Shown here piece by piece: positions 1 through 32,000 of a DNA stretch of 32,000 nucleotides. The notes beneath the pieces were generated by a model. That model saw only the letters and a program-made list of their open reading frames with translations. It was not told the origin of the DNA and did no database searches. Numbering within the stretch: position 1 is the stretch's first letter; every line of letters begins with the position of its first letter. Position numbers and translations under genes: made by a program. The DNA lies in NCBI RefSeq assembly GCF_013407165.1, contig NZ_CP026994.1, positions 834,187 through 866,186 of the forward strand, given 5' to 3'. This stretch comes from Nitrosopumilus oxyclinae (GTDB taxonomy: Archaea; Thermoproteota; Nitrososphaeria; Nitrososphaerales; Nitrosopumilaceae).

Positions 1-1
1 T

Positions 2-265
2 TATGATGCAATAGCAATTGGTTCTGGTTCTGATCAAGTAACTGACTTTTTAGAGAAAACATACAAAGAAGATCTTTCACTTGATGATGCTGCAATATTA
101 GCTTCTGCAGGAATTTATCTTTCAAGTGAAGATAAAGAAGGAACAAACCATATCAGAATGGCATGCATCAAAAAAGAAACAGGGTTGTATGAATTAGTAT
201 CAGATGAACAGATTACAAAATATGCAACTGAAGCTAAAACAAAATACCCACACGAGCAAAAATAA
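2..265 (+). CDS. psmA: Proteasome alpha subunit, C-terminal fragment (5' end lies outside the window)
   Basis: Frame 2 reads YDAIAIGSGSDQVTDFLEKTYKEDLSLDDA...TKYPHEQK with TAA at 263-265. The AIGSG..FLE..YKE region matches the C-terminal third of archaeal 20S alpha subunits. Confidence 0.75.
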   Translation, partial: YDAIAIGSGSDQVTDFLEKTYKEDLSLDDAAILASAGIYLSSEDKEGTNHIRMACIKKETGLYELVSDEQITKYATEAKTKYPHEQK

Positions 266-296
266 TTATTTTAAGGGCCTGAGAGATTAAATTACA

Positions 297-1106
297 TTGA
301 AATTATCTGTTGCAATTCCCGAGTCTGCATTATCAGATGAATCCCTTAAAATTGATAAAACTAGAAAAATTTCTGTTCTAGCAAGAGCTTGTGCAATTTT
401 TAAAATCGATACAATCTACATCTATCAAGAAGGAAATAAAAAAACAGATCCAGGATTAATGGTAATGATTCTAAGATATTTAGAAACACCACAATTTTTG
501 AGAAGAAGATTATTTCCAAAGATGAATGATTTAAAATTTGCAGGAGTTTTACATCCATTAAAAATTCCAAGTCACAACACACCAGTTAATTCTAAAAAAA
601 TTAAAGCTGGAGACATTAGAGAAGGAATTGTAGTAAGTTCAAAGGGAGAAAAATTTGTAGATGTTGGAATTAACCAATTGATTCGATATTATGGGAACAA
701 CACCACAAATGGAAAAAGAGTTACGATTAAATTCAAAGAAGGTTATCCTAAACTTTCAATCAAAGATATCGATAAAAGTGAAGTTCCAGAGTATTGGGGA
801 TACTCAGTAAAAGAGCGAGCAAATTTGTTTTCCATACTATCAGAATGGAAAGGAAACATCATCATAACATCAAGAAAAGGGAAACCAGTATCCAATGAAC
901 AGTTATCAAAATATACAAAATCAGATGAACATACCCTAGTTGTATTTGGATCTCCTGAGAAAGGAGTTCATGAAATAATTGGTGGACGAATGAATAAAGT
1001 TCAAAATGCAAAATCAATTAACTTTTTCCCAAATCAAGCAACTGAAACTGTACGTCTAGAAGAAGCATTGTTAGGAACATTGGCAATACTTAACGCCAAT
1101 AATTAA
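297..1106 (+). CDS. Putative SPOUT-superfamily RNA methyltransferase (DUF171 / COG2106-like)
   Basis: 269-aa ORF with a TTG start. The N-terminus LSVAIPESALSDE..LKIDKTRKISVLARACAIFKIDTIYIY is typical of this family, which commonly sits upstream of the archaeal L3 operon. Confidence 0.7.
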   Translation: MKLSVAIPESALSDESLKIDKTRKISVLARACAIFKIDTIYIYQEGNKKTDPGLMVMILRYLETPQFLRRRLFPKMNDLKFAGVLHPLKIPSHNTPVNSKKIKAGDIREGIVVSSKGEKFVDVGINQLIRYYGNNTTNGKRVTIKFKEGYPKLSIKDIDKSEVPEYWGYSVKERANLFSILSEWKGNIIITSRKGKPVSNEQLSKYTKSDEHTLVVFGSPEKGVHEIIGGRMNKVQNAKSINFFPNQATETVRLEEALLGTLAILNANN

Positions 1107-1112
1107 TCAAAA

Positions 1113-1223
1113 ATGCCTGAAAGAAAAAATTTTTTGTTACTTGCAATTGGTTTAGGAGTATTAGGGATCATTATCGGAGGATACACAATTTGGAATGCGG
1201 CCTCAGAATTAATTTCCCCATAA
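1113..1223 (+). CDS. Possible 36-aa single-TM micro-protein
   Basis: ATG at 1113 and TAA at 1221-1223. It translates to MPERKNFLLLAIGLGVLGIIIGGYTIWNAASELISP, with one clear hydrophobic helix. It is below the ORF-track size cutoff. Confidence 0.3.
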   Translation: MPERKNFLLLAIGLGVLGIIIGGYTIWNAASELISP

Positions 1224-1316
1224 CAAATTAGGCATAGTTGGTTAACCTAATTTTTTTTAGTGGTTAACGATATCTCACATGGTTTAATAGAGGGAAATCG
1301 ATGATGCGATTTAGTC

Positions 1317-2312
1317 ATGGGAGCTCGAAAAAGACACCAACCACGTAGAGGAAGTCTAGCATACTCACGTAGAGTTCGTGCAAAGACAATGGAGGCAAGA
1401 ATTAGAGCTTGGCCATCAAGATCATCTTCAGAAGAACCAAAGATTTTGGCACACTGCGGTTTCAAAGCAGGTTGTGTTCAAATTGTCAGTATCGATGACC
1501 GTGATAAAGTTCCAAACGCAGGAAAACAATTGGTAAGTTTAGGAACAGTACTAGTAACACCACCAGTGTTAATTTTAGGAATCAGAGGATATTCAAAAGA
1601 TCATGATGGTAAACATGCAGAGTTTGATGTGTATGCAGAAGACATTCCAAAAAACATTGCCAAAGAAATTACAATTAAAAATATTGCAGGATCAATGGAG
1701 AATGCAGAAACAAGATTAAAAAGAATTAAAGAAATTTATGCAATTGTTGCAGTTTCTCCAAGAGCAGCAGGATTAGAAATGAAGAAACCATATATTTTTG
1801 AAGCAATGGTAAGTGGAGGAGACATTGCAAAACAATTTGCACATGTCAAAGAACATTTAGGTAAAGAAATTAAAATTGATCAAATCTTTGAAACAGGTTC
1901 AACTGTAGATGTTGCAGCTATTACTAAAGGTCATGGATGGCAAGGTACAATGAGAAGATGGGGTGTAAAAAAGAAACAACACAAATCAAGAAAGACAGTT
2001 AGAGAAGTTGGTTCATTAGGTCCCATCTCACCACAAAGTGTCATGTACACAGTTCCAAGATCAGGACAAACAGGATTCCATCAAAGAGTAGAATACGATA
2101 AACGAATTATGATCATGGGCAATACAGAATCAGATGAAATTAAAATTAATCCAGATGGCGGATACAAACATTTTGGATTAGTTAAAGGTGACTTCATAAT
2201 TCTAAAGGGTTCAGTCCCTGGAACTTACAAGAGATTAATCAAACTTAGAAGTCAAATCAGAAATGCACCAGTTAAAGTCAATAAACCAAACATCTTGGAG
2301 GTTGTAGTATAA
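1317..2312 (+). CDS. rpl3: 50S ribosomal protein L3 (uL3)
   Basis: The N-terminus MGARKRHQPRRGSLAYSRRVRA and the GHGWQGTMRRWG motif match L3. It is the first gene of the canonical archaeal L3 operon. Confidence 0.95.
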   Translation: MGARKRHQPRRGSLAYSRRVRAKTMEARIRAWPSRSSSEEPKILAHCGFKAGCVQIVSIDDRDKVPNAGKQLVSLGTVLVTPPVLILGIRGYSKDHDGKHAEFDVYAEDIPKNIAKEITIKNIAGSMENAETRLKRIKEIYAIVAVSPRAAGLEMKKPYIFEAMVSGGDIAKQFAHVKEHLGKEIKIDQIFETGSTVDVAAITKGHGWQGTMRRWGVKKKQHKSRKTVREVGSLGPISPQSVMYTVPRSGQTGFHQRVEYDKRIMIMGNTESDEIKINPDGGYKHFGLVKGDFIILKGSVPGTYKRLIKLRSQIRNAPVKVNKPNILEVVV

Positions 2313-3124
2313 TGAAGACATCAACTTACACAACAACTGGAACTAAGGATACAGAAATTGAATTGCCAATAATATTCTCAACTCCATTTAGAAAAGATCT
2401 AATTCACAAAGCTGTTACTAATTTAACATCTCATAAATTCCAAAGACAAGGAAGAAAACCAATGGCAGGTATGGATGTAGTTGCAGATTCAAACGATCCT
2501 CCAACAGGTCAAGGTGTATCTCGTGTTGCAAGAATGCAAGGTGGGGGCGGTGGAAGACAAGGACAAGGTGCAGAAGTCGCATCAACTAGAGGCGGAAGAC
2601 AAGCACATCCACCAATTGTAGAAAAAGTGATTTTTAAGAAATTAAATAAAAAAGAGAACAAACTAGCATTATGTTCTGCAATTGCAGCAACAGCATCAAA
2701 AGATCTTGTTGAACTTAGAGGTCACAAAGTAAAAGGAATAGAATCATTCCCAATCATAGTATCAGATGATATTGAAAATATTTCTAAAACAAGTGAAATC
2801 ACCAAAGTGCTAGATGCATTGAAATTAACACAAGATGTCAAAAGATTAAACGCAAGAAAACCACGTTCTGGACAATCAAGACTTAGAGGCAGAACCAAGA
2901 AAATAGGCAAAAGTGTTTTGTTTGTAACTGCAAATTCAACAAATCTCTCACAAGCAACAGGTGCATTACCAGGCGTAGAAGTAAGAAATGTCAAAGACTT
3001 GAGTGTGTTAGATTTAGCCCCAGGTTCTGATCCAATTAGATTAACAGTATATTCCAAATCTGCAATAGAGGAGATTGGAAAAATAAAATCAACACATCTC
3101 GAAGTAATGGTGAAAACACAATGA
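2312..3124 (+). CDS. rpl4: 50S ribosomal protein L4 (uL4, L1e)
   Basis: Its start overlaps the L3 stop (TAATG). The GQG..RVARMQGGGGGRQGQGA loop matches L4, and the operon position fits. Confidence 0.93.
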   Translation: MKTSTYTTTGTKDTEIELPIIFSTPFRKDLIHKAVTNLTSHKFQRQGRKPMAGMDVVADSNDPPTGQGVSRVARMQGGGGGRQGQGAEVASTRGGRQAHPPIVEKVIFKKLNKKENKLALCSAIAATASKDLVELRGHKVKGIESFPIIVSDDIENISKTSEITKVLDALKLTQDVKRLNARKPRSGQSRLRGRTKKIGKSVLFVTANSTNLSQATGALPGVEVRNVKDLSVLDLAPGSDPIRLTVYSKSAIEEIGKIKSTHLEVMVKTQ

Positions 3125-3387
3125 ATGTAGATCAAGCAATGAAAATTATCATAAAGCCGTACATTACGGAAAAGACCTTTGCAATGGTTGAGAATGAAAG
3201 TAAAATTTGTTTCATAGTAGAAATATCCGCAAATAAATCAGAAATTTCAGAAGCAGTAAAGACACTCTATAATCAAAATGTCAAAAAAGTAAACACTGCA
3301 AGAACAATTTACGGCAAAAAAGCTTATGTTCAGTTTGAAAATACCGAAAAAGCCAGAGATTTGGCAACAAAGATAGGAATGCTCTAA
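3121..3387 (+). CDS. rpl23: 50S ribosomal protein L23 (uL23)
   Basis: 88-aa ORF overlapping the L4 stop (ATGA). The IIKPYITEKT motif matches L23, and the operon position fits. Confidence 0.9.
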   Translation: MNVDQAMKIIIKPYITEKTFAMVENESKICFIVEISANKSEISEAVKTLYNQNVKKVNTARTIYGKKAYVQFENTEKARDLATKIGML

Positions 3388-3431
3388 TATGGACCATAGA
3401 ACTCGAAGAATACTAACAGAGGAGAATAGAG

Positions 3432-3827
3432 ATGGTTAAAGAATTTTTATACAGAGGCATTCCAAAAGAGGAACTAGATAGTTTATCGCTAGAAAAATTA
3501 TTCTTGTTATTTAATTCCAGACAAAGACGATCACTTACCAGAGGGATCACTGATGGAAAAAGAAAATTGATTGAAGAAATTAAAGCTGCAAAAGCAGGTA
3601 AATTAAAAAATCCTATCAAAACTCATGTAAGAGATTTGATTGTTCTACCATACATGGTAGGCATTACAGTAAACACATTCTCCGGAAAAGAATTCCAACC
3701 AGTTACAATAACAACTGAAATGATTGGACATTATTTGGGAGAATATGTAATAACGAACAAGAAGGTTTCACATGGTGCCCCAGGTGTGGGTGCATCAAGA
3801 TCCAGCCTTTACGTGCCATTAAAGTGA
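3432..3827 (+). CDS. rps19: 30S ribosomal protein S19 (uS19)
   Basis: FLYRGIPKEEL...THVRDLIVLPYMVGITVNTFSGKEF...IGHYLGEY is typical of archaeal S19/S15e. Confidence 0.93.
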   Translation: MVKEFLYRGIPKEELDSLSLEKLFLLFNSRQRRSLTRGITDGKRKLIEEIKAAKAGKLKNPIKTHVRDLIVLPYMVGITVNTFSGKEFQPVTITTEMIGHYLGEYVITNKKVSHGAPGVGASRSSLYVPLK

Positions 3828-3832
3828 TTATT

Positions 3833-4291
3833 ATGGGTAGATTCAATTACGCTTTCCAAAATTATGACCCAACTAGACACGTACGTTCATCACTACGTGA
3901 AAAAGATATCTCTCACAAACATGCACGTGAAGTTGCAGTCTCAATCAAAGGACTATCAATTGAAAAAGCAAGAGACTATCTTATTGCAGTAATTAACAAA
4001 AAAAGAGCAGTACCATTTGGAAGATACAAAAACCAAGTAGCACATAGACCTGACCCAGGAGTAATGTCTGGACGTTATCCACAAAAAACTGCAAAAGAGT
4101 TCATCAAAGTTTTAGATAATTTAGAATCAAATGCAGAATACAAAGGAATGGATTTAGATAGATTAAGAATTGTAAACGCAACTGTTCACAAAGGAGTAGT
4201 TGTTAAAAGATTCATCCCAAGAGCAATGGGAAGAGCAACTCCAAAGAACAATGTATTAACTCATGTAGAATTGGTGGCAAAGGAGATTTAG
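3833..4291 (+). CDS. rpl22: 50S ribosomal protein L22 (uL22)
   Basis: An ATG at 3833 gives [20 protein letters not shown]..., the archaeal L22/L17e N-terminus. The track ORF begins at a GTG at 3824, so the start is uncertain by 9 nt. Confidence 0.9.
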
Positions 4292-4293
4292 AA

Positions 4294-5082
4294 ATGTCAG
4301 CTGTAAAAAATGTAATTAAAGATAACTACAACATGATGTTACTCAAAGATTATCTCAGAGAGGCAATCAAAGATGCAGGTTTTTCACATGCAGAGATTTC
4401 AAAAACACCAGTTGGTACTAGAGTTGCATTACATGTAACAAGACCTGGAATTGTAATCGGAAGAAAAGGTTCAGGAATTAGAGCACTAACAGAAAAACTT
4501 GCAACAGACTTTGGATTAAAAAACCCACAAATTTCAGTAGTTGAAATTGAAAAACCAGAATTAGCTCCTAGTGTAATGTGTAATAGAATGGCATCACATT
4601 TGGAAAGAGGAACAGCATTTAGAAGAGCAACCATGTGGACACTAAAACAAATTATGGAAGGTGGTGCAATGGGCGTTCAAATTACAATTTCAGGAAAACT
4701 TAGAGGTGACCGTTCAGCATTTGAGAAACACACCCAAGGAATTTTACCAAGAGCAGGACACCATGCAGAGATTATTGTTGATGAAGACATTGCACACGTA
4801 AAAACAGCAATGGGATTAATTGGAGTTAGAATTAGAATTGCTAAAAAAGAAAAACTCATTCCAGAATTTGAAATGAGAACTGAAAAAGCCATGAAAGCAA
4901 ATGCAGTAAAAGAAGAGAAAACCAGAGTTGAAGAAATCGATGTTGAAGGTGCTAAAGTTGAAGTGATTAAAGCACAAGGCAAAAAAGACGATGCAAAATC
5001 AGAATCAGAAAGAATTGCACTTGAAGCAAAGAAAATGGAAACACTTGAAACATTAGAAGAAGAGGAGGCCAAATTGAAATGA
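4294..5082 (+). CDS. rps3: 30S ribosomal protein S3 (uS3) with a Lys/Glu-rich C-terminal tail
   Basis: KH-domain region ([26 protein letters not shown]) and the [10 protein letters not shown] motif match S3. The operon position fits. Confidence 0.93.
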
Positions 5083-5285
5083 CCAGACTCAGTATGAAGA
5101 CAATTAAACAATTAAACGAAAAAGATCTTAAAGGTAAAATTCAAGAAACACGCAGTGAACTTGCCAAACTTAGAATTGATGGTTCTAAAGGAACATTGAG
5201 AAAAGAGAGTGGAAAACTAAAACCATTACGACATGACATTGCAAGAATGCTTACAAGATTAACTGAGATGAGGAAAGAGAAATGA
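5079..5285 (+). CDS. rpl29: 50S ribosomal protein L29 (uL29)
   Basis: 68-aa ORF overlapping the S3 stop (ATGA). The [16 protein letters not shown] helix is typical of L29. Confidence 0.9.
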
Positions 5286-5548
5286 TTACTGCAGACAATA
5301 TAACATCACATGAATTCATAGGATTAGATACAGAGATCATTCAATCCACCAACTCTCAAGTAGTAGGATTAAATGGAAGAATTACCAATGAAACAAAATC
5401 AATGTTTACAATAAACACAGAAAATGGTTCAAAATCCATTGCAAAATCAACCAACAGTTGGAAATTTTCCATTCAAGGCAAGGATGTAATAGTTAAAGGC
5501 ACAAAAATTGCAAAAAGATCATTTGATAGAATTGGAGGAAGAGCATGA
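5282..5548 (+). CDS. rnp1: RNase P protein component 1 (Rpp29/Pop4)
   Basis: 88-aa ORF with HEFIGLDTEIIQSTNSQVVGLNGRITNETKSMFTI, the Rpp29 Sm-like fold signature. It occupies the canonical archaeal position between L29 and S17. Confidence 0.85.
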   Translation: MITADNITSHEFIGLDTEIIQSTNSQVVGLNGRITNETKSMFTINTENGSKSIAKSTNSWKFSIQGKDVIVKGTKIAKRSFDRIGGRA

Positions 5549-5868
5549 CTCAAAATATAGGATTAAAAGTTAAAGAACCAACCAGAGAATGTGAAGACAG
5601 ACATTGTCCATTCCACGGCGGATTATCAATTAGAGGAAAACTCTTTGATGGTAAAGTAACAGGAGCCAAAGCAAAACAAACCATCACATTACAAAAAGAT
5701 GCACCAATTTACTTTAGTAAATTTAAGAGATATGCAAGGGGTACAAGTACAATTCACGCACATGTACCAGGCTGCATAGATGTTGAAGCAGGAGATCATG
5801 TCTTAACTGCAGAATGCAGACCAATCTCAAAATCAGTATCATATGTTGTTGTGGAGGTTAAGGCATAA
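5545..5868 (+). CDS. rps17: 30S ribosomal protein S17 (uS17)
   Basis: CEDRHCPFHGGLSIRGKLF...ECRPISK is typical of archaeal S17/S11e. It overlaps the neighbouring genes. Confidence 0.93.
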   Translation: MTQNIGLKVKEPTRECEDRHCPFHGGLSIRGKLFDGKVTGAKAKQTITLQKDAPIYFSKFKRYARGTSTIHAHVPGCIDVEAGDHVLTAECRPISKSVSYVVVEVKA

Positions 5869-6290
5869 TGGCAAAGCAAGCAGGTAAAGGAGTAGAAGAA
5901 TTTAGACCATACGTTACCAAAGTAATCCCAATCGGTGCAAACATTGTATGTGCAGATAACTCTGGCGCTAAAATTTTAGAAGTAATCAATGTTCCAAGAC
6001 ATAAAACAAGATCATCAAGACTTGCATCAGCATCTGTTGGTGACTTTTGTAATGTTGTAGTTAAGAAAGGTCCTGCAGAATTGAGGAAACAAGTGTATGG
6101 CGCAGTAATTATTAGACAAAAATATGCAGTTAGAAGATTAAATGGTGTAAGAGTTTGTTTCGAAGATAATGCAGCAGTGCTAATAACTCCAGAAGGGGAA
6201 ACTAAAGGAACAGACATCAAAGGACCAGTTGCAGCAGAAGCTACAGAAAAATGGCCAAGAGTAGCTAACTTGGCATCAATGGTGGTATAA
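5868..6290 (+). CDS. rpl14: 50S ribosomal protein L14 (uL14)
   Basis: The CADNSGAK motif and the VIIRQK..RRLNG region match L14. The operon position fits. Confidence 0.95.
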
Positions 6291-6294
6291 TAAA

Positions 6295-6762
6295 ATGAAA
6301 CCAACTAAAATGCGCAATCAGATGATTTATCAGGCAACATACAAAACTAAAAGTAAACAACTGGGAAGTGCACTTTCAAAAGATCTTCATAAAAAATATG
6401 GTAAAAGAAGTGTAAGAGTAGTCGAAGGAGACAGCGTTACAATTCTAAGAGGAGAATTCAAAGGAGTTGATGGTAAAATAGCTAAAATATCTACACAAAA
6501 AAGCAGTGTTGCAATTGAAGGAGTAAAGAAAGAAAAAACTAAAGGGGAAAAATTTGACGTTTACATTCACACATCTAATCTAGTAGTTACTTCATTAAAC
6601 ACAGTAGACAAATGGAGAATTGCAAAACTAGAAGGAAAAGATCCTAGAAAACAACCAAAAACAGAAAAAGTATCTACTGAAACAAAAACAGAGCCTGTAA
6701 AAGTTGCCCCTAAAGAAACAAAAGTAGCAGAAAAAGCCAAAAAAGAGGAAGATGATAATTAA
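6295..6762 (+). CDS. rpl24: 50S ribosomal protein L24 (uL24) with a Lys/Glu/Thr-rich C-terminal extension
   Basis: The KOW motif region ([24 protein letters not shown]) matches L24. The operon position fits. Confidence 0.9.
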
Positions 6763-7478
6763 TGGTAAGTATAGCAGGTAGTAAGAAACTCAAACGTCAA
6801 ATGGCCCCACAGTTCTGGGGAATTGGCAGAAAAGAAAAACGATTTGTAATTACAGTAAAACCAGGTTCACATAAAAAAAGTTTCTCAGTTCCTACAGCAG
6901 TATTTCTTAGAGACATGCTAAGTATTGTCACTAGTCTAAGAGAAGCTAAAGCATCAATTTATTCTGGAAGAGTAAAAATTGATGGGGTTGTTAGAAAATC
7001 ACTTCACCATTCAATTGGATTAATGGATGTTGTAGAACTAACAGATGTATCAGATATTTATCGTCTAGTTCCAACTGAAGACAAATTACTAAAACCAATT
7101 AAAATCAACGAATCAGAAAAATCTAAAAAACTTGTTAGAGTTACCACTAAAACTACACTCAACAAAGGAAAATTGCAAATTGGATTCCATGACGGACGTT
7201 CAATTATTTCAGATACCAAAGTAAATGTTGGCGATGCATGTTTAATTCAAGTTCCAGAACAAAAAATTCTTGAAGTAATTAAATTAGAAACAGGAATTCA
7301 AGGGCTAGTTACAAGAGGAAACAACGCAGGACAAATTGGTAAAATCGAATCAATTGAAGAAGGGACATTCATTCTTCCTAAAAGAGTCATCCTTACATTA
7401 GGAGATAGAAAAATCGAAATTCCTGCAGACATCATAATGCCAATTGGAAAACAGGAGCCAATAATTCAATTAAAGTGA
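6762..7478 (+). CDS. rps4e: 30S ribosomal protein S4e (eS4)
   Basis: GSKKLKRQMAPQFWGI..K..RFV and the S4/KOW-like regions match S4e. This protein is archaeal/eukaryal-specific. Confidence 0.93.
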   Translation: MVSIAGSKKLKRQMAPQFWGIGRKEKRFVITVKPGSHKKSFSVPTAVFLRDMLSIVTSLREAKASIYSGRVKIDGVVRKSLHHSIGLMDVVELTDVSDIYRLVPTEDKLLKPIKINESEKSKKLVRVTTKTTLNKGKLQIGFHDGRSIISDTKVNVGDACLIQVPEQKILEVIKLETGIQGLVTRGNNAGQIGKIESIEEGTFILPKRVILTLGDRKIEIPADIIMPIGKQEPIIQLK

Positions 7479-7482
7479 TCTT

Positions 7483-8004
7483 ATGTCTCAAGTAACACAA
7501 TCCCCAATGAAAAAAATCTCTTTAGAGAAAATTGTTCTAAACATGGGTTTAGGCAAATCCGGAGATGTAATTACCACAGCACAAGTTGCATTAGAACAAA
7601 TCTCTGGAAAAAAACCATCAACACGTAATGCAAAAGCAGCATACAGAGATTGGGGAGTAAGAAAAGGCGAACCAATAGGAGTTGCAGTTACAATTCGTGG
7701 AGAAGATGCTGTTGCATTATTGAAAAGATTACTTGAAGCTAAAGGTAATGCAATAAACGGAAAATCATTTGATAATTTTGGAAACTTTTCATTTGGAATT
7801 AATGAACACATCGATATTCCAGGAGTAAAATATGATCCACAAGTTGGAATTTTAGGATTAGGGATTTCAATTACATTAACTAGACCAGGATATGGAATTA
7901 GAACTCGAAGTAAACACAAAGCTAGAGTTGGAAAAACTCACGTTATCAAAAGTCAAGAAGCAAAAGATTATCTAGAAAAAGAATTTGGAGTGACTATAAC
8001 ATAA
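7483..8004 (+). CDS. rpl5: 50S ribosomal protein L5 (uL5)
   Basis: KIVLNMGLG...FGINEHIDIPGVKYDPQVGILGL is typical of L5. Confidence 0.93.
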   Translation: MSQVTQSPMKKISLEKIVLNMGLGKSGDVITTAQVALEQISGKKPSTRNAKAAYRDWGVRKGEPIGVAVTIRGEDAVALLKRLLEAKGNAINGKSFDNFGNFSFGINEHIDIPGVKYDPQVGILGLGISITLTRPGYGIRTRSKHKARVGKTHVIKSQEAKDYLEKEFGVTIT

Positions 8005-8183
8005 TGGCAAAAGATAGATCATACGAAGCAACAGGAAGAAAAAAACACGACTTTGGTAGAGGTTCCAGATGGTGTAAAAGATGTGGAGATTATACAGCAG
8101 TTATTCAAAAATATGATTTAATGTTATGCAGACGATGCTTCAGAGAAGTAGCAACATCTTTAGGGTTCAGGAAAAATAAGTGA
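8004..8183 (+). CDS. rps14: 30S ribosomal protein S14 (uS14, zinc-binding type Z)
   Basis: This 59-aa ORF is absent from the track. Its ATG overlaps the L5 stop (TAATG) and its TGA lies at 8181-8183. It translates to MAKDRSYEATGRKKHDFGRGSRWCKRCGDYTAVIQKYDLMLCRRCFREVATSLGFRKNK, with CxxC...CxxC. Confidence 0.9.
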   Translation: MAKDRSYEATGRKKHDFGRGSRWCKRCGDYTAVIQKYDLMLCRRCFREVATSLGFRKNK

Positions 8184-8189
8184 TATAAT

Positions 8190-8582
8190 ATGCCAGCAAC
8201 AAACATCTTAGCAAATCTATTTGTCACACTTTACAATAATGAAGCAAGAAGAAAATCAGATTGTATCATTCTTCCAACATCAAAACTAGGTATTGAAGTT
8301 CTAAAAACACTTCAAAAAGATGGATACATTGGCGAATTTGAGCATATTGACGATAAAAGAGGCGGAAAATTCAAAATTAAACTATTAGCAAAAATTACAA
8401 AATGTGGAGCAATTTCCCCAAGATTCAAAGTAAAAACTGATGAATACAATAGTTGGGAGCAACAATATTTGCCCGCATATGACAGAGGAATGCTTTTGGT
8501 AACAACTAACCAAGGAGTAATGTCACATCATGATGCAGCAACTAAAGGAATTGGAGGATTTTTGATAGGTTATGTCTACTGA
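8190..8582 (+). CDS. rps8: 30S ribosomal protein S8 (uS8)
   Basis: LANLFVTLYNNEARRK...LQKDGYIGEFE...GGFLIGYVY is typical of S8. Confidence 0.93.
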   Translation: MPATNILANLFVTLYNNEARRKSDCIILPTSKLGIEVLKTLQKDGYIGEFEHIDDKRGGKFKIKLLAKITKCGAISPRFKVKTDEYNSWEQQYLPAYDRGMLLVTTNQGVMSHHDAATKGIGGFLIGYVY

Positions 8583-9129
8583 GCAACTAGAAAAATTCCA
8601 AGATCAAGTGGATATTCCAGAAGGAGTCACAGTTACTTTAAAGAAACACATGTTGCACTTTGTAGGACCCCTAGGTAAAACTCACAAAAGTTTTAGAACC
8701 ATACCAGTAAACATCAAAATCGAAGAAAACAAGATTCTCCTATCCACAATTGAACAAAAAAAGAGAGATTATGCAATATTACACACTGCAAGATCAATTA
8801 TTAGAAATATTTGTGAAGGTCTAGTTACTGGATATACAATAAAAATGAAAATTGTGTTTTCTCACTTTCCAATCACTGTCAAAGTAGATGGAAAGTCAAT
8901 CATAATTGAAAATTTCCAAGGAGAGCGAGCTCCAAGATTAACACATATTGTTGGAAACACCAAAGTAGTTCCAAAAGGAGAAGATGTTATTCTTACAGGG
9001 GAAGTGTGGACAGATATTACACAAACAGCTGCCAATATAGAATTAAGATCCAAAGTAAAAAACAAAGATCATAGAGTGTTCCTTGATGGTATCTATTCAT
9101 TTGAAAAGAAAAAAGGCATAGAAAAGTAA
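8572..9129 (+). CDS. rpl6: 50S ribosomal protein L6 (uL6)
   Basis: It overlaps the S8 end by 11 nt. FSHFPITVKVDG..IIIENFQGER is typical of archaeal L6/L9e. Confidence 0.92.
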   Translation: MSTEQLEKFQDQVDIPEGVTVTLKKHMLHFVGPLGKTHKSFRTIPVNIKIEENKILLSTIEQKKRDYAILHTARSIIRNICEGLVTGYTIKMKIVFSHFPITVKVDGKSIIIENFQGERAPRLTHIVGNTKVVPKGEDVILTGEVWTDITQTAANIELRSKVKNKDHRVFLDGIYSFEKKKGIEK

Positions 9130-9145
9130 AATCATAGTTTACCAA

Positions 9146-9433
9146 ATGACCCTTGATCCTGAATTTTCAAAACAGACAACTGATTTAATAGTGCAAACTT
9201 TAGAATTATACAAATCTGCAGGTGTATCTCCAAGAATCGGGGAAACATGGGATTGTGGAAACATTGGGGATTTTTTATGTGGTTTTTTTGTAGGCGAAAT
9301 GGTTGGTTCAGCACTTAGTGCATTTCAAATTGTACATCAAAGAGAACCAACAGCTGATGAACACTTAGAAATTATTGAATTAGTAGAAAGTCATGCAAAA
9401 GAAATTAAAGAATTCTTTGCCAAATTTAACTAA
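9146..9433 (+). CDS. Hypothetical protein (95 aa)
   Basis: Intact ORF directly after L6. I recognise no family. The overlapping antisense ORF 9132..9314 is judged spurious. Confidence 0.5.
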   Translation: MTLDPEFSKQTTDLIVQTLELYKSAGVSPRIGETWDCGNIGDFLCGFFVGEMVGSALSAFQIVHQREPTADEHLEIIELVESHAKEIKEFFAKFN

Positions 9434-9504
9434 ACATTTTCAAACTTTAGTTTATTATGCATAGTCGCAAAGATTAAATCACTTTTGCCAAGGTAAAATC
9501 GTGT

Positions 9505-9578
9505 GCCTCCCTAGCTCAGCGTGGTAGAGCAACCGGCTGTTAACCGGTTGGTCACCAGTTCAAGTCTGGTGGGAGGCG
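9505..9578 (+). tRNA. tRNA-Asn (anticodon GTT)
   Basis: The 7-bp acceptor stem pairs GCCTCCC with GGGAGGC. The D-arm is TAGCTCAGCGTGGTAGAGC. The anticodon stem-loop is AACCGG-CTGTTAA-CCGGTT, with GTT in the anticodon position. The T-arm is CCAGTTCAAGTCTGG and the discriminator is G. No intron and no encoded CCA. Confidence 0.93.
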
Positions 9579-9582
9579 CTTC

Positions 9583-9604
9583 TTTCTAAACTCGAGTTTT
9601 GAAA
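9583..9604. repeat. Palindromic element copy 1 (CTCGAG-centred, one arm mismatch)
   Basis: tttctaaactcgagttttgaaa lies 5 nt after the tRNA-Asn 3' end. Its arms are TTTCTAAACTC and GAGTTTTGAAA. Confidence 0.8.
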
Positions 9605-9653
9605 TATTCTATTTTTACAATAGCAGTATAATCAAGGAATAGTAAATAATATG

Positions 9654-9675
9654 TTTCTAAATTCGAATTTAGAAA
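9654..9675. repeat. Palindromic element copy 2 (TTCGAA-centred, perfect 22 bp)
   Basis: tttctaaattcgaatttagaaa is a perfect inverted repeat in intergenic sequence. Confidence 0.85.
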
Positions 9676-9766
9676 TATTGATCGGTTGTAAGTAATTGGT
9701 TTACTCTATTAGACAATATAGATCTAATAGATGATCGCATACTTAGAATGATGCAGGAGGTTTACA

Positions 9767-10015
9767 TTGGTCAGAACTAGAAGGGCCAACAGATATTGTG
9801 TTGATTGTGGAGCAAGATTGGTATATTATCCAAGATTGTCAAATCCTAAAGCACCAAATGAACATAGAGTACTAGTATATGCATGTCCAGATTGCACAGA
9901 TGATTTTGAAAAACCAAAAATGTTCTCAATTAGACGTAATCAAGTAGAAGATCCTTTAGAAACAGTAGAAATTGAAATCACACAACTACAGAAAAAAGTT
10001 ATAGTTGCAAAGTAA
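9767..10015 (+). CDS. Small C4 zinc-ribbon protein
   Basis: 82-aa ORF with an apparent TTG start. The Cys pattern is CVDC-x27-CPDC. I recognise no family. Confidence 0.5.
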   Translation: MVRTRRANRYCVDCGARLVYYPRLSNPKAPNEHRVLVYACPDCTDDFEKPKMFSIRRNQVEDPLETVEIEITQLQKKVIVAK

Positions 10016-10027
10016 AGATGAAAAAGA

Positions 10028-10255
10028 ATGTCATATCCAGAAAAAACTAGAAGCAATGCATGGTTTCTGTTGCCAATTTTCTTTGGAATGATTGGTGGGA
10101 TTATTGCATTTTTTATTTTACGAAAAGATGATCCACATAAGGCAAGAAATTGTTTGTATATCGGTATTGTCTTCATGGTGATTGGCATAATTTTCAATAT
10201 CGTGATTGCATCAACTGTTCCAGGCATAGATTCAGGCTTTAATGTCAACATCTAA
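10028..10255 (+). CDS. Small membrane protein with two TM helices
   Basis: 75-aa ORF. AWFLLPIFFGMIGGIIAFFILRKDDPHKARNCLYIGIVFMVIGIIFNIVI gives two hydrophobic helices joined by a basic loop. Confidence 0.6.
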   Translation: MSYPEKTRSNAWFLLPIFFGMIGGIIAFFILRKDDPHKARNCLYIGIVFMVIGIIFNIVIASTVPGIDSGFNVNI

Positions 10256-10293
10256 GAAATAATTTCTTGTTTTCTAGGTAAAGATAACAGTTA

Positions 10294-10315
10294 TTTCTAA
10301 ACTCGAGTTTAGAAA
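10294..10315. repeat. Palindromic element copy 3 (CTCGAG-centred, perfect 22 bp)
   Basis: tttctaaactcgagtttagaaa lies 39 nt after the stop of 10028..10255. Confidence 0.85.
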
Positions 10316-10382
10316 CATCTTAAATTTAGTATGGTAATTATTCAGATTTAGAATCATATAGTACTAATTTCAAAGATTTCCA

Positions 10383-10832
10383 ATGAGTGCATCAAGGATG
10401 AGAGATAACGTAGAGAGATGGATAATTCATGAAGGATTATCATTTGATGAAGTAAAAAACCCAGAAAATAATTTCCAAATCCTAGTAAAACATGCAGGAC
10501 AGTACGGAATTCCCGTAGAGGTATTTGAGCCAAAGGGGCAACCAGGCATACTAGTAATTGGTGCCAAAGTTGAAATGAAAAATAATCAAATTGCAAGGTA
10601 TTTGGAATTTAGTGCAGAAGAGAAAACAAAATTTGAGAAAAAAGTGAGTGACTACTGCTATTCAATACAGGCAATTAACAAAATTATCACTGAAGATGGA
10701 AAACAAAAAGTCGGAGTCTATGTAGTGATGGATGACAAGGAAAACATCAATCAACAAACAATGCTAGAGGCAATAGATAGCGTATCCGAAAAATACGATA
10801 AAACAGCCAGATTTTTGTTGAAGACCTTTTAA
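10383..10832 (+). CDS. Hypothetical cytoplasmic protein, tentatively archaeal DUF2299-like
   Basis: 149-aa ORF. The family call rests only on my recollection of overall length and composition, so it is weak. Confidence 0.5.
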   Translation: MSASRMRDNVERWIIHEGLSFDEVKNPENNFQILVKHAGQYGIPVEVFEPKGQPGILVIGAKVEMKNNQIARYLEFSAEEKTKFEKKVSDYCYSIQAINKIITEDGKQKVGVYVVMDDKENINQQTMLEAIDSVSEKYDKTARFLLKTF

Positions 10833-11580
10833 AAAAATAGACGATTTATCAGTTCTACGCGGACCTTATATCGAAAATTCACTACAATAGAGTATGATAG
10901 CAACAAAATTTACAACAAAAAATACAACAAACCCAAGTTTTTTAGAAACCCAATTTCTTAAACTCAAGGCATCAAAAAACAAGGCTTTTGTTTTAACAAT
11001 GATTGCAACTTTGGTGGTGTTTGTAAAATGAATATCTGCAATTTGTTATTCAAGCACACAACGAAGAACTTTGAAATCAATGTTAGCATCAATGTCAGCA
11101 AGCTCAGACTTGATGAACCAACTACAAAATGGGAGGCAATTCAGAATTGAATCTCCTCAAAATGATAGACGAAGTTCTTGAGACATATGACAAAAAAGAG
11201 GGCAAATTACATGAATAATTTCTTCAAAGTGATGGGACTAGCATTAGCAGTCCATTTCATTGTAAAGACAGTTCAGAAAGAATTGAAGCAGTAATTGGTC
11301 CACAAGCCATCTTTTTGTCGAAAAAACCCCCCCTTATTTGGGGCAAAATGTGTGTCCAATAATGCACACACAGAGTAAAATCAAAATTTTCCTAAAACTA
11401 GATGATGAAAGAGAGTATGTTACAAATTGATGAATCAGCAATCAATGAAACATTTGCATCTACAAACAACATATTTGATGAATTTAGAATGCTTTCATCA
11501 AGTCTATTTCTTCAAATATTTGACTGGATCACATCAATTTCAGATAACTTTCTAAAATGAGTGATTTTACAAAATTAAGG

Positions 11581-11678
11581 CTAGGCGTTAAACCCCCCCT
11601 GAAAATTTGCATGTTTAGTCACATTGTGAAATTTTCAAAATCAGGCATTTGGAGGGGGGGTGTAACACTTGTGCCTAG
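11581..11678. other. 98-nt extended hairpin with a C7/G7 stem (candidate structured RNA, MITE-like palindrome or protein-binding element)
   Basis: Four segments pair: CTAGGC (11581-86) with GCCTAG (11673-78); GTTA (11587-90) with TAAC (11663-66); C7 (11593-99) with G7 (11654-60); TGAAAATTT (11600-08) with AAATTTTCA (11629-37). About 26 bp pair in total. Confidence 0.5.
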
Positions 11679-11823
11679 ATATAAGATGCAACCCTAATTC
11701 CACCAAGCTCTCCCAGCTAAAGACCCCCAAACTATTGTTGTCGTGCGTAAAAGCTCAACCCCCTAAAAATTAGTAAAAAAAGACCATTTTTAGACAAAAA
11801 TCATTCAATAATTTGAATGGAAA

Positions 11824-12330
11824 TTATTTCAAAACTTTGTAATGTAATTCAACCAGTGCATCATATTCGGTAGTTTTGATCAATTGAAATTTTGTTTCTT
11901 TTTGAATTTTGTTGAATAAGGGGACCCCACTGCCAAGAACGACAGGTATTATTGATAGGATAATTTCATCAATCAAACCAAGATTCATGAAAGTAGTGAT
12001 TATTTCAGCCCCACCTACCAACCAGATATCAGAGCCAGAACTAGTAAGAAGGTTTTTTGTTAATTTTTCAACATCATTTACAAATCGAATATCATTATTA
12101 CTTGAAGTGTCATTTCGAGTAAGCACGTATGATTTCTTGTCTTTGTATGGATATGCCCCAAATGTTAGTATTTGAGAGTAGGTCTTTTTACCCATAATTA
12201 CAGTGTCAATTGATTTGTAAAAATCATCATATCCAGAAGAACATCTTACTGGAAGCCAATCAACACCACCGTCATTTTTTGCAATATATCCATCCAAACT
12301 TGATGCAATGAATAGAACAATCTTCCTCAT
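11824..12330 (-). CDS. Dihydrofolate reductase-like protein (RibD C-terminal domain family)
   Basis: MRKIVLFIASSLDGYIAKNDGGVDWL...TVIMGKKTY...WLVGGAEI is the typical family signature. The start is taken at MRK; the track ORF extends to 12342. Confidence 0.75.
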   Translation of the reverse strand: MRKIVLFIASSLDGYIAKNDGGVDWLPVRCSSGYDDFYKSIDTVIMGKKTYSQILTFGAYPYKDKKSYVLTRNDTSSNNDIRFVNDVEKLTKNLLTSSGSDIWLVGGAEIITTFMNLGLIDEIILSIIPVVLGSGVPLFNKIQKETKFQLIKTTEYDALVELHYKVLK

Positions 12331-12512
12331 AGAAATTATCATGAAATTTTATAGTTAAACTGTTGTTTTATGCAGATGTTTGGCAAATTATTGTAGGTTT
12401 TTGGCAGGTTTTCTGTATGCCTAAAAATTCAATGTGATATTACATCACAAGGAAATATTACTGAAATCCCCCACCTTTTTGATCAAAAATAAAGAAAAGA
12501 AATAGAATTCTG

Positions 12513-13187
12513 TTAGAATCCAGGAGGTTCTGGTGGTTCTGTGTTTTCAGGACCGATGCAAATTGCTTGTAATACATCATCATCAAATACAGGTGTCAAG
12601 TCAAATGGTACTCCAACTCCAACTCCGGTTACAGGATTTGGAACAACAGCAGAATTTCCTGCTGTAAAGTCAGTTGCAGTTCCAGTTACAGACTCTGTAA
12701 ATGAATTAGTGCCTTTTTTCACATTAACTACTTTGATGTTATCCTGATTTGCAACAACTGTTGCAGATGGTTCTTCGAATGTTAATGCGCCTACAGATGC
12801 AATTTGACACAAACTATTTGCTACTGGCTTTACAAGATGTGAATGCCATTCAGGGCCACATAATCCTGCACCTAACTGTTCAGGACTACATAGAGCAAAC
12901 GTGATTGCTGGATCATCAAATTGTTGACCTGCACTATCGTAAGCACCCATGTGAGAAGTAACTGCAATAACATCACCACCTTCAGTGAAAATAGCATATC
13001 CACCAAAGTCACTGCCATCAGTAACAACATCCCCAGCTAGTGAAAATGTAATTTTTTGGTAGGTGTTTTTGTTATCTTTTACCTCTGTGTCTAGAAGACC
13101 AGTAATTGCGTCAGCCATAGGAGATGCAAACATCATTACAGTGAAAACTGCGGCTAATATTGCACCTAAAAGAACTGTTTTTGTCAT
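12513..13187 (-). CDS. Secreted or surface hypothetical protein
   Basis: An ATG at 13187 gives MTKTVLLGAILAAVFTVMMFASPMADA, a signal-peptide-like N-terminus. The body is Gly/Thr/Val-rich with Cys pairs, and the tail is PENTEPPEPPGF. No family recognised. Confidence 0.6.
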   Translation of the reverse strand: MTKTVLLGAILAAVFTVMMFASPMADAITGLLDTEVKDNKNTYQKITFSLAGDVVTDGSDFGGYAIFTEGGDVIAVTSHMGAYDSAGQQFDDPAITFALCSPEQLGAGLCGPEWHSHLVKPVANSLCQIASVGALTFEEPSATVVANQDNIKVVNVKKGTNSFTESVTGTATDFTAGNSAVVPNPVTGVGVGVPFDLTPVFDDDVLQAICIGPENTEPPEPPGF

Positions 13188-13561
13188 TGGTACAATTCCC
13201 AAACATGAGAAATAAAAAATTATCGGCGTCTTATGAAAATATGACAAACATCATTTAATCATAAAAAAAGAACAAAAACCTCAAGACAGAGAACAATGAC
13301 GAATTCGCCTCAAGGCATGTTCAATTATACTAGAACAAATTAGTAGATAATCCTGTGTATGTCAACAAGATTACAATATTGAGTTCCAAAACGGAACCAG
13401 GATCTAGTCATAAATTCCGCCGATTTTAAGTCATTTTGTATAATAATACAATTAGAGTTCAGGCCTTCCCCTCTCACAAGGCGCAATTTTTTGCGTTAGG
13501 TCTGAACTTTTTTTTCAGACTTTGCGTTTCAACTATATACCAAAATTATTACAAAAAATCA

Positions 13562-14047
13562 ATGGGCGGAATTGGAATTGTCATCGTGATCGGAGCAATT
13601 GTAGCTTCAATGGGATTTGCAATGTTCATGTATATCCAATATGAAACAAATTTCATTGAATCAAGTGTAGGAAATCCAGTAGTTGTAGGACCGGTAGAGT
13701 ACGTCATAACATTTGAGGGAACACATAACGGAGATAAAGAAAATACACCTGAAAACACGTTTGTAATGATTGGAATTACTGCAAAAAACATCAGTGATGA
13801 AAAAACAGTGATTTCAGGAGGACAATTCTACTTTGTAGATGACAGAGATCAAAAACATGAAGCATTTTTTGGAGAATTTTCAGCAAATGATTTGTTTTTA
13901 GAAGGACTTGACCCAAACAAACCAATTCAAAGAACAACACAGTTTGATGTTCCATTTGATGAAGAAAAACAATACAAAATAATTATTCGTCCACAAAAAG
14001 ATCAATCAACTGTTGATACAGCTGTTGTTTGTCTTACAAATTGCTGA
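13562..14047 (+). CDS. Membrane-anchored DUF4352-like protein
   Basis: An ATG at 13562 gives MGGIGIVIVIGAIVASMGFAMFMYI, a TM anchor. This is followed by a beta-rich domain (FVMIGITAKNISDEKTVISGGQFYFVDDRDQKHEA) resembling DUF4352. The track ORF starts earlier, at 13436. Confidence 0.55.
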   Translation: MGGIGIVIVIGAIVASMGFAMFMYIQYETNFIESSVGNPVVVGPVEYVITFEGTHNGDKENTPENTFVMIGITAKNISDEKTVISGGQFYFVDDRDQKHEAFFGEFSANDLFLEGLDPNKPIQRTTQFDVPFDEEKQYKIIIRPQKDQSTVDTAVVCLTNC

Positions 14048-14149
14048 TCGATAAATTAAAAAAATCAAAAAAAGTGTCAAATTTTTCTATATAGCGCGTA
14101 GTAATGTGTGACTTTTACAATATAACACCGATGATTTTTGCAAAATTAT

Positions 14150-14533
14150 ATGGCAGTATCTAAAGCCAAAAGAGCCGAAGCAGCTAAAAAAGCAGCAAGA
14201 ACTCGAAAGAGGAATGCAGCTAAAGCAGCAGCAGAGGCATTAAAGGCAGCAGCAGCTCGTAAAAGAAAAGCAGCAGCAACTCGAAGGAAGAATGCAGGTA
14301 AATCTGCACCAAAGAGAAAAGCAGCTCCTAAACGAAAAGCAGCAGCCAAACGAAAAGCAGCTCCAAAGAGAAAGGCAGCAACTAAACGCAGAGCCGCTCC
14401 AAAGAGAAGAACTGCAGCCAAAAAAGCAGCTCCAAAGAGAAAGGCAGCAAAAAGAAAAGCAGCACCAAAACGTAAAGCTGCATCTAAACGCAAAGCCGCT
14501 CCAAAGAGAAAGGCAGCAAAACGTAGACGATAA
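14150..14533 (+). CDS. Highly basic Lys/Ala-rich tandem-repeat protein (histone H1 tail-like low complexity)
   Basis: An ATG at 14150 gives MAVSKAKRAEAAKKAA.... About 11 imperfect repeats of PKRKAA(A/P) follow. Local GC is clearly elevated by GCN/CGN/AAG codons. The shadow ORFs on both strands are artefacts of the repeat. Confidence 0.7.
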   Translation: MAVSKAKRAEAAKKAARTRKRNAAKAAAEALKAAAARKRKAAATRRKNAGKSAPKRKAAPKRKAAAKRKAAPKRKAATKRRAAPKRRTAAKKAAPKRKAAKRKAAPKRKAASKRKAAPKRKAAKRRR

Positions 14534-14579
14534 GCTGTCCTTGCTATCTTTTTTAAATTCACCCTACTGAATGTATTAT

Positions 14580-14603
14580 GTTTCTAAATTCGAATTTAGA
14601 AAC
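14580..14603. repeat. Palindromic element copy 4 (TTCGAA-centred, perfect 24 bp)
   Basis: gtttctaaattcgaatttagaaac lies between the convergent stops of 14150..14533(+) and 14614..15018(-). Confidence 0.85.
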
Positions 14604-14613
14604 ATTTTATTTT

Positions 14614-15018
14614 CTACTCACTCATCTTTAGTTCAGGCAAAACAAAAACCTTGTTTGGTTTTATTTTTAGTATGACTCTTTTTTCATCATCTCGTTTGAA
14701 CGGATAATGATCACGACCCATGTATTGTTGTGTAAGTTTGTCTGCATGTTTGTATTCATAGTCTGGAATTAATTCATCAACAGTTCCACGAATTGTTGTC
14801 ATGTCAAGTGGATTGTCTTTAGACACTACAGATACCGCAACTCTAGGATCACGTAAAACATTTTTGTGTTTTATTCTACCCTCTGCAGTATTTACCAAAA
14901 CATATCCGTCTTCATAATTAGCCCATACAGGTGAAACTTGCGGTGAACCGTCTTTCATAACAGTTGCAATAAAGACAAGGTTTTTTTCTGAAAATAGTTT
15001 TACAACTTTCTCATCCAT
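14614..15018 (-). CDS. Pyridoxamine 5'-phosphate oxidase family protein (PPOX-class, possibly F420- or FMN-dependent)
   Basis: LVFIATVMKDGSPQVSPVW...GYVLVNTAEGRIKHKNVLRDPRVAVSV is the typical split-barrel PPOX signature. Confidence 0.75.
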   Translation of the reverse strand: MDEKVVKLFSEKNLVFIATVMKDGSPQVSPVWANYEDGYVLVNTAEGRIKHKNVLRDPRVAVSVVSKDNPLDMTTIRGTVDELIPDYEYKHADKLTQQYMGRDHYPFKRDDEKRVILKIKPNKVFVLPELKMSE

Positions 15019-15152
15019 CAGTTTTCACTTTTCCGCATTGTTGCAGATGTTTTTCCAACAGTATCCCTTGGAATTGTATTTTTTAGAGATTTTTTGTGTA
15101 TTTTTGCTCCGAGTGCAAAATTTGAGTTGATCGGTTTGAGGTGATTAATCAT
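15018..15152 (-). CDS. Possible 44-aa basic micro-protein, translationally coupled to the PPOX gene
   Basis: An ATG at 15152 gives MINHLKPINSNFALGAKIHKKSLKNTIPRDTVGKTSATMRKSEN. Its TGA overlaps the PPOX ATG (TGATG). It is below the track cutoff. Confidence 0.25.
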   Translation of the reverse strand: MINHLKPINSNFALGAKIHKKSLKNTIPRDTVGKTSATMRKSEN

Positions 15153-15167
15153 TTCAAATTCGTTCAA

Positions 15168-15668
15168 TTATTTTGTACTTGATTTTTCAAGAACATTAGT
15201 CATTGCTCTGTTCATAATCTCCATTACAAGATATTGAGAGTACTCTTCAGATTTCTTACCTTTTGATTTAGTTTTTGGTGTTAATCCTTTGAGAATTTTC
15301 TCAATTTTCGTCGAGGTGTTTGTTATTATTTTTGAATATGTTGAATCAAAATCTGCAGGAGTTTGAAAATCCAACAATTTTGTAGATGTACTGTAGAATT
15401 TTGTAATGGCTCCACGAGATTCCTCAATTCTGGCAATTTCAATTAGCCCAGATGCTTTTAGAATTTCTAAATGATGACGGACAGTAGTTAGTGCTTTTTT
15501 GTATCCTGTCTTTTTTAGAGCAGTAGAAATCTGATCAGCAGATAATGCCTGATGATATAAAATTTCAACTATTTTTGCTCGTGCAGGGTCTTCAATTGCA
15601 CGTGCGTGTCCAACACTTGTTGTAACAGTACGATTAACTTTGATTTGCTTTTCTAGTAACGTAGACAT
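15168..15668 (-). CDS. ArsR-family winged-helix transcriptional regulator
   Basis: ARAKIVEILYHQALSADQISTALKK...TVRHHLEILKASGLIEI is a typical ArsR/SmtB HTH. The C-terminal ~70 aa are unassigned. Confidence 0.75.
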   Translation of the reverse strand: MSTLLEKQIKVNRTVTTSVGHARAIEDPARAKIVEILYHQALSADQISTALKKTGYKKALTTVRHHLEILKASGLIEIARIEESRGAITKFYSTSTKLLDFQTPADFDSTYSKIITNTSTKIEKILKGLTPKTKSKGKKSEEYSQYLVMEIMNRAMTNVLEKSSTK

Positions 15669-15785
15669 ACAGAATTACCTTCAAAAAGCGATCTAAAAGA
15701 TCCGCGTATCATATTTTTTTGTCTAATCGCATCAATTTTTGTATACTATAATAGATGTTGGACTGCTACCATATCCATTGATACC

Positions 15786-15865
15786 AGTACAATAGATATT
15801 GTAGTGCAATCAAAATAATCAGTAGCACTACAATGAATATAGTATAGGATGAATAATTATTGTAG
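15786..15865. promoter_or_regulatory. Cluster of ACTACAAT/ATTGTAGT half-sites upstream of the ArsR-family gene
   Basis: AGTACAAT (15786-93) and ATTGTAGT (15798-805) form an inverted pair with a 4-nt spacer. ACTACAAT (15827-34) and ATTGTAG (15859-65) form a second inverted pair. Confidence 0.4.
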
Positions 15866-16014
15866 CGGTTTTAGAAATTTCAAAAAATATCAAAAAAGGC
15901 AGATCCTGGAAAAGATGTTGTCAAATCACCCTACAGGACAAGATTTTCCAATAGGTCAAAAATAAAAATCGAGTTGAATGTTAACTTCTAGTCAACAATG
16001 AGTTGACAATATCA

Positions 16015-16839
16015 TTACAATGAGTGTCCAGTTAGTTTCTCATATGCAGTAACATAGCGTTCTGTCATTTTTGAAATTATTTCAGCGGGGATTTCGGGTG
16101 CAACGGGTTCACGTCCTGCATCACGTTCATCATCAAACTGTTTTTGATATCCATTTGCAGTTAACCAATCACGTAAGAGTTGTTTGTCATAGGCTTCTTG
16201 TATTTTTCCTACCTCAAAGGAGTCTTTGGGCCACAAGCGGTATTCATCAGGACCAATTGAATCACCTAATGTAATTTTACCATCCAATAATCCAAACTCT
16301 AATTTCAAATCAGCCAGAATAAATCCAACACCGTCTGCAATTTGCGCCATCTTTTTGTAAATGTCAATTGAAGTTTTTTCTAACCAGGCATATTGTTCTT
16401 CAGAAACAAGTTTCATCTCCAATGCTTTTGCTTTGTTTATTGGAATATCATGTTCAGATTTCGTTGTAGGATCAAATAGAGGCTCAGGGAGTTTTGCAGC
16501 CAATGTGGTATCTGTACCTTCAGGTAAAGTAACCTCACCTTTTTTCCATCTGCTAACTAGACTGCCATAAAAATACCCACGAACTACACATTCGATTGGC
16601 AACATCTTCATTTTTTTAACAATGATTTCAGTGTCTGATTCTCGTCTGATAAAGTGATTAGGTACAGATAATTCGTTAAACCAAAACTCTGCAAATTTAC
16701 AAAGAATCTCACCCTTTCGTGGAATATCTTGTTTGAACTTTACATCAAAAGCAGAAACCCTATCTGAGAATTTGAACAAAATACTGGATTCATCAACATC
16801 ATAAAGATCCTTTACCTTGCCACTTGTTAGAAACTTCAA
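16015..16839 (-). CDS. purC: Phosphoribosylaminoimidazole-succinocarboxamide (SAICAR) synthase
   Basis: GKVKDLYDV..ILFKFSDRVSAFDV...DLKLEFG...DEYRLW are typical PurC motifs. The start is an apparent TTG. Confidence 0.92.
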   Translation of the reverse strand: MKFLTSGKVKDLYDVDESSILFKFSDRVSAFDVKFKQDIPRKGEILCKFAEFWFNELSVPNHFIRRESDTEIIVKKMKMLPIECVVRGYFYGSLVSRWKKGEVTLPEGTDTTLAAKLPEPLFDPTTKSEHDIPINKAKALEMKLVSEEQYAWLEKTSIDIYKKMAQIADGVGFILADLKLEFGLLDGKITLGDSIGPDEYRLWPKDSFEVGKIQEAYDKQLLRDWLTANGYQKQFDDERDAGREPVAPEIPAEIISKMTERYVTAYEKLTGHSL

Positions 16840-17036
16840 ACAATTATGCCTGAAATTGATAGAATTTAACTGCTAGGGCAAGGTCAATTTTCCATTAAAA
16901 GATTGAAGAAACTAGTTTGAATTGTAAAGAGAAAAACAAGATCTATAGATATAGAGATTATTTTAAAATAATAAAAAATTGAGATATGTGAAGGAGAATA
17001 AACTCCCCCACATTTTTGAAGGAGAAATTCTATGGC

Positions 17037-17219
17037 TTATGCCAGTGATGCTACCGTATGGCATAGAATCTCCTCACTGTACATGCATTGACTGTGAAAT
17101 CTAACTTCTGTGGGATTTGTGCATTTTGTACAAAAAAGTTGGAGGGGTTGATTGCAATGAAAACATTGCTTTTCAACATCCAACTCCCCTCCACACACTC
17201 TACACAAAGTGTCTGGCAT
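17037..17219 (-). CDS. Cys-rich mini-protein, paralog 1 of 3 (two predicted zinc sites)
   Basis: 60-aa ORF with C6, C9, C19, C22, C30, C33, H42 and C45, spaced identically to 18372..18557 and 20785..20967. It starts 3 nt after the stop of the upstream TM micro-protein. Confidence 0.7.
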   Translation of the reverse strand: MPDTLCRVCGGELDVEKQCFHCNQPLQLFCTKCTNPTEVRFHSQCMYSEEILCHTVASLA

Positions 17220-17222
17220 TTT

Positions 17223-17381
17223 CTACCACCATGAAACGAGTTGGTAAATATCACCAGTTAGAAATGCAGTTGCGATTCCTGCACCAATGGGCATTCCCAT
17301 TGCTATGCACAGAAGATCAAACTTCACCACTTTCTTAAATGGTGCATGTACCATTTTGTCCCAAGAACTGATTTTTTGCAT
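17223..17381 (-). CDS. Single-TM micro-protein, paralog 1 of 2
   Basis: An ATG at 17381 gives MQKISSWDKMVHAPFKKVVKFDLLCIAMGMPIGAGIATAFL.... The core WDKMVHAPFKKVVKFDL is identical to 20529..20678 but is encoded with 12 synonymous differences. Confidence 0.75.
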   Translation of the reverse strand: MQKISSWDKMVHAPFKKVVKFDLLCIAMGMPIGAGIATAFLTGDIYQLVSWW

Positions 17382-17529
17382 GTTGTTCACCTCAAGGGAA
17401 GTTTCTCCTCCCAATCCTCCATTTGGAAATAATTTCTTCAGGATATGAAGAAACTTTTTCCACGGAAGATTTGACAGACTCTTTGAACTGATTGATTGAT
17501 GAAATGGTTTTCATTGTATCACCCTCCAA

Positions 17530-18024
17530 TCATTCTACTGACACAATCTTGCCTTTGGGTTTTTCTTCGGCAAGAGAGAATGTCAGCTCCAATACGCCGT
17601 TTGTGTATTTTGCTTTTGCGGAATTTTCATCAATGTCATACTTTAATGGAATCTTTGTTCCATACTTTCTTTCTCCGTGTTCAGCAGAGATTGACACGAT
17701 GTTATCTGCAACATTGACCTGAATGTCAGATTTTTCGATTCCTGGCATTTCAGCTACGAGTTGTAAAATGCGTTCTTTTTCATTAATTGTCTCATCCACA
17801 TAGACATCCCGTATGCCAGAATCACTGATTGCAGTGGTTGGTTTTGCATTACCCCATTCTTTTACAACGGGTTTTCCATCAGGTCCCACGGTCATATGAT
17901 AGCCGTAATAGTATGGTCCAATTGTTTGGACTTGGGCTCCGTCTGGAATTTCAAAGACATCCCCCATTGAAAAAAAGGGGCCAGATAATCTTCGAAATGT
18001 TTTTTCGAATTGGTCATCAAACAT
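17530..18024 (-). CDS. hsp20: Small heat shock protein (Hsp20 / alpha-crystallin family)
   Basis: The alpha-crystallin domain is clear: VDETINEKERILQLVAEMPGIEKSDIQVNVADNIVSISAE...AKYTNGVLELTFS. Confidence 0.88.
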   Translation of the reverse strand: MFDDQFEKTFRRLSGPFFSMGDVFEIPDGAQVQTIGPYYYGYHMTVGPDGKPVVKEWGNAKPTTAISDSGIRDVYVDETINEKERILQLVAEMPGIEKSDIQVNVADNIVSISAEHGERKYGTKIPLKYDIDENSAKAKYTNGVLELTFSLAEEKPKGKIVSVE

Positions 18025-18079
18025 CTTTTAATCACCGATTTAATGTAATAGAGATTACAAAATATAAAGATTTTGCATA

Positions 18080-18119
18080 AATTGTCTATATATGACAATT
18101 ATGTCATGTACATGACAAT
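18080..18119. promoter_or_regulatory. Nested palindromes around a TATATAT box in the hsp20 / zinc-finger divergent promoter
   Basis: The sequence reads AATTGTC-tatatat-GACAATT, then ATGACA-atta-TGTCAT, then TGTCATG-ta-CATGACA. The GACAAT/ATTGTC half-site occurs three times within 40 bp. Confidence 0.5.
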
Positions 18120-18150
18120 ATTCAAATATTAGCATTTCAATAAACAGTCC

Positions 18151-18354
18151 ATGCAAACTACGATACAAGAATATGAGAATCAATCAAAACCTAGATCAAG
18201 TAGACAGGTAACCTATTTTTGCAGATTATGTAGAGAATACGGAATAAAAACTCGAAAGGCACATTTACAAAATTACCACAATGCAAACCGAGACACAGTT
18301 ACAAAACGAAGCAATAAGGATCTTGTAGATGTAATTTTTATTGAATCAAGATAA
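18151..18354 (+). CDS. Small C2H2-like zinc-finger protein
   Basis: 67-aa ORF. YFCRLCREYGIKTRKAHLQNYH gives C-x2-C-x10-H-x4-H. Confidence 0.55.
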   Translation: MQTTIQEYENQSKPRSSRQVTYFCRLCREYGIKTRKAHLQNYHNANRDTVTKRSNKDLVDVIFIESR

Positions 18355-18371
18355 TAATTGTATTAAAAAAA

Positions 18372-18557
18372 TTAGTGATGCATATCTGATTCTAAAAGCA
18401 TTCTATTAACATCAATTATCATACATGCAGGATGTGCAATTTTTTCTGCCATTACTCCACAAGTATGACAAAAGAGTCTAGTTGGCTCATTACAGAATTT
18501 GCATCTACGTTCTACTTCTAATCTAGAAGTACATATTCTACAGGATTTGTTTTCCAT
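18372..18557 (-). CDS. Cys-rich mini-protein, paralog 2 of 3
   Basis: 61-aa ORF MENKSCRICTSRLEVERRCKFCNEPTRLFCHTCGVMAEKIAHPAC.... Cys/His spacing is the same as paralogs 1 and 3. Confidence 0.7.
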   Translation of the reverse strand: MENKSCRICTSRLEVERRCKFCNEPTRLFCHTCGVMAEKIAHPACMIIDVNRMLLESDMHH

Positions 18558-18590
18558 AGATACAATATAGTGAAAATAATTTAAAAATTA

Positions 18591-18606
18591 TTCTAAAATT
18601 AGAAAC
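18591..18606. repeat. Short relative of the TTTCTAAA...TTTAGAAA palindrome, lacking the central hexamer
   Basis: ttctaaaattagaaac is followed by a second small hairpin, AATTAG-tttcaa-CTAATT (18611-18628). It lies between the regulator stop and the start of the mini-protein gene. Confidence 0.4.
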
Positions 18607-18679
18607 AGCTAATTAGTTTCAACTAATTTTATAAAATTCAAAAAAGGTTCATTGTCGTTTTGACATATAGAAAGCAAAA

Positions 18680-19480
18680 CTATTCTTTTAATTTACTCTC
18701 TTTGAAAACATCAGAACCATACCAACAATATCTGAAATAGTCAAGACACCATTCATGAAACATTGAATCATCTGAATAAAACATCTCACTAATATCGGAC
18801 TCTCCATCTACTTTTGGAAACATTATGCATGCCTCTTTCTCATTCATCACAAGTACTGTTTGAACATCTTTTGTCATTTTTCTTTGGATTAATCCATCAG
18901 CCATTAATTTATCAAATCCAAATTTCTTGAGAAGTGCCTTCCTTCCTTTTGGAACTACTGCAGATTCAGAAAAAATATAATCAAAGTTTATCCCTTTCTT
19001 GACTTGCTTTATCAGAGGCTCTATCAAATCTAGAGGGACTTCAGATAGCACCTCATAGATATATTCATTAGAATTTTTGTAAATACTCTTCCACTGCTCC
19101 ATTGTTTTAGAAAATCCCTTGACACGCTGACTAACTGCTAATTGCCCACAGCGCATTTGGAATTTATGTGGAATTTCTCCAAAATTGTGCTCTTCAAAAT
19201 ATTTCCTATTTTGTGAAAGGAAAACTAATGAGGGTACCTGAGTGCAAACTGTTTTTCCAAATGTTGTTAACACGTATTTCCCATCATTTTTCTTTTCAAT
19301 CAAACCACTTTCCTCCAATCGTGTGAAATTTCTATGTACTTCTTGTTTAGTTGCACCAATCTCCTTTGCCAATGCAGTCGGGGTAGAATTTTTCTCTAAT
19401 AATTTGAATAAAATTTCCATTCTTTGGGGGCTGGCCAAATCAAGAACATAGTTTGCAGTTTCATCAAAAAGGTCTGTCAA
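18680..19480 (-). CDS. Winged-helix transcriptional regulator with a DUF1724 (FilR1-like) C-terminal domain
   Basis: The N-terminal ArsR-like HTH is RMEILFKLLEKNSTPTALAKEIGATKQEVHRNFTRLEESGLIEK. The C-terminus ...FHEWCLDYFRYCWYGS resembles DUF1724 regulators. The start is an apparent TTG. Confidence 0.6.
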   Translation of the reverse strand: MTDLFDETANYVLDLASPQRMEILFKLLEKNSTPTALAKEIGATKQEVHRNFTRLEESGLIEKKNDGKYVLTTFGKTVCTQVPSLVFLSQNRKYFEEHNFGEIPHKFQMRCGQLAVSQRVKGFSKTMEQWKSIYKNSNEYIYEVLSEVPLDLIEPLIKQVKKGINFDYIFSESAVVPKGRKALLKKFGFDKLMADGLIQRKMTKDVQTVLVMNEKEACIMFPKVDGESDISEMFYSDDSMFHEWCLDYFRYCWYGSDVFKESKLKE

Positions 19481-19521
19481 TGATACGACTACTCAATATA
19501 GGATAAAAATGATTACAGATT

Positions 19522-20511
19522 CTATTCAATTACTTTGATTAGTTCTTTTAGTTTTCTTCTAGATTTTGGAGGTTTTTTCTTATCAGGATATCCAATACAA
19601 AGAATAGATGAAGGTCTCAAATCAGTACCTAAAATTTTCTTTACCTTTTCTTCATCAAACATCCCAATCCAGATCGTACTTAATCCTACACCTGATGCTG
19701 CCAACAATGAAAAGGCAGCCGCAATTGTAGCATCTTGTAATGAAAATTTCTCCAATATTTCTTGAGGGAACTTTAGTTTGACTCTAGAAGGCTCCATACA
19801 AAATACCAAAACTACAGGTGCATTGACATATGGTTGCTTATTTGCAGCCTCTACAAGGGCTTCTTTTGTTTTATCATTTTTAATCAAAAATACCTGAAAT
19901 CCTTGAAAGTTTCCAGCAGTAGGGGCAACATCTGCTGCCGATAAAATCTTGTCAATTTTCCAATCCTCAACTTTGGTTTTAAGAAATTTTCTAGTTGAGC
20001 GTCTAGTAGAGAACACCCTGAACAAATCAGTAGGGGAAAGATCTTGCCTAATTTTTTCAGGTTCTGAAGATAGTATTGCTTCAATGAGGGATTGTTTTGG
20101 ATTTTCTGTAGCAATATCTCCAGATTCTTTATCATCATCTCGAATCCAGACAGAGGGATAGAATTCTTTTGAACCAACGTAAACATATTGTGGTTCATGT
20201 GGGATTTTGGCAAACTCTAAAACTTGTTCTTGTAGTTCAGCAGTCTTTGCCTCAAGTAATCCATGATTTGTTAATGTAAATTGTGTAACATCAGAATTAA
20301 CTCTGATAAAGCTAGACTGATCTTCTAACTCTACTTCACCTGTAGAGTTTTTTTTAAAAATTTCGACCAAACTTTCTAGTTCATTCTTGTTTAGAATGAT
20401 AACATCTGTATCGTCATCATCAACTCCTTTCCAAACTAGCCTACATCCTTCTTTTGATATGTATGACGCCTCAACTGTTTGAAATTGCATTATAGTCATA
20501 TCAATAATCAT
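19522..20511 (-). CDS. Nitroreductase-family protein with an unassigned ~165-aa N-terminal domain
   Basis: The C-terminal ~165 aa (RRSTRKF...ILSAADVAPTAGNFQGFQVFLI...LQDATIAAAFSLLAASGVGLSTIWIG...) have nitroreductase-fold motifs. The N-terminal half matches nothing I recognise. Confidence 0.7.
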   Translation of the reverse strand: MIIDMTIMQFQTVEASYISKEGCRLVWKGVDDDDTDVIILNKNELESLVEIFKKNSTGEVELEDQSSFIRVNSDVTQFTLTNHGLLEAKTAELQEQVLEFAKIPHEPQYVYVGSKEFYPSVWIRDDDKESGDIATENPKQSLIEAILSSEPEKIRQDLSPTDLFRVFSTRRSTRKFLKTKVEDWKIDKILSAADVAPTAGNFQGFQVFLIKNDKTKEALVEAANKQPYVNAPVVLVFCMEPSRVKLKFPQEILEKFSLQDATIAAAFSLLAASGVGLSTIWIGMFDEEKVKKILGTDLRPSSILCIGYPDKKKPPKSRRKLKELIKVIE

Positions 20512-20528
20512 AAAAAATAAGTTTGTTG

Positions 20529-20678
20529 CTAGCCTAATAATCCACTAGCAACAGAGTATGCTCCAATACCCACTCCAATTACTACACCGATTCCCATGCA
20601 GATGAGGTCAAATTTTACGACCTTTTTGAAGGGGGCATGAACCATTTTATCCCAGTTTGAGATTTGATGTGTTTTCAT
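20529..20678 (-). CDS. Single-TM micro-protein, paralog 2 of 2
   Basis: An ATG at 20678 gives MKTHQISNWDKMVHAPFKKVVKFDLICMGIGVVIGVGIGAYSVASGLLG. The start is chosen by alignment with paralog 1; the track ORF extends to 20723. Confidence 0.72.
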   Translation of the reverse strand: MKTHQISNWDKMVHAPFKKVVKFDLICMGIGVVIGVGIGAYSVASGLLG

Positions 20679-20784
20679 GATTATAGTTAGAACTAGTTGC
20701 ATATAGAGTCGGGTAAAACCCATCGATTACAGGTAAGCTAAACAGCTGACCAAGGTATATGATCAATTTTCACATAATTACATC

Positions 20785-20967
20785 ATGAGAATTGATAGTT
20801 GTAGAAAATGTGGAATAGAAATGACAATCAAACAGAAATGCTCAATTTGTCATGAGCCTATCAAGTTTAATTGCAAAAAATGTCATTTTGAATCAGAGGA
20901 ACAAATTCATTCATTGTGTAAAATGACAGATATTAACCACCGGCCATTAATTCCAAAGCCAGCATAG
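20785..20967 (+). CDS. Cys-rich mini-protein, paralog 3 of 3
   Basis: 60-aa ORF MRIDSCRKCGIEMTIKQKCSICHEPIKFNCKKCHFESEEQIHSLC.... It is divergent from TM micro-protein paralog 2. Confidence 0.7.
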   Translation: MRIDSCRKCGIEMTIKQKCSICHEPIKFNCKKCHFESEEQIHSLCKMTDINHRPLIPKPA

Positions 20968-21027
20968 GTAACATACCACCCCCATCACATAAAATGCCAA
21001 AATCAGATAGGTAAGTCTGAACTTATC

Positions 21028-21132
21028 TTAATGTAGAAAATATTTTTGAGCATGCACATTAGAACAATTATCTGAGCAAAAACTAGTGGAATCAGGTATA
21101 AAATCATCATCACAGTTTCTACATTTAGGCAT
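21028..21132 (-). CDS. Possible 34-aa CxxC...CxxxC micro-protein
   Basis: An ATG at 21132 gives MPKCRNCDDDFIPDSTSFCSDNCSNVHAQKYFLH, with TAA at 21028-30. It is below the track cutoff. Confidence 0.3.
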   Translation of the reverse strand: MPKCRNCDDDFIPDSTSFCSDNCSNVHAQKYFLH

Positions 21133-21279
21133 AGTGATTCATACTAGATTAACTTCATAAGTAATAGGTTGTTCAATAAATACAACATTTTTTGTCAAGA
21201 TTCATTTTCTTCCTAAATTGCTCTAAGAATTACTCATAAAAGATATTTAGAAATACCAGATAAATTAGCAGATAATCAA

Positions 21280-21480
21280 ATGAGTAATCTCGATGAATCC
21301 ATAGGGAAACTACTCCTAGATCTTCAAAAAGATGATCCAGATTCATTTAAAAAACTAATGAAAAAAGCTCAAGAAGAAAATCCAGACTTGTTTGAGACCG
21401 ATATTGATTCTGAAAATGAAGAAATTGAAAAATACAATCTCGAAATTGACGAATATAATAAAAAAATAGATGAAGAATAA
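21280..21480 (+). CDS. Small acidic hypothetical protein
   Basis: 66-aa ORF, Asp/Glu/Lys-rich and predicted helical. No family recognised. Confidence 0.4.
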   Translation: MSNLDESIGKLLLDLQKDDPDSFKKLMKKAQEENPDLFETDIDSENEEIEKYNLEIDEYNKKIDEE

Positions 21481-21607
21481 TCTAAACCTATATGTAATTA
21501 ACCACGGAAATATCATAACATAAATTCTTCACACATCCAATGTGCAAATTATCATTAACCATATGAAAATTATGAAAGTGTATATCCATTCTAAGAATTA
21601 AAATGGA

Positions 21608-21703
21608 TTATTTTTTACAACTGTCACAGCTGCAATCAAACATGTCAGCCTTTCCCATGCATTGATCATGGTGTTCATTGTAACATTTGTTACAAATGAC
21701 CAC
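21608..21703 (-). CDS. Possible 31-aa Cys-rich micro-protein coupled to the upstream zinc-finger ORF
   Basis: A GTG at 21703 overlaps the TAG of the upstream ORF (TAGTG). It translates to VVICNKCYNEHHDQCMGKADMFDCSCDSCKK, with TAA at 21608-10. Confidence 0.25.
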   Translation of the reverse strand: MVICNKCYNEHHDQCMGKADMFDCSCDSCKK

Positions 21704-21864
21704 TATGCACTAACCTTCTTAATGTGAGTTTTTTCATGAATCAGTACTTTGTCAAAAGTATCAGAATTTCCATCCCAATGAAAAGTACATACTCTACAAT
21801 TGTATTTCATTTTATTTTGACTTTTCCTCTGTTTTGGTTTCAGACTCTTTGAATGCATTAACAT
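21703..21864 (-). CDS. Small C2H2-like zinc-finger protein
   Basis: YNCRVCTFHWDGNSDTFDKVLIHEKTH gives C-x2-C-x16-H-x3-H, preceded by a basic N-terminus. The start is uncertain: ATG at 21864, TTG at 21894, or the internal MKYNC. Confidence 0.45.
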   Translation of the reverse strand: MLMHSKSLKPKQRKSQNKMKYNCRVCTFHWDGNSDTFDKVLIHEKTHIKKVSA

Positions 21865-22057
21865 CGTCTGCAGATTTGGCCGTACAACAACCAAGTTTTA
21901 ATTTCCCTAGTATTTTTTTGAACATACTTTGTATGATTTTGATTGGATATATACCGACTCTATTATTACATTTCGTGCCTGATTTTCTATATATTTTGGC
22001 ATTTTTCTATGAATTTTAAAGCAAAAATTGATATTCTCATCATTTTACTATATAGAT

Positions 22058-22234
22058 ATGCCAGGATATCTTGGAAATAGATTAGATGGAGTAGTTCATC
22101 ACTTAGCAGTTATGACATCAGATTGTAAAATTGTTGAAATTAAAAAACTAGACAAAGTATATTTCGTTCCAGATACAATAGAGCAAGCAATTACAGAAAA
22201 ATTCACTCAATGTAAGAACTGTATTAAAAATTAA
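22058..22234 (+). CDS. Hypothetical small protein
   Basis: An ATG at 22058 gives MPGYLGNRLDGVVHHLAVMTSDCKIVEI...QCKNCIKN. No family recognised. Confidence 0.35.
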   Translation: MPGYLGNRLDGVVHHLAVMTSDCKIVEIKKLDKVYFVPDTIEQAITEKFTQCKNCIKN

Positions 22235-22237
22235 AAA

Positions 22238-22516
22238 TTATTCTACTTTAACGCCATTCCAAAAAGCCACCATTCCTTTGATTTTAGAGGCAGCATCGTT
22301 TGGCTCTGCATAATACCATGCACAATCTTTGTTTATTTTCCCATTAACATCTACAGAATAGTAATTAGCCATTCCTTTCCAACCACAAACAGTGGTCAAT
22401 TCAGTTTTTTTGAAATACTCTTGTTTAATTGAGTCAAATGGAAAATAATGATTTCCATCTACCACAACGGTGTCATTACTTTCTGCAATTACGACATCAT
22501 TCCAAATTGCTTGCAT
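22238..22516 (-). CDS. DUF427 domain protein
   Basis: AIWNDVVIAESNDTVVVDGNHYFP...TVCGWKGMANYYSV...AWYYAEP...KGMVAFW are the conserved DUF427 blocks. Confidence 0.8.
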   Translation of the reverse strand: MQAIWNDVVIAESNDTVVVDGNHYFPFDSIKQEYFKKTELTTVCGWKGMANYYSVDVNGKINKDCAWYYAEPNDAASKIKGMVAFWNGVKVE

Positions 22517-22568
22517 GAATATAGGATATTTTAATCCATATTTAATTAAATCTCCAAATAATCAGAGT

Positions 22569-24011
22569 TTAGATTTTTGCTTTAACTTGTTCACGTTTAG
22601 TAAAATCAGGTTTTATTCCCAATGAATCATAGTTTCCTGAAGAACATGTAAAGCACATTGAGTCTTTTGGCATTCCAACTGCTTCTGCTAAATTTTCAGC
22701 AGTGTTATATCCCAAAAAGTCAACACCAATGCTTTGTCGCACCATTTCAGTAATTTCATCACTGCTCATAGTTTTTCCATTAGTATAGGTAGCAAGTTCT
22801 TCTTGAGATGGAAAATCAATTCCAGCATAACAAGGATAATTGATTTGAGGATATGTGATCAACATGCTTATTTTTTTGGCACCTGCACGACGAAGAGCCT
22901 TGATAATAGCCTTAGAACTAGTGCCTCTAACTAAACTATCATCAATTACTACCACATGTTTATCTTTGATTATTTCACTAATTGGGATAATCCAACGATT
23001 GATTTCAACTCTATCACTTTGATGGGGTTCAATGAAACTTCGTAGTGGGCCTTTCTTGCTGTATCTGTCTTTCAGCAGACCTTCATCAAAAGATACTCCA
23101 AGTTCTTGAGCATAACCTAACGCTGCAGGTCTTGCAGAATCAGGTACAGGTATAACCAAGTCAGCATCTTTAATGGGAAATTTTTTTGCCATAAATTGCC
23201 CAATTTTTTTTCTTGAAACGTAAATGTTGCGCCCCTCCATGTTACTTGACGGATGGGCAAAGTAAGTAAATTCAAAAGAACAATGTGCACGAGAAGTATC
23301 AGTAGAAAATTGTTCAGTTTCTAAACCACTTTGGCTTAATTTGATCAATTCACCAGGAACTACATCTCTTTGTAAAGTTGCACCAACTGCAGTAACTGCA
23401 GCAGATTCAGAAGTTACAATGTATGTATCATCAGATTCCTTATGTCCCAACACCATTGGACGAAATCCTTTAGGATCTCGAGCAGCGTAAACAGAGTTAT
23501 CATCAGAGATAAATGTAAAACAATAAGATCCTACCATCTCATTTTTTAGAATTGATAGTGCTTTTCCCATTTCACCATTTTCAGAAATTAGTGACACTAG
23601 TCTTTGTGCTGCAACCAAAGTATCACTTGCATTTTGTGGTGTAAAAGAGCAACCTCCAACGAGGTTTGATAATTCCTGAGCATTTGCAATTGTTCCATTA
23701 TGTGCAATGCAGAGATCCTTTACTTTCAATGGCTGTGCATTTTCCAAAGTACTGGTACCCATTGTAGAATATCTTACATGGCCAATAACACATGGAGATG
23801 CATACTCTTGTGCAATTTTTTTAAATTCAGATGAAGAATGTGAGACTAGCCCTATTTTTTTAAACGGAGGTTTGTTTGGAACTGCAAATCCCCAAGCTTC
23901 TTGTCCTCTATGCTGTAAAGCTCGTAAAGCATCAAAGACCATCGGAACAACATTTTTTCCAGTTAAACTGTAAATTCCTACAACACCGCAGTTTTCCTTT
24001 ACTTTTGGCAT
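22569..24011 (-). CDS. purF: Amidophosphoribosyltransferase
   Basis: A short propeptide precedes the catalytic Cys (MPKVKENCGVVGI). HRGQEAWG, GHVRYST and the PRTase motif VVVIDDSLVRGTS all match PurF. Confidence 0.93.
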   Translation of the reverse strand: MPKVKENCGVVGIYSLTGKNVVPMVFDALRALQHRGQEAWGFAVPNKPPFKKIGLVSHSSSEFKKIAQEYASPCVIGHVRYSTMGTSTLENAQPLKVKDLCIAHNGTIANAQELSNLVGGCSFTPQNASDTLVAAQRLVSLISENGEMGKALSILKNEMVGSYCFTFISDDNSVYAARDPKGFRPMVLGHKESDDTYIVTSESAAVTAVGATLQRDVVPGELIKLSQSGLETEQFSTDTSRAHCSFEFTYFAHPSSNMEGRNIYVSRKKIGQFMAKKFPIKDADLVIPVPDSARPAALGYAQELGVSFDEGLLKDRYSKKGPLRSFIEPHQSDRVEINRWIIPISEIIKDKHVVVIDDSLVRGTSSKAIIKALRRAGAKKISMLITYPQINYPCYAGIDFPSQEELATYTNGKTMSSDEITEMVRQSIGVDFLGYNTAENLAEAVGMPKDSMCFTCSSGNYDSLGIKPDFTKREQVKAKI

Positions 24012-24137
24012 TTCTAAGCAGACTCCTCAGGGAAACATATCATCAAAAGGTTAGAAAAAGTGTAAAACTTAGCTGAAAAATCAGTTAATGCCTTCATCCC
24101 CTGATCCATTACCACCTTTGAACAATAAAAATGCTGA

Positions 24138-24487
24138 TCACTTTATGCGATCAGAAAATAGCTTTTGATTTCTAATTTTCTTCATATTTCGATAAGTTAT
24201 GATGTGATACTTTATGATGTTCTTGAGTTTGGCTTCAACTGATAATTCCTCATTAATGCAAACGGATAGAAAATCAAGATAGTCCTTATCTTTTACATCA
24301 ATCTCTATTTTTCTCAACTTAACACTTGAATCCTAATTGAGTCATCATCTCTTGAAATGTCTTTAGCATGGTTAATACAAAATCTCATGATCTGTCGACA
24401 ATAGGCTTTTGAACTCCCCAATTCAAAGTGATAAAACATCACGTTAGCGTAAGCTTCCGAGTTACATCCGAGCATATTACAGATCAT
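24138..24487 (-). pseudogene. Two abutting small ORFs (57 and 59 codons) offset by one frame: either a frameshifted gene or an overlapping micro-ORF pair
   Basis: ORF A runs 24487..24314 (MICNMLGCNSEAYANVMFYHFELGSSKAYCRQIMRFCINHAKDISRDDDSIRIQVLS, ending in TGA). ORF B runs 24317..24138 from a TTG that overlaps that TGA (RKIEIDVKDKDYLDFLSVCINEELSVEAKLKNIIKYHIITYRNMKKIRNQKLFSDRIK). Confidence 0.3.
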
Positions 24488-24607
24488 GAGAGTGTATCTA
24501 GGATATTTTGAGCCTAAAAGGGCAGGTTATTATGAAAAACAAAATCCGGCAGTTACAGAGACAATCGTTTCAGTTTGACAAAGATTAGAGAGATATGCTT
24601 TGGTATT

Positions 24608-24739
24608 CTAATATTTTTTAGGTTTTTTTCCTTTTTTCTTTTTTTGTTGTTCACTCTTGTATTTTTGAATTCGTTGATTTTGTTCAGATGCCTTTTGTCC
24701 TTTCTGTTTCCTCTCAGACTTTTTCTTTTTTTCAGCCAT
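24608..24739 (-). CDS. Possible 43-aa Lys-rich micro-protein overlapping the purL stop
   Basis: ATGGCTGA places the ATG at 24739 and the purL TGA at 24734-32. It translates to MAEKKKKSERKQKGQKASEQNQRIQKYKSEQQKKKKGKKPKKY, with TAG at 24608-10. Confidence 0.3.
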   Translation of the reverse strand: MAEKKKKSERKQKGQKASEQNQRIQKYKSEQQKKKKGKKPKKY

Positions 24740-26921
24740 TATCATCAGAGAATTTTTTACCGTGCAGTACTAAATTTGGAAGTGCATGTAACCATATTTC
24801 ATGGGTCTTTTTCAAATCAAGATCAATTATTAATTTTGAATCATTAGTAAATTGAATTTTTTCACCACCAAATTCACCTATCTGTTTGAATGAAACATTA
24901 TTCTTTTTGAGAACATCTTCAATTCCTAAGAGATTTTTCTTATCAAAAGATAATAGATATCTAGAATGGCTTTCAGAAAACAAGATTCTATCAACATCTA
25001 GTTTTTCACCAGGGACTTTATCCAATGAGGTAACACAGCCAATTTGATTAGTCATGCAAATTTCAGATACTGCAACTGCTAGTCCACCTTTAGAGCAATC
25101 ATGTGCCAATTTGATGAGATTTTTATCAATAATATCAAGAACAGATTTCATGTGTTTTTTTGAATCATCAAAATTTACTACAGGACATTTCCCACCAATG
25201 AATTTGTGAACATATTCAAAGTATTCAGAACCACCAAGTTCATTTCTAGTATCGCCAATTATGATAAGACAGTCATCTTTTGAGATTTTTTGAGGAACTG
25301 ATGGTTTCTTGTCAATTAATCCAATTACCCCAATGACTGGAGTTGGCTTGATTGAGCCTTTAGGAGTCTCATTATACAGACTAACTTTGCCTCCAACACA
25401 TGGGATTTGAAAGGATTTTGCAAAATCAGTTAACCCCTTTAGTGATTCTAAGAAAGTCCAGAAAATTTCAGGATCATTAGGATTACCAAATTGAAGATGA
25501 TCAAGCATTCCAATGGGTCTTGCTCCAGTACAGACAACATTTCTACATGCTTCCTCAAAGCAACCAATTGCCCCTTCCCGAGGATTGATGTAGCATTGTT
25601 TTGGATTACCGTCAATTTTTGCAGAAAGGTATTTTCCATTATCTAATCTTAACACAGATGCATCAGTTCCAGGTTTCACTACAGTTCGAATTCCAACTTC
25701 ATGATCATATTGTCCATAAACCCAAATCTTACTTGCAATGTTGGGCGATGCAAGTAATGTTATCATAAGTTTAGAGTAATCAGAGATAGGATTGAATGTC
25801 TTTTCAGTTTCAATAGTTTTCAAATAAGCGGGTTCTTTTGATGGCAAATCAAGTAGTGTTGCATTAGCTACAAAATCAGCAGGTAAATTGGCAACTGTTT
25901 TTTCACCTTTTTTGATATGCACATTGTTATCATATTTTACATGACCAATAACTGAACAACCGATTCGAAATTTATTACAAATTTCTTCTAGTTTTTTAAA
26001 TTTTGTTTTACTTGTAACAATTAACATTCTTTCTTGAGATTCTGAAACCATGATCTCATCAGCATTCATGTCAGATTCTCTAGTGTGAACTTTGTCGACA
26101 TCCATTTCAATACCAATCTCCATAGCATCAGCAGTTTCTGAAATTGCACAAGATAAACCGCCACCGCCAAGATCTTTCATGGCATGAATTAATCCCTCAT
26201 TTCGTGCCTGCAAAACTGCTTCTATGATTAATTTCTCAATAAATGGGTCAGGGATTTGGACAGCAGAACGGTCTTCAGATTCCAAAGAATCAGATGCAAA
26301 TTGAGAACCACCAATGCCATCCCTGCCAGTAGAACCTCCCATCAAAACAACAATGTCATCTTTCTCTACGTGATTTTTGATCAAATTTTCTTTTTTACCA
26401 AAACCTAATGCAGCAACATCTACCATTGCATAATTTTCATAGCATTCATCAAACTCTACTTCTCCTCCAATAGTTGGAATACCTAAACAATTTCCATAAT
26501 CAGCAATACCAGTAACAGCATTTTTGAACAACCATCTTGCTTGCAAATCTTTTTCAATGTCACCAAATCTCAAACCATCAAAAATCGCAATAGGTCTAGT
26601 ACCAGCAGATAAAATATCTCTAATCACTCCACCGACTCCAGTGGCAGCGCCGCCGTATGGTTCAACAGCAGATGGATGGTTGTGACTTTCAATATGAGCA
26701 GTTACCACATATCCATCACCGACATCTAAAACCCCAGAATCATATCCTTTCTCATTAATTACAAGTGGTCCATCCATAGGCAACATTTTCAAATGTCGTT
26801 TAGATGACTTGTATGAACAGTGTTCAGACCACTCAGCAGCTACGATTTGTAGTTCAGTAGAGGTAGGATCTCTACCAATTTTAGATTTTAATTCAGCAAG
26901 TTCTCGTTTTTCTAAACTCAT
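24732..26921 (-). CDS. purL: Phosphoribosylformylglycinamidine (FGAM) synthase II, large subunit
   Basis: 729-aa ORF. EHCSYK, ESHNHPS and the duplicated AIR-synthase-like domains match PurL. It overlaps the purQ stop (ATGA). Confidence 0.94.
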   Translation of the reverse strand: MSLEKRELAELKSKIGRDPTSTELQIVAAEWSEHCSYKSSKRHLKMLPMDGPLVINEKGYDSGVLDVGDGYVVTAHIESHNHPSAVEPYGGAATGVGGVIRDILSAGTRPIAIFDGLRFGDIEKDLQARWLFKNAVTGIADYGNCLGIPTIGGEVEFDECYENYAMVDVAALGFGKKENLIKNHVEKDDIVVLMGGSTGRDGIGGSQFASDSLESEDRSAVQIPDPFIEKLIIEAVLQARNEGLIHAMKDLGGGGLSCAISETADAMEIGIEMDVDKVHTRESDMNADEIMVSESQERMLIVTSKTKFKKLEEICNKFRIGCSVIGHVKYDNNVHIKKGEKTVANLPADFVANATLLDLPSKEPAYLKTIETEKTFNPISDYSKLMITLLASPNIASKIWVYGQYDHEVGIRTVVKPGTDASVLRLDNGKYLSAKIDGNPKQCYINPREGAIGCFEEACRNVVCTGARPIGMLDHLQFGNPNDPEIFWTFLESLKGLTDFAKSFQIPCVGGKVSLYNETPKGSIKPTPVIGVIGLIDKKPSVPQKISKDDCLIIIGDTRNELGGSEYFEYVHKFIGGKCPVVNFDDSKKHMKSVLDIIDKNLIKLAHDCSKGGLAVAVSEICMTNQIGCVTSLDKVPGEKLDVDRILFSESHSRYLLSFDKKNLLGIEDVLKKNNVSFKQIGEFGGEKIQFTNDSKLIIDLDLKKTHEIWLHALPNLVLHGKKFSDDNG

Positions 26922-27598
26922 CTAGCAACACCCATTTTTGTCAATAGAGATTCAAAGATTAGAGAAGAAGGTCTGTTATCAATTGGATTAATGTCAGATT
27001 CAACTGCTCTTTCGGGATGAGGCATCATTCCAACCACATTATAATCCTCATTACACACGCCTGCAATTCTATCTGAGGACCCATTTACCACCTCAGAATA
27101 TCTAAAAACAATTTGATTTTTTTTCTTTAATTCTTTCATAGTATCATCATCAACATAGTATCTTCCCTCTCCATTAGCTATAGGGATTGGGATTCTCTGA
27201 TTTAGTTCAAATTTGTTTGTAAATGGTGTTTTGTTGTTTTCTACAATCAGATTAGTCCATTCGCACATAAAATTAAGAGATTCATTTTTGAGCAATACCC
27301 CTGGAAGTAATCCCGATTCTACAAGAATTTGAAATCCATTACATACACCTAAAATAGGAATTCCTTTTTCAGCCATTTTTTTCACATCTTTTATAATTGG
27401 ACTGTGAGCTGCAATTACACCTGCTCTTAATCTATCACCATAAGAAAATCCCCCTGGAAGAACTATGGCATCAATATTTTCAGGCAATCCTTTTTCATGC
27501 CAAAAATATTCTGCATTAAGATGAAACACATCAGTCAATACATGGAACATATCACGATCACAATTACTACCTGGAAAAACTACAACTCCAACTTTCAC
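26918..27598 (-). CDS. purQ: FGAM synthase I, glutamine amidotransferase subunit
   Basis: MKVGVVVFPGSNCDRD, the catalytic GVCNGFQIL motif and the MMPHPER motif match PurQ. Confidence 0.93.
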   Translation of the reverse strand: MKVGVVVFPGSNCDRDMFHVLTDVFHLNAEYFWHEKGLPENIDAIVLPGGFSYGDRLRAGVIAAHSPIIKDVKKMAEKGIPILGVCNGFQILVESGLLPGVLLKNESLNFMCEWTNLIVENNKTPFTNKFELNQRIPIPIANGEGRYYVDDDTMKELKKKNQIVFRYSEVVNGSSDRIAGVCNEDYNVVGMMPHPERAVESDINPIDNRPSSLIFESLLTKMGVAR

Positions 27599-27652
27599 AA
27601 TTCTTCAAACATTCAGAGATATTTAATTTGAATCTAGTCATAGTAGACTCTT

Positions 27653-28087
27653 ATGTATAGAAATCAGTTGATCGCCATGACTCAAGTGCGAGACATTATG
27701 GAAAAAAATGTAATCACAATAGATTACACCAAAAATGCACTTGATGCATCAAAAATTCTAAAAGAAAAAGAGATCAGTTTTCTGGTGATACTAAAAGATG
27801 GTAAACCAGAAGGAATTGTTTCAGAAGGAGATATCGTCAGAAAGGTTGCAGCAGAAGATGTCAAGTCATCACAAATTCAGATAAAAGAGATAATGTCTAA
27901 AAATTTCAAATGGGTCAATCCTGAGACAGAAGTTGAGCAGGTAATTCAAAAGATGTTAAACAATAACATCAGGTGTTTAATTGTACTCGAAGATGAAAAA
28001 TTGGTAGGAGTCATAACTCAGACAAATCTATCAGAAGTTCTCAGAAGTAAACTTTTGATTACCGCTACAGTAGATAACATAATTTAG
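27653..28087 (+). CDS. CBS domain pair protein
   Basis: Two CBS repeats are present (VRDIMEKNVITI...ISFLVIL..GKPEGIVSEGDIVRKV, and IMSKNFKWVNP...IRCLIVLEDEKLVGVITQTNL). There is no other domain. The start could instead be the internal MTQV. Confidence 0.8.
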   Translation: MYRNQLIAMTQVRDIMEKNVITIDYTKNALDASKILKEKEISFLVILKDGKPEGIVSEGDIVRKVAAEDVKSSQIQIKEIMSKNFKWVNPETEVEQVIQKMLNNNIRCLIVLEDEKLVGVITQTNLSEVLRSKLLITATVDNII

Positions 28088-28094
28088 AATAAAA

Positions 28095-28355
28095 TTAACC
28101 TTCAAAAACATCAATTGTGACAATGCTTACCATCGGATTATAAATTCTCAAATCATCACAAATTTCCTGTACTTTTGACTGTGCAGTTTTTTTGTCGTTT
28201 TCTTGGATTGTAAATTTCAACATCTTTGCTGTTTTAATTTTTGAAACTGTTTTGTGGGTCCCTTTGAGAACTAAATCATTGAGAATAGTTTCACCTTCAG
28301 GATCACTTATTCCAGGTTTATTTTCTATAGTTACATGAACTTGGAATGTTGTCAT
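28095..28355 (-). CDS. purS: FGAM synthase PurS subunit
   Basis: 86-aa ORF. VHVTIENKPGISDPEGETI is typical of PurS. Confidence 0.88.
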   Translation of the reverse strand: MTTFQVHVTIENKPGISDPEGETILNDLVLKGTHKTVSKIKTAKMLKFTIQENDKKTAQSKVQEICDDLRIYNPMVSIVTIDVFEG

Positions 28356-28494
28356 TTACAAATTGAAAAATAAAATCGTGGTTAATCTATCTTCCGAATA
28401 ATTTTGTGCTTTTATACTTATTTTGAAATACACCACAGGTAACCCGGGTTTGTGGACTTGTGTTGTTAAGATATCGCCAGCCTGAATCCGGTTA

Positions 28495-28878
28495 CTAGGA
28501 ATTCATTTTTTCCTTAACATGTTCTGTATAGATTCTGTAAAGACCGGATTGATAATGAGGATTTTCAATTATCAATAAACTATTTTTCAAATCCTCTTTT
28601 GATTGATACATATATTTTTCAAAAATTCCCCTATCATCTAGAGTTATGCAAATGTCTTGCCATGCAAAAACTTCTTGGGGATTCCTATTGGCCGTAGCAT
28701 AATACACATACAACAATCGAAGTTTGTTGTATTCATCTAGAACTAATTCTTTTCCAAGAACATATTTTCTTTTCAAAGTTTGAAAATAGATCAAACCTTC
28801 TGCAGTTAACACATAATCAAATAGTTTGGGATAATCATCAATTTTTACTGGAAATAAGGGATTTTGTGGATCTGTCAC
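28495..28878 (-). CDS. Hypothetical protein (127 aa)
   Basis: Intact ORF with an apparent GTG start. No family recognised. Confidence 0.45.
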   Translation of the reverse strand: MTDPQNPLFPVKIDDYPKLFDYVLTAEGLIYFQTLKRKYVLGKELVLDEYNKLRLLYVYYATANRNPQEVFAWQDICITLDDRGIFEKYMYQSKEDLKNSLLIIENPHYQSGLYRIYTEHVKEKMNS

Positions 28879-28973
28879 AGTGAAATTATGAGAATTTACT
28901 ATAAAAGAAGACAGAAAATCACCCAGTCACATAGAGATGGAATTTATATCAGAATAATTTACAATATTTCATA

Positions 28974-29441
28974 ATGGCAAAAGGTCGAATGAGATACTGG
29001 AAAATTACATCTGATGAGTTAGGTAGTTATGCATATGATGAAAAGAATTTGCTAAACTGGGAAATCAAATGTATTAGAGAACCAGAAGACGAGGCTCATT
29101 TTATCGGTGTTTTCATGTATAGAAATGGAACAGCGTATGATTATGAATCAGTTAAAGGAATTTGTTATTTTTACAACAACATAGACCGAAAAGAACTCCC
29201 AGAAATCACCAAATTCCTTCAAGGAAAATACAAGGGTAAAGAGATGGAGAAAGGAGATAGAATTATCCTAAAAGGTTCTGATGAAATCTATTCTGCAACA
29301 GATATTTCAAATTTAGCAAAAGAGATGGAAGCAAAATTCAATGTAAAGGCAGTCATATCATTAGAGTTTGGAGGCATTACTGCTGAAGCACTCAAAGAGG
29401 CAGGATTACCAGAGGCAAAACTATTGCCAATTCCTACATAA
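28974..29441 (+). CDS. Hypothetical protein (155 aa)
   Basis: Intact ORF divergent from 28495..28878. No family recognised. Confidence 0.5.
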   Translation: MAKGRMRYWKITSDELGSYAYDEKNLLNWEIKCIREPEDEAHFIGVFMYRNGTAYDYESVKGICYFYNNIDRKELPEITKFLQGKYKGKEMEKGDRIILKGSDEIYSATDISNLAKEMEAKFNVKAVISLEFGGITAEALKEAGLPEAKLLPIPT

Positions 29442-29470
29442 CTATTATACTTTAGAATTAAAGAAAACAA

Positions 29471-30262
29471 ATGTCCGAATTGGATGGCATCAATCAACAT
29501 CTTGAAGAATTAAGAAAACGTCTAGTTCGAATCGTATTAGTTGTAGGTGGAATTAGTGCATTTTTACTAATGTTTCATGCAGAACCATTTCAAATTAGTC
29601 AATTCACTTTGTATTATCCAATTCCAGAACCAACTCACAACATTGCAGCACAAATTACAAATCATATGAGAATTAATCTAGTGCCAGAAAATGTAGATTT
29701 GATTCAAACTGCACCAGGGCAAGCTTTCTTTGCTCAAATGTATGTTGCAGCACTAGTTGGAGTTGTTCTAAGTATGCCAATAATAATAAAAGAATTGGTA
29801 GGATTCATCAAACCAGCATTAAAAGAAAATGAAATCAATGTCAGTAGAAACATTTCATTGCCGGCATTAGGATTATTCATTGCAGGTTGTGTATTTTCTT
29901 ATAATTTTGTCATCCCATACATGTTAGATTTTTTGTATAGATATGGAGAAGGGGCAGGATTAATTACTTTTCTCAATGTAATGGAGTTTGTAACATTTGT
30001 ATTACAATTTTTGCTAGCGTTTGGTTTTTCATTTCAACTTCCTCTTGTAATGTATGCAATATCGGCATCAGGGATGGTGGATGTTGATTTTTGGAGAAAG
30101 AACATCAGATATGCAATAGTTGCCATAGTGATCTTTGGAGCAGTAATTACTCCAGATGGAACAGGGGTAACAATGATGTTTGTTGCAGGTCCCATGATTG
30201 GATTGTATGCAGCAGGCATGATCATAATTGAGCGTAGAGAGCGAAAAAAGTCTAACACTTAA
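29471..30262 (+). CDS. tatC: Twin-arginine translocase subunit TatC
   Basis: HLEELRKRL near the N-terminus, six predicted TM segments and the conserved ...TPDG... loop match TatC. tatA follows immediately. Confidence 0.88.
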   Translation: MSELDGINQHLEELRKRLVRIVLVVGGISAFLLMFHAEPFQISQFTLYYPIPEPTHNIAAQITNHMRINLVPENVDLIQTAPGQAFFAQMYVAALVGVVLSMPIIIKELVGFIKPALKENEINVSRNISLPALGLFIAGCVFSYNFVIPYMLDFLYRYGEGAGLITFLNVMEFVTFVLQFLLAFGFSFQLPLVMYAISASGMVDVDFWRKNIRYAIVAIVIFGAVITPDGTGVTMMFVAGPMIGLYAAGMIIIERRERKKSNT

Positions 30263-30288
30263 ATCTGAAATAAGGAAATATTTTGTAA

Positions 30289-30495
30289 ATGCTAGGGACC
30301 ACCGAGATCATTGTATTGGTAGTAGTTATCGGAGTATTGATTTTTGGTGCAAAGAAGATTCCAGAACTTGCAAAAACTTTTGGTAAAGCCAAAGGAGAAT
30401 TTGAGAAAGGAAAAATTGAAGCAGATAAGGATCTTAAAGAATTCAAAGAAGAGATTAACAAAAGCTCCAGTGATAAAGAAGTAAAAACAGACTAA
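30289..30495 (+). CDS. tatA: Twin-arginine translocase subunit TatA/E
   Basis: An N-terminal TM helix followed by an amphipathic helix (IIVLVVVIGVLIFGAKKIPELAKTFGKAKGEFEKG) is the canonical TatA pattern. Confidence 0.88.
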   Translation: MLGTTEIIVLVVVIGVLIFGAKKIPELAKTFGKAKGEFEKGKIEADKDLKEFKEEINKSSSDKEVKTD

Positions 30496-30920
30496 TTTTC
30501 AGCTAATTTTACAAAATCATCTAAGACCATATCATAATTTTGTTTGAAATTATTTTTTCCAAACATGACTGAAAACTTCATTTTTCCTTTAAATTTTAAA
30601 TCAACATCCACTAGGACTTTGGTTTCATTTTCAAGTTCGATAAATTCTTGTTTAATTTTACTTCCCTTTGCATCACCACCAATAATAGTCATTTCATGTA
30701 AGATTGGTTTTTGGAAAACATGTTTTGCCATAATTAACAATTCCATAGTACCCAAAATCAAATGCTCCTCAACTACAGATACGTCACCCCGCATAGAACG
30801 AATGCGGACTGATGGATAATGTTGTGGGATAATTCTTTGATAATTTTCAAAATTTGAAAAAATTTCAAATGTATTTTTTCGATTGCTGTTAACAATTTTT
30901 TCTAAAGAGAATTTGGGCAA
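30492..30920 (-). CDS. SRPBCC (START/Bet v1-like) superfamily protein
   Basis: 142-aa ORF with an apparent TTG start. Length and pattern (FEIFSNFENYQRIIP...) are consistent with polyketide cyclase / CoQ-binding-like proteins. It sits next to ubiX. Confidence 0.5.
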   Translation of the reverse strand: MPKFSLEKIVNSNRKNTFEIFSNFENYQRIIPQHYPSVRIRSMRGDVSVVEEHLILGTMELLIMAKHVFQKPILHEMTIIGGDAKGSKIKQEFIELENETKVLVDVDLKFKGKMKFSVMFGKNNFKQNYDMVLDDFVKLAEN

Positions 30921-30927
30921 TGGTAGT

Positions 30928-31485
30928 TTAGAGAGTACCCCATCGAGGGTATAAATTGTGCTCTATGTCAAATTGGTCCAAACATTTACCGACACCATGA
31001 TTCACAATGTCATCAATGGATTTGGGTTTTGTATAAAATTCAGTTACTGGAGGTAAAATAACAATACCCAATCTAGCAAGTTTTAACATATTTTCTAAAT
31101 GAATTGCAGAAAGAGGTGTTTCTCTTACCATCAAAATTAATTTTCTAGATTCTTTTATTGTGACACCAGCTGCTCTTGCCACCAAAGTATCATCATAACC
31201 ATTTGCAATTGCAGCTAATGTTTTCATGCTACAAGGAGCAACAATCATTCCATCAATTCTATGAGTGCCACTAGATACACTTGATGCCATATTTTTTTCA
31301 TCAGAGACATTTGTTGCAAGTGATTTTACATGTTCAGGAGTAAATTCAGTTTCCATGGAAATACATTTTTCACCCCATTCAGAAATTATCAAGTGAGTTT
31401 CAATGTTTAGTTTTTTTAAGGTTTCAAGCATTCTAATTCCATAGATTACACCAGTACTCCCAGTGATTCCAATTACAAGCTTCAT
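30928..31485 (-). CDS. ubiX: Flavin prenyltransferase UbiX (Pad1 family)
   Basis: MKLVIGITGSTGVIYG...APCSMKTLAAIANGY.DTLVARAA.V..KE.RKLILMVRETPL is the typical UbiX signature. Confidence 0.9.
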   Translation of the reverse strand: MKLVIGITGSTGVIYGIRMLETLKKLNIETHLIISEWGEKCISMETEFTPEHVKSLATNVSDEKNMASSVSSGTHRIDGMIVAPCSMKTLAAIANGYDDTLVARAAGVTIKESRKLILMVRETPLSAIHLENMLKLARLGIVILPPVTEFYTKPKSIDDIVNHGVGKCLDQFDIEHNLYPRWGTL

Positions 31486-31543
31486 TGATTAATCATTGAG
31501 GGTTATAGTATTTTATGTATTAGATAGAAAGAGGGAATTAACA

Positions 31544-31687
31544 CTAGATATTTGTAGAATCTAGATTTTCTGAATCAGATAATTCCTGGTTTGCCTTTCT
31601 TCGTTTAAACCACATGAATATTCCAGCAGCAAGCATTACAGGAAGAAGTAAAACCCCCAGTATTTGGAGTTCAAAATTATACAGCAT
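31544..31687 (-). CDS. Possible 47-aa single-TM micro-protein
   Basis: An ATG at 31687 gives MLYNFELQILGVLLLPVMLAAGIFMWFKRRKANQELSDSENLDSTNI, with TAG at 31544-46. It is below the track cutoff. Confidence 0.3.
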   Translation of the reverse strand: MLYNFELQILGVLLLPVMLAAGIFMWFKRRKANQELSDSENLDSTNI

Positions 31688-31782
31688 AACATCTATCAAT
31701 CATCAGTTGAAAAAAATCTATTGATCAACCGATCTGAATAATCAAAAATTAGCTATATTAGATACCAATATGCAGGCACAAT

Positions 31783-32000
31783 GTGATTAAAAGTTCTGAA
31801 ATAAAAAAAATTGTTAATGATTACACTGATGTAAAAATTGGTGTTCTTGGAAGTCACTCAGCACTGGAAATAATGGATGGTGCAAAAGATGAAGATTTTC
31901 AAACCAGAGTCTTTTGTCAAAAAGGCAGGGAAGGCCCATATCTGAGATTTGGACGCATTGCAGATGAGATTACAGTTTTAGATAAATTCAAAGATATGGC
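31783..32000 (+). CDS. purP: FAICAR synthetase PurP (5-formaminoimidazole-4-carboxamide ribonucleotide synthetase), N-terminal fragment
   Basis: From a GTG at 31783 the frame reads VIKSSEIKKIVNDYTDVKIGVLGSHSALEIMDGAKDEDFQTRVFCQKGREGPYLRF.... The GSHSAL..GAK..GF block matches archaeal PurP. The ORF runs off the window end. Confidence 0.8.
   Translation, partial: MIKSSEIKKIVNDYTDVKIGVLGSHSALEIMDGAKDEDFQTRVFCQKGREGPYLRFGRIADEITVLDKFKDM

What the first reader, a model, noticed from the sequence alone, without database searches (positions are those of the whole stretch)
17037..20967. Three paralogous ~60-aa mini-proteins with an invariant eight-ligand Cys/His scaffold
ORFs 17037..17219(-), 18372..18557(-) and 20785..20967(+) all place their ligands at C6, C9, C19, C22, C30, C33, H42 and C45. 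The shared pattern is C-R-x-C-x9-C-x2-C-x-[QE]-P-x4-C-x2-C-x8-H-x2-C. Most other positions differ.

That combination fits a small two-zinc-site fold (C4 plus C2HC) kept under selection in three copies within 4 kb. I cannot assign it to a named family.

The copies sit beside hsp20, a wHTH regulator, a nitroreductase fusion and a paralogous TM micro-protein. This hints at a stress or redox-linked module, but the function is pure inference.
Basis: partly seen in the sequence, partly recalled or inferred. Interest (0 to 1): 0.75.

Follow-up and report, generated by a model that had tools for sequence, protein, structure and literature searches.

The report
Thaumarchaeal two-zinc mini-proteins beside Hsp20
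Three real, conserved 60-residue genes encode an undescribed family of small zinc-finger proteins found so far only in ammonia-oxidising archaea, and one of the three is always the last gene of a small-heat-shock-protein operon, which gives an otherwise anonymous family a testable link to stress response.

Summary
ORFs 17037-17219(-), 18372-18557(-) and 20785-20967(+) all carry C-x2-C-x9-C-x2-C-x7-C-x2-C-x8-H-x2-C. That motif occurs three times in the six-frame translation and never in 200 shuffles.

They are genuine genes. There are three old orthologous groups (A, B, C), about 30-37% identical to each other and 57-96% identical within group B. Every group B ortholog ORF extracted is intact, and median dN/dS is 0.15. 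The wider family has 295 clusters at 50% identity; every organism name given is Nitrosopumilaceae or Nitrosopumilales.

No Pfam, NCBIfam, PHROG, PADLOC or PDB sequence match reaches threshold. Two AlphaFold models give the same small fold. It implies interleaved metal sites: C6/C9+C30/C33 as a zinc ribbon, and C19/C22+H42/C45. Structure matches are weak and are to zinc ribbons.

Type A is the terminal gene of a conserved operon, hsp20-orf40-(TM micro-protein)-znfA, in 9 of 11 loci. Type C is divergent from a TM micro-protein-(nitroreductase)-wHTH unit. Hsp20 is also the commonest neighbour of type B.

Best reading: a lineage-specific family of zinc-binding micro-proteins that act as protein-binding partners or regulators in a proteostasis and stress module. 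The function is inferred, not shown. Moderately interesting.

The parts
17037..17219 (-). ZnfA, type A mini-protein (60 aa, MPDTLCR...HSQCMY...), terminal gene of the Hsp20 operon
   Evidence: ORF. Orthologs are 70-90% identical in N. cobalaminigenes, N. piranensis and MAGs. It lies directly downstream of Hsp20/orf40/TM1 in L034, L035, L030, L045 and L046. A-like genes do the same in L005, L009 and L010. AF2 pLDDT 76.6.
17003..17024 (-). Terminator-like hairpin followed by a T-rich tract, 13 nt after the ZnfA stop: likely end of the operon
   Evidence: sequence
17223..17381 (-). TM1 micro-protein (52 aa from ATG 17381; MQKISSWDKMVHAPFKKVV + one TM helix), preceded by SD-like GAGGTGA
   Evidence: It is present or absent between orf40 and ZnfA in different genomes (L030 and L045 lack it).
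17392..17514 (-). orf40, conserved 40-aa ORF preceded by SD-like GGAGGGTGAT directly after the Hsp20 stop
   Evidence: 40-80% identity in 8 other loci, always directly after Hsp20
17530..18024 (-). Hsp20/alpha-crystallin small heat-shock protein, first gene of the operon
   Evidence: Pfam PF00011, E 3.5e-10; conserved TATA-like TTTATATTTTGTAA and GGTGAT upstream
18102..18118 (-). Conserved inverted repeat TTGTCA-N5-TGACA (plus a third TTGTCA half-site) between the divergent Hsp20 and C2H2_67 promoters: candidate operator
   Evidence: Core bases invariant in 6 genomes; the only such site in the window
18151..18354 (+). C2H2_67: basic 67-aa classical C2H2 finger protein, divergent from Hsp20; candidate DNA-binding regulator of the locus
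   Evidence: 76-90% identity in L010, L018, L030, L034, L035, L045; pI 9.8
18372..18557 (-). ZnfB, type B mini-protein (61 aa, MENKSCRIC...EPTRLFCHTCG...HPACMIID), own TATA-like promoter
   Evidence: 26 intact ORFs including the window copy, median dN/dS 0.15. AF2 pLDDT 87.3. Hsp20 is its commonest neighbour (11/31 loci).
18680..19480 (-). wHTH regulator (266 aa, HVO_A0261_N type), upstream of ZnfB
   Evidence: also near family members in L020, L026, L029, L034 and L047
19522..20511 (-). 329-aa protein with an unknown N-terminal half and a C-terminal nitroreductase domain
   Evidence: same position in L047/L048; absent from the N. cobalaminigenes block
20529..20678 (-). TM2 micro-protein (49 aa from ATG 20678), divergent from ZnfC
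20785..20967 (+). ZnfC, type C mini-protein (60 aa, MRIDSCRKCG...), divergently transcribed from TM2-nitroreductase-wHTH
   Evidence: same divergent arrangement in L034 and L047/L048

Best explanation
The three ORFs are expressed, protein-coding members of a previously undescribed family of stand-alone ~60-aa zinc-finger micro-proteins. The family has been seen so far only in Nitrosopumilaceae and related ammonia-oxidising archaea.

Each protein is one compact domain. A CxxC knuckle (C6/C9) is followed by a long beta-hairpin whose tip carries a second knuckle (C19/C22). A third knuckle (C30/C33) follows, then a helix whose N-terminus supplies H42/C45.

The geometry implies interleaved ('cross-brace') metal sites. 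Site 1 is C6, C9, C30 and C33, a zinc ribbon at the base of the hairpin. Site 2 is C19, C22, H42 and C45, which is treble-clef-like. The variable C-terminal helix or tail distinguishes the three ancient paralogue groups and most likely sets partner specificity.

Functionally they most likely act as small protein-binding adaptors or regulatory subunits of a stress and proteostasis module. Type A is co-transcribed with the small heat-shock protein as hsp20-orf40-(TM1)-znfA, so it is made whenever Hsp20 is induced. It probably modulates or targets Hsp20, or its clients, near the membrane. Types B and C sit in the adjacent wHTH / nitroreductase / TM micro-protein unit.

Shown: the genes are real, under purifying selection, form a distinct family, and have conserved operon linkage. 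Inferred: metal binding, the cross-brace topology, and the protein-binding and stress function.
For: - **Motif:** present exactly 3 times, against 0 in 200 shuffles.
- **Breadth of the family:** 64 close homologues, all 'hypothetical' and all Nitrosopumilus, Nitrosarchaeum or archaeon. There are 295 clusters at 50% identity, mostly 45-80 aa and starting at M1.
- **Ligand conservation:** seven ligands are about 97-100% conserved.
- **Coding constraint:** all 26 type B ORFs compared (25 loci plus the window) are intact; median dN/dS is 0.15 and the maximum is 0.49.
- **Translation signals:** SD-like sequences precede orf40 and TM1, there are 3-15 nt gaps between the operon genes, and a terminator-like hairpin follows ZnfA.
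- **Operon conservation with different outer flanks:** N. cobalaminigenes, N. piranensis, L030, L005, L009 and L010. Two independently sampled A-type loci, L045 and L046, show the same operon, and L046 lies next to a thermosome gene.
- **Type B neighbours:** Hsp20 is the commonest neighbour, in 11 of 31 loci.
- **Type C arrangement:** the divergent layout recurs in L034 and L047.
- **Predicted fold:** two AF2 models (pLDDT 87.3 and 76.6) give the same strand 12/14-18, strand 25-29/30 and helix from 43. C9 and C19 therefore lie at opposite ends of a 5-7 residue strand.
- **Structure matches:** the best Foldseek superpositions are single C4 zinc ribbons over about 38 residues. These are A. fulgidus Trm112 (rmsd 2.2 A, TM 0.47-0.49), NudC and Rpb9.
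- **Charge:** type A proteins are mostly acidic or neutral (net -4 to +3), which argues against nucleic-acid binding.
- **Membrane-proximal variants:** some A-like relatives are fused to a TM helix plus a ~110-aa external domain (P0188, P0196, P0212).
Against: - No experiment shows expression, metal content or any partner.
- Work on haloarchaeal C(P)XCG micro-proteins shows that predicted zinc fingers can be metal-free or bind other metals, and that AlphaFold2 cannot tell which (PMC11241148).
- All sampled genomes are fairly close relatives, so part of the Hsp20 linkage could be inherited synteny rather than functional coupling.
- 20 of 31 type B loci have no Hsp20 within 3 kb.
- Four TM micro-protein loci have no ZnF nearby.
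- The fused relative P0196 sits beside arsenic-resistance-type genes, not beside Hsp20.
Confidence: 0.6

Rival explanations
1. They are small transcription regulators, like haloarchaeal Brz, or RNA-polymerase or TFB-interacting zinc ribbons. In this reading they control the adjacent genes. ZnfA would autoregulate the hsp20 operon from its last position, as HspR does in the bacterial dnaK operon.
For: Family members lie next to wHTH regulators and, in four loci, next to TFB paralogues. A conserved operator-like inverted repeat lies in the hsp20 promoter region. Types B and C are mildly basic in some species. Brz is a precedent for a ~60-aa archaeal zinc-finger regulator (PMC2253796).
Against: Type A, the one in the hsp20 operon, is mostly acidic or neutral. 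No family-wide basic surface is evident from the sequences. The strongly basic, conserved C2H2_67 and the wHTH protein are better candidates for binding the operator. There is no similarity to Brz or to any DNA-binding family.
Confidence: 0.22
2. Same family and role, but the fold is a sequential double zinc ribbon (DZR-like). Site 1 would be C6/C9/C19/C22 and site 2 C30/C33/H42/C45, arising from an internal duplication of a CxxC-x8-9-[CH]xxC unit.
For: The motif looks like a tandem repeat of two CxxC-x8/9-[C/H]xxC units. Short ribbons with about 9-residue spacers exist, and there are weak Pfam DZR / Zn_ribbon_6 hits (best E 1.2e-4, 6 of 67 members). One natural variant lacks C30 and C45 together.
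Against: Both AF2 models put a single 5-7 residue strand between C9 and C19, paired with strand 25-30. That places C9 and C19 too far apart to share a metal. The Foldseek match to the double ribbon YfgJ is poor (TM 0.19), whereas single ribbons with about 20-residue spacing superpose at 2.2-3.8 A. A degenerate copy in L013 has lost C9, C30 and C33 but keeps C19 and C22.
Confidence: 0.15
3. They are metal- or redox-handling proteins rather than structural zinc fingers. Examples would be Cu(I) or Zn buffers or chaperones, or thiol switches that release metal on oxidation, as Hsp33 does. That would fit a copper-dependent organism.
For: Seven to eight thiol or imidazole ligands sit within 45 residues. 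N. maritimus Hsp20 genes are reported to respond to copper stress (Qin et al. 2017, as cited in bioRxiv 10.1101/175141). Nearby genes are redox-flavoured: a nitroreductase and PNPOx in the window, and a thioredoxin-domain gene directly after P0102. Some haloarchaeal CPXCG proteins bind metals other than zinc (PMC11241148).
Against: Rigid, invariant ligand spacing with a conserved hairpin and helix is typical of structural sites. There are no CxC, CC or Met-rich Cu(I) motifs. The copy number and conserved variable tails suggest partner specificity rather than bulk buffering. There is no link to copper-handling genes in the conserved operon.
Confidence: 0.1
4. The ORFs are chance or non-functional reading frames in AT-rich intergenic DNA.
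For: They are short, absent from curated family libraries, and some genome annotations miss or mis-start them (80-aa extended versions).
Against: Motif 3 against 0 in shuffles; intact orthologues in more than 30 genomes with dN/dS of 0.15; 295 clusters; confident AF2 fold.
Confidence: 0.01

Closest known systems
Haloarchaeal C(P)XCG zinc-finger micro-proteins (HVO_2753, HVO_0758; Brz of Halobacterium)
   Same: They are stand-alone archaeal proteins of about 60 aa built almost entirely of CxxC knuckles. HVO_2753 also has four motifs and two predicted sites. The first knuckle here is C-R-x-C-G, close to C(P)XCG. Their roles are regulatory or partner-binding rather than enzymatic (PMC11241148, PMC10716476, PMC2253796).
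   Different: There is no detectable sequence similarity: the PDB profile search at E<=10 does not retrieve them. The fourth pair here is HxxC. The lineage differs (Nitrosopumilaceae, not Halobacteria). The spacing is fixed and the operon context with Hsp20 is distinct.
Eukaryotic cross-brace C4-C2HC fingers: zf-HIT (PF04438) and MYND; also B-box, FYVE and RING
   Same: They have eight ligands in the same order and of the same type (C2-C2-C2-HC). The predicted binding is interleaved, the last pair lies in a C-terminal helix, the domain is about 40-45 residues, and these domains mediate protein-protein interactions. Weak sub-threshold hits go to zf-B_box (20/67 members), ANCHR B-box (18) and zf-HIT (6).
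   Different: All scores are below the curated cut-offs. The hhalign alignment to the ZNHIT1 HIT domain is out of register (our pairs 2-3 align to HIT pairs 1-2; probability 46%), and the MYND comparison gives 4.8%. The histidine spacing is H-x2-C rather than H-x3-C. There is no significant structural match.
Classical single-site zinc ribbons (archaeal Trm112, NudC N-terminal ribbon, Rpb9/TFS, ribosomal zinc-ribbon proteins)
   Same: These give the best structural superpositions. A. fulgidus Trm112 (57 aa) aligns at rmsd 2.2 A over 38 columns with TM 0.47-0.49. The layout is two knuckles flanking a beta-hairpin.
   Different: Those proteins bind one metal. Here a second knuckle at the hairpin tip plus HxxC adds a second site. 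There is no Trm112 sequence signature and no Pfam hit, and the matches are statistically insignificant (E >= 0.45).
Double zinc ribbon families (Pfam DZR PF12773, Zn_ribbon_6/YfgJ PF07191)
   Same: Four CxxC-type pairs in 45-65 residues; weak sequence hits (best E 1.2e-4).
   Different: The hits are below cut-off. The predicted topology is interleaved, not two sequential ribbons. The structural match to YfgJ is poor (TM 0.19).

Membership tests
zf-HIT (PF04438) | Score at or above the Pfam gathering threshold (24.7 bits) | tested here: not met
   Best 18.3 bits (ZnfC only); 6 of 67 members give E<0.01 and none reaches the cut-off.
zf-HIT (PF04438) | In-register alignment of all eight ligands (C2-C2-C2-HC) with a HIT domain | tested here: not met
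   hhalign against the ZNHIT1 HIT domain aligns only 19 columns, shifted by one ligand pair; probability 46%.
MYND zinc finger | Sequence or profile similarity, including the C-x2-C...H-x3-C signature | tested here: not met
   No Pfam zf-MYND hit at E<=10. hhalign against the ETO MYND domain gives probability 4.8%. The spacing here is H-x2-C.
B-box zinc finger (PF00643 / PF22586) | Score at or above the gathering threshold (24.1 / 27 bits) | tested here: not met
   Best 18.1 and 17.1 bits, covering residues 16-35 only.
Double zinc ribbon (PF12773 DZR; PF07191 Zn_ribbon_6) | Score at or above the gathering threshold (27.3 / 25 bits) | tested here: not met
   12-20 bits.
Double zinc ribbon (PF12773 DZR; PF07191 Zn_ribbon_6) | Two sequential, independent ribbons | tested here: inconclusive
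   The AF2 secondary structure implies an interleaved arrangement, but no coordinates or experimental structure were available.
Cross-brace (interleaved) two-zinc fold class | Ligand pairs 1+3 and 2+4 each share one metal | tested here: inconclusive
   This is deduced from the DSSP strings of two AF2 models and from superposition on single ribbons. It has not been verified experimentally.
Zinc-binding protein (any) | Stoichiometric bound Zn(II) | not testable with these tools
   Needs ICP-MS, native MS or a PAR assay. PMC11241148 shows that sequence and AF2 are not sufficient.
Archaeal Trm112 | Pfam Trm112p signature and methyltransferase partnership | tested here: not met
   No Trm112p hit at E<=10. 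There is only an insignificant structural resemblance (E 0.45). No methyltransferase neighbour appears in the conserved block.
Haloarchaeal C(P)XCG micro-proteins (HVO_2753 / HVO_0758 / Brz) | Detectable homology to a characterised member | tested here: not met
   The profile search of all PDB chains, which should include the solved HVO_2753 and HVO_0758 NMR structures described in PMC11241148 and PMC10716476, retrieves neither at E<=10.
Phage or defence-system small proteins | Match to PHROGs or PADLOC models | tested here: not met
   0 hits for all three proteins.

The most novel reading that the evidence does not exclude
The family may be an archaeal, stand-alone counterpart, either ancestral or convergent, of the eukaryotic C4-C2HC cross-brace fingers of the zf-HIT/MYND type. 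It may also work as a dedicated cofactor of an alpha-crystallin/CS-fold chaperone. In eukaryotes, zf-HIT proteins partner with the CS-domain protein Pih1 in the R2TP chaperone system (from my own knowledge, not tested here). Here a finger with the same ligand pattern is co-operonic with Hsp20, whose sequence also gives a weak PIH1_CS hit. If this is right, it would show a prokaryotic 'zinc finger + sHsp/CS' chaperone-adaptor pair in an archaeal lineage.
Probability: 0.05. Interest if true: 0.8.

Novelty: new variant of a known kind. Interest (0 to 1): 0.45.

Why it matters
Ammonia-oxidising archaea are among the most abundant microbes in the ocean, yet their stress biology is poorly known and their genomes contain many unannotated Cys-rich micro-ORFs. 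This work does three things. It defines one such family (about 300 clusters, three ancient paralogue groups). It shows that the family is under strong purifying selection. It ties one paralogue to a conserved four-gene small-heat-shock operon, hsp20-orf40-TM micro-protein-znfA, with a conserved operator-like site and a divergent C2H2 mini-protein.

That turns three anonymous ORFs into a concrete, testable module. One can ask whether the micro-proteins are co-induced with Hsp20 under heat, starvation or copper stress. One can also ask whether they bind Hsp20 or the membrane micro-protein. The work also flags genes that annotation pipelines miss or mis-start. The fold itself is a variation on zinc ribbon and cross-brace themes, not a new principle.

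Tried and rejected
- **Curated family libraries.** Pfam, NCBIfam, PHROGs and PADLOC scans of the three proteins, and Pfam on all 67 aligned members, gave only sub-threshold zinc-finger noise.
- **PDB sequence search.** The profile search found nothing below E 0.039.
- **ZNHIT1 lead.** Chain B of the SRCAP entries gave TM 0.51 but rmsd 8.7 A. I confirmed that ZNHIT1 is in those entries but could not confirm that chain B is ZNHIT1. hhalign to its HIT domain is out of register, so the lead was dropped.
- **MYND.** Rejected.
- **Obligatory TM micro-protein + ZnF pair.** Rejected as a general rule. Four unbiased TM micro-protein loci have no ZnF within 3 kb, and no fused TM-ZnF forms appear among the top 120 TM homologues. 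It remains possible for the TM1/ZnfA subtype.
- **Shared upstream operator.** The ZnfB-upstream palindrome AATTAGTT-N2-AACTAATT has no meaningful second copy in the window. The hsp20 inverted repeat is unique to that promoter. There is therefore no evidence for one shared operator across the three ZnF genes.
- **Overlapping RNA genes.** Rfam and tRNA scans found none in the region.
- **Taxonomy of distant subgroups.** Cluster look-ups for the MAQTLCIKC... proteins with long tails returned no organism names. Whether the family extends beyond Nitrosopumilales is unresolved.
- **Literature.** Searches found no paper on this family.

Full report
**Observation**

The three ORFs are present exactly as described: 17037-17219(-), 18372-18557(-) and 20785-20967(+). 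I call them ZnfA, ZnfB and ZnfC.

All three place C6, C9, C19, C22, C30, C33, H42 and C45 identically. R7 and P25 are invariant, and position 24 is Q or E. Pairwise identity is only 32-37%.

A six-frame regex scan finds the strict motif C..C-x9-C..C-x7-C..C-x8-H..C three times in the window. It finds none in 200 shuffles. Even a stop-free CxxC-x6-20-CxxC is expected only 0.25 times per shuffled window.

**Are they genes?**

A profile of the three retrieved 64 proteins at E between 2e-23 and 1.6e-6 from a 5.8-billion-sequence collection. All are annotated 'hypothetical'. Every organism name is Nitrosopumilus, Nitrosarchaeum or 'archaeon'.

The hits fall into three orthologous groups:

| Group | Start of sequence | Characteristic later motif |
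|---|---|---|
| A | MPDTLCR | HSQCMY |
| B | MENKSCKIC | EPTRLFCHTCG ... HPACMIID |
| C | MRIDSCRKCG | - |

Identity is about 65-90% within a group and about 30% between groups.

An exhaustive HMMER search of 1.84 billion cluster representatives found 295 clusters at E<=1e-3. Nearly all are 45-80 aa long with the finger starting five residues after Met1. Among 150 representatives, seven ligands are 97-100% conserved. C45 is missing in about 16%.

A genome scan with the type B profile returned 33 loci, almost all from Nitrosopumilaceae genomes and MAGs. All 26 full-length type B ORFs compared (25 loci plus the window copy) are intact. Nei-Gojobori analysis of the first 50 codons gives mean pS 0.65 against pN 0.16. 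Median dN/dS is 0.15 and the maximum is 0.49.

**Is it a known family?**

No. Pfam gives only sub-threshold hits, and NCBIfam gives nothing relevant:

| Pfam model | Best score (bits) | Cut-off (bits) |
|---|---|---|
| zf-HIT | 18.3 | 24.7 |
| zf-B_box | 18.1 | 24.1 |
| DZR | 12-15 | 27.3 |

I scanned all 67 aligned members individually. The most frequent weak hits are zf-B_box (20 members), ANCHR B-box (18), DZR (6) and zf-HIT (6). None reaches a cut-off.

A profile search of all PDB chain sequences finds nothing below E 0.039; the top hits are FYVE, YfgJ, Elf1 and Mdm2 RING. PHROGs and PADLOC give no hits.

hhalign against a verified ZNHIT1 HIT domain aligns 19 columns one ligand pair out of register, at probability 46%. 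The comparison with the ETO MYND domain gives 4.8%. Literature searches found no description of the family.

**Fold**

AlphaFold2 on ZnfB, with a 67-sequence alignment, gives pLDDT 87.3. It predicts strands 14-18 and 25-29 and a helix at 43-59.

ZnfA, with a different 104-sequence alignment, gives pLDDT 76.6. It predicts strands 12-18 and 25-30 and a helix at 43-50.

In both models C19/C22 lie in the loop at the tip of a long beta-hairpin. C6/C9 precede the hairpin and C30/C33 follow it, so both sit at its base. H42/C45 open the helix.

A 5-7 residue extended strand separates C9 from C19, so those two cannot share a metal. The geometry implies site 1 = C6, C9, C30, C33 (a zinc ribbon). Site 2 = C19, C22, H42, C45 (a knuckle plus a helix N-terminus, treble-clef-like).

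Foldseek finds no significant PDB match (best E 0.45). The best superpositions are all single C4 zinc ribbons aligned over about 38 residues. These are A. fulgidus Trm112 (rmsd 2.2 A, TM 0.47-0.49), the NudC ribbon and Rpb9. The double ribbon YfgJ fits poorly (TM 0.19).

**Context: type A**

On the minus strand of the window the genes run as follows:

- Hsp20, 18024-17530.
- A 40-aa ORF, 17514-17392, preceded by GGAGGGTGAT.
- The TM1 micro-protein, 17381-17223, preceded by GAGGTGA.
- ZnfA, 17219-17037.
- A hairpin plus T-tract at 17024-17003.

The same order, hsp20-orf40-TM1-znfA, occurs in N. cobalaminigenes and N. piranensis, with different outer flanks. It occurs in L030 and L045 without TM1. 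A-like 'MPDESCR' genes follow Hsp20 in L005, L009 and L010.

L045 and L046 were sampled independently of type B, through A-type proteins only 53-54% identical to ZnfA. Both have the operon, and in L046 it sits beside a thermosome gene.

Nine of eleven A-type genes in hand lie directly downstream of hsp20 on the same strand. A tenth lies within 700 bp of it (L018). The eleventh is 7 kb away (L001).

Some database entries for type A carry a spurious 20-aa N-terminal extension. That extension is the translated orf40/SD region, which shows that TM1 is an insertion/deletion polymorphism at exactly that junction.

**Context: the rest of the block**

A basic 67-aa classical C2H2 protein (18151-18354) is always divergent from hsp20. 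The shared intergenic region carries a conserved TTGTCA-N5-TGACA inverted repeat between the two TATA-like boxes.

ZnfC is divergently transcribed from TM2-(nitroreductase fusion)-wHTH266. This is seen in the window, in N. cobalaminigenes (without the nitroreductase) and in an independent metagenome contig.

ZnfB follows wHTH266 in the window. Across 31 type B loci its commonest neighbour within 3 kb is Hsp20 (11 loci). Next come C2H2_67 (5), wHTH266 (4) and a TFB paralogue (4).

Family members also cluster with each other: 12 of the 36 loci examined at that point carry two or three copies.

**Mechanism**

The following points are shown:

- A conserved, selected micro-protein family.
- A compact predicted fold with eight metal-ligand positions.
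- Conserved co-operonic linkage of type A with hsp20.

The function is inferred. Type A proteins are mostly acidic or neutral, with net charge -4 to +3. None of the groups is consistently basic. This argues for protein binding rather than nucleic-acid binding.

The conserved core with variable C-terminal helix or tail suggests a common scaffold with paralogue-specific partners. Some A-like relatives are fused to a TM helix and a ~110-aa external domain (P0188, P0196, P0212). ZnfA also follows an N-in TM micro-protein gene. Together these hint at action near the membrane.

I therefore favour small zinc-stabilised adaptor or regulatory subunits of a stress and proteostasis module, with ZnfA made together with Hsp20. 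Published data show that thaumarchaeal Hsp20 genes respond to heat, ammonia limitation and copper stress (PMC12974425; bioRxiv 10.1101/175141). None of those studies reports on these micro-ORFs.

**Rivals**

- A Brz-like transcription regulator. Adjacency to regulators and an operator-like site favour it. The acidity of type A, and the better DNA-binding candidates next door, count against it.
- A sequential double-ribbon topology.
- A metal- or redox-handling role.
- Chance ORFs. This is refuted.

The idea that TM micro-proteins and ZnFs form an obligatory pair is not supported. The TM family is large (308 proteins at E<=0.001, all with Nitrosopumilaceae names) and multi-copy. Four independently sampled TM loci have no ZnF within 3 kb.

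**Verdict**

The family is a new, lineage-restricted variant of the archaeal zinc-finger micro-protein theme. It is closest in concept to the haloarchaeal C(P)XCG proteins, and closest in ligand pattern to cross-brace C4-C2HC fingers, but it is not a member of any of them.

Its main value is the robust link to the hsp20 operon, which makes its function testable. Interest is moderate (0.45).

Noticed in passing
window 17392-17514 (-): orf40 is a conserved 40-aa ORF (...VSS[YF]PEE.I.KW[KR]IG[RK][RK]NFP, pI 10) with its own SD. It always lies immediately downstream of Hsp20 and is found in 8 other loci. It has no family match and is probably a further unannotated micro-protein of the operon.
   Followed up: partly
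window 18151-18354 (+): A 67-aa basic (pI 9.8) classical C2H2 finger protein (FCRLC-x12-HLQNYH). It is 76-90% conserved and always divergent from Hsp20 in six other genomes. It has no Pfam hit and is a candidate regulator of the hsp20 promoter.
   Followed up: partly
window 18090-18125: Conserved inverted repeat TTGTCA-N5-TGACA, followed by another TTGTCA, between the TATA-like boxes of Hsp20 and C2H2_67. The core bases are invariant in 6 genomes and the site is unique in the window. It is a candidate heat-shock operator.
   Followed up: partly
window 18611-18628: A perfect 8-bp inverted repeat, AATTAGTT-N2-AACTAATT, between the wHTH266 stop and the ZnfB start. A degenerate overlapping copy lies at 18597-18614. 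Its function (operator or terminator) was not examined in other genomes.
   Followed up: no
window 17223-17381 (-) and 20529-20678 (-): The TM micro-protein family (W[DN]KMVHAPFKKVV + a Gly-rich TM helix, 45-67 aa) gave 308 hits at E<=0.001. All organism names are Nitrosopumilaceae and the family is multi-copy per genome. The TM2 subtype recurs next to nitroreductase-fusion and wHTH266 genes (L041, L043, L047) rather than next to ZnFs.
   Followed up: partly
window 21028-21132 (-), 21608-21703 (-), 21703-21894 (-): Three more Cys/His-rich mini-ORFs lie just downstream of ZnfC. The 31-aa one (MVICNKCYNEHHDQC...) is 71-74% conserved near type B genes in L017 and L019. The 63-aa one has a C2H2-like motif. 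The region is an island of small metal-finger ORFs.
   Followed up: partly
window 19522-20511 (-): The 329-aa nitroreductase protein has an N-terminal ~160 residues with no Pfam match. The gene is present between TM2 and wHTH266 in the window and in L047/L048, but absent from the otherwise syntenic N. cobalaminigenes block.
   Followed up: no
L010 7660-8139: The Hsp20 orthologue in this MAG has two in-frame stops and a garbled N-terminal third. It is either a pseudogene or an assembly or frameshift error. The downstream A-like ZnF is intact.
   Followed up: no
P0145 (193 aa, 678-bp ENA contig): A family member whose C-terminal part hits Pfam Synaptobrevin above the curated cut-off (29.8 against 26.4 bits, E 5e-7). 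It is a single-member cluster on a very short contig and may be a chimeric assembly. If real, it would be an odd ZnF-SNARE-like fusion.
   Followed up: no
P0188, P0196, P0212; L036 6001-6681: A-like ZnFs are fused to a TM helix and a conserved ~110-aa extracytoplasmic domain (NCL..G.G.S..V.CPT..G..Y.A) with no Pfam match. In L036 the gene overlaps the end of a 349-aa unknown gene and sits beside ArsR/LMWPc/MIP genes.
   Followed up: partly
L001, L013, L014, L025 (within 3 kb of type B): A TFB (TFIIB-like) paralogue recurs near type B ZnF genes in four loci.
   Followed up: no
L034 6345-6518 (-) and 4635-4853 (-): N. cobalaminigenes has two further Cys-rich small ORFs inside or beside the syntenic block: a 57-aa MDDDCENC... 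and a basic 72-aa ORF with several CxxC motifs. Neither has a counterpart at the corresponding place in the window.
   Followed up: no
window 9505-9579 (+): tRNA-Asn (GTT), the only Rfam or ARAGORN hit in the window.
   Followed up: yes

What the first reader, a model, noticed from the sequence alone, without database searches (positions are those of the whole stretch)
17223..20678. Duplicated single-TM micro-protein whose 17-aa core differs only at synonymous sites
17223..17381(-) and 20529..20678(-) share the identical peptide WDKMVHAPFKKVVKFDL. I aligned the codons by hand. Of the 17 codons, 12 differ, and every difference is synonymous (for example GAC/GAT, GTA/GTT, GCA/GCC, CCA/CCC and TTT/TTC).

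This is a direct signature of strong purifying selection on the peptide. It argues against recent gene conversion or a conserved DNA motif. So these ~50-aa ORFs are real genes, even though the track only shows them inside longer alternative-start ORFs.

Each has a Gly-rich C-terminal TM helix (GMPIGAGIATA versus GIGVVIGVGIGA). One copy lies 3 nt upstream of a Cys-rich mini-protein, downstream of hsp20. The other lies divergent from another Cys-rich paralog and directly upstream of the nitroreductase-regulator pair.
Basis: seen in the sequence. Interest (0 to 1): 0.8.

Follow-up and report, generated by a model that had tools for sequence, protein, structure and literature searches.

The report
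Conserved archaeal membrane micro-protein pair
The two ~50-residue ORFs are real, strongly conserved genes for tiny single-helix membrane proteins found, as far as named records show, only in ammonia-oxidizing archaea; they sit next to small zinc-binding proteins, a heat-shock gene and a nitroreductase/regulator operon, and what they do is still unknown.

Summary
The copies at 17223..17381(-) and 20529..20678(-) share WDKMVHAPFKKVVKFDL. Twelve of the 17 codons differ and all 12 changes are silent (silent sites saturated, dN = 0).

The window matches Nitrosopumilus oxyclinae. RefSeq already lists both ORFs as 52-aa and 49-aa hypothetical proteins. About 80 loci from Nitrosopumilaceae genomes carry intact homologs that vary almost only at third codon positions. 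An antisense-gene explanation fails.

No Pfam, NCBIfam, PADLOC, PHROG, Rfam or viral match exists. The proteins are predicted to be N-in tail-anchored: a basic amphipathic juxtamembrane helix followed by a glycine-zipper TM helix.

There are two ancient paralog types:
- Type A always lies in hsp20-(orf45)-micro-Zn-ribbon operons, translationally coupled to the Zn-ribbon gene.
- Type B heads a micro-nitroreductase-wHTH regulator operon behind a conserved palindrome. It is often divergent from a Zn-ribbon gene. In one MAG (L067) it lies two genes downstream of an ortholog of the hydroxylamine-oxidising multicopper oxidase Nmar_1354.

My best mechanistic guess is a stress-induced membrane docking adaptor, held at low confidence. 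The family is uncharacterised, and the finding is moderately interesting.

The parts
17223..17381 (-). Micro-protein copy A (52 aa, type A; MQKISSWDKMVHAPFKKVVKFDLLCIAMGMPIGAGIATAFLTGDIYQLVSWW)
   Evidence: It is an exact match to RefSeq WP_179361933.1 of N. oxyclinae. Orthologs are 71-96% identical.
17313..17363 (-). Invariant 17-aa core of copy A (WDKMVHAPFKKVVKFDL)
   Evidence: Codon comparison. Third-position-only variation across orthologs.
20529..20678 (-). Micro-protein copy B (49 aa, type B; MKTHQISNWDKMVHAPFKKVVKFDLICMGIGVVIGVGIGAYSVASGLLG)
   Evidence: It is an exact match to RefSeq WP_179361938.1. Orthologs appear.
20604..20654 (-). Invariant 17-aa core of copy B
17037..17219 (-). 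CysA: 60-aa Zn-ribbon mini-protein (MPDTLC type), 3 nt downstream of copy A
   Evidence: It lies directly downstream on the same strand in 9 of 9 type-A loci with adequate flanks, with a gap of 0-13 nt or a 20-nt overlap. It corresponds to C5F49_04880.
18372..18557 (-). CysB: 61-aa Zn-ribbon paralog (MENKSC type), between the regulator and hsp20
   Evidence: C5F49_04895. The same type lies upstream of hsp20 in L008.
20785..20967 (+). CysC: 60-aa Zn-ribbon paralog (MRIDSC type), divergent from copy B
   Evidence: A divergent copy lies about 143-160 nt upstream in 30 of 60 type-B loci by regex, and more by tblastn. The invariant ligand pattern is CxxC-x9-CxxC-x7-CxxC-x8-HxxC. The AlphaFold2 model has two beta-hairpins plus a helix.
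17530..18024 (-). hsp20, first gene of the type-A operon
   Evidence: Pfam HSP20. NCBIfam archaeal Hsp20 at 164 bits against a cut-off of 140. It lies upstream on the same strand in every type-A locus listed.
17392..17514 (-). orf45: conserved 40-aa ORF between hsp20 and copy A (C-terminus KWRIGRRNFP)
   Evidence: tblastn finds 50-65% identity in L002-L005 at the same position.
19522..20511 (-). Nitroreductase-family protein with an unassigned ~160-aa N-terminal extension (RefSeq form is 322 aa, starting at 20490)
   Evidence: Pfam PF00881. It lies 18-60 nt downstream of type-B genes in about 25 loci. Orthologs are listed.
18680..19480 (-). 266-aa winged-helix regulator (PF25213 HVO_A0261_N / ArsR-like N-terminus plus an unassigned C-terminal domain)
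   Evidence: It is the most frequent neighbour, within 2.5 kb of 41 of 79 micro genes. A 65%-identical ortholog lies 8 nt from a distant micro-protein homolog.
20732..20751 (.). Palindrome GGTMAGCT-N4-AGCTKACC between the copy B and CysC promoters; candidate operator
   Evidence: It occurs once in the window. With up to 2 mismatches it is present in 46 of 66 type-B upstream regions, at a start offset of 83-125 nt upstream of the Val codon of the VHAPFKK motif, and in 0 of 10 type-A regions. These account for 46 of 53 occurrences in 810 kb. It also lies upstream of the regulator gene itself in L025.
20699..20708 (-). TATA-like box about 25 nt upstream of copy B's ATG (suggests a leaderless mRNA starting at the short ORF)
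   Evidence: Conserved block in the alignment of 19 upstream regions. Coordinates. The TSS position is inferred, not measured.
20754..20764 (+). TATA-like box about 26 nt upstream of CysC's ATG
   Evidence: Inferred.
18044..18059 (-). Palindrome TGTAAT-N4-ATTACA just downstream of the hsp20 TATA-like box (18060..18070); candidate heat-shock operator of the type-A operon
   Evidence: Conserved in the alignment of 9 hsp20 upstream regions. Coordinates.

Best explanation
Shown: both ORFs are genuine protein-coding genes of one small family under extreme purifying selection. All taxonomically named hits are Nitrosopumilaceae or other Nitrosopumilales.

Predicted: each protein is an N-in/C-out tail-anchored membrane micro-protein. 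About 22-25 cytoplasmic residues carry a net positive charge and form an amphipathic helix (the invariant core). This runs into one glycine-zipper TM helix, followed by 0-11 external residues.

Shown: the family split long ago into two paralog types with different, conserved gene settings. Type A is the third gene of an hsp20-orf45-micro-CysA operon and is translationally coupled to a Zn-ribbon mini-protein. Type B is the first gene of a micro-nitroreductase-wHTH operon. Its promoter carries a conserved palindrome that also precedes the regulator gene, a second 49-aa tail-anchored family, and an Nmar_1354-type multicopper oxidase.

Inferred mechanism: these are stress-induced (heat, redox or nitrosative) membrane docking adaptors. 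The glycine-zipper helix anchors the protein and probably oligomerises it. The invariant basic amphipathic helix on the cytoplasmic face recruits a conserved soluble partner to the membrane. The co-encoded Zn-ribbon mini-proteins are the leading candidates by gene linkage. Because the core is identical in paralogs whose Zn-ribbon neighbours are only 28% identical, a shared single-copy partner or the membrane surface itself may be what constrains it.
For: Coding and selection:
- (see the observation check).
- ORFs are intact in the 78 genomic copies examined.
- RefSeq annotation matches the short starts.

Topology:
- The best 19-residue Kyte-Doolittle windows score 1.98 and 2.16.
- The N-terminal segment has 5 K/R against 2 D/E, and the C-tail has no K/R.
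- The hydrophobic moment is 0.58 for VHAPFKKVVKF at 100 degrees.
- AlphaFold2 predicts a single helix over residues 6-42, mean pLDDT 81.
- G29, G33 and G35 are invariant.

Gene linkage:
- Type A has hsp20 upstream and CysA directly downstream in 9 of 9 loci. The same pairing appears in a divergent lineage (L087).
- Type B has a divergent CysC in at least 30 of 60 loci, a nitroreductase downstream in about 25, and the regulator within 2.5 kb for 41 of 79 micro genes.
- A small Zn-motif ORF lies within 500 nt of 49 of 73 micro genes, against 18% at control positions.

Regulon:
- Its other occurrences are.
- In L067 the order is TA2 - MCO4 (about 88% identical to PDB 9CCK, which is Nmar_1354) - 127-aa membrane protein - microB - nitroreductase - regulator.

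Stress context from the literature:
- A nitroreductase family and MCO4a are up-regulated in AOA biofilms (PMC12448741).
- AOA HSP20 is induced by heat (PMC12974425) and by hypoxia (10.1101/2023.02.27.530229).
Against: - No expression, localisation or interaction data exist for any member.
- The Zn-ribbon partner is absent next to about half of the type-B genes. Zn-ribbon genes also occur without a micro gene, for example CysB here and two in L007.
- The Zn-ribbon paralogs are only 28% identical to each other while the micro core is identical. This fits poorly with each micro-protein binding its own neighbour through the core.
- His and Cys of the core are replaced by Arg and Phe in distant members, so a metal-site role for them is unlikely.
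- Orthology of the window's nitroreductase to Nmar_1357 is inferred from gene order in one N. maritimus-like MAG. It was not shown directly: N. maritimus was not named among the top 120 hits. The oxidase is not in this window.
Confidence: 0.4

Rival explanations
1. Signal-transduction rival. The micro-protein is a membrane-stress sensor or anchor that sequesters or releases the co-encoded 266-aa winged-helix regulator. The logic would resemble SdpI/SdpR or PspB-PspC/PspA. Both paralogs keep an identical cytoplasmic peptide because both bind that one regulator.
For: - The regulator is the single most frequent neighbour, near 41 of 79 micro genes.
- The adjacency survives in a distant lineage where the micro core is only about 40% identical by my count but the regulator is 65% identical.
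- The operon is preceded by a palindrome that also precedes the regulator gene alone (L025). This fits autoregulation.
- The regulator's N-terminus is ArsR/SmtB-like, with weak sub-threshold similarity to SdpR.
- An identical core in two paralogs is most simply explained by one shared partner.
Against: - Type-A genes are never next to the regulator and lack the palindrome.
- About half of the micro genes have no regulator within 2.5 kb.
- No interaction was tested.
- Adjacency is equally explained if the micro gene is simply a regulated target.
Confidence: 0.2
2. Accessory-subunit rival. The micro-proteins are small subunits that pack, through the glycine zipper, against the TM anchor of a larger membrane enzyme or transporter and stabilise or tune it. 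Candidates include the membrane-anchored multicopper oxidase MCO4 and the 127-aa membrane protein. Known examples of this kind, from my own knowledge, are AcrZ, KdpF and CydX in bacteria and phospholamban in animals.
For: - Size and architecture match.
- The Gly positions in the TM helix are invariant.
- In L067, microB lies two genes downstream of MCO4 with mem127 between them. L072 and L068 carry an MCO4 ortholog within their ±6-kb loci, on the opposite strand.
- The MCO4 N-terminal anchor itself carries a small-xxx-small motif (VGVIIGFGIAF).
Against: - The most constrained part is the cytoplasmic peptide, not the TM helix.
- MCO4 lies near only 3 of about 79 genes and is absent from this window.
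- Type A sits in an hsp20 operon with no membrane enzyme.
Confidence: 0.15
3. Membrane-active peptide rival. The micro-protein is a pore-forming or depolarising small hydrophobic protein of the toxin or holin type, and its glycine zipper forms an oligomeric channel.
For: - It is a ~50-aa single-TM peptide with a GxxxGxxxG motif.
- There are several paralogs per genome.
- The promoter looks tightly regulated.
Against: - Such peptides usually evolve fast (own knowledge). Here the soluble part is invariant across genera.
- There is no phage or defence context: 0 PADLOC hits, 0 PHROG hits and none in viral contigs.
- No antisense-RNA family was found.
- The gene sits in an operon with, and is translationally coupled to, housekeeping-type stress genes.
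Confidence: 0.07
4. RiPP-precursor rival. The conserved N-terminus is a leader peptide and the Gly-rich C-terminus is a core that the adjacent nitroreductase-fold flavoenzyme modifies, as SagB-type dehydrogenases act on peptides.
For: - The layout is a conserved N-terminal part followed by a more variable Gly/Cys/Ser-containing C-terminal part.
- A nitroreductase-superfamily gene lies 18-60 nt downstream of many type-B copies.
- There is weak sub-threshold similarity to SagB (E = 6e-4) and to albonoursin synthase.
- The enzyme has an unassigned 160-aa N-terminal domain.
Against: - No cyclodehydratase or other RiPP enzyme is among the recurrent neighbours.
- The C-terminal part is a 20-24-residue hydrophobic helix with invariant Gly spacing. 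It is well conserved within each type and not hypervariable.
- Type A never has the enzyme nearby.
- The best enzyme matches are ordinary NAD(P)H:FMN oxidoreductases.
Confidence: 0.04
5. Non-coding or other-strand rival. The conservation reflects a DNA or RNA element or an antisense gene, not these ORFs.
For: In the window, the antisense frame that shares wobble positions is open over copy A (17287..17448(+)). It would also be largely conserved by silent changes: 15 of 18 residues are identical between the two copies.
Against: - That frame has a stop inside the core of copy B.
- Every antisense frame carries stops in 60-78 of 78 orthologs.
- The DNA of the core is only 76% identical while the peptide is 100% identical.
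- No Rfam match reaches a meaningful score.
Confidence: 0.01

Closest known systems
Regulatory small single-pass membrane proteins (bacterial AcrZ, KdpF, MgrB, PspB; animal phospholamban and sarcolipin). Comparison from my own knowledge.
   Same: About 30-75 residues, one TM helix, and often a short cytoplasmic amphipathic segment. They work by binding a larger protein and are encoded beside or within the operon of their partner or regulator.
   Different: There is no sequence relationship: no Pfam or NCBIfam hit. The partner is unknown. The soluble 17-aa segment, not the TM helix, is the invariant part. All named hits are ammonia-oxidizing archaea, and the genes are paired with Zn-ribbon mini-proteins.
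SdpR/SdpI of Bacillus subtilis: an ArsR-family autorepressor sequestered at the membrane by a co-encoded membrane protein. Own knowledge.
   Same: An ArsR-like winged-helix regulator is encoded in one operon with a membrane protein, and a palindrome precedes the operon.
   Different: SdpI is a multi-pass protein with no similarity. The regulator here is 266 aa with an extra C-terminal domain and scores below the SdpR cut-off (21.7 bits against 100). Sequestration is untested.
Archaeal zinc-finger micro-proteins (Brz of Halobacterium salinarum, PMC2253796; Haloferax volcanii small zinc-finger proteins, PMC10117724). These are the closest analogues of the Cys-rich partners.
   Same: About 60 aa with several CxxC pairs, and encoded beside the genes they are linked to. 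Brz regulates the neighbouring gene.
   Different: No detectable homology. The only matches are weak and sub-threshold, to B-box, HIT and double-zinc-ribbon models, and generic zinc-ribbon fold matches with E above 0.2. Here the ligand pattern is CxxC x3 plus HxxC, and the genes are systematically paired with a TM micro-protein.
Transmembrane glycine-zipper proteins ((G/A/S)xxxGxxxG helices that drive tight helix packing or homo-oligomeric channels). Own knowledge.
   Same: Copy B has G-VVI-G-VGI-G and copy A has G-MPI-G-AGI-A. The Gly positions are invariant in the family.
   Different: This is a motif class, not a homologous family. Oligomerisation was not tested.
Type I toxin-like small hydrophobic peptides (Hok, TisB, Fst). 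Own knowledge.
   Same: Size, a single TM helix, and multiple copies per genome.
   Different: The soluble part is extremely conserved. The genes lie in operons with stress genes. There is no antisense RNA and no mobile or phage context.

Membership tests
Any curated protein family (Pfam-A, NCBIfam, PADLOC, PHROGs) or solved structure | Score above the family threshold | tested here: not met
   The micro-proteins gave no Pfam, PADLOC or PHROG match and no NCBIfam match above threshold; copy B's only NCBIfam match was a 14.5-bit hit to BcaP against a 690-bit cut-off. They were not searched against PDB sequences.
Protein-coding gene under purifying selection | Open frame kept in orthologs; variation concentrated at third codon positions; dN much lower than dS | tested here: met
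Tail-anchored (N-in, C-terminal single TM) membrane protein | One hydrophobic helix of about 20 residues within the last ~30 residues; positive charge on the N-terminal side; no signal peptide followed by a mature domain | tested here: met
   Hydropathy and charge counts and the AlphaFold2 single helix. This is a prediction only. Actual insertion and orientation cannot be tested with these tools.
Glycine-zipper TM helix | (G/A/S)xxxGxxxG pattern conserved in the TM helix | tested here: met
   G29, G33 and G35 are invariant.
Glycine-zipper TM helix | Homo- or hetero-oligomerisation through the motif | not testable with these tools
   No multimer prediction was possible.
SdpR/SdpI-like membrane sequestration module | ArsR-family autorepressor co-encoded with the membrane protein | tested here: inconclusive
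   The regulator has ArsR-like HTH hits, but its SdpR score is 21.7 bits against a cut-off of 100. It is co-encoded with type B in many loci. A palindrome precedes both the operon and the regulator gene. DNA binding was not shown.
SdpR/SdpI-like membrane sequestration module | Membrane partner homologous to SdpI | tested here: not met
   No family hit for the micro-protein.
RiPP precursor of the TOMM/SagB kind | Neighbouring cyclodehydratase (YcaO) plus a SagB-type dehydrogenase above threshold | tested here: not met
   SagB scores 19.3 bits against a cut-off of 78.4. None of the neighbour clusters listed looks like a RiPP enzyme, though they were not all scanned with Pfam.
RiPP precursor of the TOMM/SagB kind | Hypervariable core peptide after a conserved leader | tested here: not met
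   The C-terminal part is conserved within each type and keeps invariant Gly spacing.
Type I toxin-antitoxin small hydrophobic toxin | Overlapping or adjacent antisense RNA; fast-evolving peptide; frequent mobile context | tested here: not met
   No RNA family was found. The peptide is invariant. It is absent from viral contigs.
Zinc-ribbon fold (for the Cys-rich partners) | Paired CxxC knuckles on beta-hairpins | tested here: met
   Eight invariant C/H ligands. The AlphaFold2 model has two hairpins. Foldseek matches are weak, to the zinc ribbons of NudC, Csl4, RPB9 and TFS. Metal binding itself cannot be tested here.

The most novel reading that the evidence does not exclude
The micro-protein plus Zn-ribbon pair could be a two-part membrane-tethered stress switch so far seen only in ammonia-oxidizing archaea. 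In this reading the tail-anchored peptide holds a zinc- or redox-sensitive mini-protein, or the 266-aa regulator, at the membrane and releases it on heat or nitrosative stress. That release would control both the hsp20 operon and the MCO4-nitroreductase (Nmar_1354 to Nmar_1357) cluster, which has been implicated in hydroxylamine, HNO and NO handling and in O2 production. If so, it would be a new type of archaeal signal-transduction module acting on genes implicated in hydroxylamine/HNO/NO handling in ammonia oxidisers.
Probability: 0.15. Interest if true: 0.8.

Novelty: new variant of a known kind. Interest (0 to 1): 0.55.

Why it matters
Ammonia-oxidizing archaea are among the most abundant microbes in the ocean, yet their stress regulation and reactive-nitrogen handling are poorly understood.

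This family has no curated model. It is nevertheless conserved across Nitrosopumilaceae more tightly than most enzymes. It recurs beside three things studied separately:
- a small heat-shock protein;
- a nitroreductase family that is induced in biofilms and resembles one induced during anoxic O2 production;
- in an N. maritimus-like genome, the hydroxylamine-oxidising oxidase Nmar_1354.

The analysis gives concrete handles for experiments: a 25-residue invariant peptide for pull-downs, a candidate operator for the 266-aa regulator, and a predicted regulon.

If the micro-proteins prove to be adaptors or switches, they would add a missing regulatory layer to AOA physiology. They would also be a clean example of function residing in sub-60-aa archaeal proteins.

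If they are merely structural membrane peptides, the finding remains a well-documented conserved hypothetical family.

Tried and rejected
- A scan of viral contigs found no relatives.
- Rfam, with permissive thresholds over 16800..21200, gave only chance-level microRNA and snoRNA hits.
- PDB sequence search found nothing for the regulator and only ordinary flavin reductases for the nitroreductase domain.
- Look-ups of distant homologs mostly returned short contigs with little context.
- Two long hits of the profile search (P0037, 750 aa; P0071, 1534 aa) are low-complexity repeat translations. A 501-aa "cluster member" (P0090) is an IS21-type transposase placed in the cluster by error. All three were discarded.
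- I considered His12 and Cys25 as a metal site. I rejected this as a family-wide feature because distant members have Arg and Phe there.
- I tried to show that the window's nitroreductase is the ortholog of Nmar_1357 by homology search. N. maritimus was not named among the top 120 hits. The link therefore rests only on gene order in L067 next to an 88%-identical Nmar_1354 ortholog.
- The B-type palindrome was not found upstream of hsp20 or copy A, nor in the distant loci L081-L088.

Full report
**Observation**

I re-read both loci and compared the codons.
- Copy A is 17223..17381(-), 52 aa. Copy B is 20529..20678(-), 49 aa.
- They share the identical peptide WDKMVHAPFKKVVKFDL.
- Twelve of the 17 codons differ, each by one base, and every change is synonymous.
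- The five unchanged codons include W and M, which have no alternative codon.
- Nei-Gojobori counting gives 12 synonymous differences on 9 synonymous sites and 0 non-synonymous differences on 42 sites.
- In 200,000 simulations, 12 random substitutions never left the peptide intact.
- The 20 codons that follow (the TM helix) give dN 0.55 and dS 1.26.

Silent sites are therefore saturated and the duplication is old. The constraint is on the amino-acid sequence of the core, not on the DNA. The number of silent differences is what saturation predicts, not more. All positional statements in the finding are correct.

**Source and annotation**

Exact-sequence look-up places the window in Nitrosopumilus oxyclinae, on a contig of 1,585,110 bp.
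- RefSeq already lists both products as hypothetical proteins with the short starts: WP_179361933.1 (52 aa) and WP_179361938.1 (49 aa).
- The three Cys-rich ORFs are C5F49_04880, C5F49_04895 and C5F49_04910.
- The flanking genes are purine-biosynthesis genes.

**The ORFs are real genes**

- A word-indexed search found 34 clusters. Every hit that carries a taxonomic name is Nitrosopumilaceae.
- A genome scan found 91 matches and kept 80 loci, from Nitrosopumilus, Nitrosarchaeum and unnamed Nitrosopumilaceae, usually 2-4 per genome.
- An exhaustive profile search of 1.84 billion representatives found only 51 clusters. All are 34-105 aa apart from two junk repeat proteins.
- In the alignment, V11, H12, A13, P14, F15, K16, K17, V19, F21, D22, L23, C25, G29, G33 and G35 are invariant.
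- In 61 genomic copies the core columns show no variation at codon positions 1-2 and 0.35-1.8 bits at position 3. Selection of these copies by the VHAPFKK motif fixes positions 1-2 in seven columns. The flanking columns and all third positions remain informative.
One antisense frame shares wobble positions and is open over copy A. It has a stop inside the core of copy B, and all antisense frames carry stops in 60-78 of 78 orthologs.
- Rfam finds nothing meaningful.

**What kind of protein**

No Pfam, NCBIfam, PADLOC or PHROG model matches above its threshold, and no relative is on viral contigs.
- Hydropathy gives one TM-length segment per protein.
- The N-terminal segment has 5 K/R against 2 D/E, and the C-tail has no K/R. 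This predicts N-in/C-out.
- The core has a hydrophobic moment of 0.58 as a helix, with K9, K16, K17 and K20 on one face and W7, V11, F15, V18 and F21 on the other.
- AlphaFold2 with the family alignment gives one continuous helix over residues 6-42, mean pLDDT 81.
- The TM helix carries a glycine zipper: GVVIGVGIG in copy B and GMPIGAGIA in copy A.
- More distant members read W..xV[HR]A[PS]F[KR]KV[VI]xFD[LM]LF. His12 and Cys25 are therefore not universal, and a metal-binding role for them is unlikely.

**Two paralog types with conserved, different settings**

tblastn of the window's neighbours against all loci, motif scans and clustering of all neighbouring ORFs give a consistent picture.

Type A (TM helix ...MGMPIGAGIATAFLTGDIY, or a 67-aa variant):
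- It always follows hsp20, often with a conserved 40-aa ORF (orf45) in between.
- It is always followed on the same strand by a CysA-type mini-protein (MPDTLC...), in 9 of 9 loci with adequate flanks.
- The gap is 3 nt here. In the 60-aa variants the two genes overlap by 20 nt, which indicates translational coupling.
- A divergent homolog (L087) keeps the same micro-CysA pairing.

Type B (...GIGxVxGxGxGAYxVASGLLG and relatives):
- It is usually the first gene of an operon with the 329-aa nitroreductase (about 25 loci) and/or the 266-aa winged-helix regulator.
- The regulator is the top neighbour, near 41 of 79 micro genes.
- In at least 30 of 60 loci type B is divergent from a CysC-type mini-protein about 143-160 nt away.

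Across the whole family, a small Zn-motif ORF lies within 500 nt of 49 of 73 micro genes, against 18% at control positions in the same loci. This comparison is not corrected for shared ancestry.

A distant homolog (P0073) lies 8 nt from a gap-free, 65%-identical ortholog of the same regulator.

**Regulatory signals**

Aligning 19 type-B upstream regions reveals several features (coordinates).
- TATA-like boxes lie about 25 nt before each of the two divergent ATGs. This suggests leaderless mRNAs and supports the short start.
- Between the boxes lies the palindrome GGTMAGCT-N4-AGCTKACC, at window 20732..20751.
- The palindrome occurs once in the window.
- With up to 2 mismatches it is present upstream of 46 of 66 type-B genes at a fixed distance and of 0 of 10 type-A genes. 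These make up 46 of the 53 occurrences in 810 kb of loci.

The remaining seven occurrences precede three kinds of gene:
- the regulator gene itself (L025);
- variant type-B genes (L048, L060);
- a second 49-aa tail-anchored family (TA2, ...MPRHKK..Y...), which is followed in L067 by a multicopper oxidase.

I infer that the 266-aa regulator binds this palindrome and autoregulates. This has not been shown.

The hsp20/type-A operon has a different conserved palindrome, TGTAAT-N4-ATTACA at 18044..18059, just downstream of its TATA-like box.

**Link to a studied gene cluster**

In L067, from a MAG labelled Nitrosopumilus sp., the gene order is: palindrome - TA2 - oxidase - 127-aa membrane protein - microB (94% identical to copy B by my count) - nitroreductase - regulator.
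- The oxidase is about 88% identical over 408 residues (my count from the printed alignment) to PDB 9CCK.
- 9CCK is Nmar_1354, the MCO4 enzyme that oxidises hydroxylamine to nitroxyl (PMC11761707).
- Two genes lie between the oxidase and the nitroreductase. This matches the numbering Nmar_1354 ... Nmar_1357.
[quoted passage not shown] The cluster Nmar_1352-1357 has been proposed to process NO (10.1101/2021.04.01.436977).
- A nitroreductase family and MCO4a are also up-regulated in biofilms of three AOA (PMC12448741).
- AOA HSP20 is induced by heat (PMC12974425) and by hypoxia in sponge symbionts (10.1101/2023.02.27.530229).

The equation of copy B's operon with Nmar_1356-1358 is an inference from gene order. 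I could not confirm it directly, and the oxidase is absent from this window.

**The Cys-rich partners**

- The three paralog types share M1, C6, R7, C9, C19, C22, C30, C33, H42 and C45. That makes eight ligands, enough for two zinc sites.
- AlphaFold2 gives two beta-hairpins and a helix, mean pLDDT 77.5.
- Foldseek finds only weak generic zinc-ribbon similarity.
- The closest analogues are small archaeal zinc-finger proteins such as Brz, which regulates its neighbouring gene (PMC2253796).

**Mechanism**

Shown:
- the ORFs are coding;
- selection on the core is extreme;
- the family's distribution is narrow;
- the gene neighbourhoods and the promoter palindrome are conserved.

Predicted: the tail-anchored topology, the amphipathic helix and the glycine zipper.

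Inferred: stress induction, and a role as a membrane docking adaptor whose invariant cytoplasmic helix recruits a soluble partner.
- The Zn-ribbon proteins are the best candidates by linkage.
- They are only 28% identical between types while the micro core is identical. A single shared partner (the regulator, Hsp20, a general machine) or the membrane surface may therefore be what fixes the core.
- I give the adaptor model, together with the solid parts, 0.4 overall.

Rivals, with confidence:
- regulator sequestration, 0.2;
- accessory subunit of a membrane enzyme, 0.15;
- membrane-active peptide, 0.07;
- RiPP precursor, 0.04;
- non-coding or antisense feature, 0.01.

**Novelty and score**

The genes are already annotated as hypothetical proteins, so their existence is not new. 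The following appear to be undescribed in the 8-million-paper library I searched:
- the family definition;
- the two-type structure;
- the systematic pairing with Zn-ribbon mini-proteins;
- the candidate operator;
- the placement beside hsp20 and the MCO4-nitroreductase cluster.

As a kind, small single-pass regulatory or adaptor membrane proteins are known. This is a lineage-restricted variant with an unusual constraint pattern and no known partner. Interest: 0.55.

Noticed in passing
window 17392..17514 (-): A conserved 40-aa ORF (orf45, MKTISSINQFKESVKSSVEKVSSYPEEIISKWRIGRRNFP) sits between hsp20 and copy A. It has homologs of 50-65% identity at the same place in L002-L005. In L002 it runs in frame into the micro-protein ORF with no stop between them, so a fused ~100-aa product is possible there.
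   Followed up: partly
window 18151..18354 (+): A 67-aa ORF lies divergent from hsp20 and carries a C2H2-like motif (CRLC...HLQNYH). It is conserved at 71-76% identity in L001 and L004 at the same relative position. It has no Pfam hit.
   Followed up: partly
window 18044..18059 and 18102..18117: The hsp20 promoter region has two palindromes. TGTAAT-N4-ATTACA lies directly downstream of the TATA-like box and is conserved in most of the nine aligned hsp20 upstream regions. TGTCAT-N4-ATGACA is seen in a subset. Both are candidate heat-shock operators and differ from the type-B palindrome.
   Followed up: partly
window 21028..21132 (-), 21608..21703 (-), 21703..21894 (-): Further tiny Cys/His-rich ORFs lie just upstream of CysC. 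Homologs of two of them lie next to micro-protein genes in other genomes (L013 at 61% identity, L056 at 76%). The region looks like an island of very small zinc-motif proteins inserted between purine-biosynthesis genes.
   Followed up: partly
L067 3968..4117; also L071, L033, L029, L026, L057, L056, L052: A second family of ~49-aa tail-anchored proteins (TA2, ...MPRHKK.FYGFYI...) shares the same promoter palindrome. It often replaces the Zn-ribbon gene as the divergent neighbour of type-B genes, together with a 127-aa membrane protein.
   Followed up: partly
L067 4130..5464 (also L072, L068): A multicopper oxidase about 88% identical to PDB 9CCK (Nmar_1354) lies two genes upstream of the type-B micro gene. 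Its N-terminal membrane anchor (VGVIIGFGIAF) has a small-xxx-small motif resembling the micro-protein's glycine zipper.
   Followed up: partly
window 20500..20528 (-): A run of six T directly follows copy B's stop codon, ahead of the nitroreductase start. It might act as a partial archaeal terminator. The RefSeq nitroreductase start is preceded by ACTATAATG, which resembles the ACTATAATCATG context of copy B's start.
   Followed up: no
L002-L005 (type-A loci) compared with window 17214..17231: The 60-aa type-A variants end in ...WVIENARHIM, encoded by the same bases as the MPDTLC start of CysA in another frame. In the window that tail is read in a different frame (...VENARHFV*), so the 52-aa and 60-aa forms differ by a frame change near the C-terminus. 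The apparent conservation of the tail probably reflects constraint on CysA.
   Followed up: partly
L018 (DATGBV010000057.1, 2463 bp): A contig binned as a Flavobacteriaceae bacterium MAG carries a typical type-B micro gene. It is most likely a mis-binned archaeal contig.
   Followed up: no
L087 2..118: Upstream of a divergent type-A homolog lies a 38-aa ORF that resembles only the N-terminal region of Hsp20 (MMNDEFFGNMLRRLSNPFFNMDDAFE...). It may be a truncated or split hsp20.
   Followed up: no
window 19522..20511 (-), residues 1-160: The nitroreductase has a ~160-residue N-terminal extension with no Pfam, NCBIfam or PDB match. It is conserved in all close orthologs and absent from the 200-aa nitroreductase near the distant homolog in L081.
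   Followed up: no
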